Shown: piece after piece, positions 1 to 64,000 of the stretch
Layout of the letters: every line of letters begins with the position of its first letter
Position numbering within the stretch: the first letter of the stretch is position 1
Source of the DNA: Candidatus Woesearchaeota archaeon
GTDB lineage: Archaea > Nanobdellota > Nanobdellia > Woesearchaeales > GW2011-AR4
DNA length: 64,000 bases
NCBI GenBank assembly: GCA_016185945.1
Contig: JACPMR010000011.1
Span: forward strand, 633 to 64,632
Reading direction: 5' to 3'
Program-made: the position numbers and the translations under genes
Notes under the pieces: model-generated
What the model saw: only the letters and a program-made list of their open reading frames with translations
Databases searched by the model: none
What the model was told of the DNA's origin: nothing

Positions 1-623
1 TGAGGATGCTTTTTTAAGCTATTCAGCAATAACTCCCGCCATCTCTTTAAATCATCAAGCAGCTGCTCATCAATCTTCTGCTTCTTTTTGCCTTTAAGCT
101 TCAGCAGAATTTCATTATTTTCCCCTTTTTGCTGCCATACTTCTTTGCTGAATGCCCATAAAATATCAAAATCCCCATCTTTTTGGCTTTCTAAGTCAAT
201 GAAAGCTACCTCAGCCTTCAAAGGCTCAGTAATAATCTCCGCATCCAATATGGCAAATTGCTTAAAATTTGTAAGAATGGCAAATTTTTTCTCTTTGTAT
301 GACGCATATTGAATAGCCTGCTGATAATATTGGTAATCTTTTCTTATATTGTGAGTTAGTGCTTTTGCTTCTATAACGAATTGAGTAACACCATTTAAAC
401 AAATCAGCATGTCGCTCCTTTTCCCACCCATACTGGTTTGAACCTTGAATTCAAGGGGATTGGTGGTGTCGTATCCTAATACAACATTAACGAATGGTTT
501 TATTAGGCTTTCAGCTATTTGGCTTTCATTTTTGCAGAAATCTTTATTGTCTTTAAGCCCTTCATACTTTTTGATTAAACCACTAAGATTTATTCTAGCC
601 TGTTCTCTTGTAAAATTGGCCAT
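1..623 (-). CDS. PD-(D/E)xK nuclease, type I restriction enzyme R-subunit N-terminal (HsdR_N)-like domain protein. Partial: ATG at 623, 3' end runs off the window start. Not in the ORF track because no stop lies inside the window.
   Basis: Manual minus-strand translation gives MANFTREQARINLSGLIKKYEG...DMLICLNGVTQFVIEAKALTH... with a D...E.K nuclease core typical of HsdR_N/Mrr-like domains. Confidence 0.45.
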   Translation of the reverse strand, partial: MANFTREQARINLSGLIKKYEGLKDNKDFCKNESQIAESLIKPFVNVVLGYDTTNPLEFKVQTSMGGKRSDMLICLNGVTQFVIEAKALTHNIRKDYQYYQQAIQYASYKEKKFAILTNFKQFAILDAEIITEPLKAEVAFIDLESQKDGDFDILWAFSKEVWQQKGENNEILLKLKGKKKQKIDEQLLDDLKRWRELLLNSLKKHP

Positions 624-663
624 AAATCAAGATTATCCTAAAACTCTATAAAAAATTTCCTCT

Positions 664-843
664 TTAGTGGCTCAGTTTAGCCTGCCTTTCACCCTTTTCT
701 TCCTTAATTGGCTTGCCTTTGTGCCATCCAGAATAATACATTATTGACTTTTCCTTTCTTACTTTAAAAATCGGCTTCTTTTTCTTTTTGGCTTTCTCTT
801 TTTCAACTTCCTTTTCCAGAATTTTCAAGAGATAATTGTCCAT
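664..843 (-). CDS. Small lysine-rich hypothetical protein (59 aa), immediately downstream of FTR1 on the same strand.
   Basis: Manual ORF: MDNYLLKILEKEVEKEKAKKKKKPIFKVRKEKSIMYYSGWHKGKPIKEEKGERQAKLSH. Below the 60-aa ORF-track cutoff. No homology recognised. Confidence 0.2.
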   Translation of the reverse strand: MDNYLLKILEKEVEKEKAKKKKKPIFKVRKEKSIMYYSGWHKGKPIKEEKGERQAKLSH

Positions 844-852
844 TGCTATAAT

Positions 853-1674
853 TTATGCACTAACCTTAACCCTAGAATTCTCAATCCTTCTAAATAGATA
901 GAATATAATTCCCAAATAAGAAGCATATGCAATCACTTCCAGCAGGCTTGGGTTTCCATTGTAGCCGAACAACCCTTTCAAAAAGCCTCCAATCAATCCT
1001 TTTTCGCTCAAGATATTGTTTATGTCAAACAAAGGAGATATTATGCCGCTTACTACTCCTGCTTCCTCAAACTCGTGGATTCCATGCGCCACTAATCCGG
1101 CTGCAAACAAAATAAGCAAAATGCTGCTGATGTTAAATAATTTTTTCAGGTTAATCTTTCTTGTGCTTACAAAAAACAAATAGCCAACGATAATGGCAGC
1201 AACAATTCCCAAAGTACCTCCAATGAGATTAATTCCGCTCGCATAATTAATCGCATTTAGGAAAATAACAGTTTCAATGCCCTCTCTTATGATTGCGATA
1301 AATATAAGCATGAATATGCCTATATGAGAAAATAATGGCTGTGTGCTCATCAGATGCTTCTCAACCTTTCCTTCAATCTCTTTTGCAATGTGCCTTTGCT
1401 GCATCATCCAAAGAATCATTGTCGTAAGCAAAAAAGCACCAATCAGCATTGTGATTCCTTCAAAAATCTCCTCTGCCTTTCCTTCAAAGCCGCCGGCAAA
1501 AAACATGAAAAGCATTGCAGCAATTATGCTTGCAAGAACCCCAAAAACAATGCCATAGTAAACTGTTTTCCTGTAATTTTGATTATTGGTTTTGTTCAAG
1601 TAAGCAAGAACTATGCCGACAACCAAGCTTGCTTCCAATGTTTCCCTTGATGTTACTAAAAATGATTCAAGCAT
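853..1674 (-). CDS. FTR1/EfeU-family high-affinity iron permease.
   Basis: Two REXXE motifs (SRETLEA, IREGIET) in a polytopic membrane protein. Start moved to the internal Met (MLESFL...) because the longer ORF-track N-terminus overlaps an upstream small gene in another frame. Confidence 0.75.
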   Translation of the reverse strand: MLESFLVTSRETLEASLVVGIVLAYLNKTNNQNYRKTVYYGIVFGVLASIIAAMLFMFFAGGFEGKAEEIFEGITMLIGAFLLTTMILWMMQQRHIAKEIEGKVEKHLMSTQPLFSHIGIFMLIFIAIIREGIETVIFLNAINYASGINLIGGTLGIVAAIIVGYLFFVSTRKINLKKLFNISSILLILFAAGLVAHGIHEFEEAGVVSGIISPLFDINNILSEKGLIGGFLKGLFGYNGNPSLLEVIAYASYLGIIFYLFRRIENSRVKVSA

Positions 1675-1684
1675 TGTGCCTCTT

Positions 1685-1858
1685 TTATTTGCGATATTGG
1701 TTTGAAAGTCTGTAGTGACTTGCGCCAGTAGCAGCGTCATAGCCAATAGAACCAGCCGCAGCACCTATAAAAGCACCTGGAATTCCACCAAATCCAGCAC
1801 CTATCGCCGCGCTTACTGCTACAACTGCAGCTTCGGCTAATGTTTGTTCTAAACCCAT
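1685..1858 (-). CDS. Small Gly/Ala-rich hydrophobic peptide (57 aa) with GxxxG-type repeats, directly upstream of FTR1.
   Basis: Manual ORF: MGLEQTLAEAAVVAVSAAIGAGFGGIPGAFIGAAAGSIGYDAATGASHYRLSNQYRK. Ends 10 nt before the FTR1 start. Confidence 0.35.
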   Translation of the reverse strand: MGLEQTLAEAAVVAVSAAIGAGFGGIPGAFIGAAAGSIGYDAATGASHYRLSNQYRK

Positions 1859-1995
1859 CTAAACCACCTTTACTTAACAATTGTTAATTTTGGAATAAGA
1901 AGCAATATTTAAAGCTTTCTGAGTGCTTTCCTATATACGTTCAGAATAGTGCGAAATTCGTTATAACAGAAAACAAATGATATGCAAATTAAATC

Positions 1996-2159
1996 CAAAC
2001 AACTTCGCTTCCCAATATCTGCAAAACTATAATGGGAACCCAGCTCAGGAAAGTATGCTTATTGTCTCGAATAAATAGGCGCGGAGGAGAAGCACAAAGG
2101 AATGCAATCTCCACGGCAGAATGCCGACGCGCAGTAAAGTTTGCCGCAGGCGGTTTGAA
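1996..2159. repeat. GC-rich MITE-like element, full-length copy in inverted orientation relative to the copy at 26316..26477.
   Basis: The reverse complement aligns at about 75% over about 165 bp with 26316..26477, with shared termini TTCAA(T/A)CCGCC...GAAGCGA(A/C)GTTGTTTG(A/G). Confidence 0.6.
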
Positions 2160-2177
2160 AAAATAAGATAATCAAAA

Positions 2178-2639
2178 TTACAAAGCACCCTTTAAAGTAT
2201 CCTTGATTATGGCAGGGCATATCCTTGTCACTCCATCAATCCCTTTTAATTTGTCAGAAACAGCCCTTAGTTCATCATCATTTTTTGTCCAAACCTCTAG
2301 CATGAACATATGATCTCCTGTTGTGGATGCAGCAAACTTTACTCCGTCAAATTCTGCCAGTTTCTTTGCCACATCAAGGTATTTTTCAGGCGTTACATCA
2401 ACGCCAATCAAAGCCCGGTGTGCAATACCTATTTTATTTGTATCAACAACCAAAGAATACTTCTTGATAATGCCTTCGTCCTCAAGCTTTGACACTCTTT
2501 TCCTTATTGTTGACTCAGAAACTTTTAGCTTTCTAGCTATCTCCATGAACGGTGTTCTGGAGTTTTTGGAAAGTGTTTCTATAATGCCTAAATCTAATTT
2601 ATCCACAAAACCACCCAAAAAATAAAAAAGTTTAATCAA
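2178..2639 (-). CDS. Lrp/AsnC-family transcriptional regulator.
   Basis: N-terminal HTH (LDLGIIETLSKNSRTPFMEIARKLKVSESTIRKRVSKLEDEGII) plus a C-terminal RAM-type ligand-binding domain. Confidence 0.8.
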   Translation of the reverse strand: MIKLFYFLGGFVDKLDLGIIETLSKNSRTPFMEIARKLKVSESTIRKRVSKLEDEGIIKKYSLVVDTNKIGIAHRALIGVDVTPEKYLDVAKKLAEFDGVKFAASTTGDHMFMLEVWTKNDDELRAVSDKLKGIDGVTRICPAIIKDTLKGAL

Positions 2640-3343
2640 GCAGCATGCTTGAACAAAACATATCTCTTGTCTACACTGACATAATCTGATTTTGTCCTCG
2701 CATCAAGCTTGTCAAGCAAAGTGTTTAATGCAATGAATGAAACAGTAATGCCGCCTGCAAACAACAATCTCTCAAAAATCACAACTGGGATTAAAGCAAC
2801 CCATGCTGCTGGTGTCATTGGCACTATGTAATTCCACATTGCACCTCCGACAGAATGCGCTGTAAAAGTTGCTCCCAAGCTTTTTAGGAATGCTCTTTCC
2901 CCGTACTTTTTCGGCAGCAATTTGATAATTATCGGTATTGTCCAGAACAATGTGAAGAACCAGACTTGCCTGCCGACTGGGTGAGCAACAAACAATATAA
3001 TTGCTGCAACTGGAACCAAGAAACTTACCTTGTCATATTTTTTAGTTCCAAAGTACCATGCTGCAAAAAGCATCGGCAATAACCTCAAGGTATTGACTAA
3101 AGTAAATGCTTTACCTAATAACAGATAACTAGACACTTCTGCAATCAAAACCGACAAAACTCCTACAACTGAGCCGAGAAACGCTCCTGCAACCGGGCCG
3201 AAAAACTGAAACAAAGTGAAGAACTGGTTTTCAGCCCCAACAAGCTTTGAGAAATTTATCCTGTCGCCAACAAAAACCAAAACGCTGAAAATAAGCAAAA
3301 ATATCAATCCCTTTGCCGTAATCAGTTTATTTAATTTCATCAT
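2636..3343 (-). CDS. Polytopic membrane protein, possibly a substrate-capture or ECF S-component-like transporter; 4-nt overlap with lrp.
   Basis: About 6 predicted hydrophobic helices. No diagnostic motif. Confidence 0.35.
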   Translation of the reverse strand: MMKLNKLITAKGLIFLLIFSVLVFVGDRINFSKLVGAENQFFTLFQFFGPVAGAFLGSVVGVLSVLIAEVSSYLLLGKAFTLVNTLRLLPMLFAAWYFGTKKYDKVSFLVPVAAIILFVAHPVGRQVWFFTLFWTIPIIIKLLPKKYGERAFLKSLGATFTAHSVGGAMWNYIVPMTPAAWVALIPVVIFERLLFAGGITVSFIALNTLLDKLDARTKSDYVSVDKRYVLFKHAA

Positions 3344-3367
3344 ACCACCAATGGCTTTGGTAAATAG

Positions 3368-4252
3368 TCAGTTTAAATAATTTTCTGTTTTAAAATCTGC
3401 AAGAAGGTTCACTAACTCTTTGGCCAATTCAAGGTTATGAAGCGTTATATACTCTATGTTCAATCCCACTGGTATTTTTACATCAATTCCATCAAGAAAA
3501 CTGAAAATTTTGTTTACTAATTCTATTATCACATTTATGGACTCTTTGCCTGTGTCATCTGCAAACCTTAATCTGCTTTCTGTTTTCTCCGTCATATGAG
3601 CTCCAAGCCATTTAATAAACGCAATGTCCTCAGAATTGGACACAGGCGAAAAGCTCAAATAAAATTTTGCAGGCTTTAAATTAAATTCATTACATTTTCT
3701 TGAGTATTCTTTTAGAACATTTACAATTTTATCTGACTCAAACAAAACCTGGCTGGTGAAAAAATTGCATCCAGAAGCTGTTTTGCTTATTAGCCTGTCA
3801 GCCTCATTATCCCTTTCAGGTATGAAAATGTTGCCAAAATTGATTTTTTTGTTCTTTGCAATTGAATTTGCTTCTATAATGCTTGGCCCAGGGTACTCAA
3901 AAGAATTGATTTTCTGCCCCACAAACACAAAGTTTTTGATTCCAAATTTGCTGATGCTTTCATCAAGCCATTGCTCAAATTTGTCTTTAGAATTGTGGTG
4001 CACAACAACTGTATTAATTATTATCTCTCTGCCGCATCTTTCCCTTAGCTTTAATCCAAACTCCCTAGTATCAATGTTTTTATAATAAGGCCGTCCAAGA
4101 TGATTTTCTTCAACTATTTCAGGAATGTTTAATGTTGTGACATTTTTCATGCCTTCCAAGGCATTCGTTATTTTGTCTATAATCTTTCTCGCATACGCCT
4201 CAGAGGCGCTTTTTGTGCATGGAATAACCTCAAAAACTATGCCTCCTTTCAT
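3368..4252 (-). CDS. Methylenetetrahydrofolate reductase (MetF)-like TIM-barrel protein.
   Basis: Length and the motif CNFFTSQVLFESD resemble MetF QFFFD. Sits next to metE. Confidence 0.4.
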   Translation of the reverse strand: MKGGIVFEVIPCTKSASEAYARKIIDKITNALEGMKNVTTLNIPEIVEENHLGRPYYKNIDTREFGLKLRERCGREIIINTVVVHHNSKDKFEQWLDESISKFGIKNFVFVGQKINSFEYPGPSIIEANSIAKNKKINFGNIFIPERDNEADRLISKTASGCNFFTSQVLFESDKIVNVLKEYSRKCNEFNLKPAKFYLSFSPVSNSEDIAFIKWLGAHMTEKTESRLRFADDTGKESINVIIELVNKIFSFLDGIDVKIPVGLNIEYITLHNLELAKELVNLLADFKTENYLN

Positions 4253-5421
4253 TTTTGTGATTCTTTTCTTGCCAGCTTTGCCCCTTCAACCATGCTTTGC
4301 AATTTGGCGAATGCAACTTCCAAGCTTCTTGTCCTTAATCCGCAATCAGGATTTACATATATCTTATCCTCACCTAAGACTTTAGAAGCATATAGAATTC
4401 TGTCTCTCACCAATTCAGGCGGCTCAATAAAATCTGTATGGACGTTTAGTACTCCTAAACCTATTCTGCCTGGCACATTATGCTCTTTAAACAAATCCAA
4501 AATCCTGTAGCCGATTCTTTTTTGTCTGTCCATGCCAAGATTTGTAGTATCGGCGTTTGCAAACTCCCATGCGTATTGATAGCAGTTCTTCATTTCAAGA
4601 ATGCCTGGGAAAAATACCTTATAGTCGCTGAAGCACATATGGATGCTTGCCTTTACATCCAAGCCTTTAACAGACTCATTGAAAGTTTCAACTACCAAAT
4701 CTACTTCATCTGGATAAGTAGTGGCAGCAGGCTCATCAATTTGCACCCATTTTGCGCCATTTTTGACAAGGGCTGCAATATTGGGCCTGATAACATTTTT
4801 TGCAAGCGCCAAAGCCATTTCCCTTCTGTCTGTTTTTTCAGAGCCAAACAGTCCAAAAATATCAAAATCCTTATTTTTCTCTCCATAAAACTCATTGTAA
4901 GACCATTCTGCCAATGTATACGCCCCCGTTATAGGCACTTTTAATTCATGCTCTGTCTTATCCTTCAAAAAAAGAAACTCTTCAAGATGATATGGGAGTT
5001 TGAATGACGGCTCTGCTATGCATGCTGCTTTCCTGTACTTCATTACATCAAATGACCTTACCAAACCTTTAAATTCAAAACCATCTACATCACTGATAGG
5101 ATCTTCATACATCTCAACCCTTGTTTGCTCTCCGTCATAAATGATGTCAAGCCCAGCCTTTTCCAAAAATCCAAGCGCAAATATCTGTGATTCTTCTTTT
5201 AATTGTCTCCTTAGTTCATCTTTATCTTTTTCCTGTCCGTTTTTTATTTTTTGTATGATATCAACTACAATTGGTATTCTACCTTGTAGATTCAGCTTTG
5301 TGCACCATTTTTTAAGCTCCTCAATGTCATTTTGAGTTGTCTTTCCTGTCAATCCTTTAACACGCCAAGACGGCTTTTGCAAGCTTCCGATTTCCTGTGT
5401 CGGGAATAAGGGCAATGTCAT
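4249..5421 (-). CDS. metE: Cobalamin-independent methionine synthase, archaeal short form (MetE C-terminal catalytic domain type).
   Basis: N-terminal PTQEIGSLQKP and the overall UroD-like MetE catalytic-domain pattern. Confidence 0.8.
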   Translation of the reverse strand: MTLPLFPTQEIGSLQKPSWRVKGLTGKTTQNDIEELKKWCTKLNLQGRIPIVVDIIQKIKNGQEKDKDELRRQLKEESQIFALGFLEKAGLDIIYDGEQTRVEMYEDPISDVDGFEFKGLVRSFDVMKYRKAACIAEPSFKLPYHLEEFLFLKDKTEHELKVPITGAYTLAEWSYNEFYGEKNKDFDIFGLFGSEKTDRREMALALAKNVIRPNIAALVKNGAKWVQIDEPAATTYPDEVDLVVETFNESVKGLDVKASIHMCFSDYKVFFPGILEMKNCYQYAWEFANADTTNLGMDRQKRIGYRILDLFKEHNVPGRIGLGVLNVHTDFIEPPELVRDRILYASKVLGEDKIYVNPDCGLRTRSLEVAFAKLQSMVEGAKLARKESQK

Positions 5422-5422
5422 T

Positions 5423-6412
5423 TTAGTCCCTCAATAAGTGTGCTGCCTTTGCCAAATTCTCGATTTTCTTTATCGCTATTTGCTGTGGAACTAACTCCAA
5501 GGGCCTGTTAGGCACCAATGCTAAACCTTCGGGATTTATTGTGTCTTGTATTTGTCTTGCATACTTAACGATGGCTTCAGGCTTCTCAATCAATGAATTT
5601 TTCGAATTTATTATTCCAATTTCAAGAAATTTTTTAGAATCTGCAAACTTTCGGATATTTGTTGCATAAGCATCAAAACCTATCCTGTTGACAGGCAGTT
5701 CAAGCAATTCTGGCAGAAATTTGGATACATCCCCATTGTATAAATGCAAACTTGTAATAGCTTTAACGTCTTTAGTCGCTATGCGCAAAGACTCGTTTAT
5801 AATGCTCCAAAATGATTTTGCTTCATCAGCGTATGCAATGCAAGGCTCGTTAAATTGCACAAAAGAGATTTTGCTTTCTTTCTCTAATCTATGTATTTCG
5901 TTATTTAGAATTTTTGCTATGTTTAATAACACCTCAGCAAAAATATCATTTTTTATTGTTCCATCTTCATTGCGATGAATGCCATCTGAAAGATATGCTA
6001 AAGCAAACGGGCTTGGCAGGATTATTTTTCTTTTTCCTTCTTGGGTTTTGTTTATAAATTCTGTATCGATGATTTCTTTGCCATTTCCAATTTTATTAAG
6101 AATTATGGGTTTCCTGTAAAAGGTATTTGTGTATATTTGCCTTGTTACAGGATTTTCATTGGCGTTGCTGTTCTCCCTGTGCAACTCAAGTGCAATAGCT
6201 ATTTGCCTCAGAAAATCATCCCAGAACAACTGCCCGTCTGTAACGTAATCAAGCCCAAGGTTATGCTGTAATTCTATAAGCTCTATAGTCTCTTTCTCAA
6301 GTATTTTATAGTAATCATCTTTTGTTACTCTCCCTTTTAGCCAGCTGCTTCCGGATTCCAATGCAAAATCGGATCTTGGAAATATGCCGTTTAGATATGC
6401 TTCTACATTCAT
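5423..6412 (-). CDS. MetE N-terminal-domain-like paralog, encoded as a separate gene.
   Basis: UroD/MetE-like fold signature (DGQLFWDDF...). Adjacent to metE. Confidence 0.55.
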   Translation of the reverse strand: MNVEAYLNGIFPRSDFALESGSSWLKGRVTKDDYYKILEKETIELIELQHNLGLDYVTDGQLFWDDFLRQIAIALELHRENSNANENPVTRQIYTNTFYRKPIILNKIGNGKEIIDTEFINKTQEGKRKIILPSPFALAYLSDGIHRNEDGTIKNDIFAEVLLNIAKILNNEIHRLEKESKISFVQFNEPCIAYADEAKSFWSIINESLRIATKDVKAITSLHLYNGDVSKFLPELLELPVNRIGFDAYATNIRKFADSKKFLEIGIINSKNSLIEKPEAIVKYARQIQDTINPEGLALVPNRPLELVPQQIAIKKIENLAKAAHLLRD

Positions 6413-6794
6413 ATATGGGTTATTTTAACTTCTCTATATAAATAATTTTGCCAAATTTATTCCTAAAGGAATATTTGAAATTATATTTTATTTTTTGATT
6501 AATAAAGTGAGAATCATTTCAAATTAATATTTTAAAAAATAATCAATTAAAAATATAAAATCAATCACTTGGTTTAAAACAATGATTAAATCATTTTTCC
6601 ATCACGTGGGCTTCCCTGTAACTGCTATTGTGATGAGGGAACCACAGCCTCTTATATCTGCACTTGATTGCTGGGATAAAAAGTGCCTCAGCAAAAGCGG
6701 TTTACTTTCTTTACTTATAATATATAAAAGTCGCTCTCCTGATTTTTGGATTTTTATTTATTATAATTGTTTTAATATATCTTAAAAATTAAAT

Positions 6795-7304
6795 TTAAAA
6801 ATTCTCTGTCAGATAAACAGAATAAGTTTTGCCTTTAGCTTCTCTTTTAACCAAATGCTTTTTCTCAAAATCTGTCAGTATTTGGCTTACTTTTGCTTTT
6901 GATAAGTCTGTCCTGTACCTCAAAGTTGATTGTGTAATACCACTCTGTTCCTTGATTGCCTTTAGCACCTTCTGCTCGTTTTCATCCATTGCTTTCAATA
7001 TCAATCCGAATTTATCCTCTCCTATCTTCATGTTCTTTTCGTCTTCCAGCCTTTTTAGAATTGCTTCCTCGCTTGTGCTGAAAAACAGCAGGTAAACACC
7101 CAATGCTGCAATAAAAGAAATCAAACCGACTGCTATATGGCTTAAGCCAAGCAATGACTCAACCCTCTGGCACTCGCTTGTTGGATAACACTGCAATGCA
7201 GTTGTCTGCCTGCCTAAAACACCCAAAAATCCAAATGCCAATATGGTTGCAACTATGCTGAATGACAGAATCACAAACCCCAGCTTCTTATTTTCCATCG
7301 ACAT
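6795..7304 (-). CDS. Membrane-anchored winged-helix (MarR/PadR-like) transcriptional regulator.
   Basis: Two N-terminal TM helices followed by a wHTH (SGITQSTLRYRTDLSKAKVSQILTDFEKKHLVKRE). Confidence 0.5.
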   Translation of the reverse strand: MSMENKKLGFVILSFSIVATILAFGFLGVLGRQTTALQCYPTSECQRVESLLGLSHIAVGLISFIAALGVYLLFFSTSEEAILKRLEDEKNMKIGEDKFGLILKAMDENEQKVLKAIKEQSGITQSTLRYRTDLSKAKVSQILTDFEKKHLVKREAKGKTYSVYLTENF

Positions 7305-7497
7305 CTGTTATATTTATTTTGCAGTATATAAATTTTTTGGAGGATTTAAGCAGATTGTGTTAAATGGGTTCCATCAAGCGGCATAAACCTTTAACATTTA
7401 GGGATGATATACCAGTATTGGTATACACAATACTGAATACCACCAGACAATAAAACCAGCACAACCTTTTTAAACCACTACTTTTTACGATGTGCGG

Positions 7498-9588
7498 GTG
7501 AAAAAATTCAGAACATTAAAAAGACAGAAAATACTAGTAACATCTGCATTGCCGTACGCCAACGGGCCGATCCACGTAGGGCACCTAGTTGAATACATAC
7601 AGACAGACATATTTGTCAGATTTCTAAGATTAATTGAAGAAGATGTTTTGTATGTCTGCGCTGACGACACCCACGGAGCGCCTATTGAAATAAAGGCAGC
7701 AGAGTTAAAAATAACCCCAGAGCAATTAATTGCAGATGTCTATAAGGAGCATGTTCAGGACTTCAAGGATTTCTCAATCAGCTTTGACAATTACTACACA
7801 ACAAACAGCCCGGAAAACAAGCATTACAGCGATTTAATATTCCTGAGATTAAAGAATAAAGGCTACATTTACACAAAAGACATTGAAGTTACTTATTGCG
7901 AAAACTGCAAGAGAACATTGCCGGACAGGTATGTCAAGTGAAAATGCCCAAAGTGCAATGCCCCTAATCAATATGGGGATGTTTGCGAGCAATGCAATGC
8001 AGCTTACAAAACCATTGATTTAATAGAGCCGTATTGTGCAATATGCAAAAACAAGCCAATCAGAAAAACTTCAACCCACTATTTCTTCCAATTAAGCAAA
8101 TTCTCAAAAAAGCTTGAGTCATGGCTGACAAAAAACAAAAACTTGCAGCCGGAAGTAAAAAATTTTGTCCTGAACTGGATAAAAAATGGATTGGAGGACT
8201 GGAACATAAGCAGGGACGGCCCTTACTTTGGCTTCAAGATTCCAGGGGAAGAAAACAAGTACTACTATGTTTGGCTCGATGCCCCAATCGGCTACATTGC
8301 AAGCACCGATAATTATTGCAAGAAGCACGGCTTGAAGACAGAAGATTACTGGAACAGCAAGGATGCGGGAATCTATCATTTCATCGGAAAGGACATTACT
8401 TACTTCCATCTCTTGTTCTGGCCTGCAATGTTGATGGGTGCTGATTTTGAATTGCCTCAAAGCGTTTATGTCCATGGCTTTTTGACAGTCAACGGCGAGA
8501 AGATGAGCAAAAGCCGGGGAACTTTCTTCACCGCAAGGGAATTTCTGCAAAAATACAACCCGGAATATCTTAGGTTTTACTATGCGAGTTTGTTGAGCAG
8601 GAATTTGTCGGATATAGATTTAAGTTTTAATGATTTCAGGAAAAAAATCAATAATGAATTGGCTTCAAACATTGGAAATTTCTGCTACAGGGTTCTGAAT
8701 TTCCTGAACAAGCATTTTGGCGGGCAGGTCAATGGCTTGGACAATAACAAGCAACTAACCAATGAAATCAAAGAAAAAATCAAAAACATTGAAAAAAATT
8801 ATCATGACTTGAATTTCAATGAAGCTGTCAAGGATATATTGCATATTTCTTCGCTCGGCAACAAGTATTTCCAGGAAAGCGAGCCATGGAAATTGATTAA
8901 AGAAGACAGAGAAAAAGTTAATAAAATTCTTGGCTTGTGCGTGAATATTGTCAAAAATTTAAGCATTTTAATACAGCCAATTCTGCCGGATTTTTCGTCA
9001 AAGCTGCAGCAGCAATTAAATCTCAAAAACCTTAACTGGAGCAGCCTTGGTTTTGAACTGAAAAAACATAAAATAGGAAAAGAGGAGATTTTAATCAATA
9101 AAATTGAGGAGGAAGGGCAAAAGCCGATATTCCCGCTTAATTTAAAAGTTGCAAAGATAGTTGAAGTAAGGCAACATCCGAATGCCGACAAGCTCAGCGT
9201 CTTGGATATTGACTTAGGCGCTGAAAAAAGGCAGATAGTTGCTGGATTAGTTGGACACTACTCAAATGAGGAATTGAAGAACAAAAAAATAATTGTAATA
9301 ACCAATTTGAAATATGCAAAGTTAAGGGGGGTTGAAAGCCAGGGAATGCTGCTTGCCGGCGACGACGGAAAGAATGTCGGCTTATTAACTGTTGAGAAAA
9401 GCAATCCCGGCGACAGGGTTTATTTTGAAGGGTACGAAACAGGCAGGGAAGAAACAAGCTTTGACAGCTTTCAGAAGATAAGGATGCATGTGCAGAGTGG
9501 CAAGGCATATTTTGAAGGCAGGGAATTGAAAACAGACAAGGAGATTGTAAAAGTGGAGAAAGCAGCAGACGGAGCAAGAGTCAGATAG
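7498..9588 (+). CDS. metG: Methionyl-tRNA synthetase with a C-terminal EMAP/Trbp111 tRNA-binding domain. The reading frame is interrupted by a single in-frame TGA at 7939..7941 (ORF-track fragments 7492..7941 and 8143..9588 are one frame).
   Basis: HIGH motif PYANGPIHVGH; KMSKS motif; zinc knuckle KCPKC...CEQC colinear with E. coli MetRS; tRNA-binding C-terminus. TGA aligns to the conserved Gly of VKGTCPKC. Confidence 0.85.
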
Positions 9589-10396
9589 CTTTTGATGCCT
9601 TTTCTATTTCTTTTTGAGTATATCCCTCCTTTAAAAGAGTGTCTTTTATTTGCTGCAAGGTAAATCCTTTCCTTATGCTTTCATCAAAATATTGCTTTAA
9701 AGAACTTATTATCTTGTTTTCTTTATTGATTTTCAAAAATAAGAAGATCAATGTGAGAATAACAATGCCGAACATTAAGAATATCCAATTCGGCATGTTT
9801 GGTGGTTGATTTGAAAACCCTGCTCTGTTTTCTGTATTTAATGAACTTATTTCAATCTCCATGACTTTTGAATTTTTTAAATTGTAAATTTCAATCCTGC
9901 CGGCATTATCGCTATGCGGTATATATACTTGATAATTTTTATTTTCCAAAAAGCTATAATAAAATGAATAGATGTCTGAGCCATCAATGGAGACTATCTT
10001 AACTAAATAGCCGGATTTATCAGGATATTCTGCTTTCTCATCGGATTCCATGACTTGGATTTTATTGAATGCGAGAGAGCCGTCATTGTAATTGACATCC
10101 AGCACAAAATATTTTTCAGGATTGCTTACTGCAAAAGCGGTTATTTTTTGTTGTTGATTTTCATCTAAGATTGAGTAAAACGAAAAAATTGAAACAATGA
10201 ATAAAAATGAAATTAAAACAGCATAATTTTTGACAAACTCCAATTCAGCGTGTTTTTTCACTAAAACACCAACATAATCTTCATCGTATCCGTAATCAAC
10301 CAAAACTTTTCTTACAGCATGCTTGGAGTAACCTTTACTTAAATGCTCCTTTATGTACATTTTCAGTTTTTTGTCTATCCTATTTTTGTCCAGCAT
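9581..10396 (-). CDS. Hypothetical membrane protein with a duplicated short alpha-helical GY-containing domain at both termini.
   Basis: N-terminal LSKGYSKHAVRKVLVDYGY and C-terminal IRKGFTLQQIKDTLLKEGYT repeats; 2 TM segments. Confidence 0.35.
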   Translation of the reverse strand: MLDKNRIDKKLKMYIKEHLSKGYSKHAVRKVLVDYGYDEDYVGVLVKKHAELEFVKNYAVLISFLFIVSIFSFYSILDENQQQKITAFAVSNPEKYFVLDVNYNDGSLAFNKIQVMESDEKAEYPDKSGYLVKIVSIDGSDIYSFYYSFLENKNYQVYIPHSDNAGRIEIYNLKNSKVMEIEISSLNTENRAGFSNQPPNMPNWIFLMFGIVILTLIFLFLKINKENKIISSLKQYFDESIRKGFTLQQIKDTLLKEGYTQKEIEKASKAI

Positions 10397-10543
10397 TTTT
10401 TAACAAAGAGACTAGGTTTTTTGACTTGCCGATGTATTTGACTACTTTCTGCTTTACCTTTCCATCCACTCTTGTGCTTTTTACAAGGTAATAATAGTAA
10501 TTGTTGTTGATTTTCTTGACTCTGAGGAATACCATAGATGATT

Positions 10544-10743
10544 TTAGGCATTACATATATTTAAATGTTGGTATTATTTTAGATTTTTAGGCATTACTTT
10601 AAATATAAGATTAGGCACTACTCAATTGGTTAAAGTTTTATCGAGTTAGGCATTACAGAAGTGTATTTGAATGTTTTAGGCACTACAAGAACACAAACTA
10701 TAATGATAGGATAAAAATGTATTTAGGCACTACAATAAAGATT
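10544..10743 (+). repeat. Array of six direct repeats TTAGGCA(C/T)TAC with irregular spacing, upstream of the DUF1858-IscA gene. Candidate regulator binding-site array.
   Basis: Motif starts at 10544, 10587, 10611, 10646, 10676 and 10733. Confidence 0.6.
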
Positions 10744-10793
10744 AAATTACCAACAAAAACATTTAAATATCAAAGCACTTAACAATTGTTAAC

Positions 10794-11375
10794 ATGGAAC
10801 AAGAAGCTAAACAAGTAAAACAAATCATAACAAAAGACATGACTATTGGTGATGTTGTAGCTAAATACCCAGCTTGCATAGAAGTATTGATGTCTGCAGG
10901 GGTTCATTGCGTTGGATGTCATGTTTCTTACTTGGAAACTCTTGAGCAGGGATTTAAAGGGCATGGAATGGCTGATGAGGAAGTGGATGCAGTAATTGCC
11001 AAGCTAAACGCAGCTGTTGAAGAGTCAAAGCTTGATGAAGGCAAAGATTTCATAATCACAAGCAAAGCAGCTGAAAAATTAAGGGAAGTTTTGAAGGAAA
11101 ACAATAAGGAAGGCAGTGGCTTGAGGGTTGAGATTGTGCCGGGCGGCTGTTCCGGTTTCCAATATGGCTTGGAGCTTGACGACAACACAACTGACTTGGA
11201 TTTGATTTTTGAGGAAAAAGGGGTAAAAATAATAGTGAACAAAGAAAACATGCAGTTCCTGAAAGGCGCAAAGCTCGACTATGTTGACAGCCTGCAGGGG
11301 GCTGGCTTCAAGATAAGCAATCCAAATGTCAAGAGCGGCAGCAGCTGCGGTTGCGGGCAGAGTTTTGAGTATTAA
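10794..11375 (+). CDS. Fusion of a DUF1858 (hybrid-cluster-associated redox disulfide) domain and a HesB/IscA A-type Fe-S carrier.
   Basis: N-terminal MTIGDVVAKYP...HCVGCHVS; C-terminal GGCSGFQYG and SSCGCGQSF signatures of IscA/ErpA. Confidence 0.7.
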   Translation: MEQEAKQVKQIITKDMTIGDVVAKYPACIEVLMSAGVHCVGCHVSYLETLEQGFKGHGMADEEVDAVIAKLNAAVEESKLDEGKDFIITSKAAEKLREVLKENNKEGSGLRVEIVPGGCSGFQYGLELDDNTTDLDLIFEEKGVKIIVNKENMQFLKGAKLDYVDSLQGAGFKISNPNVKSGSSCGCGQSFEY

Positions 11376-11395
11376 GGTTTAAAATTTCAATAAAC

Positions 11396-11575
11396 GAAAA
11401 ATAAATTTAAAAAAATCAATCCCGAGAGCGACTTTGAAATCTAAAGGCGATAAAAGTAAACCGCTTTTAATGTTATTAATGATAGGCGAGCTCCGAACAA
11501 TTGGCAGGGAAGTGAGGAGCGAGCACTAAAGTTTGTGAGCGTAGCGAACGGATAATTAACTAATAAATCAAGGTG
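11396..11575. repeat. GC-rich intergenic repeat block of the same family (GTCGCTCTCGGGATTGA module in reverse orientation, then GAGCGAG-rich segments).
   Basis: aatcaatcccgagagcgac is the reverse complement of gtcgctctcgggattgat seen at 30207..30225. Confidence 0.45.
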
Positions 11576-11580
11576 ATTTA

Positions 11581-12060
11581 ATGGGACAAAAAGGAAGGGA
11601 AATTTCAAAAGTTGACAAGAAATGGGTTTTGAATGAGTTAAGAAAAGCTTATGCTTTTGAATGGGTTGTTCACTATTACGCTGCATTGGCTTCTCAAATT
11701 GTTGCCGGACTAAGAACGCCTGTTTATGAAGAAATTTTTGAAGAAGCGGCAAAAGGTGAGTTTGAGCATGCAAACAAGATTGCAAAAAGGATTGCAGAGC
11801 TTGGCGGCGAACCTCCTGAAACAATGGCAGAGATAGAAAAGCTTGCCAGCTTCGGCAAAGTAAATTTTCCAAACGACAGAAGCGACATTAAGGGTTTCCT
11901 GAAAATTTTCTTGAAAATGGAGCAGCATGCAATTGAATTATATGATGATCTGGCGCAAAAAACCCATGGCAAGGATTTGGTGACGCATGAGCTTGCAGAA
12001 GATCTGCTTGCAGATGAAGTTGCTGAAGAAGAGGAATATGAGAATATGCTGAGGGAGTAG
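11581..12060 (+). CDS. Ferritin-like (bacterioferritin/Dps-type diiron) protein.
   Basis: ExxH motifs (EFEHANKIAKRI, MEQHAIELYDDL) spaced as in Bfr. Confidence 0.5.
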   Translation: MGQKGREISKVDKKWVLNELRKAYAFEWVVHYYAALASQIVAGLRTPVYEEIFEEAAKGEFEHANKIAKRIAELGGEPPETMAEIEKLASFGKVNFPNDRSDIKGFLKIFLKMEQHAIELYDDLAQKTHGKDLVTHELAEDLLADEVAEEEEYENMLRE

Positions 12061-12071
12061 ATTTTAGATTT

Positions 12072-12404
12072 TTATTTTACTATACTCCCTGCTGGAACTT
12101 CTTTTTCTGGATGCAGAAGAACAGGTTTTCCGTTAACATCTGCTGCCAAAATCATTCCTTCACTTTTAATTCCTCTAAACGTTTTTGGCTCTAAATTGAC
12201 TAATATTGGCACTTCTTTTCCAATAAAATAATCAGGCTCATAAAATTCTGCCATTCCCACAACAATCTGGCGTTTTTCAGTTCCTAAATCCACTAAAAGT
12301 TTGATTAGTTTATCTGAACTTTCAACTTTCTCTACAGATATAATTTTTCCTATTCTTATATCTAATTCTTCGAAATCTTCAAAAGTTATATTCATTTTTA
12401 TCAC
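12072..12404 (-). CDS. tRNA-binding protein (Trbp111/CsaA, EMAP-type OB fold).
   Basis: Homologous to the MetRS C-terminal domain (IGKIISVEKVESSDKLIKLLVDLGTEKRQIVVGM). Confidence 0.7.
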   Translation of the reverse strand: MIKMNITFEDFEELDIRIGKIISVEKVESSDKLIKLLVDLGTEKRQIVVGMAEFYEPDYFIGKEVPILVNLEPKTFRGIKSEGMILAADVNGKPVLLHPEKEVPAGSIVK

Positions 12405-12458
12405 CTGTTTCCTTTTTTATTCTATTAAAAAATGAAAAAATAAGTTTTTGAATCTTTA

Positions 12459-12758
12459 TTATTCTGGGGGTGTGTTTTGATGTCCCATCACCCTTGAGTA
12501 TAATGAGCATGTTTCTGCATACTTCATTGAACAGGGAGTAATAACTGAATCTTTTCCTTGTAACATGGGAATTATTTTGATTGGGGTTCCGCCTCTTGCA
12601 TTACCCCCATCAACACTACATCCATACACTTCAAAAGGCACTTCTCCTACTAAAATACCCATTACAACATCTTCTTTACCAATTAATGTAAATGGACATA
12701 CTCTAAAACCTAACATTTGCTCCAACCTACTTAATTGTTCAGATGTTATTGGCTTCAT
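12459..12758 (-). CDS. Hypothetical protein.
   Basis: ORF only; no motif recognised. Confidence 0.25.
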   Translation of the reverse strand: MKPITSEQLSRLEQMLGFRVCPFTLIGKEDVVMGILVGEVPFEVYGCSVDGGNARGGTPIKIIPMLQGKDSVITPCSMKYAETCSLYSRVMGHQNTPPE

Positions 12759-13285
12759 TTTATTATTCTCCGCGTTTTAAGTCCGCATGACTTTTTAGAA
12801 TAGAGTTTTCACTAATCGAAAACTCAAAACAAAATTTTTAACAGAATTATCTGGAAAACCAATAACCCGTCGAGATTTTGAATATTTTGATATCTAACAA
12901 AAACAAGAATTTAGAAACTCTGCCAAAGGCAATCACTCTGTTTCATAAAAATTAGAAAGCATATTAAGTATATAAAACTTTTTATTTTTTTCTGCAAAAT
13001 AAGTTTATAAAAAATAGTTTATCCTTCATGTCAAAAATATTTTCAAAAATTTTTCTAAATAATTGAAAAATTTAAATTTACAAAATATTTTCATACTCTA
13101 ATAAGATGCAAAGTTTTTTCTCAACTAAAGGATGCAAGAATAGAGATTTTATTTTCCATATAGCAAATAAATAAAATAATCAGTATACATTTCTCTATAT
13201 TAATATACAAAATCGGAACATTTAAATATAACTTATGAGCAGAAATGTTAAGCGGTTGTTTCTGTGTGTTAAAAGAGGTGATTTG

Positions 13286-14224
13286 ATGAGAAAGATTGCC
13301 ATATTCAACCAGAAAGGAGGTGTAGGCAAGACAACAACCGCTGTCAACCTTGCTGCAGGCCTTTCAAGAAACAGCAAAAGGGTTCTTTTGATTGACTTGG
13401 ATCCTCAGGGCGACATAAGCGCATGCCAAAACATAAACTCGCAATACAACATCTATCATTTCTTGATGGAAAACGCCGATTTGCAGGACTGCACAAGCAG
13501 GCTTGGCAAAAACCTTGACATTATACATGCAGACCACAAGCTAGCTGATGCAGAGCAGCAGATTGCAAAGGAAAAAGACAGCGTTAACTTTCTTAAAAAT
13601 AGGTTTTCCTTAAAGCTTGATTATGACTATCTACTACTTGATTGCCCTCCATCATGGAGGTTGCTTAACAAAAATGTTTTGCTTTATGCAAGCGAAGTGA
13701 TAATACCCACATCAGCTGATGTGCTCGGCTATGGTTCTCTGGAAAAGACGGTAAAAAGGATTACAGAATTCAACAAAATGAATGGACACAAAATTTTAGT
13801 CAGTTCTATCCTGCCCACAATGTTTGACAAAAGAAACAGGATTTGCAATGAAATATCGCTAAAGATGAAAAAGGAATTCACGCCATTGCTTGTTGCAGAG
13901 CCTATAAGGATTAATTCAAAGCTCAAAGAAGCGCCAAAAGCAAAGATGTCGATTTTTACCTATGACAAAAAATCAACAGGAGCAGAGGACTACTGGAAAT
14001 TTACAAAGTTAATTTTGGAAAACGAGCATATGTTTGACTTAAATCTGCCACAACCACAGCGAGAAAAGGCAATGAAAGAATACTTTATCGACGGCAAAAA
14101 AAGGGAGTTGATGATTGTTAACAACAAGGTAACTTTCGGATTCAAGTTTATAAATTTCGCAAACTCGATGAAAACCCACTTCGAAGAAAACCATAAAAAG
14201 CTGAAGAGGTTTGGATATGCTTAA
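13286..14224 (+). CDS. ParA/MinD-family ATPase with a C-terminal extension.
   Basis: Deviant Walker A KGGVGKTTTAVNLA. AGGTG RBS upstream of the internal ATG chosen as start. Confidence 0.8.
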   Translation: MRKIAIFNQKGGVGKTTTAVNLAAGLSRNSKRVLLIDLDPQGDISACQNINSQYNIYHFLMENADLQDCTSRLGKNLDIIHADHKLADAEQQIAKEKDSVNFLKNRFSLKLDYDYLLLDCPPSWRLLNKNVLLYASEVIIPTSADVLGYGSLEKTVKRITEFNKMNGHKILVSSILPTMFDKRNRICNEISLKMKKEFTPLLVAEPIRINSKLKEAPKAKMSIFTYDKKSTGAEDYWKFTKLILENEHMFDLNLPQPQREKAMKEYFIDGKKRELMIVNNKVTFGFKFINFANSMKTHFEENHKKLKRFGYA

Positions 14225-14359
14225 AAAAATAAGATTAATAATAGCTGTTGTTATTGGTTTTTTATGCTTGGGAATTTTTTACAAGCCAAATTACTACATG
14301 CTAAAGTCGCTTTTTGACATTATAAAGCACAAAATTTAAAGCGCAGAATTTTGAATTGG

Positions 14360-15682
14360 CTATCTGCCCTTGTTGTTCTTAAGCGCTCTTTCAACAACTC
14401 CAAGAAAAGCTTCTGATAAGGTTGGATGGGCATGGATGGTTCCGCTTATCTTCTCTAACGGGATGTTGTTTTTGATTGCCAAGGCAACTTCTGCTACCAG
14501 ATCAGACGCATGAGGCCCGATAGCGCAGAAACCTCTCAAGTAGCCATCTTCATAGTAAATTTTCACAAACCCGTCTGCTTCTCCCATTGCTCTTGCTTTT
14601 CCATTTTCCGCAAACCCGAATTTTGCGGATTTAAGCTCTGAATTGCGCACCCCGACAGAAGAAATTTCAGGAATCGTGAATATTGCGCTAGGAACTGTAG
14701 CCTCGTCAAATTCTGCCTCATATCCCATGATGTTCTTGGCTGCCACCTGCGCCTGCGCATAGGCATAATGAGCCAATTTTATCTTGTCAGTCACATCGCC
14801 AACTGCGTATATATTCTCAACAGAAGTTTGCATCTTGTCATTTACAATTATGCCCTTGCCATATTTTACTCTTAGGTTATCCATTTCGCTTCTGTTGAAA
14901 TACGGCTCAACGCCGACGGCAACCAGTATTTTGTCAGCCTCAACGTATTTTTCTGTTTTGTTATGTTCGAACTTTACCTTATTTCCGTTGATGTCAAGCA
15001 TTTTTGAACTTGTGAATATTTCTATATCTTGTCTCTTCATTATCCTTGCCAATTCTGCAGATATGTCTGCATCCTCATTATAAAGTATACTAGGCATCAT
15101 TTCCATCATTTTTACCTTCACACCCAAACTTGCGAATATCGAGGCAAATTCGCAGCCTATATAGCCGCCTCCTATGATGATTAATGACGACGGCAATTCC
15201 TTCAATTCAATCATTTCCGTGCTGGTTAACACTATGTCATTTAAAGAAAGTCCTGGAAGCATTCTGGGAACTGCGCCTGTTGCAATCACTATGTTTTTTG
15301 CATTAAGGGTTTGTCCTGAAACAGCAACTGTATGCCTGTCCTTGATTCTTGCTTCTCCGAGCATCATTTCCACATTCGCGTCGCTAAGCATTTTTTGGAC
15401 TCCTTTGGACATAATCCTGACAACACGGGCCTTTTTTTCCAGCATTTTTTTAAAATATTTTGATGGCAGCGGAACAGAAAATCCAGAGCTGATTTCCCTT
15501 TTAGCATCAGAAAAAAGCGATGCTGAAGCATGCAAAGTCTTTGTTGGTATGCATCCAGAATTTGTGCATGTTCCACCAAAACTATTTTTTTCAATTATTG
15601 CTGCTTTCCCCCCTGATTCTGCCACCCTTCTTGCGCATTCATAGCCGCCAGGACCTGAGCCAATCACAACTGCGTCGTACAT
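14360..15682 (-). CDS. lpd: Dihydrolipoyl dehydrogenase (L-protein).
   Basis: FAD-binding GSGPGG and the redox-active GGTCTNSGCIPTK motif. Confidence 0.85.
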   Translation of the reverse strand: MYDAVVIGSGPGGYECARRVAESGGKAAIIEKNSFGGTCTNSGCIPTKTLHASASLFSDAKREISSGFSVPLPSKYFKKMLEKKARVVRIMSKGVQKMLSDANVEMMLGEARIKDRHTVAVSGQTLNAKNIVIATGAVPRMLPGLSLNDIVLTSTEMIELKELPSSLIIIGGGYIGCEFASIFASLGVKVKMMEMMPSILYNEDADISAELARIMKRQDIEIFTSSKMLDINGNKVKFEHNKTEKYVEADKILVAVGVEPYFNRSEMDNLRVKYGKGIIVNDKMQTSVENIYAVGDVTDKIKLAHYAYAQAQVAAKNIMGYEAEFDEATVPSAIFTIPEISSVGVRNSELKSAKFGFAENGKARAMGEADGFVKIYYEDGYLRGFCAIGPHASDLVAEVALAIKNNIPLEKISGTIHAHPTLSEAFLGVVERALKNNKGR

Positions 15683-15696
15683 AGGTTTTTGCCTCT

Positions 15697-16494
15697 TTAT
15701 GTTTTAAGATTCCAAGTATCTGTCGAGTATTTTTCCTTCTTTAAAGTATCTGCCAGTTTCTTTTCCTCATTGGTTAATTCGTCCTCAAAAAAGTCGAATT
15801 TAAAATTCTTTTGGAAACCATGCTTAATTGCAGATACCATTTCATTGTAGCTGACATCAATGCCCAACTCGCGTTTAATCGAGGTTATCCTTTTTTTCAA
15901 GCCCTCTGCAAGCTCTTTCGCATTGTCTGAAGGGAATAGCATCGCATTTTTCTCATAATCAAAATCAATAAGCAAAGGACCGTGCTGTAGAATTTTTCCT
16001 TTTAATCTTCTTTGCGCAGAGCCGGATATTTTTTTATTGTTAACTGTTAGTTCATACCAGTTTGAGCTGTTGAAGCATATTGGAGTTGCTAATTTTTGCG
16101 GTTGTTTTTGTATTATTGCTTTGATTCCTATTGTTTCAAATGCAAGGACTAATGCCTGTGCAATTACCTTGTAGGACTTTAATATATCACGCGGCATTTC
16201 AAGCAAATTTTCAGGAAGTATGAAGCTGTAGGTAACCTCTTTATCATGAAGGACGGCTTTCCCGCCTGTTATCCTCCTCACGATTGGAACTTTATGTTTT
16301 TTGCAATTATCAAAATTTATCTCTTTGCCTACATTTTGGTTGTAGCCGACTGAAATTGAAGGAGCAGTCCATTGATACACCCTTAAAGTTGGCTTTTTAC
16401 AAAAATTCAAAATAGATTCATCTATAGCCATGTTAGTGTACGCATCTTTATGCCCCGTATCAATAAACCTGCATTTCATATTATTTAATCTCAT
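15697..16494 (-). CDS. lplA: Lipoate-protein ligase A (catalytic domain).
   Basis: RRITGGKAVLHD motif. Confidence 0.75.
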   Translation of the reverse strand: MRLNNMKCRFIDTGHKDAYTNMAIDESILNFCKKPTLRVYQWTAPSISVGYNQNVGKEINFDNCKKHKVPIVRRITGGKAVLHDKEVTYSFILPENLLEMPRDILKSYKVIAQALVLAFETIGIKAIIQKQPQKLATPICFNSSNWYELTVNNKKISGSAQRRLKGKILQHGPLLIDFDYEKNAMLFPSDNAKELAEGLKKRITSIKRELGIDVSYNEMVSAIKHGFQKNFKFDFFEDELTNEEKKLADTLKKEKYSTDTWNLKT

Positions 16495-16510
16495 AGCATT
16501 TAATTTTTAA

Positions 16511-17440
16511 TCAGCATTGAGCTGCTTGGTTTATTATTGCATTCAGCTTATCTGCCCTATAAGAACTCCTGACTAAAGGCCCTGCTTCAACGTGTTTAAA
16601 CCCAAATTCATAGCCAATCTTTTCCAGCACTTTAAATTCTTCTGGGGTATAGTATTTTTCAATTTTGACATGCTTAACAGATGGCTGCAAATATTGTCCC
16701 AAAGTTAAAAAATCAACATTATTTTGCCGCAACTCAACCATTGTCTGTTTTAGTTCGTCAAGAGTCTCATCAAATCCCAATATAATGCTGGATTTTGTCG
16801 GCATTTTTGAATTGATCTCCTTTATTTTGGCAAGCAGCCTTAGTGAAACATCATAATTGCCTCCTGGCCTTACACGAGTAAAAACTCTTCTCACAGCTTC
16901 TATGTTGTGAGCTAAAACATCGGGCTTTGCATCAATCACGGTTCTTAATGCATCAATATTTAACTCTCCCTCCCTTAAAACTTTGCCCGTCATTAGCTTA
17001 AAATCGGGTATCAGCAGTTCGACAGAGCAATCCGGAGCTTGTTTTTTTATCTGTCTCACAGTTTCTGCGAATATTGAAGCGCCGCCGTCAGCCAAATCGT
17101 CTCTTGTCACAGAGGTTACAACAACATACTTAAGACCCATCTTTCTAACTGCATCAGCTACCATCTCCGGCTCCTCTGGATTCGATTGGGAGGGCTTGCC
17201 TGTCTTGACATTGCAGTAACCGCACCACCTTGTGCATGTGTCTCCAAGAATCAGGAAAGTTGCAGTGCCATGGCTCCAGCACTCAGAAAGATTTGGGCAT
17301 TTGGCCTCTTCGCAAATAGTGTGCAGCCTATTTGTTTTTACCAAATTCCTTACTTTGATATAATTTTCTCCAGAAGGCAGTTTTATTTTCAGCCATTCTG
17401 GATGTCTTCTTTCCTTTTGTATTTGTATTGGCATAGTCAA
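16511..17440 (-). CDS. lipA: Lipoyl synthase.
   Basis: Radical-SAM CTRWCGYC plus an N-terminal Cys cluster CEEAKCPNLSEC. Confidence 0.85.
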   Translation of the reverse strand: MTMPIQIQKERRHPEWLKIKLPSGENYIKVRNLVKTNRLHTICEEAKCPNLSECWSHGTATFLILGDTCTRWCGYCNVKTGKPSQSNPEEPEMVADAVRKMGLKYVVVTSVTRDDLADGGASIFAETVRQIKKQAPDCSVELLIPDFKLMTGKVLREGELNIDALRTVIDAKPDVLAHNIEAVRRVFTRVRPGGNYDVSLRLLAKIKEINSKMPTKSSIILGFDETLDELKQTMVELRQNNVDFLTLGQYLQPSVKHVKIEKYYTPEEFKVLEKIGYEFGFKHVEAGPLVRSSYRADKLNAIINQAAQC

Positions 17441-17455
17441 TAGTGCGTCTTTTGT

Positions 17456-18937
17456 TTAATGCGTCGGCTCATTCAATGCCATCGTTCTTTCATATCTTAA
17501 GATTGGCTTTCTTGCAGCCAATACGCCATCGAGTCTGGAAACGGGAGTAGTTAATGGCGCTGATTTCAGAATTTCAGGATCATTAACGGACTCTTCCTTA
17601 ATCTTAATCATTACTTCCGCAAAAGCATCAAGGGTTTCCTTGCTTTCTGTTTCTGTGGGCTCTATCATGATTGCGCCATGCACGATAAGCGGAAAATATA
17701 TTGTGGGTGCATAAAAACCAAAATCAAGCAATCTTTTTGCCACATCATTTGTTGACACATCGTTGCTAAGGTATTTGTCAGTTAATACAAATTCGTGCTG
17801 GCATGTCCTGTTATAAGGGACATGATAATGCTTTTTCAATTTTGCCAACAAATAATTCGCATTCAGCACAGAATTTTCCCCTATAGCTCTGATGCCTTCA
17901 AACCCGTTAGATCTTATGTAAGTGTAAGCCCTTACTAAAATGCCGAAATTGCCGTAAAATGCCCTTACCCTTCCAATTGAATCCGGAAGATTGTAATTCA
18001 GCCTGTATTTTTTATCAACAACCTCAACGCTTGGCTTCGGCAAAAATCTCTCCAAATGCTTTTTGACCCCAACAGGCCCTGCACCTGGTCCGCCGCCGCC
18101 ATGAGGCGTAGAGAAAGTTTTGTGCAGATTAATGTGCAGGATATCAATCCCAAAATCGCCTGGCCTTGCAATGCCAAGCATGGCATTTAAATTTGCTCCG
18201 TCCATATAAACAATGCTGTTATTGTCATGCATTAATTTTGCCGCATCCAAAATTCTTCTTTCAAACAACCCCAAAGTATTGGGATTTGTAATCATTATAG
18301 CAGCTACATCCTTAGTGAGTTTGGATTTCAAATCGTCTAAATCTATCTCTCCCTCGCTATTGCTTTTGATTTCAACGCACTCAAACCCGCATAATGTTGC
18401 AGACGCAGGATTTGTCCCATGGGCCGAATCGGGAATCAAAATCTTAGTTCTTTTTTCATTCATGCTCTCAAAATATTTTTTGACAATCATAATTCCAGTT
18501 AATTCGCCATGGGAGCCTGCAGCAGGCTGCAATGTAAAAGCATCCATGCCGCTTATCTCCTTCAAATACTGCTGCAATTCATAAATAATCTGCAAAGCTC
18601 CTTGGGAGGATTCTTCCGGTGCATAAGGATGCAGCTGAGAAAAGCCCTCCAGTCTTGCCATATCCTCATTTATCTTGGGGTTGTACTTCATCGTGCAGCT
18701 TCCTAATGGATAAAAGCCATTGTCAACTCCAAAGTTTCTTCTTGATAATGCAGTATAATGCCTTATAACATCCAACTCGCTAACCTCCGGCATATCCAGT
18801 TCCTGCCTTATAAATTCTTCAGGGATTAAATTAGCCTGAAGCGGAACATCCAGTTTCGGCAATTCAACTGCTTTCCTCCCTTTCACGCTTCGCTCAAAAA
18901 TTAATTTCATTTTAATCAGAGGACAATGCCCCAACAA
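17456..18937 (-). CDS. gcvPB: Glycine dehydrogenase (decarboxylating) subunit 2.
   Basis: PLP-dependent P-protein C-terminal-half homolog. Confidence 0.9.
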
Positions 18938-20222
18938 GTTCGTCTACCTGTTCTTTTGTATGCATTTCAGTAATGCAAAAAAGCATCCTGTTTTTATGCT
19001 CGGGATAAAACTTGCCCAAGTCCAAGCCAGGCAATATGCCATTTTTAATCAGGTTCTCGCTTGCTTTTTTCAAATCCTTAACCTCGACAACAAATTCATT
19101 ATAGAAAGGAGCTGTGAAAACCCTCTTAATCCCCGCATTTTCCATGCTGTTTACAGCATAGTGTGATTTGTGCAAATTCTGGATTGCCAGATTCTTTAAC
19201 TCTTTTCCTAAAGTTGATAAGGTAATTGTGACAGCCAATGCATTCAAAGCCTGGTTAGTGCATATGTTTGAAGTAGCTTTTTCCCTTCTTATGTGCTGCT
19301 CTCTTGCTTGCAGAGTTAAAACAAATCCCCTGCGTCCTTCACTATCAACAGTCTGCCCTGCCAATCTGCCTGGAATCTGCCTGACAAATTCTCTTTTAGT
19401 TGCCATAAAGCCCACAAACGGGCCTCCAAAGCTGATAGGATTGCCAAATGAATGCCCTTCGCCCACAACTATGTCTGCATTGTAGCTGCCGGGGCTTTTT
19501 AATATGCCGAGAGATGTCGGCTCATTGACGCTAACAACAAGCAAAGCACCATTTTCATGGGCAAAATCAGAGATTGCATTTAAATCTTCTATAAGTCCAA
19601 AAAAATTTGGCTGCTGCACAAGTATGGCTGCAAAATCTTTATGCTCGCCAATTTCAGTGGTTCCATTGCTGCAGCCAACCTCAATCAACTCAATTGAATT
19701 TGCATTTGTGTATGTTTTAACAACCTCTCTGTGCTCCGGATGCACTGCCCTCGAGATTAAAATTTTATTTTTATTCTTTATTCTGCATGCCATAATCGCA
19801 GCTTCCGCCAAAGCGCTGCTGTTATCGTACATTGAAGCATTTGCAGCATCCATTCCTGTGAGGTTGCATATAATTGTCTGATACTCAAAAATGGCTTGCA
19901 GCATTCCCTGGCTTATTTCCGGCTGGTATGGCGTGTATGCTGTAAAAAATTCCCCCCTTAAAAGCAGATGATTGACAATTGTCGGTATGAAATGGCAGTA
20001 TGCGCCTGCTCCGAGAAAAGAAATCATGCCGGTATTGTTTTTCGCAGCTATGCTCTTGAGCAATCTCCCGACTTCCATCTCCGACAAAGCAGATGGAATT
20101 TTCAGTTTTTCTTTTAAGATGAGGCTTTGAGGCACATCTTTAAAAAGCTCGGATACGTCATTTGCTCCAATTACATCAAGCATCTCCTTTATCTGCTCTT
20201 CTGTATTTGAGACATAATGCAT
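18912..20222 (-). CDS. gcvPA: Glycine dehydrogenase (decarboxylating) subunit 1.
   Basis: P-protein N-terminal-half homolog. Confidence 0.9.
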
Positions 20223-20237
20223 TTTATTTTACAATAT

Positions 20238-20642
20238 TTAATGTTCTAATCCTTCGAGGTATTTTTTATATTCTTCAGCATTCATTAAATTCTTTACTTC
20301 GCTTTCATCAAAAACTTTGATTTTTGCTATCCACCCGATGCCATAAGGATCCTGATTCACGTGCTCTGGGTTATTGCTTAGGTTATCATTGACTTCAACA
20401 ACATCTCCGGAAACAGGGGCAAAAATGTCAGACACAGACTTTACAGACTCCACAACGCATAAAGGCTTGAATTGCCCTGCTTTTTTGCCTACTTGGGGCA
20501 ATTCCACAAAAACAATATCTGTTAAAGCATGCTGGGCATAATCTGTAATTCCTATTACCCCATGCGCACTTTCTATTTTAACCCACTCATGCTCCTTAGT
20601 GTACTTTAATTCTTCAGGTATTTTCCCAATATATTTCATCAC
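20238..20642 (-). CDS. gcvH: Glycine cleavage H-protein.
   Basis: Lipoyl-lysine motif ESVKSVSD. Confidence 0.9.
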   Translation of the reverse strand: MMKYIGKIPEELKYTKEHEWVKIESAHGVIGITDYAQHALTDIVFVELPQVGKKAGQFKPLCVVESVKSVSDIFAPVSGDVVEVNDNLSNNPEHVNQDPYGIGWIAKIKVFDESEVKNLMNAEEYKKYLEGLEH

Positions 20643-21748
20643 TTACCACCCTTATATTTGTAAAATGGTCTTTCCACTATAACCCCTTTATATTCTTTTC
20701 CTCTGATTAATACCGATATTTCACCACCGACATTATACAAATCAGACTTAATATAAGCCATGCCCAATCCTTTTTTGAATGTAGGCGAAAATGTCCCTGA
20801 ACTTACAAACCCGACATTCTCATTATCGACTAAGATTGGATAATTTTCTCTAGGAATAGACTTATCAATCATCTCAAAGCATACCAATTTTTTTCCTGTG
20901 CCGTTATTTTTTTGAGCTTGAAGTACCTCCTTTCCAATAAAATCTTTGTTGAGCTTAACAACAAAGCCAAGCCCCGCCTCAATTGGCGTTAAATTTTCGT
21001 TTATTTCATGCCCATAGAGGCTGTAGCAAGCTTCTATCCTTAATGTGTCTCTTGCTCCTAAGCCGCATGGCTTTATGCCAAATTCTTTGCCTGCTTCCAG
21101 CAGATTGTTCCACATCGTTACAGAGTTTCTAGGGCTAAAAAATAGTTCAAACCCGTCTTCTCCAGTGTATCCAGTCCTGGAAATAAGGATTTGCTCATCA
21201 ATATCCTTGACGCTAATCTTCTCGCATCTAAATCTTTTAATTTCGTTTAAATCAAAATCAGTCAGCTTTTGCATCGTATCATTTGCAAATGGGCCCTGCA
21301 CATCTATCTTCCCTATATTATCGCTTATATTCATTAAATCCACGTTATCCATCTTGTGATTTGCAAACCAGTTAAAATCCTTTTCAGTTGTTGACGCATT
21401 GACTACAATAAAATATTGTTTGTTATCTAACTTGTAAACAAAAAGATCGTCAACAACAGTTCCGTTTTCATAGCAAAGGCAGTTATAACAAGCCTGCTTT
21501 ATTTCCAGTTTGCCTATGTCATTAGTCACTAATTTTTGCAAAAATTCCTCAGAATTATTTCCTGACACAACAAATTCGCCCATGTGGCATATGTCAAATA
21601 TTCCCGCGTTATTTCTAGTTGCAAGATGCTCTTCTATAACGTTTGTATATTGGACAGGCATGTTCCAGCCGCCAAATGGAACCATAGAGGCACCTAACTT
21701 GATATGCTCGTTAACCAGAGGCGTGTTTTTTATTTCATTAGGACTCAA
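20639..21748 (-). CDS. gcvT: Aminomethyltransferase (T-protein).
   Basis: GcvT family. ATGA overlap with gcvH, with TGA used as the stop. Confidence 0.9.
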   Translation of the reverse strand: MSPNEIKNTPLVNEHIKLGASMVPFGGWNMPVQYTNVIEEHLATRNNAGIFDICHMGEFVVSGNNSEEFLQKLVTNDIGKLEIKQACYNCLCYENGTVVDDLFVYKLDNKQYFIVVNASTTEKDFNWFANHKMDNVDLMNISDNIGKIDVQGPFANDTMQKLTDFDLNEIKRFRCEKISVKDIDEQILISRTGYTGEDGFELFFSPRNSVTMWNNLLEAGKEFGIKPCGLGARDTLRIEACYSLYGHEINENLTPIEAGLGFVVKLNKDFIGKEVLQAQKNNGTGKKLVCFEMIDKSIPRENYPILVDNENVGFVSSGTFSPTFKKGLGMAYIKSDLYNVGGEISVLIRGKEYKGVIVERPFYKYKGGK

Positions 21749-21904
21749 AATTAAAACCCCCTTAAAGTTTCATTTCAATAACTTCTTTATATAAGTTTCG
21801 TATTTTAGGAATGGTAACGAATTATTCATAAAGGAAAGAGAATTCTGATATTTAAAATTTTCAAAAAACTGGCTCCCTAACATCTTTCCCAACTTTCATA
21901 GGGG

Positions 21905-22012
21905 ACACCGCCTCTGCAATTTGCACATGAACGCATGCTTTATAGTGCCTTCTGTAAAAGCTGGTCTCCTTTTTCACTTTTTAAATCAAAAGGACGCTCT
22001 CGTATTGGTTAA
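21905..22012 (+). repeat. Diverged copy of the GGGTGCCCCGCA...AAAGCAGGTTTCCT element plus an AAAGGACGCTCTCG module.
   Basis: ggggacaccgcctctgca...agtgccttctgtaaaagctggtctcct...aaaggacgctctcg aligns with 30066..30175 and 56693..56770. Confidence 0.4.
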
Positions 22013-22114
22013 ATTTTTATTGAATTTTATCGAAAATTGATATTTTAATATTTAACTTAATTAAACTTTATTATAAGCAACCTATTTAAATACTCTACCT
22101 ATACCAATAAAATC

Positions 22115-22936
22115 ATGGGCTTCAAGTTTGTTATAAAAAACGGAGAATTAATAGAGAAAGAAAAAGCAAATGTTTCGGTTTACAACAAATCATTATTTTT
22201 TGATTTTGCTGTTTATTCCAACTTGAAAATTATCCAAGGCAAAATGTTTTTGCCTGAGATAGAAATAGCAAAATTGCTCGAATCCGCGAAAGAGATTGAA
22301 TTAAAGCACAATTTTAAACAAAAACAAATTATTGAATGGGCTAAAATTCTAATCAAAGAAAATAATATTCAAGATGCCCTGATAAGAGTCTTGCTGATTG
22401 GCCCTGAAAAGGGTGCAGAGCCGTTGCTTTTCCTGTTTCCTCTTGGATTAACCTTCTATCCCGATAAGTTATACAAGCAGGGCGCCAAGGTAATAACATA
22501 CCATGGTGAAAGGTTCATGCCCGCATCCAAGACAAAAAATCTCCTTATGAGCTACATTGCATACCGCGAAGCAGAAAAAAATGGTGCAATTGATGCTTTG
22601 TTGATTGATAGAAAAGGCAACATAAGAGAAGGCACAAGAACAAGCTTTTTCGTGATAAAATATGATACATTGATAGCTCCTCCTAAAGAGAAAGTGCTGC
22701 CTGGAGTAACAAGAAAGGTTATTTTTGATATTGCACCAAAAATAATGAAAGTCAAAGAAGAGGATATACCATTATCAAAAATAAAAAACTATGATGAGCA
22801 CTTCATAAGCGGAACTACAATAAAAATCATGCCAGTTAGTCAAATAGATGATACAGTTTTAAGAAAAGGAGTCGGTGAAAAGGTTAAGATGCTGCAGAAG
22901 ATGTTTAAGGAGTATGTTGATGATTATGTTAATTAA
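22115..22936 (+). CDS. PLP fold-type IV aminotransferase (branched-chain/D-amino-acid aminotransferase or ADC-lyase family).
   Basis: EGTRTSFF and LPGVTR motifs. Confidence 0.7.
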   Translation: MGFKFVIKNGELIEKEKANVSVYNKSLFFDFAVYSNLKIIQGKMFLPEIEIAKLLESAKEIELKHNFKQKQIIEWAKILIKENNIQDALIRVLLIGPEKGAEPLLFLFPLGLTFYPDKLYKQGAKVITYHGERFMPASKTKNLLMSYIAYREAEKNGAIDALLIDRKGNIREGTRTSFFVIKYDTLIAPPKEKVLPGVTRKVIFDIAPKIMKVKEEDIPLSKIKNYDEHFISGTTIKIMPVSQIDDTVLRKGVGEKVKMLQKMFKEYVDDYVN

Positions 22937-23409
22937 ATATCCACCACAACAACCGCCTTCCACTTATTTTTTTCTTTTTTCACTTCAAACATATGCATAG
23001 TGACTGCCTTAATGTCATTCTCCAATTGTTGTTTTTGGGGATTGATTCCTTCGCCTTCAAGGACTGCTTTCAAATGATATTTTTTGTTTTCCTTTATAGA
23101 AACCTTAACTTTCTTAAAAACCATATATTTCGAATCCTTCAAGAAAAGAATTTCGGAAAGAAAATCATACAACAAATTTTCAATCTTATCATTTTCAAAT
23201 TCAAATTCAATTTTTTCCTTTGCATCAACTGTGTCGAGATTTGCGCTTAGCTCAAAAATCGCCATTGCAGCATTTTCAAACAATTCGTTCAAGTCCTTGC
23301 CGTATGCCTCATATGCTACGTCAGCGATTGCCACGTCTTCCAAGAACTTGTATTTTTTCCTGTCGTTGTTTATGTTCATTTTAATGCCCCTCAAAAAATC
23401 TGCCGACAA
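22933..23409 (-). CDS. Archease (RtcB activator).
   Basis: ADVAYEAYGKDLNELFENAAMA matches the archease N-terminal signature. Confidence 0.7.
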   Translation of the reverse strand: MSADFLRGIKMNINNDRKKYKFLEDVAIADVAYEAYGKDLNELFENAAMAIFELSANLDTVDAKEKIEFEFENDKIENLLYDFLSEILFLKDSKYMVFKKVKVSIKENKKYHLKAVLEGEGINPQKQQLENDIKAVTMHMFEVKKEKNKWKAVVVVDI

Positions 23410-24133
23410 ACCAGATAATAAAAATTCCTAAAACCATAAGCGCGAACTGTGCTAATGACTTGCTCAAATTTTTCTCTTTCTGTATTTCCGGAATCAAATC
23501 GGTGCTTGCTATATAAGTGAATGCACCAACTGTAAAAGCTATGATATATGTGCTTGAGTTTTCAACTGTGTTGGAATAAAAATAAGTTAGTAATGCTCCT
23601 GCAACAGCAGTCAATGCAGTCAAAAAATTATAAACCAATGCCTTTGCCCTTGAAAACCCGCCGTAAAGCATCACAGCAAAGTCTCCAATCTCCTGCGGTA
23701 TTTCGTGTGCGATAACCGCAATTGTAGCAACTATTCCCAGCGCTGTGCTGTTCAAAAAGCTTATTGCAATGACAACACCATCAAGGAAATTATGGATTGC
23801 ATCGCCTACTATGTTAAGATATGTAAAGGCGTGCACTTCTTCGTGCTCCTGCCCTACATGGTGATGATGCCAATATAGGAATTTTTCAAGAACGAAAAAA
23901 GACAAAATGCCGAGCAAGATGAATAATGGTATTGACTCCTTAAATCCGCCTTCAAGCGCTTCAGGCAGCAAGTCAAGAAAAGCCACTCCAAGAAAAGTTC
24001 CTGCTGCGAAGCTAACCAAGAAAAATAAAATCTTGTTCAGAATTTTTTGCTTTAGGAAAAGGAATATCCCAATAAGGGAAACCAAACTAACAATGGTGAC
24101 GGCGATGATTATTTGGAGTAGTATTGCGGGCAT
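23381..24133 (-). CDS. ZIP-family metal transporter (ZupT-like).
   Basis: His-rich loop HHHHVGQEHEEVH and the HEIPQEIGDFAV motif. Confidence 0.8.
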   Translation of the reverse strand: MPAILLQIIIAVTIVSLVSLIGIFLFLKQKILNKILFFLVSFAAGTFLGVAFLDLLPEALEGGFKESIPLFILLGILSFFVLEKFLYWHHHHVGQEHEEVHAFTYLNIVGDAIHNFLDGVVIAISFLNSTALGIVATIAVIAHEIPQEIGDFAVMLYGGFSRAKALVYNFLTALTAVAGALLTYFYSNTVENSSTYIIAFTVGAFTYIASTDLIPEIQKEKNLSKSLAQFALMVLGIFIIWFVGRFFEGH

Positions 24134-24155
24134 TTTAAAATTTGTTATTATTTTC

Positions 24156-24476
24156 TTAGTTTGTTATAATCCTAATTCCTGTCTTTTCAGGTATTATTGA
24201 AACTTCTTTTTCATTTTTTAATTTGTATTTCTCCACAAGCTCCTTTGGTATCCTAAGTCCCAAGCTTAAACCCCATTTTGAAAGCTTTACATTATATTTT
24301 TTTAATGTTCTATATCTTTCAGCTACTTCATGCAGTTGCTTCATATCTACTATCTCTTCCCCATCTTTCCTGCACTTATAGTAATTGTATTCGATACCTT
24401 CTGGGGTTTTTGATTTTAATTGCTGCATGAATCCACCACATTCTGCGCATTTTTTCATTTTAATTGCCCTCCTCAA
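24156..24476 (-). CDS. Zinc-ribbon plus AbrB/MazE (swapped-hairpin) domain protein, putative antitoxin or regulator.
   Basis: CAECGG...CRKDG ribbon followed by VKLSKWGLSLGLRIPKELVEKYKL. Confidence 0.5.
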   Translation of the reverse strand: MRRAIKMKKCAECGGFMQQLKSKTPEGIEYNYYKCRKDGEEIVDMKQLHEVAERYRTLKKYNVKLSKWGLSLGLRIPKELVEKYKLKNEKEVSIIPEKTGIRIITN

Positions 24477-24699
24477 TTGTTATTATTTTTAACTTATTTC
24501 CTATAAGCTCGCCAACACAAATTATAGTTCTTTTTGAACCTTTACTAACAAACTTTATCCCGTGCTTACCAAATCTTTTCATTTTTCCTTTCAATAAAGT
24601 ATCTTCAATCATGTCTGGATGTATACCACGCTGCAAAGCGCGTTCAAAGACATGCCTTTTAATCACTAAATCATATTTTGAAATATCCATTAATATCAA
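24460..24699 (-). CDS. DUF4258-like small protein, putative toxin partner of the downstream AbrB-type protein.
   Basis: IKRHVFERALQRGIHPDMIEDTL. 17-nt overlap with the downstream gene. Confidence 0.35.
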   Translation of the reverse strand: MILMDISKYDLVIKRHVFERALQRGIHPDMIEDTLLKGKMKRFGKHGIKFVSKGSKRTIICVGELIGNKLKIITIEEGN

Positions 24700-24763
24700 T
24701 ATATATCTTTTAATATTAATTAGTATATAAATTTATTGTTTTTTAAAAAGAATTACGATTAGC

Positions 24764-26266
24764 CTAACCCTTCACATTCCCCACGGGCTTCAATCCAACA
24801 ACAGGCATAGAAATTCCCGCCTCTGCAACCGCATTTATTACATCATTAATATTTTTGTATGCAAAACCAGCTTCTTCAGCCAACCCCGACATTGAGATTG
24901 CTTTCACGTAAATCCCTCTTTTCTCCATGTCTCTCTGCAACTGCTCGCCTCTGACTTGCCTTTTTGCAGCAGCCCTTGACATTGTACGTCCGCTCCCATG
25001 TGCCGTACTCCCGAAAGTCTCGTCCATTGCCTTTTGGGTTCCGACAAGCAAGAAACTTCCAGTTTCCATTGAGCCTCCTATTATTACAGGCTGCCCTGTT
25101 TCCTTGTAAAGTTTTGCAAGTTCAGGATGATGCGGGGGAAATGCCCGTGTGCTTCCTTTTCTGTGCACAACAACCTTTTTTTTGTGCCCGTCAATAACAT
25201 GCTCTTCAAGCTTTGCAATGTTATGCGCGACATCATAAACCATGTGCATCTCCAATTTTTCTGCTTCTGTCTTGAAAACTTTTGAGAATCCTTCCCTTAT
25301 CCTGTGCAAAATAACTTGCCTGTTAGCAAATGCCATATTGGCTGCGCACGCCATTGCCTTGTAATAATCCTGCCCTTCATTGCTCTGGAATGGAGCGCAT
25401 GCAAGCTCCCTGTCATAAACTTCAATGCCGTATTTTTTCATTGTTCCTTCAAAAATTCTTAAGTAGTCAGTCCCAATCTGATGCCCGAATCCTCTGGAGC
25501 CGCAATGCACCATAATAACAACCTGCTCTGGCTGGGTAATTCCAAATTTTTTTGCAAGTTCTTCGTCAAAAATGTTTTCTGCCTTTACAATCTGTATCTC
25601 AAGATAATGGTTGCCAGAGCCCAAAGTTCCTAATTGTTTAATCCCTCTTTCCATTGCCTTTGAGCTTACTTTCTCCGGCTCAGCCCAGTCAATCCTGCCA
25701 TAGCCTTCAGTTCTTTCCAAATCCTCTGTCCAGCCATAGCTGTTTTCAATACACCATTTTGAGCCATATGTCATTATTTCCTTGAATTGCGATCTGCTTG
25801 CATCCACAAATCCTCTTGAGCCGACACCGGCAGGAACTGTCCTGAACAAAGTGTCAACTAATTCCCTTAATTTTGGCTGTACTTCTTTGTAGGTTAGATT
25901 TGTTGTAACAAGGCGCATGCCGCAGTTGATATCAAACCCGACTAAGGTTTAAATTCCTCCGGGTGATATCACGCCAGTCTCAGCGTCAAAAGCTGCAACG
26001 CCGCCAATGGGAAAACCGTCAAGGGCTGAATAAGAGTTTTTACTTACTCAGAATCCCCAGTGCCCATCTGGCATGCAGAATGCATATTTCTGGATTCCTG
26101 GCAAACAAGCTACATTTGTTACCTGATTAAATACACCTTCATCCATTTCCCTAAGAAGTTTTTCGGTTGCATAAATACGTGCAGGAACAAGCATACCTTT
26201 CTTATAGCTCATAGGTATTTCCCACACAGTTTTATCTACCCGCTTCATAGGTGGAAGCTCTGCCAT
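24764..26266 (-). CDS. rtcB: RNA-splicing ligase RtcB. Frame interrupted by two small in-frame insertions, each introducing a stop codon (TGA at 26048..26050, TAA at 25949..25951). ORF-track fragments 26048..26266 and 24764..25918 are one frame.
   Basis: MPDGHWGF[*VSKNSYSALD]GFPIGGVAAFDAETGVISPGGI[*TLV]GFDINCGMRL... is colinear with the archaeal RtcB consensus once the bracketed 33-nt and 12-nt segments are removed. Confidence 0.85.
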
Positions 26267-26315
26267 AGTTCTTTACCTCCTTCTTGTTTAAATTGATTGT
26301 TTATTATTTTAATTT

Positions 26316-26477
26316 TTCAATCCGCCTTCGGCAAATGTTAGTGCGCCTCGGCATTCAAATGTTGAGGTTACTTTTTTGTACTTCTCCTCGGCGCAAATTT
26401 ATTGGGACTGTCAGCGACACTTTCCTGAGCTGGGTTCCCATTAATGCTTGCAGATGCTGGGAAGCGACGTGTTTGAA
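26316..26477. repeat. GC-rich MITE-like element, full-length copy.
   Basis: TTCAATCCGCCTTCGGCAAA...GCTTGCAGATGCTGGGAAGCGACGTGTTTGAA. Partner copy at 1996..2159 (inverted). Right-end module also at 32705..32733. Confidence 0.6.
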
Positions 26478-26645
26478 ATATTTTTTTTATTAAATGTTTA
26501 TTTTTATTGAAATGTAAATAAATCCATTTTTGCGTAGAATTTGCATTCCACGCACGCTCTCTGCAAGAACCATATTGCGAGCATGCGCAGTGAAAGATAG
26601 AATACTTACTACTTATTTAAAGGTTGTGGTTATTATTTTACTATT

Positions 26646-26906
26646 TTAGCCAAAAAGCAAAAATAACCCGAAGATTAAAAAAATTACAGAAAAAACAAAA
26701 GAAAATGCTAGACGAAAATTCCGTATAATAGGATTCTTATACTTATCTTTAGGAGCAAACATTTCTGTCTTGCCGCGCAATAAATAATAAAGTGAAACTG
26801 AACCGATTAAAGCAAAAATTATTCCCAGAATAATTTTGCCAATTTTGTCTCCAAATACGCTCTGGATTAATTTTATTATAGACTTAAATATCAACTTAAA
26901 AACCAT
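26646..26906 (-). CDS. Small membrane protein (2 TM).
   Basis: Hydrophobic profile; downstream of the SPFH gene. Confidence 0.3.
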   Translation of the reverse strand: MVFKLIFKSIIKLIQSVFGDKIGKIILGIIFALIGSVSLYYLLRGKTEMFAPKDKYKNPIIRNFRLAFSFVFSVIFLIFGLFLLFG

Positions 26907-26919
26907 TTTAGCTTAACAT

Positions 26920-27786
26920 TCATTTGCGCTTTATAGGCACAACTTTTTCTTCTCCAAACAGTATAATGGGCTGTATACCTTTTTCCGTTAGTATAATCTT
27001 TGAATTCCTCTTTAGACTTTCCTCTGTTACCTCAAATTGTTTTAGCAATTGAGCATTTCCTTTGAAATATTTATCAGCAGATTCATTTACTAATTTTATT
27101 GCCTCTGCTTTGGCTTTTGCCCCTATTTCCACTGCCTTCGCCCCACCTTCTGCAATTTTGATAGCAGCCCTTCTTTCACCATCTGCCTGTGTTTCTTTTG
27201 CGGTGGCAAAGTCAACTGCCGCTATTTTTTCATTTTCAGCTTTTACAACCTTATTCATTGTTTCTTGTACGTCCTTCGGAGGATCAATCTCTTTTAATTC
27301 TGTTCTAACGACTTCAATGCCCCAATTTTTTGTTTCGCGCATTAACGTTTGCATCAATTCTTTGTTAATCTGGTCTCTACCGCTATTTGCCTCGTTTAAG
27401 GTTAACGTACCTATGATATTCCTTAATGTGGTTCTTGCTAAATTTACAATCTGGTTTTCGTAATTAAATACATTATATTGTGAATCCTTTACATATTGTT
27501 CATTGTCTTTAACTTTGAAATATACCTGAGCATCAACTCTGGCATTAAGTTTATCTTTAGTAATGATTTCTTGCGGTTCTGCATTTACCATCCTTTCAGT
27601 TATATTGACTTTTATCATACGGTCTATCACAGGAATTATCCAGTTAAATCCTGAAGTTGCAAATTTTTTGTATTTACCAAGTCTTTCAATCAAACCCCTT
27701 TCAACTGGTCTTACTATCCTTATTCCAGCAAGAAAAATTACTGTTATAACTATTCCAATAAACCAGTAAACAATAGAATTTACCAT
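26920..27786 (-). CDS. SPFH/band-7 (stomatin/prohibitin-like) protein.
   Basis: N-terminal TM plus SPFH core and an Ala/Lys/Glu-rich coiled-coil tail. Confidence 0.85.
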   Translation of the reverse strand: MVNSIVYWFIGIVITVIFLAGIRIVRPVERGLIERLGKYKKFATSGFNWIIPVIDRMIKVNITERMVNAEPQEIITKDKLNARVDAQVYFKVKDNEQYVKDSQYNVFNYENQIVNLARTTLRNIIGTLTLNEANSGRDQINKELMQTLMRETKNWGIEVVRTELKEIDPPKDVQETMNKVVKAENEKIAAVDFATAKETQADGERRAAIKIAEGGAKAVEIGAKAKAEAIKLVNESADKYFKGNAQLLKQFEVTEESLKRNSKIILTEKGIQPIILFGEEKVVPIKRK

Positions 27787-28178
27787 TTTTTTACCCCCTA
27801 CAAAGACGATTATTATAACAACTATTTATTCTTTTCTATAATGAAAAATTTTTCAGTCTTGAAAATAAGGCACTTATTTTCAATATTGCAAACGAACTTC
27901 GCATTTCACTCGTAAATTCATTTCTTTCAATATTACCAATAATTATGATTTACGAGCTTTTTCGCAAGGCATTTAAATCAGATGGGATGAAAGGGATAAG
28001 CCGGCAATTGATTAAAATCAAGCGAGGTGTTATCAATGGCTAAGAAGAAAAAAGAACAGACAGCACAAGAGCAATGCCAGTGCTGATTTACTTCATAACT
28101 TAATTTATTTATTTTCTCTTTTTTTTATTTTTACATACTGCACAATATTTATATAATCCAAATGAAAGCTATAGCGTT

Positions 28179-28619
28179 ATGAAGGCAATTAATCTCAAGC
28201 CAATCGGCTACGTAAAAAATAATATTAAAAAACATAGGTTTGGAAACTTTGCAAATGAAGTTTCTGAAGTTATAGTTGATAAAAAATTTACTGAAGCATT
28301 GGATGGTATTGATGACTATTCTCATATTATAATAGTATATTGGATGGACAAAGTAAAAGATTATGTAATAAAGCATCAGCCCCAAGGCAATCCAAATGTC
28401 CCAGTAGTTGGAATCTTCGCATGCAGATGCCCCAGAAGACCAAATCCGATTGCAATTACAACGGTAAAACTATTAAGGCATAAAGGGAATAAAATAATAG
28501 TTAAGGGCTTGGATGTTTTGGACGGTACACCTGTGATTGATATTAAGCCTTATTGGCCGCAATACGATAAAGTTGAAAATGGTAAAATACCTGATTGGGT
28601 TAATAAATTAGATTTCTGA
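28179..28619 (+). CDS. trmO: tRNA (adenine37-N6)-methyltransferase TrmO/TsaA (YaeB family).
   Basis: UPF0066 signature (...RRPNPIAITTVKLL...GLDVLDGTPVIDIKPY). Confidence 0.75.
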   Translation: MKAINLKPIGYVKNNIKKHRFGNFANEVSEVIVDKKFTEALDGIDDYSHIIIVYWMDKVKDYVIKHQPQGNPNVPVVGIFACRCPRRPNPIAITTVKLLRHKGNKIIVKGLDVLDGTPVIDIKPYWPQYDKVENGKIPDWVNKLDF

Positions 28620-28644
28620 TTTGGATTGAAGCATAAATTTAAAT

Positions 28645-29091
28645 ATGAATAACCTAATTACAGATAAAATGCAGATAAAAGACTTAAAACCAAAGCAAGG
28701 CAATGTGGATATTGTTGTTGATGTTGTTGATGTAGGCGATGTCAGGGAATTCAACAAGTTCGGAAAGCCTGGAAGGGTTGCGACTGCAATCGCAAAGGAC
28801 GAAACTGGTGACATTAAGCTCACTTTGTGGAATGAAGACATTGACAAGGTGAAAGCAGGCGACAAAATTCATTTGGAAAACGGTTATGTAAGTGAATGGC
28901 AGGGGGAAATGCAGCTTACAACAGGAAGGTTGGGAAAGCTCGAAATTGTAGGAAAGGCAAGCGTTGATTTAAGCAAGGAAACAGATACGAAGATAAGAAC
29001 CAATATTCCATCGCAAGAGGATAAAGAAAATTTTGAAAATCTTAATGTCGAAGAAGAGGATATTGAGGATGGTAATGACGAGGAGATTTAA
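28645..29091 (+). CDS. OB-fold single-stranded DNA-binding protein (SSB/RPA-like) with an acidic C-terminal tail.
   Basis: Single OB fold followed by EEEDIEDGNDEEI. Confidence 0.65.
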   Translation: MNNLITDKMQIKDLKPKQGNVDIVVDVVDVGDVREFNKFGKPGRVATAIAKDETGDIKLTLWNEDIDKVKAGDKIHLENGYVSEWQGEMQLTTGRLGKLEIVGKASVDLSKETDTKIRTNIPSQEDKENFENLNVEEEDIEDGNDEEI

Positions 29092-29260
29092 AAAATAATT
29101 CTTATAGGAATAATTTTTTCAAAAGAATTTATATTATAGCAAATCACACTAACATTCGTATCTTTTCATTGTGATTTGCTTATTAGGAAATAATAAATGT
29201 ATACGAAAATTAAAGTTATTTCCTATAAATTGTTTTAAATAATACTTTAAAGGTAAAATA

Positions 29261-29773
29261 ATGTTGATAAGGCAAGCTACACAGCACGATATTGGCAGAT
29301 TAGTCGAAATTGACAGAGATGCTTATGGGCAAACAGGTGCTGACAAAAACTACTTTTCTAAAAAAATAAATTCTTTTCCTCAAGGAGTTTTAGTTGTTGA
29401 AGAAAACAAGCAAGTAACCGGCTTTATAGTTTTTGACATGCTTTCTGAAGGTAATATCCCAGAAGATTTTTGTGACATGCACATTTCAGAGCCAATCAAA
29501 GGAAAATGGATTTATATCGCTGCTTTTACCACAAAAACAAACTATAAGGACAAAGAATCAGATTCTAAATTGCTTTTGGCTGCTGAGAATGTTGCCAAGA
29601 AACTAGGCTGTGTTGAATCTTGCGTTCCATTGAGTATAGAGCATCCATACAAAAATAATGGTGTATTTGAGTTCTGGGAGATGAACGGCTACAAAAAAGA
29701 TGGAAAAATCAAATGGAAGGTAAATGAAGAGGAATTTGTCGAGTGTTGGTTTTATAGGAAAGAGTTAACTTGA
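29261..29773 (+). CDS. GNAT-family N-acetyltransferase.
   Basis: Fold-level resemblance (VTGFIVFD...IYIAAFTT). Confidence 0.5.
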   Translation: MLIRQATQHDIGRLVEIDRDAYGQTGADKNYFSKKINSFPQGVLVVEENKQVTGFIVFDMLSEGNIPEDFCDMHISEPIKGKWIYIAAFTTKTNYKDKESDSKLLLAAENVAKKLGCVESCVPLSIEHPYKNNGVFEFWEMNGYKKDGKIKWKVNEEEFVECWFYRKELT

Positions 29774-29816
29774 AACGAAACTATTTTAAATTATTGCTAG
29801 TTCTGTCTCTTTTAAT

Positions 29817-29989
29817 GGGGCAGTAGCTCAGCCTGGGTATTGAAGCAGGCTTAGCCGGGCTTTCCTTCAGGAAAGAGCACACAACTTTTCCAGTTGGCTT
29901 AAACGGCTGAAGACGGTATTTTGAGCAAAGAAATTTGCAATGAAATGTCCGATACCGTGGAGTCAGGAGTTCAAATCTCCTCTGCCCCA
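29817..29989 (+). tRNA. tRNA-Phe(GAA) with three introns: 36 nt in the D-loop (29838..29873), 22 nt in the anticodon-stem 5' strand (29883..29904), 41 nt in the anticodon-stem 3' strand (29915..29955). CCA not encoded.
   Basis: Joining the exons gives GGGGCAG-TA-GCTC-AGCCTGGGA-GAGC-A-CACGG-CTGAAGA-CCGTG-GAGTC-AGGAG-TTCAAAT-CTCCT-CTGCCCC-A, with all four stems pairing. ORF-track 29781..29990(-) is a spurious overlap. Confidence 0.75.
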
Positions 29990-30039
29990 CTCTTAATATT
30001 TTTGAATTTTTTTATTAATTATTTTAAATCAACCATCAT

Positions 30040-30230
30040 GCGACCCAATATCCGCACACTGAATTGGGTGCCCCGCAGTTATTGTTGCACTTGATTATGG
30101 AGGTAGATAGTGCCTGTAGCTAAAGCAGGTTTCCTTTATCACCTAAGAAATCTAAAGGACGCTCTCGTTATTGTTTGATTTATTTTTTATTTAATCAATC
30201 AATCTAAAAGTCGCTCTCGGGATTGATGGG
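30040..30230 (+). repeat. GC-rich repeat block: GCGACCCA...GGGTGCCCCGCA...AAAGCAGGTTTCCT element plus AAAGGACGCTCTCG and GTCGCTCTCGGGATTGA modules.
   Basis: Aligns with 56665..56770, 49393..49580 and 21905..22012. Confidence 0.45.
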
Positions 30231-30277
30231 TTTTTATGGTATTATAAGATTGATGTTATAAACTATTTAAATTATTT

Positions 30278-32485
30278 CTAAGCACTTAACGTAGCCGTCA
30301 ATATCCTTCCAGCAATTATGTTGAACAATAGCATCACAGCAGCGGATATGAAAACATAGAGTATTGTGCTTCTTATCAAATTGTTTCCAAGTTCAAATCT
30401 CTCGTTCAATTTATCCGAGCCGTTCTCAACGCCATTTGCAATAATAGTCAATATGAAAGTAATTTGCACCACATAAACACCGACTATTAGCTGAAAGTAA
30501 TAGGTTGGGATCCCCTCTCCAAACAAGCCCAGTATACTTGTAGGCGCTGCTGTGTCTGCTCCGCTGACAGACGCTGTGACCTGCTGCAATTGCCCGCTTA
30601 ATTTTCCAAGTATTGCTGTTATCATAGATGTTATTCCAATCACTACCCCTGCAATTGCAGGGGTCAAAAACTTAATCTGGGAGTGCATCGAAGCAATAAT
30701 GTCAGCCATCAAGTCCTTCAATCTTTCATTTACGCGATGAATTTCCTTAATATAACGTGCAACATTTGTCAATGCCTGCGCTGCAATCAATGGTCCTTTC
30801 TTAATCGCCTGCGTCAGGACTTTCATTGAGCTTTCAATCAGATTGCTGGGAAATGAAACCAAAGCGCCATGCATTGGGTCAAAAATCGCCTTTTCGATGC
30901 TCATTCCAAGTCTTCGTATATTCAAGCTTACCAATTGGAAAAAGCTTCCTGATACAGTTCCCTCCATAACATCAGCAACTTTGCCAACTGCTATCTCAAC
31001 AGGAAGATTATCGCCCAGTCTGTTGCCTAGCTGAAACAATGCATTTGCAAACTCAAGCTCAAGCTGCTTTGCCTTTTCCCTTATCTTTATGATGTTCTGC
31101 GATTTAAGCCTGTAATAAAACCCAAGCGCGACTCCCAACCCCAAAGGTATGAACAGGCTTGCAATAGCAGCCCCTAAGCCGTAAGGACCAAGCTCCTGGT
31201 TTGTTGTGGCGCTTGTCCTGTATTCCAAAAAGCAGTACCTCTGCTTGCAGGATGTTGTCAAATCTTCTCCTCCAAAACCAAAATCAGGAACGCCAATTGC
31301 ATGAAATATCAACGGGCTTGCTCCAATTAAAAACAATGCAGCGCAGACAAACACGCTAATAATTGCAGGAGTAACCTGCACTTCTTTTTTTCCGATTTTT
31401 ATCAGTATGTTCCTGTACTTCTTAAGTTCGGGATTTTCTTCTGCAATATCTGTATCTCCATAGCCAGTGGGCCTTGTTGAAAGAATATTCCTTCCCAAAT
31501 AATAAACAACCACAGTCAAAATAACATTGTAAATAACGGCAAGATGGTACCACTTCACGTCTTCCATAAAGCTCACGACAAGCGGCAAAATAACCAAGCC
31601 AAGAATCGGCAGGATAATTCCCAACATGTGCAGCATTGTAATGGGGTTCTGCAAATTGTGGGCGTAGTGCAGCATCTTTTCGTATGTTTCGTCAAGAATA
31701 ACGTCAAGCGCCTTGTCAAGCGCATTCAATCTTCTTGCCTCGTCTCCTTCATACAGAGAGCTTTCAATCAAGTGAAACGCCTCGATGAACTCAATATTCC
31801 ATTTCTTCCATGTATCAAGATAAAAGTCCAGAGACTCTTTTACAGAGGCGTATTTTTCAGTCTCGACATCCCAAAGCACTTTCTTCAAGTCAAGCGACAA
31901 AGGGGGCACAAGATGCTGGCTTGCAAACTCAATTGCCCTTTCAAGATTTGAGGTGTGCCTCATGTATGTAACAACATAAAAGATGCACAGCACCATCTGG
32001 TTGCTTGCCTTCAGGCGCCAGTTGTTGGCGATGAACTCGGGAACTCTTCCTAGAGGCTTTATAAGAATTACGGCACCAATTAAAAACAACAAAACAAAAA
32101 AGATGGATTGGAAAATTAAAAATGCAAGCAAAGAGCTGACTAAAGCCACAGCCAAAGGTATCAAAAGTGAGAATGAAACGGCTCCTGCTGGAGTGATGTT
32201 AAGATGCGTTATGTTGATTGATTCCTGCAAAACATCTGCGGTTTTTTTATCAGGCTTAATCTTAAGGATTTTTTCGCTTAAATTGCAGAGCTTCTCGTAC
32301 AAGCCCATGTGCTTTGGAAGAAATTCAGCCTTGAATTCCTGGTACTCCTTTGTTGTAGGCTGCTCCGGATGGCTTTCAAGCTTCGCTCCCAGCTCTTTCT
32401 CTAGGTGCTTCTTGTAAATCTCCATTAAAGACAACAACTTCTGCTTGTCTATTTCGGATGGCATTGTAGAAAAATTATTTTTCAC
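30278..32485 (-). CDS. Large polytopic membrane protein of the FlaJ/TadC/GspF platform family for archaeal type IV pilus-like machinery.
   Basis: 735 aa with multiple TM clusters separated by cytoplasmic helical domains; adjacent to the FlaI-like ATPase. Confidence 0.55.
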   Translation of the reverse strand: MKNNFSTMPSEIDKQKLLSLMEIYKKHLEKELGAKLESHPEQPTTKEYQEFKAEFLPKHMGLYEKLCNLSEKILKIKPDKKTADVLQESINITHLNITPAGAVSFSLLIPLAVALVSSLLAFLIFQSIFFVLLFLIGAVILIKPLGRVPEFIANNWRLKASNQMVLCIFYVVTYMRHTSNLERAIEFASQHLVPPLSLDLKKVLWDVETEKYASVKESLDFYLDTWKKWNIEFIEAFHLIESSLYEGDEARRLNALDKALDVILDETYEKMLHYAHNLQNPITMLHMLGIILPILGLVILPLVVSFMEDVKWYHLAVIYNVILTVVVYYLGRNILSTRPTGYGDTDIAEENPELKKYRNILIKIGKKEVQVTPAIISVFVCAALFLIGASPLIFHAIGVPDFGFGGEDLTTSCKQRYCFLEYRTSATTNQELGPYGLGAAIASLFIPLGLGVALGFYYRLKSQNIIKIREKAKQLELEFANALFQLGNRLGDNLPVEIAVGKVADVMEGTVSGSFFQLVSLNIRRLGMSIEKAIFDPMHGALVSFPSNLIESSMKVLTQAIKKGPLIAAQALTNVARYIKEIHRVNERLKDLMADIIASMHSQIKFLTPAIAGVVIGITSMITAILGKLSGQLQQVTASVSGADTAAPTSILGLFGEGIPTYYFQLIVGVYVVQITFILTIIANGVENGSDKLNERFELGNNLIRSTILYVFISAAVMLLFNIIAGRILTATLSA

Positions 32486-32526
32486 CTCTTTTTTTGATTT
32501 TATTTGAGTTTCCTAAATTCTAATTT

Positions 32527-32733
32527 TTTAATCCGCCTTCGGCAAAATTTATTGAATTATTTTTTATTTCTTCAATCCGTCGCTGTTGCTTGCGATTGAC
32601 ATGGCGAGTGAGTCTAGTGACATGTGAGCGAGTTCACTTCGCTCACTCGCATGCCACTCGAGCCTCACATGTCACTGCTCGCGTGCATGTCCCACATCAT
32701 GCTTGCAGATGCTGGGAAGCGAAGTTGTTTGAA
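32527..32733. repeat. GC-rich MITE-like element containing a long nested palindrome.
   Basis: TTAATCCGCCTTCGGCAAA ... gacatggcgagtgagtctagtgacatgtgagcgagttcacttcgctcactcgcatgccactcgagcctcacatgtcactg ... GCTTGCAGATGCTGGGAAGCGAAGTTGTTTGAA. Confidence 0.6.
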
Positions 32734-32802
32734 TTAATTTTTTGATTTTGTTTTTTATTGAATTTTTGTTGTTGATTTTAAATATTGTATTTATTTTATT
32801 AA

Positions 32803-35106
32803 TCATAACTTGCTGTGAAAATCCATTTTCTTAACATGCCTTTTCAGCCATTCGTTCCAGTCAAAAAATATCCTTTTTGAGTCGAGAGTTCCAATCTCTT
32901 CCCTTATTTTTTCTGATATTTTATGGAACTGGTCATTGCTTTGTATTACAAAATCAGCTTCAAGAAGCCATGGCATGTTCTGCTTTGTTGCAAAATCGAC
33001 AAGCGCTTGCTTTGTATTAGCCCTAAGCATTACGTTGTCCCATACAGCATCCCAGTTGCCAGCCCATTCTTTTACATTGCCTGCAACTGCCTTAAGTATT
33101 TCAGAGTCGCCATTAATCAATTCCTCGCTTGCCTCTAAAACATCCTTTCTCGAGTCATATTTCATCAAATCAACAAAACCCTTTTCAACCAATGGATCTT
33201 GCTCCCAGTGCTTTCTTACCTCTGTAATTTGAGTGACTCTTCTCCATCTGTGCAGTCCGTCTGCGCTTCTTACGGGATTTGCAACCACAATAACATCAGT
33301 TGCCTTGAAGCTTGTCCTTGGAACTTGCAAATCATTAACAACCCTGTCAAAAACCCCGTATGGTGAATCACCATGAATAGTGCCTGCAACAACATTTGCC
33401 AACGCCCCCACTCTCATTGCCTCGTATAAAGCAAGCGCTTCTTTGCTTCTTATCTCTCCAATTATCAAGGCAGAATCCCCCATCCTTAAAGTTGTCCTTA
33501 TTCCTTCATCTGCTGGCACTTCAGCAGTGCCTTTTGTCAAGGCAGCAGCGACCTTCAGTGACTGAATGTTATAGCCAAGCTTTCTTAACGCAGATGTTGG
33601 TAATTCTAAAGTGTCTTCAATCGTAATCACTCTATACTTCCTCATCAATTCAACCAACACGGCTCCAAGCAAGCTGGTTTTGCCTGCGCTTCTTGTTCCT
33701 GCTATCAAAAGCGTCCTTGAGCCGTCAATCAAAAAGCTCATAATGCCTGCTGCCAATGGATTCATCATCTTGTTTTGTATGAACAAAGGCAATGTCCATG
33801 GCTTGTCTCGATGCCTTCTGAAGGCAAAAGCCAATCCGCTTGGATTCAGAGGAGGAGCAACGACAGCAATTCTTGAATTTGCGCCTGGAATTGCAAGCTC
33901 TGTATCCAAAATTGGATTTGCCTCATCCAATGGCCTGCCAGAAATCAACCTTAACTTAGACGCCCATGACTCTGCTTCTGGGGTCGTAGGTATGATGTTT
34001 GTCTTGCAATCACCATAGTCCTGATGAACTATAAACATGGGAGTTTCTCCAAGAGGCGAGTTTATTGTTATGTCCTGAACCTTTTCATCCTGCAAAAGAA
34101 CCTCTATCAATCCAAATCCGACTGTGTATCTTATAAGGATTTTAGCCATTTCATCGATGTCAGATGAGGACAATCTCAAGTTCCTGTAATTTGCAAGCTC
34201 GCTAATCAAGTCAGAGCCGATGTTATAGAACACCTGCCTCATCCTGTCCGGGTCAATGAATTCCTGTCTTGTCGGCTTGTGCTCTGTCATTATCTTCCTT
34301 GCAGTGTCAAGAATCTCATATTCCTCTTCGCTTAGCTTGAACTCCGGCGGAATCAAATGATACAAATATTGCACATTATCCGGAAGTTCAAATATGGTTA
34401 CTTCTGTATTCTTGTCAAGTGTGTAGCTGTCGATCTCCTCTCCTTCAGGCGGATAAGAAGCCATCAGCTTTGTGAACATAAAGTCAGGCCTTATGTCAGG
34501 AGTGAATATCCTCCTGTAAACACTTCTGTCGCCTAGCTTATATCCGGAGAGATATTGCTTTGCAGCTTCAATCAGCTTTGTTTTTTCCAGCAAGCTCATT
34601 AAGTATTGCAGAACAGCGATGTATTTCTTTGCGCATCCAATGTAATTTTCATCTAATGTCCTGTCAGTCTTCATTCTTTCGTCTCTGATTGTTCTCTTTA
34701 ATTCAACATACGCCCCTATGGGATCCCTTTTTAATAAATCAGAAGTAATATTTTGAGTTGTTGCATACCATTGCGCAGCCCATCTCGTGCATTTTGGGTC
34801 GGCAAGCAGATTGCCATATCCAAATAAGTCCCTTCTTTTTACTAATTGGGCATACAGCTTTGCAACTTCCTGCATCATCGATGTTTGGTTGTAATCATAC
34901 TCGTAATTTCTTTTTTGCGTATAAATAATCTTTGTAATGCCGCTTGTCTCTGCAAGAATATCAATAGTCCTTGACATGCTTACTGGATCATCTTCAAGGG
35001 AGGGTATTTGGGGGTATTGCTCTAAATCAATCATCAAAATTGTTTCCTCGCCTTCTTTTACAATGTCGTAGCTGAATGGTTTTTTTGTCTCGCCGAATAA
35101 TGCCAT
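32803..35106 (-). CDS. FlaI/PilB/VirB11-family secretion or pilus-assembly ATPase with a long N-terminal extension.
   Basis: Walker A IAGTRSAGKTSLLGA; Asp/His-box region ALIIGEIRSKEA. Confidence 0.8.
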   Translation of the reverse strand: MALFGETKKPFSYDIVKEGEETILMIDLEQYPQIPSLEDDPVSMSRTIDILAETSGITKIIYTQKRNYEYDYNQTSMMQEVAKLYAQLVKRRDLFGYGNLLADPKCTRWAAQWYATTQNITSDLLKRDPIGAYVELKRTIRDERMKTDRTLDENYIGCAKKYIAVLQYLMSLLEKTKLIEAAKQYLSGYKLGDRSVYRRIFTPDIRPDFMFTKLMASYPPEGEEIDSYTLDKNTEVTIFELPDNVQYLYHLIPPEFKLSEEEYEILDTARKIMTEHKPTRQEFIDPDRMRQVFYNIGSDLISELANYRNLRLSSSDIDEMAKILIRYTVGFGLIEVLLQDEKVQDITINSPLGETPMFIVHQDYGDCKTNIIPTTPEAESWASKLRLISGRPLDEANPILDTELAIPGANSRIAVVAPPLNPSGLAFAFRRHRDKPWTLPLFIQNKMMNPLAAGIMSFLIDGSRTLLIAGTRSAGKTSLLGAVLVELMRKYRVITIEDTLELPTSALRKLGYNIQSLKVAAALTKGTAEVPADEGIRTTLRMGDSALIIGEIRSKEALALYEAMRVGALANVVAGTIHGDSPYGVFDRVVNDLQVPRTSFKATDVIVVANPVRSADGLHRWRRVTQITEVRKHWEQDPLVEKGFVDLMKYDSRKDVLEASEELINGDSEILKAVAGNVKEWAGNWDAVWDNVMLRANTKQALVDFATKQNMPWLLEADFVIQSNDQFHKISEKIREEIGTLDSKRIFFDWNEWLKRHVKKMDFHSKL

Positions 35107-35385
35107 TATTTCCTTGCCTCTTTTTTTAATGATTCCAAAGCTATTTCTATAAGGTGGGATTTGTTCCTGTATTTCTTAGTTTCATTTACTTCCTTTTCAA
35201 TCCAATCAATCAATTCTTCGTCAATTGTTGCGCTGATTGGTTTTTTCATGAATACCAACTAGATTATAATATATATTTTATATTATTTCCTATAGATTAT
35301 ATTATATTATAATATAAGTGATATTTAAGGTTTGCGGTTTTGGTAAACGATAAAAATTAAAAAGAATCAAAATATACTATTAACT

Positions 35386-36237
35386 ATGCCAAAAACTAAA
35401 ATCTGCGCCATTCAATTTCAAGTATCTCAAAATTTCAATAAAAACATATCAAGAGTAGAGCAATTCTTCAAGAAAGCCAATAAAAATGATTGTGACATTA
35501 TCTGTTTTCCTGAGATATTCCTGACAGGCCCATTAAACAAGGAAAAATACAATCCAAAGGTTCCAGTTCAATCAAAAAAATTGTTTTCTAAATTGTCAAA
35601 AAATTATGGAATGTTTTCTATTATGGGCTCTATAATTGAAAAAATAGACAATAAATTCTGTAATATAAGTTATTTGTTCGACGATAAAGGAAACATTGTT
35701 GGGAACTATAAGAAAAATCATCTTGTCCAAAAATCAGAGGCAAAATATCTGACTGCAGGCAATGAAGTTTCTGTTTTCAAGACAAAAATCGGCAATATTG
35801 GCATTCAGATTTGCAGGGATTTGCTTTATCCTGAAATATCAAGAAAGTTAATGCTAAAAAAAGCAGACATTATATTCTGCCCAAGTTTCTGGAGCGAGAA
35901 ATCCTCTTCCTACGACTGGATTTACAACAACAAGTATTTCAAGACTAAGCCGCCAAGGGAGGTAGATGTTTTAGTTTCAGCACGCGCAATTGAAAGCGAA
36001 GCAGTTTTTGTTTATGCAAACGCAGCAGGTGATTTTATAGGAAATGGAATTAAAGACGAATTGCTCGGAAGAAGCCAGATTGCGCTGCCGTTTTATGGGA
36101 CAACAGATATTTTAAACCGCAACAAAGAAGGTACTTTAATGAAAGAAATCGATTTGAGCATTGTAAAGGACGCAAAAATGGTTTATAAAATTGAGAGGGA
36201 TTTAAAGGATTACTATAAGGGAATTAACAAAGTTTAA
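35386..36237 (+). CDS. Carbon-nitrogen hydrolase (nitrilase superfamily).
   Basis: E-K-C triad context (FPEIFLTG ... K ... QICRDL). Confidence 0.8.
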   Translation: MPKTKICAIQFQVSQNFNKNISRVEQFFKKANKNDCDIICFPEIFLTGPLNKEKYNPKVPVQSKKLFSKLSKNYGMFSIMGSIIEKIDNKFCNISYLFDDKGNIVGNYKKNHLVQKSEAKYLTAGNEVSVFKTKIGNIGIQICRDLLYPEISRKLMLKKADIIFCPSFWSEKSSSYDWIYNNKYFKTKPPREVDVLVSARAIESEAVFVYANAAGDFIGNGIKDELLGRSQIALPFYGTTDILNRNKEGTLMKEIDLSIVKDAKMVYKIERDLKDYYKGINKV

Positions 36238-36380
36238 ATAATCGGTAATAAAAGGTTATTGTATTATTGTTTTTTGAAAAAATAATATTTATTGTAATGC
36301 CTCAATGTCTAAGGCAAGAAGAACTAACATATCAACTAAAGGATAACTTCAAATAAAACGTCATTAAAAAATAAACTAAT

Positions 36381-36462
36381 TTCAATCCGCTCGCTATGCT
36401 CGCAAAAGATAGCGCTCGGCAAAACTTTCCCTTTCAATCAGTTTTGCCTCGCCTATTCATTC
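36381..36462. repeat. Short GC-rich repeat copy (TTCAATCCGC...CGGCAAAAC module).
   Basis: ttcaatccgctcgctatgctcgcaaaagatagcgctcggcaaaac is nearly identical to 61393..61440. Confidence 0.5.
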
Positions 36463-36495
36463 AGTAAAAAATAAAATAATAAACCAAATAATAAA

Positions 36496-36942
36496 ATGCC
36501 AGTTCAAGAATCTACTTTACCACCGCCTCCAAAAAAGAATGAGGGAATTCTTAAATTCGGCAAGCAGCAGCAGCAAGCGCCTGACATAAGCGGAATAACT
36601 GAAGATGTAAGCTCACTGAGCAGGCGATTAAGGCTTCTTGAAGAGGGCTTCACCAATCTTAGAAGATTTTTTCAGGTTACAGAACAAAACGTGATTGCAA
36701 AAAACAAGCATTTCTCTGCCGAGATTAAAACAATAAATTCTGACATCATGGAGATAAGAAAGGAAATGCAAGAAATCAGGGACAAATTGATGCTTGTAAT
36801 AAGGGAGCTGCAAACAGTTGCAAGAAAAGAGGAAGTAAAAGTTCTTGAAAAGTATATAAACCTCTGGAATCCAATCAGGTTTGTAACGCAAAACGAGGTT
36901 GAGCAGATAATAAACGAAGTTCTTGAGAAAAAGCAGCAATAG
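36496..36942 (+). CDS. Coiled-coil hypothetical protein.
   Basis: Heptad-rich sequence; no enzymatic motif. Confidence 0.3.
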   Translation: MPVQESTLPPPPKKNEGILKFGKQQQQAPDISGITEDVSSLSRRLRLLEEGFTNLRRFFQVTEQNVIAKNKHFSAEIKTINSDIMEIRKEMQEIRDKLMLVIRELQTVARKEEVKVLEKYINLWNPIRFVTQNEVEQIINEVLEKKQQ

Positions 36943-36994
36943 AAAGCTTTAAATATATTCATTTAAAGTAGAACCTCAAAAGAGAGGTGTACTG

Positions 36995-37699
36995 ATGGTG
37001 TTCTTTAAATTTGGAAAGAAGAAGAGAGAAGAGCCATTAGATATGCCAATGCCCGAGATACAGCCGATGCAACCTCCAACTTCAGCGTCTCCTATCGAGC
37101 AAGTTCTTATGATGAAGCAGCAGGGCTACACAAATAATCAGATTGTGCAAGCCCTTCAAGGACAGGGTTTTAACACTTCTCAAATCTATGATGCAATAAA
37201 TCAAGCTGAATTAAGCGGTGGCTTTGGAGCAACTCCTCTGCCCCAGCAAGAGCAGATGGATATGGGCATGCAGGATTATGGGCAGGGCTACGAGCAACCT
37301 TCTTATCAGCAGCAGTCATTCCAGAGTGTTCAGCCGCCGAAAGAAACACAACCTGCTTCAGTAGATGAGGAAAGGATACAAGAAGTCGTTGAAGCGATTG
37401 TTGACGAGAAATGGGACGAGCTTGTAAAGGACATAAGAAAAGTAATTGAATGGAAGGACAGAAGCGAAGAAAGGCTGGCAAAGCTTGAGCAGCAAATCAT
37501 AGATATGCGCCTGAGCATTGACTCATTAACCAAGAGTGTGATGACAAAAATTTCTTCTTACGACCAGAACATTGTTGATGTGGGCACAGAAATCAAGGCA
37601 ATGGAAAAGGTATTCCAGAAAGTTCTGCCTTCTTTGACTGAAAGCGTCAATAAATTGGACAGGATGACTAAAGTAAGTAAAGAGCCGGTAAAGAAATAA
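36995..37699 (+). CDS. Hypothetical protein with an N-terminal UBA-like helical domain, a Q/E-rich linker and a C-terminal coiled coil.
   Basis: IEQVLMMKQQGYTNNQIVQALQGQGFNTSQIYDAINQA fits a UBA-like pattern. Confidence 0.3.
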   Translation: MVFFKFGKKKREEPLDMPMPEIQPMQPPTSASPIEQVLMMKQQGYTNNQIVQALQGQGFNTSQIYDAINQAELSGGFGATPLPQQEQMDMGMQDYGQGYEQPSYQQQSFQSVQPPKETQPASVDEERIQEVVEAIVDEKWDELVKDIRKVIEWKDRSEERLAKLEQQIIDMRLSIDSLTKSVMTKISSYDQNIVDVGTEIKAMEKVFQKVLPSLTESVNKLDRMTKVSKEPVKK

Positions 37700-37700
37700 G

Positions 37701-38225
37701 CTAACTTCTCCCAGCCAATAAAGCAATTGTAAAAACAGCTATTGCCAAAACTAGAACTGCTCCAAGGAATGTGGGATGAAAGATAAGGTTTACAGTTTTT
37801 GAAAGATCTGTCTGGGTTTCAGATATGTTAACACTCTCCCTAAACTTAACCCCTGCTGCAACGACAAGAATAATAAGAATAAATACCAAAAACACCCCCT
37901 TAAGTGCAGGAAATCCTTCTATGTCGCCGCCAAGCATCTGGGTTGCAACTGACACAAAGATAACGAACATAAACACAAGAGCTATGAAAGGAGCAGTACT
38001 TGCTATAATGTCTGTTGCAACCGGGCTTATCAGCACAAATATAGCAAGCAGCAACCCAACAAGAGTATGTACGAACTTATTGTCGCCAAAAACTTTTACC
38101 CATGACATGACAGCAAAAACTGCAAGCCACACAAACAAAAACACGAAAATGCTTGAGAAATGCTGCAGTCCTGTCACATCAAGAAATGTTGCCATCTTAT
38201 TTTTAATATGACTATTTCTTCCCAA
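37701..38225 (-). CDS. Membrane protein, member 3 of a tandem paralog triplet.
   Basis: Shares N-terminal ...F(L/D)DV(T/V)(L/M)...FLL(V/I)F...VF architecture and about 4 TM with the two upstream genes. Confidence 0.4.
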   Translation of the reverse strand: MGRNSHIKNKMATFLDVTGLQHFSSIFVFLFVWLAVFAVMSWVKVFGDNKFVHTLVGLLLAIFVLISPVATDIIASTAPFIALVFMFVIFVSVATQMLGGDIEGFPALKGVFLVFILIILVVAAGVKFRESVNISETQTDLSKTVNLIFHPTFLGAVLVLAIAVFTIALLAGRS

Positions 38226-38814
38226 ATAGCTTGCTAAAGTCCATGCCCAGTCTGTTGAGTATTGTCTTTGTCTCTGCTTCCTTTGAATCGCCTGTAACCC
38301 ATGCTATGATTATGCCAAAAGTCAGAAGCATGATGAATATAGCCACTCCGTCTGTGCCAAAAAAGTTCTCCAAAGTTTGTCCAAATCCGCTGTCCCACCA
38401 GCCTGCTGCCCCTCCAAATATTATTAAAATAACTGCAAAGGACACAAAGGAAATCCAGGCAGGCATTGTCATTCCTAGGAACACATAATCCTGTCCGAAT
38501 ACTCCAATCATTACAAGCAGGAAAACAATCGCTACAAGCACTATTGATACTTGAGGCAAGGCATTGTTTATTATCAAAACAGGATCCGCATTTTCAGGGA
38601 ATCTCCCAGTAACATGGGGTATAACAACAAGCAAAGCAACAACTATAGCCACAACTGCATTTAGGTTTTTCTTATCCTCGCCCAATATTTTTGTTTTTGT
38701 TAATATGGCGTAAACAATAACAAAAATTAGAAGGAATGGCAGCATAACATCTGTCAAGCCCCAGCTCTCCAAAACTCTGACAAAACCCTCGAGCTTGAAC
38801 GCCTCTACAGCCAT
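38212..38814 (-). CDS. Membrane protein, member 2 of a tandem paralog triplet.
   Basis: MAVEAFKLEGFVRVLESWGLTDVMLPFLLIFVIVYAILTKTKILGEDKKNLNAVVAIVVALLVV is paralogous to 38870..39430. Confidence 0.4.
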   Translation of the reverse strand: MAVEAFKLEGFVRVLESWGLTDVMLPFLLIFVIVYAILTKTKILGEDKKNLNAVVAIVVALLVVIPHVTGRFPENADPVLIINNALPQVSIVLVAIVFLLVMIGVFGQDYVFLGMTMPAWISFVSFAVILIIFGGAAGWWDSGFGQTLENFFGTDGVAIFIMLLTFGIIIAWVTGDSKEAETKTILNRLGMDFSKLFGKK

Positions 38815-38869
38815 TTTTGCACCTCTTTAGCTTTTTATTTAAACCATTAGTATATAAATTTTATGCAAA

Positions 38870-39430
38870 TTACGAATGCTTTGCTTCTTTTGATGGCTCT
38901 TTCATAGCGTAAACGACAAAAAAGACTATCAATGCCAGCAAAACGATAGAGCCTACCACTTCATCGCTGCCTGATCCTGCAAAATCTCCTAATCTTTCAA
39001 GCCATGTCCTTCCATCAGGGCCTTTTATGGCATCAAGGAAAATGCCGACTATTGCTATAAACACAATTATCATGAAGACAACCTTCCAACCGCCTTGAAG
39101 GTATATTGGTTCTCCTTCCTTGTGGAAAGAGCCAACCAAAAGCAAAAACAAGACCGACAAAAACAACACAATAACCGCGTTTGCTGATACCTTGGTTATT
39201 ATCTCAACAAGCTGCGAAGAGGCAACAACAAGGAATGCAATGACAAAAGAGGCGATTGCATTAAGGTTCTTTTTTGTATATTTCTTGCCATCAATATCTT
39301 CTGTGCCTAGAACCCTTGTCTTTTCGAATATTGCAAAAACAATTGTGAAAACAAGCAGAAATGGCAGTACAACATCAAATAATCCTATGCTGTCAAAGAA
39401 TTCCAGCACTTGCCTGAAAGGAGTAGCCAT
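38870..39430 (-). CDS. Membrane protein, member 1 of a tandem paralog triplet.
   Basis: MATPFRQVLEFFDSIGLFDVVLPFLLVFTIVFAIFEKTRVLGTEDIDGKKYTKKNLNAIASFVIAFLVV. Confidence 0.4.
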   Translation of the reverse strand: MATPFRQVLEFFDSIGLFDVVLPFLLVFTIVFAIFEKTRVLGTEDIDGKKYTKKNLNAIASFVIAFLVVASSQLVEIITKVSANAVIVLFLSVLFLLLVGSFHKEGEPIYLQGGWKVVFMIIVFIAIVGIFLDAIKGPDGRTWLERLGDFAGSGSDEVVGSIVLLALIVFFVVYAMKEPSKEAKHS

Positions 39431-39525
39431 GCTATTTTTTTCTTGAAAGAGGTATTTAAACTTTTTGTTTTTATTGAAAATTTCAATTAAAAACCTTTAT
39501 AAACAAAATATAATAATCAGTTGAT

Positions 39526-40095
39526 ATGTTCAACAAAAAGGAATTCTCGAAGATTAGGGAAGAAATTCATAATTTTGACGCCAAAAGGGAGGATGTAATC
39601 CAGCTTTCAAGGCACATCATAACCCTGTCAAAACAGGTAATTTATGCTGCTCAAAGGAATGACTTGAAAACGGCTGATTCTGCAATTAAAAAAATCAAGG
39701 ACAATGTAAAAAAATTAAAAAAAATCAACATAGCAACAGACACGAACATCAATTCAGTTGCATTCCAGGAGTATGTTGAGGCAGTTGCTTTCTATGAATT
39801 TGTCAAAAACAAGAGGATACCGACAAAAGCAAGCTTGGGGGTATCTGCAGAAGACTACTTGAGCGGGCTTTGCGACTTGACAGGGGAGCTTGTAAGGAAA
39901 GCAGTTTATGATGTCATCCATAAGAGATTTGACGAGGCGGTCAAGATAAAAGAGCTGGTTCATGACATCTATGGAGAATTCTTAAAGTTTCATTTAAGGA
40001 ATAGTGAACTAAGAAAAAAATCCGATTCAATAAAATGGAATCTGAAGAAATTGGAAGAAGTGATGTATGATATTGCCATTCACAAGAAAAAATAA
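39526..40095 (+). CDS. Translin-family protein.
   Basis: EDYLSGLCDLTGELVRKAV matches the translin DYLxGLxDLTGELxR signature. Confidence 0.65.
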   Translation: MFNKKEFSKIREEIHNFDAKREDVIQLSRHIITLSKQVIYAAQRNDLKTADSAIKKIKDNVKKLKKINIATDTNINSVAFQEYVEAVAFYEFVKNKRIPTKASLGVSAEDYLSGLCDLTGELVRKAVYDVIHKRFDEAVKIKELVHDIYGEFLKFHLRNSELRKKSDSIKWNLKKLEEVMYDIAIHKKK

Positions 40096-40335
40096 TATAT
40101 TGTTGCGAATGGCAAGATAGCCGCCAAAAACAAAACATGATTATTACTTTTTGGTCGGCTATATTTCTATGAAAGGAAGGAGTTAGTTTTGGTTTTTCGT
40201 TGATTGAAAAAATAATTGTTTATTGAAATGCCTTATTGGCATCGGCAGAAACGAAGTTTCTGACGAACTTAAAAATGTTAGTTTTTAAGTAGGGCAAGAA
40301 GCTCAAGAACATTAAATTCGTTAAATAATTAAATT

Positions 40336-40390
40336 TTCAATCCGCCTGCGGCGCATGTTACTGCTCGGTGGCATTAACCGCCTCGCCTAT
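40336..40390. repeat. Short GC-rich repeat copy.
   Basis: TTCAATCCGCCTGCGGCGCATGTTACTGCTCGGTGGCATTAACCGCCTCGCC shares termini and motifs with 26316.. and 58569.. Confidence 0.45.
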
Positions 40391-40508
40391 ATATTAAAAA
40401 TCGAAGATTTTTAAAATCCCGAAAATCTCGCGATTTTCGCGACATAATCGAAAATAAAATGCTTCTTAACAATAAACTTTAAATAACATTCTTCAAATCC
40501 ATGATCTC

Positions 40509-42743
40509 ATGAAAAGAACCCAGACTTGCGGAGAATTGACAGATAAAGACGTTAACAAAAAAGTAACTTTATGCGGATGGTGCTCGACAAGAAGAGACCA
40601 TGGCGGGGTTATTTTTATCGACTTGAGAGACAGGTATGGAATAACGCAAGTAGTTTTTGATCCTTCTTTTAATCTTGAAGCGCATAAAATTGCTGAAAAA
40701 TTAGGCAGGGAAGATGTGATTCAAGTAAAAGGCATTGTAAAGCACAGAAAAAAGGGCATGGAAAATCCAAAGCTTAAAACAGGCGCTGTTGAAGTTTTTG
40801 TTGAGAAAATAGAAATTTTGAGCGAGTCAGAAGCCCCTCCAATGGAAATTGATGACAGGATTCTTACAAGCGAAGACACGCGCTTGAAGTACAGATATCT
40901 TGACTTGAGAAAGCCGGGAATGCAGCACAACATAATAACAAGGCACAAATTTGTCAAAGCTGTCAGGGATTATTTTGACAGCCTGGATTTTGTTGAAATT
41001 GAAACTCCTATTCTTGCAAAAAGCACTCCTGAAGGCGCTAGAGATTATCTTGTGCCGTCTAGAATTCATGCTGGAAAGTTTTATGCTCTGCCCCAAAGCC
41101 CTCAGATATTCAAGCAGCTTTTGATGGTCTCTGGCTTTGACAGGTACTTTCAGATTGCAAGATGCTTCAGAGATGAGGATTTAAGGGCTGACAGGCAGCC
41201 GGAATTCACTCAGATAGATGTAGAAATGAGCTTCGTTGAGGAAGATGATATAATGGAAATTGTTGAAGGCATGCTCAAGCACGTCTGGAGAATTTTGTTG
41301 AACAAAGACTTAAAAACGCCATTTCCAAAAATAACCTACAATGAGGCAATCAGCAAATATGGCTTGGACAAGCCCGATACAAGGTTTGAGCTTCATCTTG
41401 TTGATGTAACCGATGTTGTCAAAAACTCGAATTTTGAGGTTTTTACAAAGGCAATAAAGCAAAAAGGAATTGTAAAGTGCATAAATGCAAAGGGCTGCGC
41501 AAGCTTCAGCAGGACTGTTATAGAGGAATTGACAAGCTTTGTTGCAATTTATGGTTCAAAAGGGCTTGCATGGATGAAAGTTACAGAAAAAGGGCTTGAA
41601 AGCTCTATTGTGAAATTCTTTGACGAGAAAATACAAAAGGAATTGCTCAAGGCAGCAAATGCTAAGAAAGATGACTTGTTATTTTTTGTTGCTGACTCAA
41701 GCCATAAAGTTGTAAACGATTCACTTGGTTATTTAAGAATTGAGATTGCCAAAAGATTGAATCTTATTGACAATAATCACTTTAGTTTTGTGTGGGTTAC
41801 TGACTTTCCATTGGTTGATTGGAGCGAAGAAGAGCAGAAATATGTTGCAGTTCATCATCCTTTCACAAGCCCAAAAGACGAAGATATAGGGCTGCTTGAT
41901 AAATCTCCGGAAAAGGCAAGGGCAAAGGCATATGATATTGTTTTGAACGGCACTGAAATCGGAGGCGGCTCTATAAGAATCCATAGAAGCAATATCCAGT
42001 CAAAGATGTTTTCTGTCTTGGGTTTAAGCAAGGAAGAGGCAGAGCAGAAATTTGGATTCTTGCTCGAGGCATTCAAGTATGGCACTCCGCCTCATGGAGG
42101 CATTGCCTTGGGAGTTGACAGGATTGTTGCTATGATAACTGGAAATGAATCAATAAGAGAAGTAATTGCCTTTCCAAAGAACAAGGCAGCAGAGTCATTA
42201 ATGGATGAGGCGCCAAGTGCAGTAAGCGAGAAGCAATTAGAGGAATTACATATCAAGTTTGATTTTGTAAAAGAGCAAGTAAATGTTGTGTTCGGCAAGA
42301 TAAGGGATGTCTTGAACAAGGAAAAGATTGAGCATGAAGTGCTTGAGCACAAGCCAGTTTATACGAGTAAAGAAGCAGCTCAAGTAAGAGGCACAGAGCT
42401 GAAGCAGGGCTGCAAGGCACTAATTTGCAAGACAGAAGAGGGATTTATCCAAGCAGTTGTCTCTGGTGCAAAGGAGCTTGACATTGGAAAATTGCAGAAA
42501 CTGACTTTGTACAAGAAAATCGAGCTGGCAAATGCAAAGGAAGTAAGGCAGGCAACTGGATGCAACATTGGCTCTGTGCCGCCGTTTGGAAATTTGTTTA
42601 ATTTAAAAACTTACTTTGATAAGTCAGTTGTTGAGAATGATATAATTGCATTTAATGCAGGCACGCATACAAGAAGCATCAAGATGAAAGCGAAGGATTT
42701 GATTAAGGTTGTTAATCCTGTGGTTGGGGAGTTTGGTAAGTGA
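40509..42743 (+). CDS. aspS: Bacterial-type aspartyl-tRNA synthetase (with GAD insertion) fused to a C-terminal YbaK/ProX-type aminoacyl-tRNA deacylase domain.
   Basis: Class II motifs and the anticodon-binding OB fold (residues about 1-590). The C-terminal 150 aa align to YbaK. Confidence 0.85.
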   Translation: MKRTQTCGELTDKDVNKKVTLCGWCSTRRDHGGVIFIDLRDRYGITQVVFDPSFNLEAHKIAEKLGREDVIQVKGIVKHRKKGMENPKLKTGAVEVFVEKIEILSESEAPPMEIDDRILTSEDTRLKYRYLDLRKPGMQHNIITRHKFVKAVRDYFDSLDFVEIETPILAKSTPEGARDYLVPSRIHAGKFYALPQSPQIFKQLLMVSGFDRYFQIARCFRDEDLRADRQPEFTQIDVEMSFVEEDDIMEIVEGMLKHVWRILLNKDLKTPFPKITYNEAISKYGLDKPDTRFELHLVDVTDVVKNSNFEVFTKAIKQKGIVKCINAKGCASFSRTVIEELTSFVAIYGSKGLAWMKVTEKGLESSIVKFFDEKIQKELLKAANAKKDDLLFFVADSSHKVVNDSLGYLRIEIAKRLNLIDNNHFSFVWVTDFPLVDWSEEEQKYVAVHHPFTSPKDEDIGLLDKSPEKARAKAYDIVLNGTEIGGGSIRIHRSNIQSKMFSVLGLSKEEAEQKFGFLLEAFKYGTPPHGGIALGVDRIVAMITGNESIREVIAFPKNKAAESLMDEAPSAVSEKQLEELHIKFDFVKEQVNVVFGKIRDVLNKEKIEHEVLEHKPVYTSKEAAQVRGTELKQGCKALICKTEEGFIQAVVSGAKELDIGKLQKLTLYKKIELANAKEVRQATGCNIGSVPPFGNLFNLKTYFDKSVVENDIIAFNAGTHTRSIKMKAKDLIKVVNPVVGEFGK

Positions 42744-42797
42744 CGAGTTTATTACTTGATAGAAAATTTATTATAGGCGTATACTTAAATTATAGAT

Positions 42798-43358
42798 ATG
42801 ATTGATAAAATACCTTATTTAGGAGATTCTTGGTTAGGCAAATTAATAGCTTATATAGTTTTGGTCTTCATTTATTATTTTTTATGGATGGCTCTAACAA
42901 TGATTTTGCTAAACAAAACTACCAAACACGCCTATTTGTATGGTGAATTATCTGTAGCCAAGAAGTCTGCAAGGGGATTAGTAATGCTATTTTTAATATT
43001 CGGATTTAATATGGCGATGTATGCTGTAGGATTATATAAACCTCCAACTGATGTAACCTTTTTATTCTTATTGAGCATGTTGTTTACATTCATGATAATG
43101 TCTATGATTGATATAATGGGTAAGAAATTCTCTGGAGGCGAAGAATTTTATGACACTATTATCACTTTTATCCTAACAGTAGGTTTCCTATCACCTTCAG
43201 CTGGATTATTAACTCTAGGACTTTTTGATAAATTATACCTCTTAGGTGGATTACTGGTTAATTCTTTTTTATTCACATTCAAATTTGTTAATGATTGGGC
43301 TGGAAATATTACTAGTAAAGTGATAAACTATATGGCACGCAATATAAAAATAAAATGA
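42798..43358 (+). CDS. Hypothetical polytopic membrane protein.
   Basis: Hydrophobic profile only. Confidence 0.3.
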   Translation: MIDKIPYLGDSWLGKLIAYIVLVFIYYFLWMALTMILLNKTTKHAYLYGELSVAKKSARGLVMLFLIFGFNMAMYAVGLYKPPTDVTFLFLLSMLFTFMIMSMIDIMGKKFSGGEEFYDTIITFILTVGFLSPSAGLLTLGLFDKLYLLGGLLVNSFLFTFKFVNDWAGNITSKVINYMARNIKIK

Positions 43359-43822
43359 TTAACCACTACTTCAACAAAAAAGGGCAAGCTCAACCATGGT
43401 TAATAATAATTATTGTCATTATTATTTTGTATCTTCTCTGGAAAAATGGTTATCTTTAAGTTGAGGAATAAATTAAGATTCTATCAACTAATAAATTTTT
43501 GATAATATTCCAAATCTTACTTTTATAATCTGCCTATATCCATCAGAATTTTTCTCCTTTTATCTATATAATTAAGCATTTCTTCGATTTCTTTTATACT
43601 TGAATCTAAATGCAATTCATCTTTTAAATTCTCTAATTTCTCCTGTTTTGAGCCAATTTTTGATTTCTTCATCTCAGTTCTGGTCTATCCGCTTTCTTTA
43701 CCTTTATTTCTTTGAGTATTATTTTGTTAAATTCTATAATTTCCTGTGATGTAGGATACTTAAACCTAGTCATTAGCTTATTCAATAACTATCGAAAGAT
43801 ATAAAAGTTTCTAAATAAAAAA

Positions 43823-44404
43823 TCAAAACTTAACCTCAGGCGCTTCTTCAGCCCCGGGCTTTGCCTCGAAGTAAGGCTTGTCAGCATACCCAATCTGCTT
43901 TGCAACTATATTTGTCGGGAATGTCTTGATTCGGGCATTGAAATTCCTTACAGCCTCGTTATATCTGCCTCTTTCAACTGCAACCTTGTTTTCTGTGTTT
44001 GCAAGCTCGTCCTGCAAGGCCTGGAAGTTCTTTGTTGCAGTCAGTTGGGGATAGTTCTCTGCTATAAGAAGAAGTCTTGACAAAACTGTTTCAATTTGAT
44101 TGGCGGTTTCCACTCTTGCATTGACTGTTGCAGATGTCTGCCATTGGCTTCTCAATCGTGTAATTTCCTCCAAGGTTGATTTCTCAAAGCCGGCTGCGCC
44201 TTTCACAGTATTCACAAGGTTCGGAATCAAGTCAACCCTTCTTTGATATTGTGTTTCAACCTGAGCCCATCTGTTGTTTGTCTCTTCATTAAGCCTTATC
44301 AAGGAGTTGTAAGTTCCAATGTACCACAAAGCAATCAGCAGAACAACAGCTAATGGAATTCCTATCCCGAATAGCAATTTTTTATTCATTTTGCTTCTGC
44401 CCAT
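43823..44404 (-). CDS. lemA: LemA-family protein.
   Basis: N-terminal TM followed by NSLIRLNEETNNRWAQVETQYQRRVDLIPNLV. Confidence 0.8.
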   Translation of the reverse strand: MGRSKMNKKLLFGIGIPLAVVLLIALWYIGTYNSLIRLNEETNNRWAQVETQYQRRVDLIPNLVNTVKGAAGFEKSTLEEITRLRSQWQTSATVNARVETANQIETVLSRLLLIAENYPQLTATKNFQALQDELANTENKVAVERGRYNEAVRNFNARIKTFPTNIVAKQIGYADKPYFEAKPGAEEAPEVKF

Positions 44405-44408
44405 TTTT

Positions 44409-44624
44409 TCATCCTCTTTTCTTTCTTTTTGAAAAATTATAAAGCAGCTTCACTTCGTTCCTGTCGAGCCACATGCCTCCGCAATGGCCGCATACATCCA
44501 AAATAGCTCTGGAAGGGTGCTTGATTTTTCGCATGAATTTTTTCCGCCAAATTCCCGAGCATCTTGGGCAGTGGATTTTCTTCATATTAGGCGTATGTTG
44601 ACTTCTATTTTTAAGTTTTACCAT
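44409..44624 (-). CDS. Zinc-ribbon (zf-TFIIB-like) small protein.
   Basis: CPRCSG...CGHCGG cysteine pairs. Confidence 0.45.
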   Translation of the reverse strand: MVKLKNRSQHTPNMKKIHCPRCSGIWRKKFMRKIKHPSRAILDVCGHCGGMWLDRNEVKLLYNFSKRKKRG

Positions 44625-45391
44625 CCTCCTGAATGCCCGCCGCCTCCAAATCCTCCTCCGCCTCCGCTAAAGCCGCCAAATCCCCCTGCGCCTCCTCTCC
44701 CAAAGCCTCCTGAAAAAATCCCGCCAGCAGCTCCTCTGTAAAAACTATCGGTTGTTTTTTTATATTTGGAGGATTTGCTTAATTTTTTGGCTTTATTAAA
44801 TGCCACGAACAAAACAAAGAAAATAAATATTATTAAGAGAATACCAAAAATAATGCTCAAATTATCCGTCTTCATATTATTTTCATTTTTCAATGCAACA
44901 ATATCAGGGTCGTTAGAATTCAATAACAATCTTTTTACAACATCAGCTGCCTTTAGGATTCCTGCCTCATAGTCTCCATTCCTGAAATTTGGAACAAGGT
45001 AGTCCCGTGAAATTCTTCCCAGCAATGCTGCATTCAAAGTGCCTTCAACGCCATAACCTGTTTCCCACCTGTAAGCTTTGTCATTGACAGCTACGTAAAG
45101 CAATACTCCGTTGTCATTGCCCTTTTTCCCTATTCTGTTTTTCTCGGCGATTTTTAACGTATATTCTTCCAAAGAATACTCTTTGGGGTATTCATTTTCA
45201 ATGTAAATGGCGAATTGCACTCCATTTGTCTGTTTTTCCAGGTCCCTTAATTCATTCTCAAGGTTCAATTTTGCCGCAGAGGCAAGAATTCCTGCATTGT
45301 CGGTAACATAAGAGCTTATTGCAGGTATCTGGGCAACTGCAAATTGCGCAGTCATTAAAATCACAGCTATAATCAAAAATAATTTTTTCAT
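44618..45391 (-). CDS. TPM-domain protein with a C-terminal TM and Gly-rich tail.
   Basis: TPM_phosphatase-like N-terminal domain and a GGFGGFSGGGGGFGGGG tail. Typical LemA-TPM neighbourhood. Confidence 0.75.
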   Translation of the reverse strand: MKKLFLIIAVILMTAQFAVAQIPAISSYVTDNAGILASAAKLNLENELRDLEKQTNGVQFAIYIENEYPKEYSLEEYTLKIAEKNRIGKKGNDNGVLLYVAVNDKAYRWETGYGVEGTLNAALLGRISRDYLVPNFRNGDYEAGILKAADVVKRLLLNSNDPDIVALKNENNMKTDNLSIIFGILLIIFIFFVLFVAFNKAKKLSKSSKYKKTTDSFYRGAAGGIFSGGFGRGGAGGFGGFSGGGGGFGGGGHSGGW

Positions 45392-45446
45392 AAATATAGC
45401 TTAACTATAACAATATATAAATATAACCCATTTATCAGCAAAACAA

Positions 45447-46019
45447 ATGAAAAGGTCCAGATTAACAATCAACTTCATCACATCCAACAAAGGCAAAGTA
45501 AAGGAATTCAAACAAATTCTTGAGCCTGAAATAAAAGTAAACCATATTAAAATGTCTTATCCTGAGCTGAGAAGCGATAATCCTGAAGAGATTGCAAGAG
45601 CATCAGCAGAAATGCTGGCTAACAAATTAAAAAAGCCAGTTGTTGTCGAAGACTCTGGTTTGTTCATCAAAGCATTAAATGATTTTCCAGGCACTTGCTC
45701 TGCCTACATCCATAAAAGAATTGGATTAAGGGGAATAATTAAATTAATGGAAGGTATAAAAGACAGGGGATGCACTTACAAAAGCGCTGTTGCCTACTGC
45801 GAGCCAAGCAAAAAACCAATTAGTTTTCTTGGAGAGGAAAAAGGCAATGTTGCAGAAAGCATAAGAGGAAGTCATGGATTCGGGCACGATCCAATCTTCA
45901 TTCCAGAAGGCAGCAGCAAAACATACGGCGAGATAAAAAACTGCGAGGAAATAAAGAAATTCAGGAGAAGGGCTGTTGAAAAATTGAGAAAATATTTGTT
46001 AAAAAAGAAAAAATTATAA
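45447..46019 (+). CDS. Non-canonical purine NTP pyrophosphatase (Ham1/RdgB family).
   Basis: ITSNKGKVKEF...VVEDSGL...GFGHDPIF motifs. Confidence 0.8.
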   Translation: MKRSRLTINFITSNKGKVKEFKQILEPEIKVNHIKMSYPELRSDNPEEIARASAEMLANKLKKPVVVEDSGLFIKALNDFPGTCSAYIHKRIGLRGIIKLMEGIKDRGCTYKSAVAYCEPSKKPISFLGEEKGNVAESIRGSHGFGHDPIFIPEGSSKTYGEIKNCEEIKKFRRRAVEKLRKYLLKKKKL

Positions 46020-46043
46020 ATCCATAGAAAATCTCTTTTCTCT

Positions 46044-46619
46044 ATGTTCCAAAAAATAAAGAACTTAATGAAACTAAAAGAGGAGATTGATGTAATAAAC
46101 AAGAATGTAGAAGAAAACAATAAAATTATTTCTGAACTTAAGACAGAGCTTGAATCGTTGAAAAAAGATTTGGTAGAAAACAAAAAATTACAAAGTGAAT
46201 TTCTGAAGGATTTCAAGGAAAATCTAGGCATAATACAAAACCTAAGGGAAGATTTTGCAAAGGAGATATATGAGTTCAAGCTGTTAAAAGCGCAGATGCA
46301 GAGAAAGATTCTTGAGAAATTTGAGGAAGAACTGCAAAAAGACTTGAAAATCAATAGAGAAGCATTAAGTAAAGACACAGAAGATTACAATGAGTTAAGG
46401 AAAAAGGCTGCTGAGATCCTATCGAGATTAAACTTAACAACAGAAGAAATCAACAAGTTCATTGAAATAAGCAAAAACATCAAGAAAGAAGATTTCGAAT
46501 TAACTAAATTTGCAAGGCACTTGATTGAAATGGACAGGGAAAAGCTTGAATTAATGAGAAAGATTGATACTTTGGAAAGGCTTGTTTCTAAGATACGAAG
46601 AAGGGAATTAGTTAGATAA
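46044..46619 (+). CDS. Coiled-coil hypothetical protein.
   Basis: Continuous heptad-like K/E-rich sequence. Confidence 0.3.
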   Translation: MFQKIKNLMKLKEEIDVINKNVEENNKIISELKTELESLKKDLVENKKLQSEFLKDFKENLGIIQNLREDFAKEIYEFKLLKAQMQRKILEKFEEELQKDLKINREALSKDTEDYNELRKKAAEILSRLNLTTEEINKFIEISKNIKKEDFELTKFARHLIEMDREKLELMRKIDTLERLVSKIRRRELVR

Positions 46620-46689
46620 TTTAAAAAATTAGTGGATTCTTTAAAAAACAATAAATTAAAAATAAAACAAAAACTTAGAACGACTTTTT

Positions 46690-46830
46690 AAAGTAAGCGT
46701 GATAAAAGTGAACCGTTTTAGATGAATGTGCTATTTTTCATAACAATCCAGCACAACAGATGTGGCAGGTTTCCTATTATAGTCGGGAGAGAGCCTAGGA
46801 AGCCTCGGGATTGAAAAAATTTATTATTGA
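46690..46830. repeat. GC-rich repeat fragments (GCAGGTTTCCT and GGAAGCCTCGGGATTGAA modules).
   Basis: Matches module ends seen at 49595..49614 and 30124..30140. Confidence 0.35.
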
Positions 46831-46844
46831 AAACTTATCTATCT

Positions 46845-49226
46845 TTATTTTAACCTTAACTTAGCAGTCAAATCAGGCCATATCTGTTCGGGATTTACAC
46901 TAGTAAATGAGCTTCCTTGAGCAAGAACATAATAGTTATTGCCTTCCTTCTTGCATGAAACTCCTGATGCAACATCTTTTCTTGCCTCGCTGAACTTATT
47001 CGTAAAGCCGCATATGTCAGCGTCAAAACCAGAGTACTCAACAACCGCGTTCTTGAAATTCTTTCCTTCTATAGAGCCTTTGATTGTTTTGCCTGCCTGC
47101 TGTGATAAATAAAGTTTATCAAATTTCTTCATTCCCTTTACATAAGACTCGTCAAAAGGCGGGCTTGTTATTAATCTTTTGATTGAACTGATAATGCTTT
47201 GTATCAGGCTGCCGAAGAATGTTGTTGTTTCCTGCTCTGAAGGCACGGTTATTGCGCTTTGGCTGTAAATGAAGCTTTTCAGTCTTTTATTGTACCATAC
47301 TTTGTTTGTTGTGTCGCACGCATGATAGTTGCCGTCATCAATCAATGCTTTATCGCAGCTTGTGATGCCGAGTATGTTAAGGGCGGTTGCTGGCGCTTCT
47401 TCAAGGTTTTTGTTGATAGAGGTTGCTGCTGTTATTCTGCTGCCTGCTTTCAAAACGCAGAAATTATTAGTCTGTATATTTGAAAGTACGTCTGAAATAA
47501 GCTCGTTTGAATCAGTCAGATACTGCAGGTTGTTTAACGAATTTTCTCTTGCATCGCAGAACAATGTGTAATCTCCGCTCTTAAGTTTTAACAATTTCAG
47601 TGCCAGCAGCTTTGTCCTTGTAGTCCACAGCCCATTCTCACAATAATTGTCGTTCACATACTCTCCAGATTCGATGCATTGGTTTGTCTGCCCAAATACA
47701 CTTGAAAGGCATTGAGACTGCTTGGGGCAAAAGCCGGAAATATCCTCATCAGGTGTAAATTTCAAGGCTGAAGTTGTCCAGTTGCCGTCTATGCATCTTA
47801 ATCCATTGACCGGTTGCGCCAACGGCTTGTTTCTCTGATTTTCAGCGCATATTGTGCCATCCCAGCACTCATCTTGAGCGCAGCATTCTGCTGCAAGATT
47901 TGGATTTGCCACAGGGGCAAAGCTCAAGTGGCTTTTGTCGTTGCCATTTGTCAAAATCCATTTTTCTGTGAATGAGCAATAATAATTGTTCTCAGGGTCT
48001 TTAAAGCAATAATCGTGGTTTGTTATTAAAGGAACTCCTGACTTATCTGACAAGCCCAATAAGTTATCATTGTCCTTATTGAAATTTATCTTGTCAATTG
48101 CACAGCCATGGAATGAGCCCTGGTAGTTTATAACCGAGTCGTCTGTGCCTTTGACAACATCAATACTTCTCACAAATTCCTTGTTCCAGCAGCCTCCTAT
48201 CACACCGGCATCATTATAGTATTCGTTTGAATCGTCTGCCTCGCTGCAGCATTTTGTGCCAGTCCACTTGAAGCCTGCTTTCTCGCATGTTGACTTGTCC
48301 TTTGTGTCCAAATCTGTTGTAAATGTTTTGTCTGATGCGCAGTAATAAACTTTATTGCTGTAGTTTACCGATTGTCCTGCTGCCAATCTTTTGCCGTCTG
48401 TGCTTGACTTGCAGGAGCTGCTGCCGCAGCATTCAACAATTGATTCTTTGCCCTTTCCAGTGCACATAAACTCGTTGCCGCTTACTTTTGTCTGCCAGAA
48501 TGCACCATCGCAAGCTTTCCACGCGCTTCCATCTGCTATGTATTCCTTGTCAGCGCAACCAAGATATTTTATGTCGCCTTTCAACTCAGAAGACTGCATC
48601 CAGAATGGAGTTGTTCCTTCTGCATCAAGATGGCAAATTCCCCCTTTTGCCTGCAATGCACAATCAGTCTCGTCGTCTCCGCAACAGCCACCATCACTCC
48701 AGTCTCTTGAACCGGCATTGTTGCCAACTGGGCAGCTAGTGCACGAGACTGCACTCCAGTCTGGTTCGTCTTCTTTGTCATCTCCGCAGCATTTGCCTTG
48801 CTCATTGTCCCACACCCTTCTGCCTGAGTTGTCTCCTATCTTGCAGCTTGTGCAAAATAATTCCCTTTTATCAGGGTCGTCTTGCTCTATGCTGTCATCT
48901 CCGCAGCATTCCGCATCCCAAAAAGTGTCTTTTAAGCAAGCGCATGCCCTTTCATCAGAATCAGGCTCGAAAATACTTGTTCGTTTATAGTCCCCGCCAG
49001 GATAATAGCCGCCAAAGTTGTCTTTGCTCAAAGAACCTCCTGGAACAGGCCTTACGTCAGGGTTTGGCTCTGTGCCTTTTGGATAGCATCCAATCTGGGC
49101 AGAGCTTCCGCCGCCACCGCCGCAAGCAGCTATAAAAATAAGCAATGTCAAGCATGACAAATAGAAAATTGTTTTTCTTCTTATTTTTACCATCCTCTTT
49201 TTTGATATGTTATTTTTGTTATGCAT
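46845..49226 (-). CDS. Large secreted Cys-rich repeat protein, probable lipoprotein or surface protein.
   Basis: Signal peptide with lipobox-like IAACGGGGGSS. Recurrent CCGDD and SCTSC modules. 793 aa. Confidence 0.5.
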   Translation of the reverse strand: MHNKNNISKKRMVKIRRKTIFYLSCLTLLIFIAACGGGGGSSAQIGCYPKGTEPNPDVRPVPGGSLSKDNFGGYYPGGDYKRTSIFEPDSDERACACLKDTFWDAECCGDDSIEQDDPDKRELFCTSCKIGDNSGRRVWDNEQGKCCGDDKEDEPDWSAVSCTSCPVGNNAGSRDWSDGGCCGDDETDCALQAKGGICHLDAEGTTPFWMQSSELKGDIKYLGCADKEYIADGSAWKACDGAFWQTKVSGNEFMCTGKGKESIVECCGSSSCKSSTDGKRLAAGQSVNYSNKVYYCASDKTFTTDLDTKDKSTCEKAGFKWTGTKCCSEADDSNEYYNDAGVIGGCWNKEFVRSIDVVKGTDDSVINYQGSFHGCAIDKINFNKDNDNLLGLSDKSGVPLITNHDYCFKDPENNYYCSFTEKWILTNGNDKSHLSFAPVANPNLAAECCAQDECWDGTICAENQRNKPLAQPVNGLRCIDGNWTTSALKFTPDEDISGFCPKQSQCLSSVFGQTNQCIESGEYVNDNYCENGLWTTRTKLLALKLLKLKSGDYTLFCDARENSLNNLQYLTDSNELISDVLSNIQTNNFCVLKAGSRITAATSINKNLEEAPATALNILGITSCDKALIDDGNYHACDTTNKVWYNKRLKSFIYSQSAITVPSEQETTTFFGSLIQSIISSIKRLITSPPFDESYVKGMKKFDKLYLSQQAGKTIKGSIEGKNFKNAVVEYSGFDADICGFTNKFSEARKDVASGVSCKKEGNNYYVLAQGSSFTSVNPEQIWPDLTAKLRLK

Positions 49227-49382
49227 ATAAAAACTTTTTGATATGGTGGATATAACCTATGCTTACTTCAAGATAATTCTTATACTGAGGGCGTCCCGTT
49301 CACTTCATGGAAGCGCAGTGGTCTCCAATTGTTTTTTTGAGATTTTATTTATGTAATAAGCACATTTCAATAATATATAAAT

Positions 49383-49614
49383 TTCAATCACGAGGCGACC
49401 CATCGACACAACCAAGTGAGTGACTTGTGAGCGAGTTCGCTGTTGCTTGCGAGAAAAGCTCGCAAACTCGCTTTTCAGGTCGAACGAAGCTCACTCGCAT
49501 GCCACTGGGTGCCCCGCAATAACAGAGGCACTTAAATGCAGCGATAAAGTGCAACATAAGAGGCTGTGGCTCCCTTATCACTAGGACATTGACAGGGAAG
49601 CCTTGGGGATTGAA
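49383..49614. repeat. Composite GC-rich repeat: TTCAATC terminus, GCGACCCA, a nested GAGCGAG palindrome, the GGGTGCCCCGCA element and a GGGGATTGAA terminus.
   Basis: Termini TTCAATCACG ... CCTTGGGGATTGAA form an imperfect terminal inverted repeat. Internal modules are shared with 30040.., 56655.. and 32590.. Confidence 0.6.
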
Positions 49615-49681
49615 TAAAAGAAGTTAATGAGTCAAATAAATAAACTTTAACAAAATATATAAAAACAGCCCAAGATTAGCC

Positions 49682-49972
49682 ATGGTTATGGAAGTGGACA
49701 GGAAGCTTTTGGAGCATGTTGCTGAATTGGCACGGTTAAAGCTCAGCGAAGAGGAAATCGGGAAATTCCTTCCTCAACTTAAGGAAGCACTTGAGTTCTT
49801 TTCAAAGTTAAAGGAAGTTGACACAGACAATGTAAAGCCTAGCTTCCAGCCAGTTGAGATAAAGAATGTTATGCGCGAAGACAAAGAAGAGAAATGCCTT
49901 TCTCAGGACGATGCATTGTCTTTGACAGAGCACAAAAAAGACGGCTATTTCAAGGGGCCGAGGGCTGTTTAA
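49682..49972 (+). CDS. gatC: Asp/Glu-tRNA amidotransferase subunit C.
   Basis: GatC-like 96-aa protein immediately upstream of gatA. Confidence 0.75.
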   Translation: MVMEVDRKLLEHVAELARLKLSEEEIGKFLPQLKEALEFFSKLKEVDTDNVKPSFQPVEIKNVMREDKEEKCLSQDDALSLTEHKKDGYFKGPRAV

Positions 49973-49973
49973 A

Positions 49974-50522
49974 ATGCACAAGCAATTAAGGCTTTTTTTA
50001 ACGGCAAATTCCTTTTTTGCGCTGGCGGCAGGAATGCTTGGGCCTATATATGCATTATTTGTCAAGCAGATTGGAGGGGATGTGCTGGCAGCTAGCGGTG
50101 CATGGGCAACTTTTATGATTGTTTCAGGACTTGGCATATTTTTAATGGGCAAAATCCAGGATAAAATAAAAAGAGAAAAGCCAGTTATAATAATTGGGTA
50201 TTTCCTGCAGAGCTTGGGTTTTCTTGGATATTTTTTTGTTTCCAATATTGTTCAGTTATTTATAGTGCAGGTGATATTGGGGGTTAGCTTAATGATTCAG
50301 ATTCCGGTTTTTAATTCATTTTATACAAAGTATCTTGAAAAGGGAAAATATGCTTCCCAGTGGGCTGCTTGGGAAGGGTTGTATTTCACGATTACGGGCA
50401 TCGCGGCGCTTATTGGGGGGTTTGTAGTGAAATTTTTTGATTTCAAGTTTTTATTTTTGATGATGTTTGGCTTGTCTTTAATTGGATTGGCATTGTCTAC
50501 TCAGTTAAAAGAGGAAAAATGA
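49974..50522 (+). CDS. Six-TM membrane protein resembling half of an MFS transporter, translationally coupled between gatC and gatA.
   Basis: Starts 2 nt after the gatC stop and overlaps the gatA start (ATGA). Confidence 0.45.
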   Translation: MHKQLRLFLTANSFFALAAGMLGPIYALFVKQIGGDVLAASGAWATFMIVSGLGIFLMGKIQDKIKREKPVIIIGYFLQSLGFLGYFFVSNIVQLFIVQVILGVSLMIQIPVFNSFYTKYLEKGKYASQWAAWEGLYFTITGIAALIGGFVVKFFDFKFLFLMMFGLSLIGLALSTQLKEEK

Positions 50523-51958
50523 GCATTCATGATTTCATCAAAAAAGTAAAAAACAATGAAATTGATATTGTTGAGCATACACAAAAAGTTATAGAGGAAT
50601 GCAAGGAAATAAACACAGAATATAATTATTTCAACACAATTTCTGAAGAATTAGCATTGCAACAGGCAAATAATATTCAAAAACTAATTAAAAACAAAGA
50701 CAAGCCATTAAAGAACAAAAAATTGCTTGGAGTTGTTATTTCTGTTAAAGACGGCATCTGTGTCAAAGATGTTGAAAGCACTGCTGGCTCAAGAATACTC
50801 CAAGGGTATAAGCCGTTGTTCGATGCTTTTGTAATTCAAAGAGTGAAAGAAGAAGGAGGCATTATTATTGGAAAAACTTCACAAGATGAGTTTGGATTTG
50901 GAAGTTTTTCTGTCAATATCGGGGTTGGCTACAAAGTTCCAAAAAATCCCATTGACAAGGAAAGAAGCTGTGGTGGCTCTTCAGGAGGAGCGGCAGGCAT
51001 ATCAAAAAAGGCATCTTTTCCGCACATTTCATTAGGAGAAAGCACAGGCGGCAGTATTGCGGAGCCAGCTTCTTTCTGCGATGTTTTTGGATTATGCCCA
51101 ACTTATGGCAGGGTTTCAAGGTATGGTTTGATTGATTTCGGCAATTCGCTTGATAAAATAGGCCCAATTGGAAGAACAATTGAAGATGTTGCATTATTAA
51201 TGGATGTTATTGAAGGCTATGGCAAGAATGACAGCACTTCCTTGAATGTTAAAAATGAGGATTATTCAAAATATCTAAAAAAATCAATCAAAGAAATGAA
51301 GGTTGGCATAATAAAAGAAGCATTTGCAGAAGGCGTTGAGCCGGAAGTTGAAAAAAATGTCTATAATGGAATTGAAGAGCTTGAAGAGGAAGGTGCAAAA
51401 GCTGAAGAAATTTCTTTGGAGCTGCCTATAAAATACGGGCTTGCAACATATTACATGATTGGAACTTCTGAGGCAAGCACAAACCTTGCAAAATACTGCG
51501 GCATGCGTTATGGCATTAGCGAAAAACTGGAAGGCAGCTTTAACGAATATTTTACAAGGGTAAGAAGCAAAAATCTTGGTGATGAAGCAAAAAGAAGAAT
51601 TATTCTTGGTACGTTTGCAAGAATGGCTGGCTACAGAGATGCTTACTATATAAAGGCAATGAAAGTCAGGACTTTGATGATTCAGGAATACAAAAAAGCC
51701 TTCAAGAAGTTTGACGCATTAGTTTCTCCAACTGTTCCAATTCTGCCACCAAAGTTTTCTGAAATAGAAAAATTGACTCCATTGCAGAACTACATGATGG
51801 ATGTCATGCTTGTCGGCCCAAATGTTGCTGGCTTGCCCCATTTAAACGTTCCAGTCGGCTATGAAAAAAATCTTCCAGTTGGAATGTTATTGATAGCAGA
51901 CCATCTGCAGGAAGGGAAATTGATACAATTGGGAAGTGCTGTAGAGAAGGGGAAATGA
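50519..51958 (+). CDS. gatA: Glu/Asp-tRNA amidotransferase subunit A (amidase signature family).
   Basis: GGSSGGAAG amidase signature and a Ser-cisSer-Lys context. Confidence 0.9.
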   Translation: MSIHDFIKKVKNNEIDIVEHTQKVIEECKEINTEYNYFNTISEELALQQANNIQKLIKNKDKPLKNKKLLGVVISVKDGICVKDVESTAGSRILQGYKPLFDAFVIQRVKEEGGIIIGKTSQDEFGFGSFSVNIGVGYKVPKNPIDKERSCGGSSGGAAGISKKASFPHISLGESTGGSIAEPASFCDVFGLCPTYGRVSRYGLIDFGNSLDKIGPIGRTIEDVALLMDVIEGYGKNDSTSLNVKNEDYSKYLKKSIKEMKVGIIKEAFAEGVEPEVEKNVYNGIEELEEEGAKAEEISLELPIKYGLATYYMIGTSEASTNLAKYCGMRYGISEKLEGSFNEYFTRVRSKNLGDEAKRRIILGTFARMAGYRDAYYIKAMKVRTLMIQEYKKAFKKFDALVSPTVPILPPKFSEIEKLTPLQNYMMDVMLVGPNVAGLPHLNVPVGYEKNLPVGMLLIADHLQEGKLIQLGSAVEKGK

Positions 51959-52152
51959 AAATTAAAGAACTATTTGAAAGTTGGATTGTTGATTTAGTAT
52001 CAAGTGTATTAGGTGTAGCTATGGTTGTATACTCTTTTGAAATAAAGCAACAAAATCCGTACTGGTGGATAGCTTTCATTTCTGGACTAATTTTTCAAAT
52101 TCCATTAATTTATTTCAAGATTTGGAAATTTATAGAAGAAAATTTTGGTTAA
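51955..52152 (+). CDS. Small 2-TM membrane protein between gatA and gatB.
   Basis: Overlaps the gatA stop (ATGA); hydrophobic. Confidence 0.3.
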   Translation: MKIKELFESWIVDLVSSVLGVAMVVYSFEIKQQNPYWWIAFISGLIFQIPLIYFKIWKFIEENFG

Positions 52153-52154
52153 AA

Positions 52155-53570
52155 ATGAAACACTTCACTAGCAACATTGTGATTGGACTTGAAATCCACA
52201 CAGAGCTAGACACCAATACAAAACTCTTTTGCAGCTGCCCAACCAAAGGAAACGAAGAGCCAAACACTAGAACGTGCCCTACTTGCTTGGGAATGCCAGG
52301 CTCAAAACCAGTTCTTAACAAAAAAGCAGTCGAGTTTGCTCTAAAATTATGTCTTGCTTTAAATTGTGAAATATCTCCAGAATTAATTTTCTCAAGAAAA
52401 TCATATTTCTATCCAGACATGTCAAAAAACTATCAAATTTCTCAATATGATATCCCTCTTGGGAAAAATGGCAGTTTAAGATTAAGGGATGGAAAAGAAA
52501 TTGGTATTATAAGAGTTCATTTGGAAGAAGACCCTGCTTCTCTAATACATCCTGCTGGATTGAAAGAAAGCCAATATGTTTTGGTGGATTACAACAGAAG
52601 CGGAAATCCTCTTGTTGAGATTGTAACAGAACCAGATTTAACATCTCCAGACGAAGCAAGAGATTTTATGAAGCAGTTGATTACAGTGCTTAACTATTTA
52701 GAGATTTTTGATATAAATGAAGGAATCATAAAGGCGGATGCAAATGTTTCAATAAAAGAAAGTGATTATGCAAGAGTTGAAATAAAAAATATCACGGGCT
52801 TTAAAGAAATTGAAAAAGCGTTAGTTTATGAAGTCAACAGGCAAAAAGAAGACACAAAGCTTCATAAAAAAATCGAGCAGGAAACAAGGGCATGGGATTC
52901 AGAGAAAGGAGTTACATTTACTTTGAGAAAAAAAGAAACTGAAGAGGATTATGGCTATATTATAGACACTGATTTGACTATTGTTGAGATAACTGACAAA
53001 TGGGTTAAGGAAATCAAAAAGGAAATGCCGGAATTGGCACAGGACAAAGTCAAGAAGTTTGTTGAAAAGCACAAGATAAAGAAAGAAGATGCAGAAATTC
53101 TTGCAGCAGAAAAAGAATTAGCAGAGATGTTTGAGAAAGTAGCAGAAGAAATTAATCCAGTCCTGGCAGCAAAATGGCTGAGAAGAGAACTTGTTAGGGT
53201 TTTGAATTACAACAAAAAAGAATTGCGTGAAGTTGAGATTGATGAAAAGCACATGATTGATTTATTAAAATTAGTTGAAAACAAAAATATAACTGATAAT
53301 GTTGCATCTAAAATTCTTGAAAAACTGATTGAAAAACCGTTTAATGTCAATGAATATGTGAAGAAAGAAAAATTGGAAGCAGTTTCTGATACTTCTGAAC
53401 TGGAAAAATACTGCAGGGAAGCGATTGAGGAAAACCCACAAGCTGTTGAAGATTATAAGAAAGGAGAAAAAAGGGCACTGAATTTCATTGTGGGAAAAGT
53501 TATGGCTAAAACCAGAGGAAAAGCAACTCCGAAAGAAGTTAATGAGATTATTCTGAGATTGATTAAATAA
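52155..53570 (+). CDS. gatB: Asp/Glu-tRNA amidotransferase subunit B.
   Basis: MKHFTSNIVIGLEIHTEL N-terminus typical of GatB/E and a C-terminal YqeY-like domain. Start moved to the internal ATG at 52155. Confidence 0.85.
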   Translation: MKHFTSNIVIGLEIHTELDTNTKLFCSCPTKGNEEPNTRTCPTCLGMPGSKPVLNKKAVEFALKLCLALNCEISPELIFSRKSYFYPDMSKNYQISQYDIPLGKNGSLRLRDGKEIGIIRVHLEEDPASLIHPAGLKESQYVLVDYNRSGNPLVEIVTEPDLTSPDEARDFMKQLITVLNYLEIFDINEGIIKADANVSIKESDYARVEIKNITGFKEIEKALVYEVNRQKEDTKLHKKIEQETRAWDSEKGVTFTLRKKETEEDYGYIIDTDLTIVEITDKWVKEIKKEMPELAQDKVKKFVEKHKIKKEDAEILAAEKELAEMFEKVAEEINPVLAAKWLRRELVRVLNYNKKELREVEIDEKHMIDLLKLVENKNITDNVASKILEKLIEKPFNVNEYVKKEKLEAVSDTSELEKYCREAIEENPQAVEDYKKGEKRALNFIVGKVMAKTRGKATPKEVNEIILRLIK

Positions 53571-53579
53571 GAATAATGA

Positions 53580-53963
53580 TTATTTCACAAATTCCACATT
53601 TTCCATGTCTTCAAATTGATTATCCCCAGTCAGAAACTTTATTTTGTTTTCTTTGGCAAAAACATATCCGATGCAGTCTACATAACTCAAATCCTTGCTT
53701 TTATTTTCTGCCTTGAATATCATGGCTTTTTTAATTAATGAATCATCAACTTCAATTACAAACGGCTTATATTTTTGATAGTAGAATTCGGCTTTGTCAA
53801 TCCCATGCAGTATGTATAAGCGATAATACAATTCCATTAAATTCAGTTTTGTTGTTGCAATGCCTATATTTTTTAAATAACCCTTATAATTCGGATTGCC
53901 GTTAATTATTTCAAGGAATGCATAAGTATCATAAAATAGGATAATCTCTTCTTCCATGCGCAT
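53580..53963 (-). CDS. vapC: PIN-domain toxin (VapC-like).
   Basis: Acidic residues at FYDTYAF, MELYY, SYVDCIGY and LTGD. Confidence 0.7.
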   Translation of the reverse strand: MRMEEEIILFYDTYAFLEIINGNPNYKGYLKNIGIATTKLNLMELYYRLYILHGIDKAEFYYQKYKPFVIEVDDSLIKKAMIFKAENKSKDLSYVDCIGYVFAKENKIKFLTGDNQFEDMENVEFVK

Positions 53964-54194
53964 TTATCCCTTCCTGAATTTTCTGTCGGAAGAGCTTTCC
54001 CAATCTCTTCTAGATAAATCTTTAAGCTGCTGCCCAGTAAGTTTTGTTTTTAGAGTTCCAAAAGTATCGCTTAAATCCCCCTTTTTGAATATACTTATAA
54101 CTATTTCATCGCCTTCCTTGATATTTTGCTTCTGGACAATTTCTCTTGGGATTATAACCCCAATCGAGCTGCCCCATTTCTTTGCAGTTACCAT
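53964..54194 (-). CDS. vapB: AbrB/MazE-type antitoxin (VapB-like).
   Basis: MVTAKKWGSSIGVIIPREIVQKQNIKEGDEIVI swapped-hairpin fold. Confidence 0.6.
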   Translation of the reverse strand: MVTAKKWGSSIGVIIPREIVQKQNIKEGDEIVISIFKKGDLSDTFGTLKTKLTGQQLKDLSRRDWESSSDRKFRKG

Positions 54195-54266
54195 GTGCTA
54201 CTCACTTAGTTATATTTTTAGTTAACTAGAAGTTATATTTAAATGTTTCGGTTGCAATAATAGAAA

Positions 54267-55535
54267 TCACAACTCCAATTCCAAAATCCTGCTAACTTCC
54301 TCTTTAACCCTCCTTTCAAAATCAGGCACTATTTCTCCTTCCTGCTTTTCGGTTACTAGAATCCTCATCAGATTTTTTATCAATTCTTCCTCCTTTTCCA
54401 GAGTCAAATTTTCCAGTTTTATCTGCCCCAAATGCTCTTTTATCAAAAACGATTCAATATCCTCGACATTTCTTGCATCAGTCTTCACTTCTTCAAATTC
54501 CTTTGAGCTTACAGCATGCGAGCTTTTCATCACAAAATATGCTGATTTGTTGTAAAGATATTCAAAAATTTCCTTGAAATCTATGTCGCTTGGCTTGCCA
54601 CTTTCCAAGGTGCCATTCAATCTTATCAAAACAAGGGTATTATTCAATTCCTTGTTTTTGAAATGCTCCAAAATTTTGTTTTTTACCCCATCAGGGCTTA
54701 AATGGTTGCAATCAACTTCTAATTTCTCAACATTATAGATTTGTATCGGCTCCCATTTAACATTTTCGTCTTCAACAATAAAAAAGCCGCCTCTCTCAAG
54801 CTTTTCAAGCTCTGCAAAGCTGTTCGGGAACAAAGGCCCGGGATAAGCAATCCTTCCATAGCCCTCAATCTGCTTGTCGTCAACAATATGGACGTGCCCG
54901 CCTGCATAATAGTCAAAGCCCTTTGGCAGCAATGATAATGGCTGCGATAGTATATTCTCCATTTCCTTCGGCTTTAATTCATCAATTCCAGAATGAAACA
55001 AGAATATTTTATAGCCGTCTTCTTTTTCAAGATGCTCGGTAATCAATTTTTCATAATATGTTTTTTCCAAAGCACCTCTTTTGCCCAAAATTCCCGTGAT
55101 TTTTGCTCCTGTGTTCTTGTCGATTGTAAAATTCAGCTTTAATTTTCCGTTCTCAACAGTTCCTTTAAAGACATTAAAGAACAGTCCAGCTTCTTCCAGA
55201 ACATCAAGAATCGTCTTGCCGCTTGGGCTATAGTCATGGCTTCCTGGAACAATGTAAACTGGAATGCCTAAATCCTTTAATTGCTTGAATTTAGAAACAA
55301 CTGTCTTTAGATTGTCTAATCTTGGAAATGAAGTATTAAATAAATCGCCTGCTATAAGAATGAAATCTATCTTTTCCTTTATGCATTTGTCAATTGCCTT
55401 GCAGAAAGCCAAAGTGCTTATATCCTTCAGCTTTGGATCTCTCCAAGAGCCGATATGGCAGTCTGCTAAATGGGCGAATTTCATAAGATAAGGTAAGGTA
55501 TAATGATTTTTAAAGGTATTTATACCACTGGACAC
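54267..55535 (-). CDS. mre11: Mre11 DNA double-strand-break repair nuclease (calcineurin-like phosphoesterase).
   Basis: Motifs FAHLADCHIG, IAGDLFN and GSHD. Confidence 0.8.
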   Translation of the reverse strand: MSSGINTFKNHYTLPYLMKFAHLADCHIGSWRDPKLKDISTLAFCKAIDKCIKEKIDFILIAGDLFNTSFPRLDNLKTVVSKFKQLKDLGIPVYIVPGSHDYSPSGKTILDVLEEAGLFFNVFKGTVENGKLKLNFTIDKNTGAKITGILGKRGALEKTYYEKLITEHLEKEDGYKIFLFHSGIDELKPKEMENILSQPLSLLPKGFDYYAGGHVHIVDDKQIEGYGRIAYPGPLFPNSFAELEKLERGGFFIVEDENVKWEPIQIYNVEKLEVDCNHLSPDGVKNKILEHFKNKELNNTLVLIRLNGTLESGKPSDIDFKEIFEYLYNKSAYFVMKSSHAVSSKEFEEVKTDARNVEDIESFLIKEHLGQIKLENLTLEKEEELIKNLMRILVTEKQEGEIVPDFERRVKEEVSRILELEL

Positions 55536-55565
55536 TGGACATCTTTGGCTGAAGTATTTAAAGGA
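55501..55565 (+). promoter_or_regulatory. Copy A of a duplicated approximately 65-bp intergenic element: ATGATTTTT-TATTTATA-ACTGGACACTGGACAT-TTTG-TGAAGTATTTAAAGG (tandem TGGACA half-sites plus a BRE/TATA-like box).
   Basis: Aligns with 62524..62600. The TATTTAAA box sits about 30 nt upstream of the tRNA-Leu-like fragment. Confidence 0.4.
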
Positions 55566-55594
55566 AGAATTCTATCCTTAAGAATAAAGAAGAA

Positions 55595-55649
55595 TGGCCG
55601 AGTCTGGCCGATGCACTAACCTAAAATCCAGTTGACATCTACCCGCAAG
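55595..55649 (+). other. Degenerate tRNA-Leu-like 5' fragment (D-arm, anticodon-arm-like and variable-arm-like segments) directly upstream of the intact tRNA-Leu.
   Basis: TGGCCGAGTCTGGCCGATGCACTAACCTAAAATCCAGTTGACATCTACCCGCAAG parallels GGCAGAGTTCGGCTTAATGCGCTGGACTTAAGATCCAGATGACACTACCCGTGTCA but lacks a pairing anticodon stem and a 3' half. Confidence 0.35.
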
Positions 55650-55692
55650 AATAATCATATTAGTGAAGTATTTAAACTTTGCTATCGGCAAA

Positions 55693-55803
55693 GCCAGGGT
55701 GGCAGAGTTCGGCTTAATGCGCTGGACTTAAGATCCAGATGACACTACCCGTGTCACGCGGGTTCAAAGTCATCATGGGATGCTGGAAATCCCGTCCCTG
55801 GCG
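55693..55803 (+). tRNA. tRNA-Leu(TAA) with an approximately 21-nt intron inside the T-loop (about 55769..55789).
   Basis: Acceptor GCCAGGG/CCCTGGC; anticodon arm CTGGA-CTTAAGA-TCCAG; variable arm TGACAC-TACCC-GTGTCA; T-stem GCGGG/CCCGT flanking TTCAAA[gtcatcatgggatgctggaaa]T. Confidence 0.7.
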
Positions 55804-55886
55804 CCGAAAAATATTGGATTTATAATTTAATGGGAAGGTGTAGTTTACAGAAAAGCTTATAATAAATCTTTTTATTCTTTATTTTA

Positions 55887-56129
55887 ATGAAATCCAAAAA
55901 GTGGTGGCAAGCTCGATATTTTGGAGAAAGAATATATACCCCTTATGAATATCTCTATGGTTCTGGGGTGTCAATAATTGTTATTGGCATTATTTTTCTT
56001 TTAATAACTATTTTTATTAACTTAAATATTAAAAATTTAATTTTTTCAGGTTTTATAATATTTTTAGGTTTGGCTGTTGTCGTAATCTTGAAAATATTGA
56101 AAAAAATATTTGTAGATAATAAGAAATAA
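55887..56129 (+). CDS. Small membrane protein (2 TM).
   Basis: Hydrophobic ORF only. Confidence 0.3.
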   Translation: MKSKKWWQARYFGERIYTPYEYLYGSGVSIIVIGIIFLLITIFINLNIKNLIFSGFIIFLGLAVVVILKILKKIFVDNKK

Positions 56130-56302
56130 CATACCAAAAATTAAAAAAAACATTTAGGAACCGCATTTCTCTGCATCCATCACCTCCGTTTGTTTGCAAA
56201 AGAATACCTATTGCTTCAGGTATTCGCTAGGTGATTCCGGATTTCCCAAACTTGTTTTGTTGTCGTTTGAGGAGCTGGAGTGCAGTCCCTAAATGAATAT
56301 GA

Positions 56303-56539
56303 TTAATCTGTAATTTCAATGATTTCCGGCTCAATCCATTCTTCCCTGAAGCGCTCGTTTTCCTCCAATTTCTTTAATCTTGGATTGTAAATCTGCTTCA
56401 TGAATTTGTTTAGGGTTGCCTGTCCTTCTTTATCCATCGGCTGCCTGTACCTCGGCTTTGAAAAAGTGTTAATCATTATAGGCAGCGCTTTTCTTTTCTT
56501 CTCCTCATAGAGTTCTTTAAAAGTTTTCACTACACCCAC
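56303..56539 (-). CDS. Hypothetical basic small protein.
   Basis: ORF only. Confidence 0.25.
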   Translation of the reverse strand: MGVVKTFKELYEEKKRKALPIMINTFSKPRYRQPMDKEGQATLNKFMKQIYNPRLKKLEENERFREEWIEPEIIEITD

Positions 56540-56654
56540 CCCTAGTTGCTATATAAGTAAAAGAGGTATATATAATTTTTGCATATGATATATATAGGTA
56601 TATAGGACTCAAGATAATAAATAACTTAACAGAATTAAATCTTAAATTTTTTTC

Positions 56655-56790
56655 AAAAACTAACAGGCGACCCAAGCACTGCTCGCTAGAATGGGTGCCC
56701 CGCAGTGCTTCTGGCGCTATAAACCATGACTTAAAGTGCCACTGCAAAAGCAGGTTTCCTCTATCATGCTTATATTCAGAGGAAGCTCTT
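56655..56790 (+). repeat. Copy of the GCGACCCA...GGGTGCCCCGCAG...AAAGCAGGTTTCCT element.
   Basis: Near-identical segments to 30066..30140. Internal complementarity between gcgacccaagcactg and cagtgcttctggcgc. Confidence 0.45.
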
Positions 56791-56855
56791 GTTATTGTTT
56801 GAATTTTGATTTATTGTTTCTTGAATTTAATTTTATTCTAATAAAAGATATAGAA

Positions 56856-58385
56856 TCATCCCAACTCACTAAACTCCATAACCACTTCTTCCTTTCCCTT
56901 TAATGTCTTTTTAACTACATCCTCAAAATAAGGAATGCTTATCGGAGTCACAAACCTTGCAAAATTGCTTGTTATGATTGCTTCTCCTATGTCAAGTGAT
57001 GCAATTGTCCTGTCGTCATCGCTTAAGTCCTGTGAGGCGCTCTCAATTATTGCCTGCCTTTCAGGCTTCATCTCAATTCCCAAAATTATTTTTGTGTTCA
57101 TATTTGCCAGTATTTCGCGAGGAATCAATGAAGGCAGTTGTGTTATTGCAGTCAATCCAACTTTGAACTTTCTTCCTTCCCTTGCAATCGTGGCAAATAT
57201 ATTTGGCCCTGCCTCAAGCACTTCTTTTCCTAAAACTCTTGGCGCTTCTTCAAGCACGATTGAAACAACCGGCTTTGAGTTAAGTAACCCATTCATTTTA
57301 TAATACTTATACTTGTTAAAAATCTCGTTTGCGATTAAGCTTCCAATCAATAATTCAACTGCGCCGGAAAAATTTGATGTGTCAACAATAACAATTCTTC
57401 CCTCCTCAAGATGTTTGCAAATATCACTAATTGTTGTAAACCCAGAATTAAGCTGAAATACTCCGTTGCAAAATAACTGATTGTTTGCAAACTCCAAGTC
57501 AAGAAGATAAAGCAGTCTTCTCCTCACAACAATCAATGTCTCTGCCCGAAAAGCACTTTCAATGCTTAATGGCTTCTCTAAAATTATCGCTTCTATCCAC
57601 TTATCGCCAAATTCCTTGTAGTACAGGCTCATCGCCTGCTTCTGCGCATCGCTGAAATCAACTACACCATCAAAATGATGTGGCTTTATGACGTCAAGAT
57701 TTATTCTTAGAGTGTTTGTCCCTATCGGTGCATTTTTTGACGTGTAATAAACAATGTTTTCCTTGATTGGATGCTCCTTTAATCCAATTTTGTTCCTTCC
57801 ATAATACTCATCATGCGGGTCCAAAACAAGAATGCCAAAATTCCTTCCAAAAGAGTTCCAAAGCAAATTAGAGACAAGCACGCTTTTGCCCCTTCCTGTT
57901 GTTCCGGCAATCAAAATATGGTGGGAAAAAACCTTTTCCCCGTCAAGATAAATCGGTACATCAAGCACTTTTGAGCCGCTTCTCAAGTTGCCAACAAACA
58001 AAGCATTTTTTGGCTTTGTTAAAAATGATAAATCATCCTCTTTTATCTCCCTTACTTCAGAAAACACATTCGGCAATGATTTGCTGACAATCGCATTCCT
58101 GTCTCTGATTGTAACTAATGACTTCATCATTGCAAGCATATAATTTCTCAAGTTCGCATCAAAAAGCTCAAAATCAGTTCCTTCCTCAAGCTTCATTCCC
58201 GAAATCATCTCAAGGTTCTGCTGGGATATTTGGCTTCCATAGATTAAGTCATAAACCTGCAGCAGGATTTTTCCATTTGGCGAGTCAGCAACAAGCAATT
58301 CTCCAATCTCAATCTCTGCTTCTGATTTCTGCCTTGCAATAATCTTGCCAAACTCCCCAGAAATAACCTGTCCCTTAATCAACAC
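56856..58385 (-). CDS. herA: HerA-type ATPase (FtsK/HerA superfamily, DUF87).
   Basis: Walker [14 protein letters not shown], an N-terminal HAS-barrel-like region and a C-terminal helical domain. Confidence 0.75.
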
Positions 58386-58568
58386 ATACCACCCAAAAGT
58401 AAAGAATCAAGTTTTGTATATAAAAGTTGCTGTTAAAAAAATATTTTTGAGTTTTTTGAATTTAAATTTTGATTAATGTTTATGCCCCAATGTCAAAAGC
58501 AAACAGTCAGAAATGTAAGAGCTAAAGGAAAACTTGAAAGAAAACATATTAATATAAAAATCGAATAA

Positions 58569-58710
58569 TTCAATCCGCTCGCTGTTGCATGCGAGGAAAG
58601 CTCTGTTGCTTGTGAGCGTGCTCACAAGCTCGCACGCATGTCGCATGCTCGCTTTCCATGTCGCTCGCAAATTTTACCCTCGCAAGGCATTAACCTTGCT
58701 CACTATATAT
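58569..58710. repeat. GC-rich repeat with the TTCAATCCGC terminus and GCATGCGAGG/CTCGCAAGC palindromic blocks.
   Basis: Shares the gcattaacc and ctcgc/gcgag modules with 40336.. and 61241.. Confidence 0.5.
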
Positions 58711-58718
58711 TATAAAAA

Positions 58719-59819
58719 TCACTCACCTTTAGGCGGCATTAATGACTTTTTTCTTGCAAACCAATAAACAAAAATTACTGAAATTAAAGTTGTGCCGAGC
58801 ATGATTAGTAATTGAGTACGCCATTCAACATGCTCCCCAACTGGTGTACCAAAAATAGTAGCTATTGTATTTGGCACTATAAATGCAGTACCAATCACAG
58901 CCATCCAGACTGCCAAAAGTGACATCCTGTTATTTAATATTGTTAACTGGTTATTGTAAATGCTCTGCAGAACCTCTAATCCAGAAGCTAATACAGTTGA
59001 CATCTGCTCGCTTATTGAAATTTGTCTTGTCAAGTCAGTTGTGAGCATGCTTATCTTTTGAAGAATTATGGGATCGTCTGTTATTATCTCAGCATCTCCA
59101 TATCTTAAATAATGTACAACATCAAGAGTTGCCCATAATGCCTCAAGGTAAGAAATCAAAGCATGCTTCATCTTGTAAATGTCGCTTCCAAGCTCCTGCC
59201 TTGGCGCAGATGGCTGAATAAGATATTTGCTTATCTCTTCGCCCTGCTCCTGTATGGAGCGTATGCCGTCAAAGTTTCTTTCATTGTTTTCATCTAAAAT
59301 CCTGATTAGAACCAAAGAAATCTTGTCAACGTCCTCAAGATTCTTTGGCACTTTTTTGAAGAAAGTGACAGCATATCTTGCAAACTTCACGATTCTTGTG
59401 ACATGCTCGCCGTGGATAGTCACAATCAAGTTGGTTTTCATCAAAATTATAAGCTTGTTTATTTCGACTTCAAGCTCACTTACCCTGACTGCAGGCAGCA
59501 GCAAGCCAAGCTCTGTTGTGTGGTCTTCATAGCCGGAAAATCTTTGCTTGACAAGTTCATCTATTATCATAGGATTAAAACCAAGCATTGAAGCTACTTC
59601 TCTTCCATCTTTTTCCAAGTCACCAACCTGTACGTTAACCCAAGCAAAATCAGAGTCCTTGATTGTCTGTAGAAATTCTTTGACTTCGCCCTCAAGCTTT
59701 ACTGTGCTGCCGTTCTTCAGCATTGCAACGCAGAAAGTTGGGCTTTGGTTATTGGCAGTTTTTGTCAATGTGACTTCTAGTTTTGCTTCTGCCTCTGCTT
59801 CATGCTCATGCTTTTTCAT
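58719..59819 (-). CDS. CorA-like divalent-cation transporter family protein; canonical GMN motif replaced by GTP.
   Basis: N-terminal CorA-type cytoplasmic domain (AWVNV...EVASMLGF) plus two C-terminal TM helices. Start trimmed to an internal Met to remove overlap with the upstream gene. Confidence 0.55.
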   Translation of the reverse strand: MKKHEHEAEAEAKLEVTLTKTANNQSPTFCVAMLKNGSTVKLEGEVKEFLQTIKDSDFAWVNVQVGDLEKDGREVASMLGFNPMIIDELVKQRFSGYEDHTTELGLLLPAVRVSELEVEINKLIILMKTNLIVTIHGEHVTRIVKFARYAVTFFKKVPKNLEDVDKISLVLIRILDENNERNFDGIRSIQEQGEEISKYLIQPSAPRQELGSDIYKMKHALISYLEALWATLDVVHYLRYGDAEIITDDPIILQKISMLTTDLTRQISISEQMSTVLASGLEVLQSIYNNQLTILNNRMSLLAVWMAVIGTAFIVPNTIATIFGTPVGEHVEWRTQLLIMLGTTLISVIFVYWFARKKSLMPPKGE

Positions 59820-60505
59820 TTTGTCTCTATTCTCAGTATCTGCTCTATTTCTTCCCTTGACACCGCGCACCCGTTTAGTTTTACTCCCCATAAGACGCTT
59901 TCCAGCAGGTTTTTCCTTGCATCGGGTATTTTTGTAACATAGCTGTCCAAAAATCCATGCTCGTATGCAATTGCAGCCAACTCGACAGAGCGTATCGCCC
60001 TTATCCCATCCACAGCATTTCTAAACTCTTTTAAATTACTTTCGTTTACATTTATCGGAGTATGCAATGTTTTTTTAAGAATTTCAAGGATTATCCTGGG
60101 ATTTTCAACCAAAAGCCGTGTTGTTTTTTCGTCAATGACAATTGCATCAGAGCCAAGTTCCAGCGCAGCTGCTATCACGGACATTTCGGCGTAATGGACA
60201 ATCTTCATGTAATTTCCAAATGCCTTGAATATTTCATTCGCCGTACTTAACAACATTGGCGTTTTCTGTCTTATCGAGATGTTGTCCACAACTTCCAATA
60301 TTCCCCTTTCTATCAGTGTCTCGACTTGTATAGCCTCAAACTTGAATTTTCTTGTTTCAAGAGGCCTGTCAACCAATTCCCGCCTTACAGCATCAGTAAT
60401 ATAAAACTCTCCATCAAATTTTTTCTTCAGTGGCTCAAGAATCCAAAGCAGGTTGTTTGTTGCCAGGCTTATTATCGGTCCTGCATCAAATATTAATGAT
60501 TTCAT
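59816..60505 (-). CDS. PIN-domain-like predicted nuclease.
   Basis: N-terminal MKSLIFDAGPIISLA acidic beta-strand and downstream conserved Asp/Glu positions. Confidence 0.4.
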   Translation of the reverse strand: MKSLIFDAGPIISLATNNLLWILEPLKKKFDGEFYITDAVRRELVDRPLETRKFKFEAIQVETLIERGILEVVDNISIRQKTPMLLSTANEIFKAFGNYMKIVHYAEMSVIAAALELGSDAIVIDEKTTRLLVENPRIILEILKKTLHTPINVNESNLKEFRNAVDGIRAIRSVELAAIAYEHGFLDSYVTKIPDARKNLLESVLWGVKLNGCAVSREEIEQILRIETK

Positions 60506-61104
60506 GAAAATAATCCTCTCGTGAATTTTAACCTGCTTGTAACATTAACCGGCTCGCTGAACTGGTCTATTATGGTTGTTTTGCCGAGGTAATGCATAAG
60601 CTCCCATTGCGAAATGCCTAAAACTTCTGCTGCCCTTGCAACGGAAATGCCGTGCTCGCAGAGCTTTGAGCCCTTTTTTATCTGGGCCTGATTTATGACC
60701 TCATGGATATATAATTTTAATTTTTCATCCATTGTCCGTATGAAATTAAATATGTTTTTTATTGATTTTCTGAATTGTTCGTCTTCATTATTATTTAAAC
60801 TTGAAATGCAAGAATTTAGCATGTCCAAGACTTTTCCATAATCCAAATCTTTCTGTTTTCTGTCTATTATTTTTGACAAAGCATAAATAAGAATAGCCAC
60901 AGAAATGGAGTCTTCGTCCTGAAAAACGCTTGCATTATGAATTACATGATTGCTTAGTTTCTTTACTTCAACAACATCAGTTTCTTCCTTTACTTTCAGG
61001 ATTTCAACAAGCTCGTTCAAGACAGCCAATATGTCTCTTTTGATTATGTCATGCATCGGAGAAATTCTTGAAATATTGTTTATATAAAGCTTTCTATAAA
61101 ACAA
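60502..61104 (-). CDS. Hypothetical protein with a C-terminal HTH; overlaps the PIN-like gene by 4 nt (possible antitoxin or regulator partner).
   Basis: GISVARAAEVLGISQWELMHYLGKT helix-turn-helix. Confidence 0.35.
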   Translation of the reverse strand: MFYRKLYINNISRISPMHDIIKRDILAVLNELVEILKVKEETDVVEVKKLSNHVIHNASVFQDEDSISVAILIYALSKIIDRKQKDLDYGKVLDMLNSCISSLNNNEDEQFRKSIKNIFNFIRTMDEKLKLYIHEVINQAQIKKGSKLCEHGISVARAAEVLGISQWELMHYLGKTTIIDQFSEPVNVTSRLKFTRGLFS

Positions 61105-61240
61105 TTTATTTTTTTGTTTGCTGTCTGGAAATTATATTATTGAAATGGCTTATTGTCAAAGCCAAGAAGCACTAAGAGGATTATAGTAAAGGCAACAAAT
61201 AATTGAGCATAAATTATTGCCTTTACTTGTCAAAAATCAG

Positions 61241-61476
61241 TCGAATGGTGAGCGAGGCGAACCTCGCATGTCACTGATTTTTGTCCAGTGACATGCGAGA
61301 GCTCGCTGTTGCTTGCGAGAACGCTCGCAAGCTCGCGTTCATATCTCGCTCGCTCAACTCTATAAGCATGAAATGCATTCTATAAACTAAAATTCAATCC
61401 GCTCGCTACGCTCGCATAAAATAGTGCTCGGCAAAAATTCTTCTGTCATTGAATTTTGCCTCGACTGTTTATTGAA
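61241..61476. repeat. Two adjacent GC-rich repeat units: a nested palindrome (61241..61370) and a TTCAATCCGC...CGGCAAAAA unit (61393..61476).
   Basis: tcagtgacatgcgag/ctcgcatgtcactga inverted repeats. Second unit nearly identical to 36381..36462. Confidence 0.55.
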
Positions 61477-61484
61477 TTATTTAA

Positions 61485-62363
61485 TTAAATTGAAATCCCT
61501 AAAAGCTTCATCACATTCTTCTTTACTTCTTCCTTTCCCTGAATTAATAATTTTCCGTTCTTGTAAAGAACCACGGTGCATGGGCCTTTCATGACTGCCA
61601 GTTCGTGCTCTGACTTTGGAGTTTCAAAGTGAAAGCCGAATTCTTCCAGTTTCTTCAAATCTTCTAGAGTATGGCTTTTGTGCTTTTGCTCTTCTTTTAG
61701 GAATTGCGTGAAATCGCCCAGGCTTTTCTGGAATTTCTGGTTAAGCAAGTCCTTGTACGGAAACCAGCTTTTTCTGAACAAGTCAGGATAATTTTCAAAA
61801 TTATTTTTCAGGAACTCAACTGTCTTTGGGTCCGTCATGTAGCCCGAGCCGAAGTCAATGCCGATTTGTTTTTTCAATTTTTCAATCTCATTGTCTCTTG
61901 TGACTTTTGCAAGGATTGAAGCAGCAGAAACAACTGGATAATTTACATCTGCCTTATGCTCGAGAATCAGCTCAATATCTTTGTTGTTTACAAATTTTGA
62001 TAAATATTTTTTATAGCTTTTTATGTTGTTGCTTGGTGTATCTATGATTGCTTTGTTCGGATTTAGTTCATTTAGGATTTCTGCAGATTTTCTTGCTTCA
62101 AGCTTGTTCAGATTCAAGCCATCGTGGTAATGCACAGCCCTGTCAATCTCCTGGGGATTTATAACAATAATCTTATGCCTTTTAGAAACATCCTTGATTT
62201 TGTCAAATAAAAATTCTCTTTGTTTTCTTGTTAATAGCTTAGAGTCTTTAACTTTCAATCTAACTAATTCCTTTTCATCCTCTTCCTTGATTAATAAACC
62301 GCACATCACTAGAGGACCGATGACTGGACCACGACCCGCTTCATCAATGCCGCAAATTAACAT
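61485..62363 (-). CDS. rnhB: Ribonuclease HII with a C-terminal extension.
   Basis: ICGIDEAGRGPVIGPLV catalytic N-terminus. Confidence 0.85.
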   Translation of the reverse strand: MLICGIDEAGRGPVIGPLVMCGLLIKEEDEKELVRLKVKDSKLLTRKQREFLFDKIKDVSKRHKIIVINPQEIDRAVHYHDGLNLNKLEARKSAEILNELNPNKAIIDTPSNNIKSYKKYLSKFVNNKDIELILEHKADVNYPVVSAASILAKVTRDNEIEKLKKQIGIDFGSGYMTDPKTVEFLKNNFENYPDLFRKSWFPYKDLLNQKFQKSLGDFTQFLKEEQKHKSHTLEDLKKLEEFGFHFETPKSEHELAVMKGPCTVVLYKNGKLLIQGKEEVKKNVMKLLGISI

Positions 62364-62523
62364 TAAAACACCTTTTTACTGGAAAAGAATTAGTGTTGAT
62401 TTATAAAAATGTTGTGGAAGAATGAATAGCGGGTTTATCTAACCTTTTAAACATACAATACTTAATTTTAATCAAATTCCTTTTATTTTTAAACCACCTT
62501 AAACATTGTCTTAATTACCAAAT

Positions 62524-62600
62524 TATGATTTTTGGTTCTCCAATATATAGTTTGTTGTAGCAATGGACACTGGACATTTCTGTGTGAAATATTTAAACCA
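62524..62600 (+). promoter_or_regulatory. Copy B of the duplicated intergenic element (ATGATTTTT...TGGACACTGGACATTTCTGTGTGAAATATTTAAACC).
   Basis: Aligns with 55501..55565. TATA-like box about 50 nt upstream of the LAGLIDADG ORF. Confidence 0.4.
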
Positions 62601-62646
62601 GAAAATCATTTACATAGTTTCAACCCATAAATCTCGGTGATTTAAA

Positions 62647-63248
62647 ATGGAATTTAATTTAGATTCATTAAGTAATGAAAGGTTAGAGATATTGACTAGA
62701 ATACACGCCCATTTATGTGGAGATGGTAATTTGTGCTTCTATAAAACTTCTGAGAAAGACAGGATAAATAGGGCTTCTATATCTTATTTTAATACAAACA
62801 TAGATTTAATTAATTCTTTTAGAACAGATATGAATAATTTATTTGGGGTAAAAATGACATATATTCCTAAGCTAACAAGAGTATCAGTTCAAAGTTTAAG
62901 AATTGCAAGAGTATTATCTAAATTAGGAGAGTATGGGGCAAGAGACTGGAGAATACCTAGAATAATAAAAATGCTAATAGAAATATTAGATTAGAGTGGA
63001 TTAAGGCTTTTTGTTATGATGAAGGATACACTCCTAAAGGTAGGTCAATTATTAGAATAAAATCAATGAATATTAATGGTTTAAAAGATGTCAAAGGTCT
63101 TCTGCATTCTATTGAAATTGATTCATGGATTACAGGTATAAATTGTGATGATTCAGGGTATTTAAACATTAGAAAAATGAGAGAGTTAGAAGATTTCTAT
63201 AAGAAACCATCAAGAAAAAAGATAATAGCGGGAGGAAGACTTCCCTGA
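62647..63248 (+). pseudogene. Double-motif LAGLIDADG homing endonuclease, disrupted by a -1 frameshift near 62990.
   Basis: Motif 1 RIHAHLCGDGNL in frame A (62647..62994). Motif 2 WIKAFCYDEGY in the next frame, open from 62961 to 63248. Confidence 0.5.
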
Positions 63249-63380
63249 GCATTGCTCATTTTGAACTTCCGACCTTTCTCCCTAGCTTTTGGCTAGTATG
63301 GGTGTCTAGAGCTGATAGGCTATATGAGCCCATCGGGCAAACAGGCACTATTAAGTGTCTCCTGGCTGCCCTATCCCGCT
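63226..63380 (-). tRNA. Initiator-type tRNA-Met(CAT) (A1:U72), apparently carrying four introns: D-arm (about 19 nt), anticodon loop 37/38 (about 19 nt), 43/44 (about 22 nt) and T-loop (about 20 nt).
   Basis: Minus strand reads AGCGGGA-TA-GGGC-AGCCAGGAGA[..]GCCC-G-ATGGG-CTCATA[..]A-CCCAT-[..]AGGTC-GGAAG-TTCAAA[..]T-CTTCC-TCCCGCT-A. 155 nt total = about 75 mature + 80 intronic. Each intron has its own hairpin. Confidence 0.6.
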
Positions 63381-63433
63381 ATAGTAACTGAGAATAAAAC
63401 GCGCTTTATAAACGTTGCTGAAAAATATGCAAA

Positions 63434-64000
63434 TTAGTATTCCAGCTTTTCAAGAATTTCTTCTCTTGTTAATTGCCTGAATTCCCCGGCTTTTAAATCT
63501 CCAAGCTGCAAGCCGCCGATTGAAACTCTTTTTAAATAAACTACTTTGTTGCCGATTGCCTCAAACATCTTCCTTATCTGCCTCTTCCTGCCTTCTGATA
63601 TTGTTATGTAGGATTCTTTTTCTCCGGCAATTTTGATTTTGCATGGCTTTGTTGTGTATGTCTCGCCATCAATTTCTATCTTTACACCTTTTTCCAATGA
63701 TTTTATCCTGCTTTTGTCAGCAGGCTTTTCAAGAATTGCATAATATTTCTTTCCAATTTCATTCTCAGGCTGCAGTATTTTGTCAGGCAGCCTGCCATCA
63801 TTTGTCAAAATCATCAAGCCTTCTGTATCCTTGTCCAATCTTCCTACCGCAAACAATGATTTAATTGATTCTTTTGACAGATTAAGTTTTTCCAGCAAAT
63901 CATAAATTGATTTTTCATTGCCAGATTTTTGGGACAAATAACCTGCTGGCTTGTTCATTAAGAAGTAAAGTTTTGTAATTGGCTTAATTTTTTCATTTTC
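63434..64000 (-). CDS. RsuA/RluB-family pseudouridine synthase, 5' partial (N-terminus lies beyond the window end).
   Basis: LMNKPAGYLSQ catalytic-domain start. The frame stays open upstream to position 64000. Confidence 0.75.
   Translation of the reverse strand, partial: ENEKIKPITKLYFLMNKPAGYLSQKSGNEKSIYDLLEKLNLSKESIKSLFAVGRLDKDTEGLMILTNDGRLPDKILQPENEIGKKYYAILEKPADKSRIKSLEKGVKIEIDGETYTTKPCKIKIAGEKESYITISEGRKRQIRKMFEAIGNKVVYLKRVSIGGLQLGDLKAGEFRQLTREEILEKLEY

Follow-up and report, generated by a model that had tools for sequence, protein, structure and literature searches.

An in-frame TGA in place of an invariant glycine codon of metG in a Woesearchaeota genome and its recurrence in a second species

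Stop codons located in frame inside otherwise readable genes are known from several systems. In code 25 (SR1/Absconditabacteria and Gracilibacteria) UGA specifies glycine, and in selenoprotein genes an in-frame UGA lies inside a conserved metal-binding motif. In methanogens the amber codon is read as Pyl or as a stop (PMC12626013). The prfB-type autoregulatory UGA belongs to a gene of the translation apparatus and needs a +1 frameshift at a slippery CUU-UGA. Finally, ordinary nonsense (premature-stop) alleles and split gene calls occur in metagenome-assembled genomes (MAGs).

The gene considered here, metG (methionyl-tRNA synthetase, MetRS) of a Candidatus Woesearchaeota archaeon from groundwater, has something in common with each of these systems. 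Its UGA stands at the Gly of its relatives and derives from GGA, as in code 25; it lies within a conserved metal-binding motif, as in selenoprotein genes, and in a gene of the translation apparatus, as in prfB. The likeness to the methanogen amber codon would be that one cell uses a stop codon for termination and also reads through it. As with the nonsense alleles of MAGs, a single base differs, the rest of the gene is intact and the public annotation is truncated.

The metG reading frame occupies positions 7498..9588 (+ strand) of the window, which is the whole 64-kb stretch of DNA that was analysed. It runs from a GTG at 7498 (an alternative start is the GTG at 7492) to a TAG at 9586-9588, and its single interruption is an in-frame TGA at 7939..7941 (+), in the place of an invariant Gly codon two residues ahead of the CPKC zinc knuckle; positions 7933-7947 read gtc aag TGA aaa tgc. 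The sequence-only reading had described the frame as continuous save for this triplet, and translation gives indeed a MetRS of 696 codons, whose sole stop is codon 148. The N-terminal part of 147 codons (7498..7938, +) comprises the first half of the Rossmann fold and the first CxxC pair, and the C-terminal part of 548 codons (7942..9585, +) follows in an unchanged frame. With Gly placed at codon 148, the protein covers the Pfam family tRNA-synt_1g completely (1-391/391) and contains Anticodon_3 and a C-terminal tRNA_bind domain. The earlier alignment with E. coli, residue for residue and lacking any indel, was reproduced with MetRS structure sequences (1QQT, 1PFU and others), with which the segment lpdryvkGkcpkc aligns gaplessly; the stop takes the position of E. 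coli Gly143, two residues before the first zinc ligand, Cys145. An intron containing the TGA, of the kind found in rtcB (see below), was rejected, since the metG alignment contains no indel.

The ORF at 8143..9588 (+) is identical to the 481-aa NCBI protein 'methionine--tRNA ligase' MBI2654091.1, encoded on a 71,934-bp contig; thus the TGA is present in the deposited MAG. With only these C-terminal 481 aa on record as the metG product of the MAG, statistics of completeness and of marker genes are affected. The first in-frame ATG, GTG or TTG past the stop is the TTG at 8143, 68 codons downstream, and therefore there is no plausible restart codon behind it. If UGA terminates, the 147-codon N-terminal piece is the sole metG product. 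A convergent gene (9581-10396) overlaps the 3' end of metG, so that no room for a 3'UTR is left. The best MetRS homologues carry Candidatus Woesearchaeota names, and the gene content of the window (archease, RtcB, a DUF7343 HTH protein, the glycine-cleavage system, GatCAB) fits an archaeon.

The universal conservation of the Gly, asserted beforehand from the sequence, is confirmed by the 120 closest MetRS homologues (64-92% identity; almost all of them intact, with a length of about 690 aa), which have Gly at this position in 120/120 cases. The intact homologue P0001 is 92% identical to the MetRS of the window. The nearest relative, the contig L001 (92% identity in amino acids, 89.5% in nucleotides), reads gtc aag GGA aaa tgc. 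Because all 120 homologues have Gly and the nearest relative has GGA, comparison of relatives indicates that the TGA was derived from GGA by a single G-to-T substitution, the origin which had been supposed. Among 238 alignment columns conserved at 97% or more, the MetRS of the window deviates at the stop alone, and the median of the family is also 1. The 548 codons downstream of the TGA contain no further stop. Compared with L001, the part before the stop has a dN/dS (Nei-Gojobori) of 0.044 and the part behind it one of 0.068, with dS of about 0.55. A decaying pseudogene was rejected on the basis of one deviation in 238 columns and dN/dS of 0.04-0.07. Judged by these ratios, purifying selection maintains the frame downstream of the stop, though a very recent mutation would look alike; no more than a few percent of the divergence can have accumulated while the downstream part went untranslated. 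The low dN/dS on both sides implies, therefore, a stop of very recent origin or else continued translation of the downstream part.

TGA is a genuine terminator elsewhere in the window, as had been stated. Of 69 non-overlapping ORFs, 36 end with TAA, 24 with TGA (gcvT and gatA included, and the N-terminal piece of metG counted) and nine with TAG. TGA stops are found at the ends of domains: GCV_T_C (80/80), Meth_synt_2 (323/324), LemA (149/149), CorA (291/292), amidase (444/445) and the tRNA_edit domain of AspRS (122/123). GCV_T_C ends five residues before the gcvT TGA, which overlaps the gcvH start, and TGA also terminates genes at ATGA/GTGA overlaps. A search for same-frame ORF pairs with one stop between them revealed no other gene split by an in-frame TGA among the approximately 68 genes of the window; the pair 3368-4252 / 2636-3343 was rejected as a split gene, for it looks like two genes, the first of which already spans its family profile. 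Outside the TGA of an rtcB intron (26048-26050), metG alone has an in-frame TGA with coding sequence on either side. Since the stops of rtcB lie in introns, the TGA of metG stands alone in the window. Its context is the same as that of genuine terminators and is not distinctive: gatA (AAA-TGA-AAA) and two other genes end at AAA-TGA-AAA or GGA-TGA-AAA, and metG has AAG-TGA-AAA.

Selenocysteine insertion, or a genome-wide reassignment of UGA (to Gly in code 25 or to Trp in code 4), could be suggested by an in-frame UGA within an intact ORF beside a Cys-rich metal site, and reassignment also by the fact that in code 25 UGA replaces GGA. These possibilities are extremely improbable. Unlike in selenoprotein genes, the residue homologous to the stop is Gly and not Cys, both in 120/120 homologues and in the E. 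coli structures. No SECIS and no match to an Rfam family was found, the 3'UTR, where SECIS elements lie in archaea (in bacteria they lie just downstream of the UGA), is lacking, and none of the Sec machinery (SelB, PSTK, SepSecS, SPS, tRNA-Sec) occurs among the approximately 60 annotated ORFs of the window. Selenocysteine is not known in DPANN archaea. Unlike in code 25, TGA is a regular terminator here, with which about one third of the genes of the window end naturally, and metG is the lone in-frame case outside the rtcB intron; ORFs of 735-793 aa contain zero in-frame TGA. No tRNA genes of any kind, tRNA-Gly(UCA) included, are present in the window or in 57 related loci (about 0.3 Mb examined). 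The RNA fold around the stop is not unusual (z = -0.44). Because TGA terminates normally, and SECIS, tRNA, structure and restart were not found, global recoding and selenocysteine are rejected as far as one 64-kb window allows. The view that global reassignment was unlikely is upheld by the natural TGA ends and by the absence of a further window gene with an in-frame TGA.

The same stop was found in a second species. When the 147-aa N-terminal fragment was used as a query, exactly one other protein, P0128, proved to end at ...LPDRYVK. It is encoded on the contig L006 (ENA ERZ1292641, Hain_H51_02um, Hainich H51; 1,833 bp; k-mer coverage 4), where the site is position 728 and the sequence is cca gat aga tat gtc aaa TGA aaa tgc cca aaa tgc, after which the frame is open to the contig end. 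Nucleotide identity of L006 to the window is 79%, i.e., it represents a different species. The nearest relatives of L006, P0011 and P0021 (94-95% amino acid identity), have an intact metG, and the contig of P0011 (L088, 93% nucleotide identity to L006) reads gtc aaa GGA aaa tgt. Since the nearest relatives of both the window and L006 have GGA, the substitution arose, or was recorded, twice independently at one base. The TGA is not a clade character, and two sporadic cases are known. The degenerate pattern PDRYV[KR]-TGA-[KR]CP[KR]C had 0 matches in 185,579 GTDB species-representative genomes and 0 in JGI metagenome contigs, collections that include neither of the two TGA-bearing contigs; a strain-specific pattern with N at the site had no match in JGI. 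A C-terminal search revealed no other gene broken just past the site, except the second ORF of the contig L007. Fragments of metG that break at or near VKG (P0139, P0145, P0204, P0210, P0215) were rejected as a signal, because the breaks of frameshifted metG fragments spread across the whole knuckle region and many of the tails are adapter or indel artefacts.

Recurrence in L006 argues against a random sequencing error. A random base-call error would be less likely than the sequence-only reading assumed, because the identical GGA>TGA is present in a second species; a rough estimate puts the chance of the same substitution by coincidence at no more than a few percent. The recurrence could possibly be due to a hot spot of mutation or to read-through that is tolerated. 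The three options named at the outset, namely an error, a recent nonsense mutation and read-through, are all still live.

The stop of metG is most probably an ordinary recent nonsense variant. The fuller claim, according to which the TGA is a real, recent nonsense allele taken as the assembly consensus and not a programmed recoding signal, is preferred here tentatively, with a little less than even confidence. In this reading the host uses the standard code; metG is otherwise intact and strongly constrained. The population would be micro-diverse and probably of low coverage, and the assembly would have taken the nonsense allele as the consensus. Micro-diversity is suggested because four Logan contigs from four runs (SRR12113420, SRR12113424, SRR12113384 and SRR12113431; found via the downstream neighbour) are 100% identical to the window over 8683-10521, none of them reaches beyond 8683 towards the TGA, and two of the four end at this same coordinate. 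The allele could persist transiently, carried by wild-type copies (a strain mixture or polyploidy) or by background leakiness of UGA. Its recurrence could reflect a mutation-prone spot: in AAR-GGA AAA-TGC CCA AAR-TGC, a primer ending in ...AAR might mis-align on an AAR farther downstream, be extended by the T of TGC and then return to its proper place, with exactly GGA>TGA as the result. Against this reading, a nonsense allele would not be expected at consensus frequency in an essential gene present once, and yet it is the consensus in two species, the window and L006. Unlike ordinary nonsense alleles of MAGs, the identical change is found at the identical codon of a second species, and it affects an essential gene, presumably of single copy. 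Neither the N-terminal fragment (from each of the two GTG starts, written with V or with M) nor the HTH gene upstream (from each of its two starts) had an exact match on record. In the case of a sequencing, assembly or consensus artefact, the cells would have GGA, and the T at 7939 and in L006 would be absent from their DNA. G>T is a typical error class of library damage, the k-mer coverage of L006 is only 4, and the NC_groundwater MAGs, the set of the closest named relatives, contain obvious local frameshifting lesions in conserved genes, such as a 56-nt deletion in metG of L007 and a deletion of about 80 nt in the ZIP gene of L032. Assemblers, on the other hand, require several concordant reads; the same base being wrong in the data sets of two laboratories and in two species is very improbable; and the immediate contexts differ (AAGgGA in the window, AAAgGA in L006). 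Such an artefact is rather unlikely. If only a nonsense variant or a consensus problem is involved, the practical effect concerns annotation. Related loci were also screened in general for in-frame stops across which orthologues continue, but conserved ORFs in antisense or in other frames dominated the output; the one candidate, the ZIP gene of L032, was rejected owing to its frameshifting deletion.

Should the stop be both real and fixed, full-length MetRS could be made by read-through, either tolerated or functional. The tRNA that decodes UGA could be near-cognate (for Trp, Cys or Arg) or a suppressor with a UCA anticodon that restores Gly, and the stop would recur at this site since only some positions tolerate UGA. 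This explanation, the main rival, is unlikely, yet it accounts for GGA>TGA being the consensus in both species while the nearest relatives of either have GGA, and for a downstream frame that is intact and under purifying selection. It also draws on back-up stops: an in-frame TAA or TAG occurs within 15 codons past the stop in 21/23 cases for TGA and in 18/45 for TAA/TAG in the window (Fisher p = 6e-5), with 39-65% in control frames (Wilcoxon p = 0.009), which could mean that UGA is leaky in the organism of the window. However, the 15-codon threshold was chosen after the data had been seen, so the signal is post hoc, and 37 related loci do not show the effect. Genuine terminators of the window have the same 6-nt context, a downstream stimulatory structure is absent, no other in-frame TGA occurs in the roughly 68 window genes, and no suppressor tRNA is encoded in the 0.3 Mb or so examined. 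With near-cognate decoding the position would receive Trp, Cys or Arg, although it is invariably Gly in 120/120 homologues and in E. coli, and programmed read-through is contradicted by the fact that a stop at this site is not conserved across related species. In contrast to methanogens, which use UAG and have a dedicated tRNA and synthetase, nothing comparable was found in the window; in contrast to prfB, the frame downstream of the metG stop is unchanged and no shift site is present. It is improbable that this UGA is translated in two or more species of Woesearchaeota; decoding of UGA would then be ambiguous, with both termination and insertion of an amino acid, in DPANN archaea whose code looks standard. 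Translation of the stop, if it takes place, would be a first indication of such ambiguity of UGA in the DPANN group, for which, as for Woesearchaeota, the literature searched did not mention UGA recoding. The most attractive version, a UCA-anticodon tRNA restoring Gly, would represent, if true, an early code-25-like reassignment arising independently in Archaea. Another explanation is a naturally split MetRS, in which a 147-aa N-terminal piece and a separately initiated C-terminal piece assemble non-covalently. Burbaum and Schimmel reportedly obtained in 1991 such non-covalent assembly of an artificially split E. coli MetRS. The break lies inside the connective-peptide/zinc-knuckle insertion, and L007 has two overlapping ORFs, the second of which begins ATG AAA GGA AAA TGC (MKGKCPKC). 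Initiation at the first in-frame start of the window, TTG 8143, would nevertheless delete three of the four Cys pairs, and L007 has lost 56 nt including a CxxC pair, which looks like a lesion. A split enzyme is highly improbable, and even jointly with selenocysteine and global recoding it is very improbable.

The stop of metG had been grouped with two stops in rtcB as three premature stops in two essential genes. The stops do exist; a common pattern is not supported, because those of rtcB (24764-26248, - strand) lie each inside a small insertion. The first insertion, of 33 nt (26020-26052, -), holds TGA at 26048-26050, and the second has 12 nt (25942-25953, -). As read, these places give HWG[F*VSKNSYSALD]GFPIGG and SPGGI[*TLV]GFDINCG; intronless relatives have there just TAY GGN and ATH GGN TTY. 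Removal of both insertions yields HWGYGFPIGG and SPGGIGFDINCG, and the resulting protein matches Pfam RtcB over its full length (1-426/426, 577.7 bits), compared with 52-426 and 478.7 bits for the largest ORF. The 33-nt element is predicted to form a bulge-helix-bulge fold, with an outer helix ACUG/CGGU, a 3-4 bp helix GGG(G)/CCC(U), bulges AUU and (U)UGA and a 9-bp hairpin (z = -2.97). For the 12-nt element a bulge-helix-loop fold is predicted, in which the helix GAGG/CCUU is closed by an 8-nt loop and has a 3-nt bulge AGU (z = -2.31). The implied cuts of the 33-nt element would fall within the two bulges of the predicted fold, and the exon junctions expected in rtcB are GGGGAU|ACGGUU and GGAGGAA|UCGGGU. 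Both motifs follow published definitions (PMC5829648, PMC6379350).

Considered as lesions in the sequence-only reading, these insertions recur in relatives and their removal restores a canonical RtcB, so that this part of it does not stand. Fold and distribution identify them as probable bulge-helix-bulge mini-introns in the pre-mRNA. Pre-mRNA introns of the same kind are known in crenarchaeal cbf5 (PMC2738675), while here the host gene encodes the ligase that would seal such exons. The mini-introns are thus the more solid by-product of the analysis, being located in the mRNA of the very enzyme that would rejoin the exons; no earlier report of mini-introns in rtcB mRNA was found in the literature searched. 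Among 80 related genomes, the first element is shared by the window and seven others, with a length of 30, 31 or 33 nt, and a different 33-nt element, situated 7 nt upstream between the His and Trp codons, is present in seven. The 12-nt element is common to the window and L012, and L037 has a further 32-nt element inside the motif DI-NCG, between DI and NCG. Insertions are found, in many related genomes, at four positions within conserved RtcB motifs. Base pairing is kept in 99.3% and 95.8% of cells, as compared with 35-59% when the partners are slid, and the compensatory pairs number one and two, respectively. The 31- and 32-nt elements shift the frame and therefore must be removed from the RNA.

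The two in-frame stops that the sequence-only reading had flagged in rtcB, the RNA ligase gene on the minus strand (24764-26248), each fall within a short insertion. One stop is held by a 33-nt insertion forming a bulge-helix-bulge (26020-26052, minus strand), and the other by a 12-nt insertion forming a bulge-helix-loop (25942-25953, minus strand). When both are excised, the sequences HWGYGFPIGG and SPGGIGFDINCG are regained in the product, and the Pfam RtcB match becomes full-length. Both insertions are probably pre-mRNA mini-introns, and the gene that hosts them itself encodes the ligase that would seal the exon ends.

Mini-introns of rtcB were found in related Woesearchaeota and Nanoarchaeota genomes at four different positions, all within conserved RtcB motifs. 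They are carried at about 1690-1730 in the related loci L009, L013, L024, L028, L031, L032 and L075; further carriers are L012, L016, L017, L020, L026, L027 and L037, the last having an additional site at about 1800-1840. Their sizes across these genomes are 12, 30, 31, 32 and 33 nt, the 31- and 32-nt elements shifting the frame. The helices are kept among the related genomes, with a few compensatory changes. No rtcB introns are present in the close relatives L008 and L010, and the distribution is therefore patchy.

The in-frame TGA of metG (7498-9588, plus strand), the methionyl-tRNA synthetase (MetRS) gene, lies at 7939-7941 and replaces the glycine codon of the VKG site, just before the zinc knuckle. 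In a related MAG, on contig L007 (4330-4410; JACPMT010000001.1, NC_groundwater_556), metG lacks 56 nt, about KDIEVTYCEHCKRTLPDRYV. Gene calling splits it into a 135-aa ORF and an overlapping 552-aa ORF, the latter beginning ATG AAA GGA AAA TGC, exactly at the VKG site. This loss is a lesion or, alternatively, an assembly error at this place. A second MAG from the same study likewise has a local lesion, in the ZIP transporter gene of L032 (about 4100-4150; JACPMV010000022.1, NC_groundwater_558), where ~80 nt including the HEIPQE motif are missing and the frame changes. In several unrelated metagenomic MetRS fragments (P0139, P0145, P0204, P0210 and P0215), homology is lost exactly at or beside the VKG codons, because the A-rich stretch AAA GGN AAA carries a small deletion or a frameshift; the remaining fragment breaks are spread across the knuckle region. 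Logan contigs from four runs (SRR12113420, SRR12113424, SRR12113384 and SRR12113431) match the window at 100% identity, with coordinates in it of 8683 and 10505/10521. Two of them share 8683 as an end point, suggesting strain-level branching within metG.

Among the TGA-terminated ORFs of the window, 21 of 23 TGA stops have the next in-frame TAA or TAG within 3-15 codons. For ORFs that end in TAA or TAG the count is 18/45, and the two alternative frames 3' of the same TGA stops give 39-65%. These codons may be back-up stops; a comparison across 37 related loci did not reproduce the signal.

On the minus strand, ORFs 3368-4252 and 2636-3343 share one frame, with a TGA and 24 nt between them. The first encodes an MTHFR_2-like protein (294 aa) and the second a protein of 235 aa that matches no family; the pair probably represents two genes. 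A 182-aa ORF (49974-50522, plus strand), whose match to an MFS transporter profile is confined to the first half, is located between gatC and gatA, its TGA overlapping the gatA start. The gatCAB genes lie about 7 kb downstream of a bacterial-type AspRS with a GAD domain (40509-42743, plus strand; 744 aa), which carries a C-terminal YbaK-like tRNA_edit domain.

Follow-up and report, generated by a model that had tools for sequence, protein, structure and literature searches.

The divergent intergenic region between a gene for a 51-aa protein, called small51 here, and a gene for a DUF1858-IscA fusion is filled by six exact copies of TTAGGCAYTAC, all on the + strand (10544-10734), and the question raised by this locus is what protein, if any, reads them and for what purpose. 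The copies start at 10544, 10587, 10611, 10646, 10676 and 10723. The window referred to below is the whole stretch of DNA that was analysed (64 kb), a chromosomal piece of a Woesearchaeota MAG with a GC content of 33-43%, which also carries housekeeping genes (MetRS, MetE, MTHFR, the glycine-cleavage system, RtcB and CorA). A sequence-only reading of the same DNA had described six copies of an 11-bp motif, and these are real. Four of its five spacings (43, 24, 35 and 30) were borne out and the final one is 47 instead of 57; likewise the start that it gave for the array, 10544, stands, and its end, 10743, lies 10 nt too far, the last box ending at 10733/10734. Because position 12 is mostly A (in 4 of the 6 boxes of this array and, elsewhere, in 71% of 252) the conserved unit is taken to be 12 bp, and the boxes are listed accordingly:

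10544..10555, + strand: box 1, TTAGGCATTACA; 8 nt from the ATG of the small gene (10535), between the TATA box and the start of that gene
10587..10598, + strand: box 2, TTAGGCATTACT
10611..10622, + strand: box 3, TTAGGCACTACT
10646..10657, + strand: box 4, TTAGGCATTACA
10676..10687, + strand: box 5, TTAGGCACTACA, which equals the DPANN consensus
10723..10734, + strand: box 6, TTAGGCACTACA; 27 nt separate its end from the DUF1858-IscA TATA box

The objection that such a motif might simply occur at background frequency fails. The 10-mer TAGGCAYTAC was observed six times against 0.15 expected from 100 dinucleotide-preserving shuffles of the 64-kb window, none of the 100 shuffles reached six matches, and no match was found in the window outside the array. 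With one mismatch permitted, five further sites occur in the window outside the array against about 1.8 expected in total. Two one-mismatch sites, 22 nt apart, lie within a coding ORF (60589/60611). Scans of the window with Rfam (at gathering thresholds) and for tRNAs returned nothing and thus no evidence of an RNA gene. CRISPR arrays have repeats of at least about 23 nt, a near-constant period and unique spacers of similar length. The unit at this locus is 11-12 bp, irregularly spaced and without an Rfam match, and the array was rightly said not to be a CRISPR.

The genes and putative promoter elements that flank the boxes are as follows:

10380..10535, - strand: small51 gene, encoding the 51-aa protein proposed as the box-binding regulator; identical to NCBI HYX02_04745 of a Woesearchaeota MAG
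10556..10566, - strand: TATA-like element TATATTTAAAT of the small gene, about 26 nt upstream of its ATG; putative promoter element
9581..10396, - strand: gene for a 271-aa membrane protein, with a 17-nt overlap with the end of the small gene; no Pfam match
10762..10769, + strand: TTTAAATA, TATA box and putative promoter element of the DUF1858-IscA gene, at 32 nt from the ATG
10794..11375, + strand: DUF1858 plus IscA/HesB fusion gene (Pfam); divergent neighbour of the array and possible secondary target

The identity that had been given to the downstream gene was confirmed by Pfam, with E values of 2e-16 and 3e-17 for DUF1858 and Fe-S_biosyn (IscA/HesB). The conserved 51-aa gene on the other side was absent from the sequence-only reading. 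The distance between its TATA-like element and its ATG implies a leaderless mRNA. The membrane protein gene is probably part of the same operon, and homologues of it follow the small gene in eleven other loci (L001, L005, L028, L038, L049, L071, L079, L084, L085, L089 and L115). Since a shared operon is likely, this gene would be a probable direct target of any autoregulation of the small gene.

Comparison of the same intergenic region in relatives, which had been put forward as a check, proved informative. The region of the window was aligned with those of four close relatives (L001, L085, L079 and L084) in which the DUF1858-IscA gene is also the neighbour, and boxes and both TATA boxes are kept in the five orthologous regions. 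None of the five lacks box 1 or the adjacent TATATTTAAA(T/G)G; several full boxes, some truncated ones (TTAGGCAYT) and the IscA core promoter, with AAACATTTAAATA of its TATA region, are kept as well, and the remainder of the regions has diverged. The number of full boxes is between 3 and 6 per region and their spacing varies too, about 27 to 60 nt separate the last box from the TATA box of IscA, and L084 is without distal boxes. Given that box 1 is conserved and the distal boxes are variable, the stable association is that with the promoter of the small gene. An effect of the array on the IscA gene is doubtful in view of the variable distance and of the missing distal boxes in L084.

The box is not confined to this locus. 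Pairs of boxes 10-40 nt apart were searched for in one genome per GTDB species (596 Gb) and were found in at least 119 loci, where about ten chance matches would be expected by an estimate that assumes uniform base composition. Among the matches listed 92 are archaeal, almost all from DPANN archaea, and the phyla are Woese-, Pace-, Nano-, Iain-, Micr-, Alti- and Aenigmatarchaeota; the GC content of the hosts extends from 28 to 60%. The consensus over 252 copies is TTAGGCACTACA, with C at position 8 in 96%; since the search pattern dictated the core, conservation can be judged solely at positions 8 and 12 and in the flanks. Extra T's do precede four of the six copies in the window, as had been noticed, but the flanks of the 252 copies hold no information and no conserved position. 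In the archaeal loci among the matches listed the boxes inside each array always share one orientation, and about 82 of the 92 arrays are intergenic. Several MAGs have many arrays, the Iainarchaeum MAG CSSed10_269 having at least 7 loci.

A small51 homologue adjoins the array in about 25 loci among the matches listed, mostly in divergent orientation and with its ATG a few nucleotides from the first box; Woese-, Micr-, Aenigmat- and Iainarchaeota are all represented among them, and protein identity falls to about 37-50%. The gene scpA, encoding the SMC kleisin (Pfam SMC_ScpA), is found in 28 of the 92 archaeal loci among the matches listed, and 25 of these have two or three boxes upstream of the gene and on its strand, an association for which far fewer than one locus is expected by chance (an estimate based on random gene neighbours). 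At scpA the gap between the end of the last box and the TATA box tends to be 5-6, 13-15 or 22-26 nt, and the TATA box is about 29 nt from the ATG. Further neighbours of arrays are deoxyhypusine synthase (3 loci), DUF1858-IscA (4), wHTH proteins, PurP in Altiarchaeota and IscU/NifU_N in a Micrarchaeota MAG (L068). The two or three boxes upstream of scpA and of other TATA boxes suggest a small regulon, and with boxes upstream of the IscU gene in L068 Fe-S biogenesis may be one part of a broader regulon.

Outside the archaea 27 bacterial matches were listed, 26 of them without a small51-like protein nearby; in several of these the box recurs in tandem every 11-15 nt, and the remainder were taken as chance. 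The exception is an Acidobacteriaceae MAG (L042), in which four boxes with 12-bp spacing stand directly before a small51 homologue. Box pairs were also found in 13 viral contigs, none with a small51-like ORF nearby. The spacing of the boxes shows a periodicity of 10-10.5 bp (p about 5e-4) in the motif-ascertained set. This periodicity is absent from the arrays beside small51 genes (p 0.4), for which reason strict phasing is not claimed for the array of the window, and strict helical phasing of boxes within arrays is only partly supported.

The association was also examined from the side of the protein. Eighty metagenome loci were retrieved by protein similarity alone, the motif being ignored, and 74 of them had enough upstream sequence. 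At least one antisense box (with no more than 1 mismatch) lies within 400 nt upstream of 43 of these 74 homologues, in 33 of the 74 the nearest antisense box is 5-11 nt from the ATG, and a downstream box was found in 0 of the 74. The loci that seem to be without a box carry subfamily-specific variants at the same place. The YYY(I/V)VEGKL subfamily, without the otherwise conserved R22, has ATTGTGCCTAA/T and ATTGTGCCTAT boxes, and a related subfamily has a GTTGTGCCTAA box; another subfamily has the palindrome GTTGTGCCCA..TGGGCACAAC, and one of proteins of about 133 aa has GTAGTGTGCAA..ACACTAC. The number of protein subfamilies that have a box variant of their own at this position is at least four. 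In members with bacterial-type promoters the box is located between the TTGACA (-35) and the -10 element.

This co-variation of box and protein argues that the protein reads the box, and so does the placement of the box in the heart of the promoter of the protein's gene, seen with two promoter architectures. The proposal of the sequence-only reading that the repeats are an operator array for a DNA-binding regulator is therefore retained in a qualified form, with sites at conserved promoter positions, that of the putative regulator included, and with binding as the probable explanation. The search for a cognate regulator that it had called for leads to a candidate encoded beside the array, the 51-aa protein, whose binding to DNA we infer from adjacency, co-variation and homology.

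The small51 gene is under strong purifying selection, with a dN/dS of 0.04-0.14 (dS 0.6-2) against nine orthologues. Its translation contains no cysteine, no histidine and no sensor domain. The family has 522 matches in a 90%-clustered database, and when 1.84 billion representatives were searched exhaustively with an HMM there were 3696 matches at E≤1e-3 and 508 at E≤1e-10, with the domain at the N-terminus in nearly all listed matches. Neither small51 nor its relatives are matched by any Pfam, NCBIfam or PHROG model, and no homologue of the domain was found in the phage collection. A precomputed PF20586 tag on two relatives with tandem domains was not reproduced at E≤1. PDB sequences, searched with a profile, yielded only a spurious coiled-coil match.

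The AlphaFold2 model, built from a 74-sequence alignment, has a pLDDT of 90.5 and predicts antiparallel strands at residues 2-9, 12-23 and 26-36 followed by a helix at 38-50. In the same alignment K7, Y14, Y16, Y34 and G36 are invariant, and F3, R5, I9, L17, V18, R22 and Q29 are conserved in at least 90% of the sequences; such a basic-plus-aromatic pattern is typical for nucleic-acid-binding sheets. Foldseek matches to the PDB were weak, the best being PC4/Sub1 ssDNA-binding domains (E 0.4, TM 0.43-0.60, 14% identity), with integrase arm-binding domains lower, at ranks 23 and 39 and with E above 1. Versions with two domains in tandem exist (P0046 and P0047), and these would fit the frequent box pairs 22-24 bp apart. 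The domain is also fused to GlyRS, HExxH-motif proteins, a J-domain and a DNA methyltransferase (DmnA), fusions which show it to be a general module that is not necessarily a transcription factor.

Taken together these computational data make it likely, in our judgement, that the six boxes are the binding sites of the divergently encoded 51-aa protein, which would be a transposase-derived, autoregulated regulator with a small regulon. The small51 protein would bind each 12-bp box. Box 1 would stand between the TATA box and the leaderless start of the protein's own operon, comprising the small gene and the membrane protein gene, and its occupancy should from that position block the recruitment of RNA polymerase and so lead to autorepression. 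Archaeal factors such as MDR1, LrpA and Phr block RNA polymerase recruitment at such positions. The five other boxes, in the same orientation, would raise local occupancy, avidity or cooperativity, and they may act as well on the divergent promoter of DUF1858-IscA, 27 nt past box 6; repression is put forward here as a prediction, as is any influence on IscA. At scpA and other promoters the boxes are 5-26 nt upstream of the BRE/TATA and phased, an arrangement that would be compatible with activation or with competition with TFB/TBP.

The origin proposed for the protein comes from a tblastn search of annotated plasmids with a bacterial member of the family, which matched the N-terminal end of two annotated Rhodococcus IS1634-family transposases (56-61% identity over 41 aa). 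A second tblastn with the Rhodococcus N-terminus gave the same two elements only. A profile made from archaeal small proteins alone matches both transposases in the ORF set of this analysis (E about 3e-10), and a DDE_Tnp_1 domain is present in one of them (H1, the one scanned). Past the stop codon of the two elements, at 13 and 15 nt, stands TTAGGTAATACA, identical to the DPANN consensus at 10 of 12 positions; in each a copy of the box in inverted orientation and with three mismatches is found 3 nt ahead of the ATG, and both copies are within outer terminal repeats GAGTTTCC... As the box has the same position and orientation relative to the ATG as in the small genes, small51 and its box are taken to be homologous to the transposase head and its subterminal binding site; with two related elements as the source this homology is graded as probable and not as established. 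The protein and box would then have been domesticated together in DPANN archaea as a transcription regulator.

The same resemblance could mean instead that the array is a relic of, or a miniature, IS1634-like element, in which the boxes are scattered transposase sites and the ORF is a truncated transposase without host function. Small51 is indeed homologous to IS1634 N-termini and the box resembles the subterminal repeat of the IS. Moreover, the boxes of Iainarchaeum CSSed10_269 belong to a larger, multi-copy repeat unit that was seen at 7 or more loci and frequently where a contig ends, and these composite repeats of one MAG show that boxes can spread with repeat elements. Nevertheless a relic is an unlikely explanation of the locus, where the 51-aa ORF is intact, its low dN/dS accompanies a synteny conserved across many Woesearchaeota, and the boxes are direct instead of inverted. 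They are also exact at orthologous promoters (scpA in about 25 genomes, IscA in 5) with diverged flanks, and their distances to the TATA box are discrete. The N-terminal domain homologous to that of IS1634 is present at the locus, and a DDE domain and terminal inverted repeats are absent from it; because the protein is 51 aa long with its own stop, has no DDE domain and is accompanied by direct boxes only, the locus is not classed as an IS.

Somewhat less probable still is that the array is a centromere-like or SMC-loading site, an analogue of parC/parS, with small51 as a centromere-binding adaptor in segregation. Short direct-repeat arrays and a tiny beta-sheet protein recall ParR/parC and omega-type systems, the commonest neighbour elsewhere is the SMC kleisin gene, and a gene for a ParA-like ATPase is located 2.5 kb from the array (13235-14224). 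However, no ParA homologue was found near any other array, and the partner of the small gene, in a probable operon, is the membrane protein gene and not an ATPase gene. Most loci have two boxes only, just upstream of a TATA box and at phased distances, and several arrays per genome occur beside unrelated genes. A ParR/parC-type locus in the strict sense was rejected, the ParA-like gene 2.5 kb away not being conserved near arrays and the model being a sheet plus a helix, not a ribbon-helix-helix.

The sequence-only reading had suggested that the array could mediate metal or redox control of the Fe-S carrier gene, which would make the array the operator of a metal- or redox-sensing regulator encoded elsewhere and controlling DUF1858-IscA. 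The Fe-S carrier gene downstream, a ferritin-like gene near it and the IscU (NifU_N) gene with upstream boxes in the Micrarchaeota MAG speak for this; we consider it very unlikely all the same. The same box is found upstream of scpA, deoxyhypusine synthase, purP and other, mostly non-metal, targets, and across phyla the constant partner of the array is the small gene and not an Fe-S gene, scpA and the small gene being its dominant neighbours. The candidate regulator is without cysteine, histidine or a sensor domain, and the boxes stand at a varying 27-60 nt from the IscA TATA box in orthologous loci. They are, in addition, asymmetric direct repeats, whereas the operators of Fur, DtxR, IscR and ArsR-type sensors are palindromic. 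The nearby wHTH protein (6795-7304, DUF7343) shows no linkage to arrays.

The weakest explanation, that the repeats are iterons of a chromosomal, plasmid or viral replication origin, as had also been suggested, has in its favour the short direct repeats in an AT-rich intergenic region and is highly improbable given that Pfam scans of 20 ORFs of the window revealed no gene for Rep, Orc1/Cdc6 or a helicase, that the context is one of chromosomal housekeeping genes without a site-specific turning point of the GC skew, that single MAGs elsewhere have up to 7 or more arrays, and that all boxes of the array face one way whereas archaeal origin-recognition boxes are inverted pairs around an unwinding element.

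If the binding of the boxes by small51 is accepted, a wider reading presents itself, on which we are evenly divided. The protein of about 50 residues, descended from or ancestral to the IS1634 DNA-binding head, and its box may constitute a previously unrecognised transcription network in several DPANN phyla and some bacteria. Jointly with this, and with the same balance of confidence, scpA and the protein's own promoter may be the most conserved targets of the network and the array of the window may be among its largest examples. The genomes of DPANN archaea are tiny and encode few transcription factors that can be recognised, and gene regulation in these archaea is almost uncharted. A box kept exact across phyla, together with a conserved and unannotated 50-aa protein, would give a regulator-operator pair that can be tested directly and a first candidate DPANN regulon, consisting of scpA, dhs, Fe-S assembly genes and the regulator itself. 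It would also provide a putative function and a target sequence for an unmodelled N-terminal domain in thousands of protein clusters, which include IS1634 transposases, a DNA methyltransferase and DPANN glycyl-tRNA synthetases. If the link to the transposase is true, it would be a rare prokaryotic case in which a transposase DNA-binding domain and the site at the transposon end were domesticated together.

A full-text literature search for the box sequence returned only unrelated primers, and nothing relevant came up for the N-terminal domain of IS1634, for promoter motifs of DPANN archaea or for archaeal transcription factors derived from transposases. The small51 family, the box conserved in DPANN archaea and the apparent regulon headed by scpA appear to be undescribed. 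The operator array of an autoregulated small regulator and the transposase-derived DNA-binding domain are, for their part, familiar in kind. With the IS1634 insertion sequences the locus shares the homologous domain and a box that stands antisense a few nucleotides before the ATG. Unlike them it has no DDE domain and no terminal inverted repeats, it consists of direct-repeat arrays at host promoters, and its small51 gene is vertically conserved under purifying selection.

The truncated transposase repressors IS1 InsA and IS911 OrfA bind a site that overlaps their own promoter. They would be analogous to small51 as stand-alone N-terminal DNA-binding parts of a transposase that repress their own promoter, which for small51 is proposed here; they are however helix-turn-helix or zinc-finger proteins that act on their own element, whereas small51 is a predicted beta-sheet protein that apparently acts on host genes (scpA, dhs, iscA/iscU). 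The three-stranded-sheet binders, namely the arm domains of the lambda, Tn916 and HPI/P4-like integrases and AP2/ERF, are alike in that a small sheet is followed by a helix and the sites are asymmetric, about 11-12 bp long and directly repeated. They differ in that small51 has no significant sequence or structure match to them (E above 1) and no attached recombinase. ParR/parC and omega-type systems also combine a tiny protein, for which autoregulation is proposed in our case, with short direct-repeat arrays in its own promoter region, but those proteins are ribbon-helix-helix dimers with a partition ATPase, and small51 has another predicted fold and no linked ATPase. Finally, TldR, which derives from TnpB (PMC10705468), and the eukaryotic FHY3/FAR1, ZBED and THAP proteins resemble the proposed system in that a transposon-derived DNA-targeting module regulates host promoters. 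The eukaryotic proteins have other folds, whereas small51 is an archaeal protein of about 50 aa, and TldR is RNA-guided, unlike small51, which is proposed to read its 12-bp box directly.

A homologue of small51, the 51-aa protein of the window proposed to bind the 12-bp boxes, is present on a bacterial contig (L042, an Acidobacteriaceae MAG), where four boxes with 12-bp spacing are placed directly upstream of it and on the same strand:

L042, about 6183-6230, locus reverse-complemented: run of four boxes

The pair of protein and box therefore occurs outside the archaea too. Box pairs were also found on 13 contigs of the viral collection IMG/VR (L120-L132), and no small51-like ORF was detected near the pairs on any of these 13. 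The contig GVMAG-M-3300023174-203, from a 'giant virus' MAG, carries box runs at 35-nt spacing at two loci, both of which were cut from this one contig.

In many promoters of scpA, the SMC kleisin gene, the direct boxes are preceded by a partial box in inverted orientation, AAGTAGTRATT (reverse complement ..AYCACTACTT), which is conserved:

25-30 nt 5' of the first direct box: inverted partial box, scpA promoters (e.g. L017, L041, L060, L099, L103)

The boxes of Iainarchaeum CSSed10_269 sit within a multi-copy composite repeat (L088, L101, L059, L112, L043, L073 and L006), which consists of a 32-nt unit, TTAGGCACTACAATCGTTCGTTTCAGAAGGAT, and a hairpin, CAAACTTTTGAAC..AAAAAGTTTG. As this composite repeat is found at no fewer than seven loci within one MAG, often at contig ends, it suggests that the boxes have spread there along with a repeat element. 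Database ORFs that cross box arrays give repeated VVPK or LGTT peptides (L025 5618-5700; proteins P0252 and P0133), and these are probably artefacts of gene calling in GC-rich DPANN genomes.

Two one-mismatch copies of the box, 22 nt apart, lie elsewhere in the window (60589-60621, minus strand) within the coding ORF 60502-61104, also on the minus strand, and this pair may be due to chance. Two further genes of the window were considered:

13235-14224, plus strand: gene for a ParA/MinD-type ATPase that is extended by about 80 aa at its C-terminus
7492-9588, plus strand: MetRS gene, a single reading frame with one in-frame TGA

The ATPase gene is 2.5 kb away from the box array of the window, and homologues of it sought near box arrays elsewhere gave none that was linked. 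The TGA of the MetRS gene (codon 7939-7941) falls exactly at the position of the conserved Gly of the zinc knuckle ..DR(F/Y)VKG.CPKC.., and it could be a sequencing error, the mark of a pseudogene or a recoding event.

Domains related to small51 also form the N-termini of two enzymes:

L100, about 3215-4834, native-strand coordinates: glycyl-tRNA synthetase, 539-aa ORF
L216, 1501-2289: dmnA, Nostoc sp. HK-01 plasmid3

The first is found in some Nanoarchaeota (L100; protein P0195) and in L100 has a box pair 44 nt upstream of its gene; it may be an aminoacyl-tRNA synthetase which binds its own promoter. The second is annotated as an adenine DNA methyltransferase, its N-terminus is formed by the same small51-like domain, and an inverted CTTAAACTACA pair ends right at its ATG.

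Follow-up and report, generated by a model that had tools for sequence, protein, structure and literature searches.

The stretch of DNA analysed here, called the window below, is 64 kb long with a GC content of 37%, and its genes are archaeal, including RtcB, archease, HerA and an Mre11-like nuclease as identified with Pfam; a split MetE, translin, GatCAB, glycine-cleavage and lipoate genes are also present. The closest relatives of its RtcB, at 85–92% identity, are labelled Candidatus Woesearchaeota or Nanoarchaeota, and three related genomes (L001, L007 and L015) are syntenic with the window at ~70–80% coding nucleotide identity. The rtcB gene itself appears to be split by two in-frame inserts that are predicted to fold as archaeal splice motifs (bulge-helix-bulge, BHB), which would make them mini-introns. 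The inserts lie at 26019–26051 and 25939–25950, with the predicted splice junctions GGAU|ACGG and GGAA|UCGG. A full BHB motif is formed by the first insert, of 33 nt, and cuts placed two nucleotides into each bulge restore the canonical ...GHWGYGFPIGG... and ...PGGIGFDINCG.... L007 has this first insert too, and a wide distribution is probable, given the many database homologues annotated with an identical truncated length of 384 aa. Archaeal mRNA introns have so far been described for cbf5 (PMC2738675), and DPANN EndA variants have been linked to disrupted tRNA genes (PMC5829648). The tRNA genes of the window carry up to three introns, and standard tools missed an intron-containing tRNA-Phe at ~29816–29990, an intron-containing tRNA-Leu at ~55700–55815 and another intron-containing tRNA at ~63224–63394 on the minus strand. 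For annotation, this means that the routine call for an intron-split rtcB is a truncated protein of 384 aa and that standard tools overlook multi-intron tRNA genes. The MetRS gene has an in-frame TGA at a conserved glycine. An alternative genetic code was rejected as an explanation for broken genes, since 21 of 60 ORFs end normally at TGA.

Between the genes, 14 loci hold elements that share modules with one another, 2,334 nt in sum, equal to 3.65% of the window and ~20% of its intergenic DNA. GC content is 43% in the elements versus 26% in the remaining intergenic DNA and 38.6% in genes. A preliminary description had listed 13 of these loci, and all 13 are GC-rich, non-coding and alike; the fourteenth, at 6590–6770, was added here. 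Other GC-rich intergenic islands, absent from that earlier list, are the intron-containing tRNA genes. The families in the window are designated F1, F2, F3/M5b, M3b, which is the 3′ module of F2 and is also found alone, and a GCGAG/CTCGC-rich module, D. The elements, with the parts of the focal F1 copy and with matches to a covariance model (CM) of F1, are as follows.

1994..2159, minus strand: second full F1 copy, 79% identical to the focal element (CM match 181.7 bits), beginning ~18 nt beyond the stop of an AsnC-family gene at 2178–2639
6590..6770: inverted pair of M3b-type modules, 6593–6667 (minus) and 6679–6751 (plus)
11396..11575, minus strand: mosaic of an F3/M5b 5′ part (11480–11553) and an M3b 3′ part (11415–11473), between Fe-S and ferritin genes
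21905..22014, plus strand: solo M3b-type module (M3b part 21941–22014), 74% identical to 30107–30196
26316..26478, plus strand: focal F1 element (CM match 182 bits, alignment to 41 other copies, covariation)
26316–26323, plus strand: TTCAATCC of the focal F1
26324–26332, plus strand: P1 hairpin of the focal F1, GCC-TTC-GGC
26343–26347 with 26390–26394: H2 helix of the focal F1, GCGCC with GGCGC, TC/TC tandem mismatches inside
26381–26389, plus strand: CU-rich tract of the focal F1, CTTCTCCTC
26419–26443, plus strand: invariant 25-mer of the focal F1
26435–26440 with 26458–26463: TTCCCA of the focal F1, predicted to pair with TGGGAA
26472–26477, plus strand: TTTGAA of the focal F1
26481..26488, plus strand: oligo-T tract, putative archaeal terminator, 3–4 nt past the F1 closing helix
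30017..30240, plus strand: F2 element directly downstream of tRNA-Phe, with M2 hairpin GCGACCCA...TGGGTGCCCCGCA, two tandem M3b 3′ modules and the end GTCGCTCTCGGGATTGATGGG
32527..32733, plus strand: mosaic element (blastn; CM match 36.6 bits) of an F1-type 5′ hairpin, a second TTCAATCC (32571) and a D-type GCGAG/CTCGC-rich long hairpin, with the F1-type 3′ end GCAGATGCTGGGAAGCGAAGTTGTTTGAA
32590–32700: D module within this mosaic element
36378..36461, plus strand: F3 element, 81.5% identical to 61382–61473 (nhmmer), in the order TTCAATCC, GCTCGC-TAT-GCTCGC, M5b hairpin
40336..40392, plus strand: short element with an F1-type P1 and an M5b hairpin (GCTCGG-hairpin-CCTCGCCTAT); CM match 39 bits over 40336–40453
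46690..46830, plus strand: element with an M3b-type 3′ module (M3b part 46748–46820), ending in GGAAGCCTCGGGATTGAA
49383..49614, plus strand: F2 element with a ~100-nt D-type insertion in the M2 hairpin loop; its ends, TTCAATCACGAGGCGAC and GCCTTGGGGATTGAA, mutually pair
56645..56815, plus strand: F2 element, 70.6% identical to 30017–30191, folding as a multi-way junction with the closing helix TTCAAAAACTAACAGG / CTTGTTATTGTTTGAA
58566..58712, plus strand: TTCAATCC, a CTCGC-TGTTGCAT-GCGAG hairpin, D-type hairpins and a terminal hairpin
61236..61476, plus strand: D-type GC-rich long hairpin (61236–61365), then an F3 element (61390–61473) (blastn, nhmmer)

All 37 intergenic regions of the window were compared with each other by blastn. 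The two full-length F1 copies, earlier put at ~75% over ~165 bp, aligned at 79% over 181 nt (1996–2175, minus, with 26300–26475, plus; E = 1e-35). The pair that had been called near-identical proved only similar, at 81.5% over 92 nt (36371–36461 with 61382–61473; E = 3e-20). Matches were also found between 30017–30191 and 56645–56815 (70.6% over 177 nt), between 26444–26511 and 32699–32762 (84%) and between 49419–49474 and 61287–61339 (84%), along with many further, shorter module matches. The termini quoted in the preliminary description are present, TTCAATCC occurring 15 times in the window with 10 of these within the intergenic 18%, and the strictly intergenic placement of the elements was confirmed. 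What had been taken for a single family is a set of several families with common end motifs, combined as mosaics; its repeated, modular and non-coding character and its complementary ends were all borne out.

The F1 family extends well outside the window. An F1 20-mer was found at seven loci in four Woesearchaeota MAGs from GTDB, and a looser two-block pattern matched 41 loci in groundwater metagenomes, giving 42 distinct F1 copies including those of the window. A covariance model built from nine copies recovered 40 full-length copies at 58–185 bits, as well as the weak matches at 40336 and 32527 in the window, and F1 density is one to two per contig of 50–400 kb. The architecture is constant among copies. 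From the 5′ start, UUCAAUCC, it continues with the hairpin P1 (UKC loop), a short linker, the helix H2 and a tandem U.C/C.U mismatch with G-C pairs on either side. Conserved GGCAUUC and GUGCUCCUCCUC tracts follow, in place of which two subtypes have a hairpin with a CUGCCA loop, and then an invariant ACUUUCCUGAGCUGGGUUCCCAUUA and UUCCCA, which is predicted to pair with UGGGAA across a variable loop. The 3′ end consists of GCGACGU followed by UUUGAA, which pairs with the 5′ end, and oligo-T lies 3–4 nt further on. An F1 25-mer is invariant across species, and because the 3′ domain of F1 served as the search pattern (bait), which accounts in part for its invariance, the invariance of that domain says little. 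In IMG/VR, the F1 pattern had no matches, and a viral origin was rejected after a 17-mer from the F2 arm gave four IMG/VR matches, all in GC-rich phage coding sequence and consistent with chance.

Covariation was assessed on a CM-based alignment of 44 sequences and 16 pairs, with 500 shuffles as the control. Standard pairs filled 97.1% of alignment cells compared to 91.5% in shuffles, changes on both sides occurred in eight of 16 pairs compared to 3.5 ± 0.9, and none of the 500 shuffles reached any of the observed covariation measures. When the partner was slid by 1–3 columns, pairing was at most 61%. P1 exists as at least 10 distinct Watson–Crick stems of 2–6 bp around the UKC loop, and H2 as GCGCC/GGCGC, GCGCG/CGCGC, GCAUG/CAUGC, GCACC/GGUGC and GCACG/CGUGC. 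In the P1 variant GCUCGC-UWC-GCUCGC the U.C/C.U mismatch recurs, with the covarying flanks GUUCGC/GCUCAC and GCUCAC/GUUCGC. The two ends of each element are complementary (TTCAATC.../...GATTGAA) with changes, compensatory or of the U.G type, that are specific to each element, and for F2-type ends the complementarity reaches 18 bp (TTCAATCCCGAGAGCGAC / GTCGCTCTCGGGATTGAA). Compensatory changes keep the helices, including the one described earlier as terminal inverted repeats; the ends are complementary as stated, but they vary like an RNA closing helix and not like a conserved transposase-binding sequence. Within the window, the M3b stem also covaries (CCUUU/AAAGG, CCUCU/AGAGG, ACUUU/AAAGU and CCCU/AGGG). 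Since nhmmer profiles of the F2, M3b, M5b and D modules picked up few relatives from beyond the window, covariation for these modules rests mainly on within-window copies. The F1 structure is under selection. With covariation above all controls and conservation across species, the wording "structured element family" of the preliminary description is strongly supported, and the GC-rich islands are genuine: they are conserved copies of folded, RNA-like elements from several families not described before.

The sole recurring ORF (MGTQLRK...) lies on the opposite strand, and a small protein was rejected given its variable length of 12 to 54 aa and the missing ATG in seven copies. Structure kept across species by compensatory substitutions, with no conserved ORF, is the generic mark of a structured non-coding RNA, and it is found here. 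Rfam 15, whose families include tRNA, SRP, RNase P, riboswitches and self-cleaving ribozymes, gave no matches at gathering thresholds, and all eight matches with E values up to 10 fell outside the elements. ARAGORN found no tRNA; the elements are not tRNA or rRNA fragments, and the resemblance of UUCAAUCC to a T-loop was dismissed as the 5′ T-stem partner is absent. C/D-box sRNAs were rejected with the C box TGATGA in none of 30 F1 copies (CTGA is present, but internal), as were H/ACA guide RNAs, the ACA box being absent. Hand checks of the focal F1 closing helix and of the surroundings of D-type inserts and L040 found no BHB processing motif. Integron attC sites do not fit, as judged from sequence, with ends unlike RYYYAAC/GTTRRRY and housekeeping genes as neighbours. 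The motif (A/G)TTTCAATCC has what we take to be a likeness to a CRISPR repeat over 9 nt, and a relation was discounted, as this is a mere 9-nt resemblance and no arrays are present. Literature searches brought up no repeat or RNA family described for DPANN or Woesearchaeota, and we know of no described counterpart of the closing helix UUCAAUC/GAUUGAA or of the U.C/C.U internal loop.

Several signals bear on the strand that might be transcribed. U.G wobbles in the closing helices fall on the TTCAATCC strand, where three copies end in UUUGGA, and so do those of M3b, in which GUUUCC/GGAAGC alternates with GGCUCCC/GGGAAGCC. The pattern GAA-WTW-T(4-8) recurs past nearly all F1 copies, the oligo-T tract lies 3′ of the element even where the flanking genes are co-oriented, and the tRNA-Phe gene of the window is trailed by the same T5-GAA-T7 signature. 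Folding energy gave no strand preference, with a mean ΔG difference of −0.2 kcal/mol and the plus strand stabler in 16 of 30 copies, and for several F3 and D modules the opposite strand gives the better fold. On that strand, the U.C/C.U mismatch would become a stable tandem G.A and the UKC loop of P1 a GNA triloop. Upstream of F1, no clear peak for a TATA box at a fixed −25 to −30 was found; TTTAWWTT directly abuts the F1 5′ end, and some copies begin less than 20 nt past the upstream stop codon, which leaves these no space for a promoter of their own.

The elements are thus repeated, conserved across species and covarying in their helices, and they have no conserved ORF. The reading we favour, tentatively and with slightly less than even confidence, is that they are multi-copy genes for structured small RNAs transcribed from the TTCAATCC strand, which are most likely packed tightly against the promoters and terminators of their neighbours and form previously undescribed families restricted to one Woesearchaeota-like clade of DPANN archaea. 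For such genes we infer the transcribed strand, the transcript ends and a function in trans. Transcription would most likely run from the strand opening with TTCAATCC and stop at the oligo-U tract shortly downstream, and the RNA would fold multi-helically, closed by pairing of 5′ UUCAAUC... with 3′ ...GAUUGAA or UUUGAA. The families may be old paralogues that diversified via duplication, module exchange and small hairpin insertions and are kept by purifying selection. They probably act at the RNA level, possibly with a common protein partner that would read the shared closing stem and the G-C-flanked U.C/C.U internal loop. More speculatively, the CUCCUCC tract of F1, which is anti-Shine-Dalgarno-like, could base-pair with ribosome-binding sites, which here have the sequence GGAGG.

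The placement of the elements relative to genes lends itself to other explanations. Elements occupy 10 of 15 co-directional spacers of the window, only two of 10 divergent ones and two of six convergent ones. Just one of the 28 F1 copies with two neighbours lies in a divergent spacer, 27 of these 28 adjoin the 3′ end of one or both neighbours, and in 25 of 36 cases the gene beside the F1 3′ end converges on the element. Modules occur either way round in mosaics and as inverted pairs (6590–6770, L022 and L031), and in L001 the element of the Fe-S/ferritin spacer is oriented as it is in the window. Such an arrangement, together with the about equal folding of both strands and the gain and loss of sites among relatives, is what would be expected of extragenic elements of the REP/BIME kind, acting in cis on whichever transcript crosses them through 3′-end protection, termination or insulation between genes, or a promoter element at the element end, and dispersed by a hairpin-recognising enzyme or by recombination. 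The promoter role draws on a regular geometry at the 5′ end: in at least 13 of 19 cases, the ATG of a divergent 5′ neighbour is 27–35 nt (leaderless) or 45–67 nt (Shine-Dalgarno-led) from TTCAATCC, matching the TATA-to-ATG spacing of the window's ordinary genes, and because the intervening sequence opens with an A/T box, GGATTGAA, the reverse complement of the 5′ end, stands at the expected place of a BRE, with the A/T-rich box at that of the TATA. We nevertheless consider cis-acting elements of this kind, the main rival to the small-RNA genes, unlikely, though with an appreciable share of the probability, as these are multi-helix structures of 60–240 nt with long, strictly conserved unpaired blocks and not palindromes of 20–40 nt, their copies are diverged and few per family (one to two F1 per 50–400 kb contig), neither the window nor ~320 kb of Pfam-called related sequence holds a transposase of the RAYT (REP-associated, Y1) kind or of any other, and the opposite strand lacks a U tract for termination. 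The same 5′ geometry, the symmetric folding of the two strands and the conservation of TTTAWWTT beside TTCAATCC even where there is no gene to drive would also suit signals acting as DNA with no RNA role, such as protein-binding sites or cruciforms, for example promoter/insulator cassettes with a BRE end. This explanation is very improbable against stem covariation, variable stem lengths and loops of 3 to 60 nt, which fit single-strand folding, against the strand-specific U.G wobbles, and against the 15 of 34 F1 copies that have a gene 3′ end, not a promoter, beside the element 5′ end.

Mobility raises a further alternative, the preliminary description having proposed a proliferating family of MITEs. 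Occupancy does differ between relatives. At the spacer orthologous to 32527–32733, L015 has no element and L001 has another one whose ends are similar; L015 has an element beside a PilB-like gene that is absent from the window; the F2 copy after tRNA-Phe is missing in L001 and L007, while L015 has extra genes at the site; and the Fe-S/ferritin spacer contains an element with the same ends and a different interior in L001 and no element in L007. A clean 55-nt hairpin insertion separates L021 from its orthologue L015, and D-like inserts sit inside H2 and P1 in L040 and L055. Some long-term mobility of the elements is real. Sites whose occupancy differs between a genome and its relative, the nesting of some elements within others, a size of 80–240 nt, complementary ends of up to 18 bp and an intergenic position without an ORF are all compatible with decayed MITEs, that is, non-autonomous transposons whose transposase is elsewhere or lost and which are now neutral relics. 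The age and conservation of the copies tell against this. Copies within the window are 70–82% identical, and among the 42 F1 copies all pairs with at least 88% identity have homologous flanks, indicating that they are orthologues and not recent transpositions; no similar copies were found in differing contexts. Orthologous F1 elements are conserved as well as or better than adjacent coding sequence, at 91% identity versus 88% and 84% for the flanks in one case and 90% versus 71% in a second, substitution rates well below neutral are already indicated, and an F1 copy divergent from rtcB is kept in at least four genomes. Compensatory changes in the helices and a 25-mer invariant between species are likewise unexpected of neutral relics. 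As to direct traces of transposition, the tabulated flanks of ~30 F1 copies show no target-site duplication or recurring direct repeat, where AT-rich flanks would mask duplications of 1–2 bp, and Pfam searches of the main ORFs of the window, which agree with the earlier statement on transposases, and of the annotated relatives L001–L010 found no transposase, integrase or reverse transcriptase. Decayed MITEs are therefore very unlikely in our judgement, and the data show no recent transposition. The conserved orthologues, together with the sites that are occupied in one relative and empty in another, indicate old, selected elements that turn over slowly: they are now and then gained, lost and remodelled, and are not a proliferating MITE family. 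A more unusual scenario, which we hold to be decidedly unlikely, is that of DPANN-specific modular RNA or hairpin cassettes dispersing without a classical transposase, through an RNA intermediate or through the EndA/RtcB that would process the mini-introns, with GGATTGAA as a portable BRE and the U.C/C.U loop as the mark of a new ribonucleoprotein; each insertion would then bring a promoter and an insulator to the neighbouring gene.

The non-coding RNAs of DPANN archaea, whose genomes are tiny, are almost unexplored. Conserved, structured elements without a match among described RNA families make up ~4% of this 64-kb stretch. Should they prove to be small-RNA genes, as we favour, they would amount to a large class of regulators or parts of ribonucleoproteins in archaea, so far untouched, in which one structural motif recurs. 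REP-like elements would join the few systems of the REP/BIME type to have been characterised in archaea, and could account for how promoters and terminators are arranged in genomes this compact. For mining groundwater metagenomes and metatranscriptomes, the covariance model of F1 and its patterns offer a direct tool.

Among known systems, the REP/BIME elements of Enterobacteria and Pseudomonas are alike in being extragenic, richer in GC than their surroundings and built of compensated hairpins in two-orientation mosaics, in occupying spacers by gene 3′ ends without target-site duplications, and in their presumed action at the RNA level; mosaic clusters of alternating orientation beside gene 3′ ends are found here as well. 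REPs, however, are single imperfect palindromes of 20–40 nt with a GTAG head, present in hundreds of near-identical copies and tied to a RAYT, whereas the elements described here are multi-helix structures of 60–240 nt in an archaeal host, with 70–82% identity, few copies and no RAYT seen, and neither a short palindrome with a conserved head nor copies by the hundred were found. MITEs, such as Correia/NEMIS, RUP, ERIC and SM1-4 of Sulfolobus, share with them a size range, inverted ends, a non-coding and intergenic nature, ends that may act as outward-facing promoters, and presence/absence differences among relatives. The present elements have such terminal inverted repeats but differ in that no target-site duplication, recent amplification, cognate IS or young copies were seen, that their ends covary like an RNA helix and that their orthologues are under purifying selection. 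Small structured inserts inside other RNA genes are known from the same genomes as mobile BHB introns, which occur in archaeal tRNA genes of Thermoproteales and DPANN together with an EndA of broad specificity (PMC5829648). Unlike these introns, the elements lie between genes and not inside them, and the closing helix and D insert that were checked (focal F1 and L040) have no bulge-helix-bulge. With the multi-copy sRNA families of archaea, for which C/D-box sRNAs serve as the comparison system (PMC6009581), they differ in having no C box (none of 30), no ACA box and no Rfam match, and they share GC islands, covariation, many paralogues per genome and oligo-T ends. The elements can be regarded as interspersed structured RNA elements of a DPANN clade, kin to these known kinds. 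The approach that brings such sRNA families to light is reportedly that of Klein, Misulovin and Eddy in 2002, in which structured sRNAs stand out as GC-rich islands in AT-rich archaeal genomes.

The rtcB gene, which encodes the tRNA-splicing ligase, holds two in-frame mini-insertions, each of which contains a stop codon:

24764-26266, minus strand: rtcB
26019-26051, minus strand: first mini-insertion, 33 nt, folding as a splice motif
25939-25950, minus strand: second mini-insertion, 12 nt, folding as a splice motif

In their folds the inserts match archaeal splice motifs of the bulge-helix-bulge (BHB) and bulge-helix-loop (BHL) types, and canonical cleavage brings back two conserved motifs of RtcB, GYGFPIGG and GGIGFDINCG. 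The ligase's own mRNA therefore appears to require splicing by the cut-and-ligate machinery of EndA and RtcB. The 33-nt insert is common to the window and L007, a syntenic locus of a related genome, and is absent from L001, the corresponding locus of another. Many RtcB homologues in databases are annotated at an identical truncated length of 384 aa.

Introns also interrupt tRNA genes, as listed here with two tRNA-like segments:

~29816-29990, plus strand: tRNA-Phe(GAA) gene, interrupted by several non-canonical introns
~55590-55650, plus strand: tRNA-like 5' piece upstream of tRNA-Leu(UAA)
~55700-55815, plus strand: tRNA-Leu(UAA) gene with a T-loop intron
~63224-63394, minus strand: GC-rich island with acceptor-like pairing (GCGGGA...TCCCGC) and a T-arm-like segment

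The tRNA-Phe gene was undetected by ARAGORN and Rfam; its orthologues in L001, L007 and L015 (the third related genome) carry one to three introns each, at partly differing positions. The tRNA-Leu gene scored just 23.7 bits with Rfam, under threshold. A GAAGTATTTAAA promoter box, present in duplicate, precedes the 5' piece, which may represent a tRNA that is split or degenerate; the GC-rich island is probably a multi-intron tRNA gene.

The metG gene (7492-9588, plus strand) has an in-frame TGA at 7939-7941, which replaces a universally conserved glycine (RYVK*KCPKC vs RFVxGxCPxC) without any inserted extra sequence. Elsewhere in the window TGA is a normal stop; a sequencing error and a nonsense mutation are candidate explanations for the metG codon, as are readthrough and editing.

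Most window genes (for example, those at 6795-7304, 5423-6412 and 10794-11375) look leaderless, because the TTTATATA or TTTAAATA box that precedes them ends 22-26 nt before the ATG. A minority, rtcB among them, have a strong GGAGG ribosome-binding site in place of the box. In an otherwise gatCAB cluster, gatC is split from gatA by an MFS-transporter fragment:

49974-50522, plus strand: MFS-transporter fragment, 182 aa

A second conserved GC-rich block (26530-26600) lies 3' of the focal F1 element and is unrelated to the listed element families; its L001 counterpart (9779-9918) is 74% identical over 141 nt. A further family of small, AT-richer hairpin modules, such as GCAAATCGAAGATTTGC with a GAA loop, recurs beside or within the GC-rich elements:

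40400-40470, window: AT-richer hairpin modules
7100-7190, L015: the same
7790-7845, L021 (a further F1-carrying locus): the same
L041 (another such locus): the same

In L021 one such module is a cleanly inserted segment of 55 nt that the orthologous L015 lacks.

What the first reader, a model, noticed from the sequence alone, without database searches (positions are those of the whole stretch)
29817..29989. tRNA-Phe(GAA) with three introns, two of them inside the anticodon stem strands
A 173-nt gene. Removing 36 nt (D-loop, 29838..29873), 22 nt (29883..29904) and 41 nt (29915..29955) yields a 74-nt tRNA in which all four stems pair perfectly. The anticodon loop is CTGAAGA (U33, GAA, purine 37), and the sequence closely resembles archaeal tRNA-Phe (AGCCTGGGAGAGC D-arm, GAGTC variable loop, TTCAAAT T-loop). 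The intron sum of 99 nt equals exactly 173-74. Introns within anticodon-stem strands and the D-loop are non-canonical positions, characteristic of Thermoproteales- or DPANN-type archaea, and require a splicing endonuclease that accepts relaxed BHB motifs.
Basis: seen in the sequence. Interest (0 to 1): 0.75.

Follow-up and report, generated by a model that had tools for sequence, protein, structure and literature searches.

The report
Three-intron tRNA-Phe gene, Woesearchaeota
This is a real phenylalanine tRNA gene of a tiny groundwater archaeon (Woesearchaeota), broken up by three short protein-spliced introns; this kind of gene is known, but its close relatives carry up to five introns in changing positions.

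Summary
Window 29817..29989 (+) is a 173-nt gene, and removing 36 + 22 + 41 nt gives a perfect 74-nt tRNA-Phe(GAA). It is the only place in the 64 kb, on either strand, that combines a T-arm with a matching acceptor stem.

Orthologous genes in 10 related genomes (Ca. Woesearchaeota where named) splice in silico to the same 74-nt tRNA, with compensatory stem changes. Each window intron is missing, exactly at its junction, in at least one ortholog.

Two placements need correcting. Junction repeats allow three equivalent positions for the 22-nt and 41-nt introns. Bulge-helix-bulge (BHB) geometry picks 27/28 (29881..29902) and the canonical 37/38 (29913..29953), not 29/30 and 39/40. The 36-nt intron sits at 20/21 in the D-loop.

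The likely mechanism is cleavage by the archaeal splicing endonuclease at relaxed BHB motifs, then ligation by RtcB. RtcB and Archease are encoded 4-7 kb away.

This is a new member of a known kind. The wider picture is more unusual:
- Eight intron sites occur in this one tRNA across close relatives, three to five per gene.
- The canonical intron carries a conserved K-turn-like module.
- The window's own rtcB gene has two apparent BHB mini-introns.

The parts
29776..29791 (+). Putative archaeal promoter (BRE/TATA-like CGAAACTATTTTAAAT; the TTTTAAAT starts at -33 from G1)
   Evidence: The element cGAAAgtnTTTTAAAT is conserved upstream of the orthologous genes. It lies at -31 to -34 in genes without the 4/5 intron and at -43 to -46 in those with it. 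Function is inferred and not tested.
29817..29837 (+). Exon 1: tRNA positions 1-20 (acceptor 5' strand, D-stem 5' strand, D-loop up to G20)
29838..29873 (+). Intron 1, 36 nt, position 20/21 (D-loop). Relaxed BHB: H = CCTG (29832-35) / CAGG (29868-71), 4/4; bulges GG|T and AA|A; imperfect inner hairpin
   Evidence: The placement is unique. L003, L008, L014 and L029 have a contiguous AGCCTGGGAGAGCAC. The same intron is present in L002, L005 and L018.
29874..29880 (+). Exon 2: positions 21-27 (AGAGCAC)
29881..29902 (+). HBh' motif: H = GAGC (29875-78) / GCTT (29897-900), 4/4; h' = CAACT/AGTTG, 5 bp; bulges AC|A and AA|A
   Evidence: One search gives 4/4 at 27/28 against 1/4 at 28/29 and 29/30. 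The MFE fold of the whole precursor reproduces this motif. L008 and L018 have a contiguous GAGCACACGGCTGAAG. h' shows compensatory changes in L007 and L014.
29903..29912 (+). Exon 3: positions 28-37 (ACGG CTGAAG; anticodon GAA at 29909-11)
29913..29953 (+). Relaxed hBHBh': h = anticodon stem; H 3/4 (C32-G, U33xC, G34-C, A35-U); bulges AG|A and AU|A
   Evidence: L007, L012, L029 and L031 have a contiguous GGCTGAAGACCGTGG.
29921..29945 (+). K-turn-like module inside intron 3: UU-GA (29923-24), C-stem GCAAA/UUUGC with GAAA loop (29925-38), bulge AAU (29939-41), GA (29942-43), then AA
   Evidence: GA/GA and the third bulge nucleotide (U) are invariant in 8 intron variants. The C-stem is 100% paired with 2 covarying pairs. 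Positions 3 and 4 of the other (non-canonical, NC) stem show compensatory changes. L7Ae binding is not tested.
29954..29989 (+). Exon 4: positions 38-73 (A38, anticodon stem 3' strand, variable loop GAGTC, T-arm, acceptor 3' strand, discriminator A73). CCA is not encoded
29999..30013 (+). T-rich tract after the gene (TTTTT, TTTTTTT), the likely archaeal terminator
   Evidence: Read directly. T-runs also follow the orthologous genes. Inferred.
24764..26266 (-). Context: rtcB (tRNA-splicing ligase), itself interrupted by two apparent BHB mini-introns (26020..26052, 33 nt; 25942..25953, 12 nt)
   Evidence: Pfam RtcB, E = 2.8e-143.
22933..23379 (-). Context: Archease (RtcB cofactor)
   Evidence: Pfam Archease, E = 4e-41.

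Best explanation
This is a functional tRNA-Phe(GAA) gene of a Ca. Woesearchaeota (DPANN) archaeon, interrupted by three short protein-spliced introns at positions 20/21 (36 nt), 27/28 (22 nt) and 37/38 (41 nt). Inferred pathway: the gene is transcribed from a BRE/TATA promoter about 30 nt upstream and ends at an oligo-T tract. The archaeal splicing endonuclease (EndA) cuts each intron at a pair of 3-nt bulges separated by a 4-bp helix. It cuts after the second bulge nucleotide, that is after 29837/29873, 29880/29902 and 29912/29953. RtcB with Archease joins the four exons. The ends are then trimmed and CCA is added. Two of the motifs lack the outer helix (HBh' type) and the third has a mismatch in the central helix, so the enzyme must tolerate relaxed BHB substrates. 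Shown here: the gene, the exact removable segments, the BHB geometry and its conservation, and the presence of RtcB and Archease. Inferred: the actual cleavage, the order of splicing, and the endonuclease type.
For: (1) The spliced product is a perfect 74-nt cloverleaf with U33, GAA, G37, G20 and A73.
(2) It is the only T-arm/acceptor combination in 128 kb of searched strand.
(3) Eleven orthologous genes all splice in silico to 74-nt tRNA-Phe(GAA). Their stems show compensatory changes: GGGGCAG/CTGCCCC vs GGGGCGG/CCGCCCC vs GGGGCGT/ACGCCCC, and five different T-stems.
(4) Each window intron is absent, exactly at its junction, in some orthologs.
(5) At the chosen placements H is 4/4, 4/4 and 3/4, with h' = 5 for intron 2 and h = 5 for intron 3.
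(6) Across 38 distinct introns at 8 sites in this gene family, 84.5% of cells pair in the BHB register. Registers slid by 1-3 columns give 28-46%, and shuffles give 45% (0/500 reach the observed value).
(7) RtcB and Archease are encoded in the window.
(8) The acceptor and T-arm persist in the MFE fold of the precursor, and the fold reproduces intron 2's BHB; z = -2.9.
(9) The literature documents multi-intron BHB tRNAs in archaea, and DPANN EndA variants linked to increased tRNA gene disruption (PMC3239211, PMC5829648, PMC8450103).
Against: No RNA evidence is available. EndA is not encoded in the 64-kb window: all 67 ORFs of 70 aa or more were scanned and none matched tRNA_int_endo. Intron 1 has only 1 in-register pair of h' and no h. 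Intron 3 has a U-C mismatch in H, and RNAfold prefers another intron hairpin by about 9 kcal/mol. A fold with all three BHBs formed lies 19 kcal/mol above the MFE. The rtcB gene needed for ligation is itself interrupted by in-frame stops unless it too is spliced.
Confidence: 0.9

Rival explanations
1. Same gene and same mature tRNA, but cleavage occurs at the reader's placements: 29/30 and 39/40, inside both anticodon-stem strands.
For: These placements give the identical 74-nt product. They cannot be told apart from DNA presence/absence alone.
Against: In BHB geometry these placements give H = 1/4 and 2/4 with h and h' of 0-1. The alternatives give 4/4 (h' = 5) and 3/4 (h = 5, h' = 2). The same preference holds in every ortholog. 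In L002 and L008 the 37/38 intron has no equivalent shifted placement.
Confidence: 0.04
2. A decayed or non-functional tRNA pseudogene that has accumulated insertions and is not spliced.
For: There is no expression data. L005, a relative, has a copy that lacks the 5' exon. The thermodynamic folds do not favour all three BHBs.
Against: All four stems are perfect and the identity elements are intact. The promoter element is conserved. Orthologs across species with 78-88% identity in the neighbouring protein keep a 74-nt product with compensatory stem changes, and every insertion keeps BHB geometry. No other tRNA gene of any kind was found in the window.
Confidence: 0.04
3. ARAGORN's intron-mode parse: a class II tRNA-Leu(TAA) with one 77-nt intron at 37/38 (29817..29990).
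For: It is the only call ARAGORN makes when run in intron mode on the raw sequence.
Against: The parse has a 97-nt product, a D-stem with non-Watson-Crick pairs and a poorly paired variable arm. It ignores the exact presence/absence of the three segments in orthologs. All orthologs resolve to tRNA-Phe.
Confidence: 0.01
4. The insertions are self-splicing (group I/II) introns or mobile-element remnants, not endonuclease substrates.
For: None specific.
Against: The lengths are 22-41 nt. No Rfam intron family matches even at E up to 10. The junctions obey BHB geometry.
Confidence: 0.01

Closest known systems
Multiple-intron tRNA genes of Thermoproteales (Pyrobaculum, Thermofilum, Caldivirga), found with SPLITS/tRNAscan-SE
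   Same: Up to three short BHB introns per gene. Canonical and non-canonical positions are mixed (D-loop, anticodon stem, T-loop). HBh'/hBH motifs are relaxed. Intron sequences are similar between sites, which has been read as transposition (PMC4033280, PMC8450103; here).
   Different: The lineage is different (DPANN Woesearchaeota, 37% GC, groundwater) and presumably the endonuclease type is too. Within this clade the same tRNA has eight alternative insertion sites and up to five introns per gene.
Disrupted tRNA genes of ARMAN-2 (Ca. Micrarchaeum) and other DPANN with EndA loop insertions (epsilon2, or alpha4 with the L3 loop)
   Same: A DPANN archaeon with non-canonical introns, e.g. 59/60, and relaxed BHBs. 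The literature notes that DPANN tRNA sets are incompletely predicted, probably because of such genes (PMC3239211, PMC5829648).
   Different: Three-intron (and, in relatives, four- and five-intron) genes were not described there. The EndA of this organism was not seen, so its type is unknown.
Intron-rich tRNA genes of the Asgard lineages Atabeyarchaeia and Freyarchaeia (2024)
   Same: More than 90% of tRNA genes have introns and over half have several. Supplementary Data 4 lists a three-intron tRNA-Phe(GAA) and genes with four introns (PMC11291895).
   Different: The superphylum is different. That study did not report species-level presence/absence mosaics of one orthologous gene, or five introns.
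Box C/D guide RNA in the euryarchaeal pre-tRNA-Trp intron (from my own knowledge, not checked here)
   Same: A canonical 37/38 intron carrying a K-turn-type element. An alternative 7-bp helix (29913-19 / 29952-58) would put C39 opposite the fifth nucleotide upstream of the D'-like UUGA.
   Different: The intron is only 37-41 nt and has one K-turn module. It has no complete C/D plus C'/D' boxes and no 12-nt spacers. This feature was tested and not met, so it is not a member.
BHB intron in crenarchaeal cbf5 pre-mRNA
   Same: The two short insertions in the window's rtcB gene contain in-frame stops, obey BHB geometry and are absent from an ortholog, like the cbf5 intron (PMC2738675).
   Different: The gene (the splicing ligase itself) and the lineage are different. 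One intron is only 12 nt. Splicing has not been demonstrated.

Membership tests
Archaeal endonuclease-spliced (BHB) tRNA intron | Removal restores a canonical cloverleaf tRNA | tested here: met
   The product is a 74-nt tRNA-Phe(GAA) with all stems paired. The same holds in 10 orthologs.
Archaeal endonuclease-spliced (BHB) tRNA intron | Both splice sites lie in 3-nt bulges separated by a 4-bp helix (H) | tested here: met
   H is 4/4 (20/21), 4/4 (27/28) and 3/4 (37/38). The register is specific across 38 introns: 84.5% paired against 28-46% when slid.
Archaeal endonuclease-spliced (BHB) tRNA intron | Flanking helices h and h' of at least 2 bp (strict hBHBh') | tested here: inconclusive
   Intron 2: h' = 5, h = 0. 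Intron 3: h = 5, h' = 2, with a mismatch in H. Intron 1: h = 0 in register (the D-stem is offset by 2 nt) and h' = 1, followed by an imperfect hairpin. These are relaxed motifs, not strict ones.
Archaeal endonuclease-spliced (BHB) tRNA intron | The genome encodes EndA and an RNA ligase | tested here: inconclusive
   RtcB and Archease are present. No EndA was found among the window's 67 ORFs. The rest of the genome was not available.
Archaeal endonuclease-spliced (BHB) tRNA intron | Spliced RNA and excised (circular) introns are detectable | not testable with these tools
   No transcriptome data were available.
tRNA-Phe | Anticodon GAA with U33 and a purine at 37, discriminator A73 and G20 (identity elements known from yeast and other systems; from my own knowledge) | tested here: met
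   Read directly from the spliced sequence and ARAGORN's assignment.
Split or permuted tRNA gene | Exons encoded at separate loci or in permuted order | tested here: not met
   All four exons are colinear within 173 nt.
K-turn (L7Ae-binding) motif | A canonical (C) stem, a 3-nt bulge, tandem sheared G-A/A-G pairs, then a non-canonical (NC) stem | tested here: met
   The sequence pattern is present and conserved in 8 variants of two intron subtypes. The C-stem covaries (GCA/UGC, GUC/GAC, GCC/GGC) and NC positions 3 and 4 covary. Only sequence and covariation were tested.
K-turn (L7Ae-binding) motif | Binding by L7Ae and a kinked geometry | not testable with these tools
   This needs a gel shift or a structure.
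Intron-encoded box C/D sRNA (tRNA-Trp type) | C, D', C' and D boxes with guide spacers of about 12 nt | tested here: not met
   There is one D'/C'-like module. The C-like (anticodon loop) to D' spacing is about 7 nt and the C'-to-D-like spacing is 2-3 nt (read). No Rfam C/D family hit covers the intron; the only weak C/D-box hits lie outside it.

The most novel reading that the evidence does not exclude
This Woesearchaeota clade may be undergoing active spread of BHB introns. One orthologous tRNA-Phe gene uses at least eight insertion sites (4/5, 14/15, 18/19, 20/21, 27/28, 37/38, 46/47, 59/60) with three to five introns per gene. The five in L031 exceed the three to four I found reported. Introns at different sites share sequence, as if copied between sites. 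The same kind of intron has entered the mRNA of the splicing ligase RtcB, so that making the ligase would depend on splicing, a possible feedback loop. The canonical intron carries a K-turn that could recruit L7Ae to fold or regulate the precursor.
Probability: 0.4. Interest if true: 0.8.

Novelty: new member of a known kind. Interest (0 to 1): 0.5.

Why it matters
Standard finders miss this gene entirely. Genomes of this group would therefore appear to lack tRNA-Phe, and completeness or genetic-code inferences for DPANN MAGs would be distorted. The orthologs give a rare species-level snapshot of BHB intron gain and loss in a single gene, with exact empty sites, which is the kind of evidence asked for in reviews of tRNA intron origin (PMC4033280). 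If the rtcB mini-introns are real, they would extend archaeal pre-mRNA splicing beyond cbf5. They would also link the expression of the ligase to its own activity.

Tried and rejected
- ARAGORN with default settings and Rfam at gathering threshold found nothing. Rfam at E up to 1 over the whole window gave only two weak, unrelated hits.
- ARAGORN in intron mode gave a tRNA-Leu(TAA) parse, rejected on structure and on the comparative data.
- An unrestricted scan for BHB geometry inside the gene was too noisy to use alone. It became informative only once restricted to placements that give the tRNA.
- The exact-protein look-up of the adjacent GNAT gene found nothing.
- The one metagenome scan, with a degenerate 3'-end pattern, returned a single unrelated contig, L006.
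- Loci L019-L024 have lost synteny and carry no tRNA-Phe at this position.
- A search of L005 for the missing GGGG 5' exon found nothing.
- The idea that intron 3 is a complete box C/D guide RNA was rejected on box spacing.
- No EndA was found in the window.
- MFE folding does not recover the BHBs of introns 1 and 3. Thermodynamics alone therefore neither proves nor refutes them; the comparative evidence carries the argument.

Full report
**Observation**

Deleting the three stated segments (36, 22 and 41 nt) leaves a 74-nt sequence. ARAGORN calls it tRNA-Phe(GAA), with 7/4/5/5-bp stems fully paired, anticodon loop CUGAAGA, discriminator A73 and no encoded CCA.

Standard tools miss the gene:
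- ARAGORN with default settings finds no tRNA in the 64 kb.
- Rfam finds nothing at gathering threshold.
- With relaxed thresholds, Rfam recognises only the acceptor and T-arm, through the tmRNA model of the tRNA clan, spanning 29817-29992.
- ARAGORN in intron mode forces a poor tRNA-Leu(TAA) parse with a 77-nt intron.

I scanned both strands for a T-arm followed by a 3' acceptor strand whose complement lies within 450 nt upstream. That scan returns one hit, exactly 29817..29989. The signal is real and is not a chance match.

**Source organism**

- The window is 37% GC.
- The 735-aa membrane protein just downstream (30278..32485, minus strand) is 100% identical to a protein of a Candidatus Woesearchaeota MAG on a 71.9-kb contig. 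It has thousands of homologs, and those that carry a name are mostly labelled Woesearchaeota or Nanoarchaeota.
- Nearby genes include an OB-fold Ssb-like protein, a TrmO-like protein, a GNAT, a type IV ATPase, RtcB and Archease.

**Comparative evidence**

An exact-match scan of species-representative genomes with the 3' end of the tRNA found five loci. I then followed homologs of the membrane protein into public assemblies, which gave more syntenic loci.

In eleven genes (the window plus ten others) I could delimit all exons. Every one splices in silico to a 74-nt tRNA-Phe(GAA). The acceptor and T stems vary by compensatory changes, as expected for a functional tRNA.

The intron sets differ from genome to genome:

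| Locus | Intron positions |
|---|---|
| window | 20/21, 27/28, 37/38 |
| L002 | 4/5, 20/21, 27/28, 37/38 |
| L003 | 14/15, 27/28, 37/38, 46/47 |
| L007 | 18/19, 27/28, 46/47 |
| L008 | 14/15, 37/38, 46/47, 59/60 |
| L012 | 4/5, 18/19, 27/28, 59/60 |
| L014 | 4/5, 27/28, 37/38, 46/47 |
| L018 | 4/5, 20/21, 37/38 |
| L029 | 4/5, 27/28, 59/60 |
| L031 | 4/5, 18/19, 27/28, 46/47, 59/60 (five introns) |
| L025 (more distant) | one 13-nt intron at 37/38 |

Each of the three window introns is therefore absent, precisely at its junction, in some ortholog:
- AGCCTGGGAGAGCAC is contiguous in L003, L008, L014 and L029.
- GAGCACACGGCTGAAG is contiguous in L008 and L018.
- GGCTGAAGACCGTGG is contiguous in L007, L012, L029 and L031.

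L008 and L031 yield the identical mature sequence from different intron sets.

**Where exactly the introns lie**

The 36-nt intron has a unique placement at 20/21. Because of junction repeats, the 22-nt and 41-nt introns can each be placed at three positions that give the same product.

I scored the canonical geometry: cleavage after the second nucleotide of each 3-nt bulge, a 4-bp helix H between the bulges, helix h outside and helix h' inside.

| Intron | Placement | H | h | h' |
|---|---|---|---|---|
| 22 nt | 27/28 | 4/4 | 0 | 5 |
| 22 nt | 28/29 or 29/30 | 1/4 | 0 | 0 |
| 41 nt | 37/38 | 3/4 | 5 | 2 |
| 41 nt | 38/39 | 1/4 | 0 | 1 |
| 41 nt | 39/40 | 2/4 | 1 | 1 |

The same preference holds in every ortholog. 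The 41-nt intron is the canonical one.

I then put 38 distinct introns from all eight sites into one geometric register. In that register 84.5% of H and h' cells pair. Registers slid by 1-3 columns give 28-46%, and column shuffles give 45% (0 of 500 reach the observed value). All eight pairs show changes on both sides.

One caveat: where several placements were equivalent I chose the best one, which gives a modest upward bias.

**Quality of the three window motifs**

- **Intron 2** is a clean HBh' motif, and the MFE fold of the whole precursor reproduces it.
- **Intron 1** has a perfect H (CCUG/CAGG) and a 3' bulge next to the D-stem. Its 5' site lies in a looser internal loop, and forcing the motif costs 3 kcal/mol.
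- **Intron 3** has the anticodon stem as h and a proper 3' bulge (AU|A). It has a U-C mismatch in H, and RNAfold prefers another intron hairpin by about 9 kcal/mol.
- Forming all three motifs at once lies 19 kcal/mol above the MFE.

Splicing is therefore probably ordered or assisted by proteins. This last point is inference.

**Mechanism**

The best-supported model is the standard archaeal pathway. EndA cleaves at the BHB motifs and RtcB, with Archease, ligates the exons. Both RtcB and Archease are encoded 4-7 kb upstream.

EndA is not in the window. The literature reports DPANN alpha4-type enzymes with an extra L3 loop, associated with increased tRNA gene disruption, and incomplete tRNA predictions in DPANN genomes (PMC5829648).

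A conserved BRE/TATA-like element sits about 33 nt upstream, and T-runs follow the gene.

**Comparison with what is known**

Multi-intron BHB tRNA genes are well known in Thermoproteales. Reviews and the tRNAscan-SE 2.0 paper give three as the maximum per gene (PMC3239211, PMC4033280, PMC8450103). A 2024 study of Asgard archaea lists three-intron tRNA-Phe genes and genes with four introns in its Supplementary Data 4 (PMC11291895).

The window gene is therefore a new member of a known kind, in a lineage where such genes are barely documented. In the searchable literature I found no report of five introns in one tRNA gene, and none of this species-level mosaic. That absence is limited to the held library.

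**Extras found along the way**

1. *K-turn-like module in intron 3.* The intron carries a conserved module: GA, then a stem capped by GNRA or a similar loop, then a 3-nt bulge ending in U, then GA. Both stems covary across two divergent intron subtypes. A complete box C/D guide is excluded by the box spacing.
2. *Sequence shared between sites.* Introns at different sites share sequence above shuffled controls (scores 25, 25 and 23, against a null maximum of 20 in 3000 shuffles). This is compatible with copying between sites.
3. *Interrupted rtcB gene.* The window's rtcB has two short insertions containing in-frame stops.
   - The 33-nt insertion (26020..26052, minus strand) has H 4/4 and a 9-bp h'. 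It is also present in L002 and L008 and absent from L007.
   - The 12-nt insertion (25942..25953) has h of 5 bp and H 4/4.
   - Removing both restores a 485-aa ORF reading WGYGFP and GGIGFD, as in the uninterrupted ortholog.
   - The only confirmed archaeal pre-mRNA BHB intron I could find cited is in cbf5 (PMC2738675).

**Verdict**

On its own, the gene is an ordinary though undetected example of a known class. The intron dynamics of the surrounding clade and the rtcB mini-introns are the parts worth following up.

Noticed in passing
window 24764..26266 (-); insertions at 26020..26052 and 25942..25953: The rtcB (tRNA-splicing ligase) gene is split by two short insertions (33 nt and 12 nt) with in-frame stop codons. 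Both obey BHB geometry (H 4/4 with h' 9 bp; h 5 bp with H 4/4). Removing them restores a continuous 485-aa RtcB matching the uninterrupted L007 ortholog. The 33-nt one is also in L002 and L008-L011. These are putative pre-mRNA BHB introns in the ligase's own gene.
   Followed up: partly
L031 4099..4307 (-); also L002, L003, L008, L012, L014: Orthologous tRNA-Phe genes carry four introns (L002, L003, L008, L012, L014) or five (L031: 4/5, 18/19, 27/28, 46/47, 59/60). All have BHB geometry and all splice to a 74-nt tRNA-Phe. Five exceeds the maxima I found in the literature (three; four in a 2024 Asgard supplement).
   Followed up: yes
window 29921..29945 (inside the 37/38 intron): A conserved K-turn-like module: tandem GA/GA, a 3-nt bulge, and a GNRA-capped C-stem that covaries. 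It is a possible L7Ae binding site. An alternative 7-bp helix, 29913-19 with 29952-58, competes with the anticodon stem.
   Followed up: partly
L005 about 640..855 (+): The tRNA-Phe gene of this Woesearchaeota MAG lacks the 5' exon GGGG. The conserved promoter element is fused directly to the 3' end of the 4/5 intron. This could be a deletion or pseudogene, an assembly artefact or a split gene. The 5' piece was not found in the 8 kb held.
   Followed up: partly
window 7492..9588 (+), TGA at about 7939..7941: The methionyl-tRNA synthetase reading frame is continuous except for one in-frame TGA, in ...DRYVK*KCPKC. From my memory of E. coli MetRS, it falls where that enzyme has Gly. TGA ends 17 of 45 other ORFs, so global recoding is unlikely. 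It is a sequencing error, a pseudogene or local read-through.
   Followed up: partly
L014/L015/L017 4920..5663 (+; L017 4463..5206) and L029/L030 4128..4772 (+): A LAGLIDADG-like ORF (weak or faint Pfam hits) lies immediately next to the tRNA-Phe gene, between it and the membrane-protein gene, in some relatives. It is outside the tRNA and on the opposite strand. L031's upstream ATPase gene carries an intein with a LAGLIDADG domain.
   Followed up: no
introns of the tRNA-Phe orthologs (e.g. L003 14/15 vs L012 4/5; L002 20/21 vs L007 27/28): Introns at different insertion sites share 13-19-nt stretches, at scores above every one of 3000 shuffled comparisons. This suggests that introns are copied or moved between sites, as proposed for Thermoproteales.
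   Followed up: partly
L001, L003, L004 record titles: Three GTDB-representative MAGs labelled 'uncultured Methanosarcinales archaeon' carry this Woesearchaeota-type locus, with 78-86% protein identity and synteny to the window. Their taxonomic label is probably wrong.
   Followed up: no
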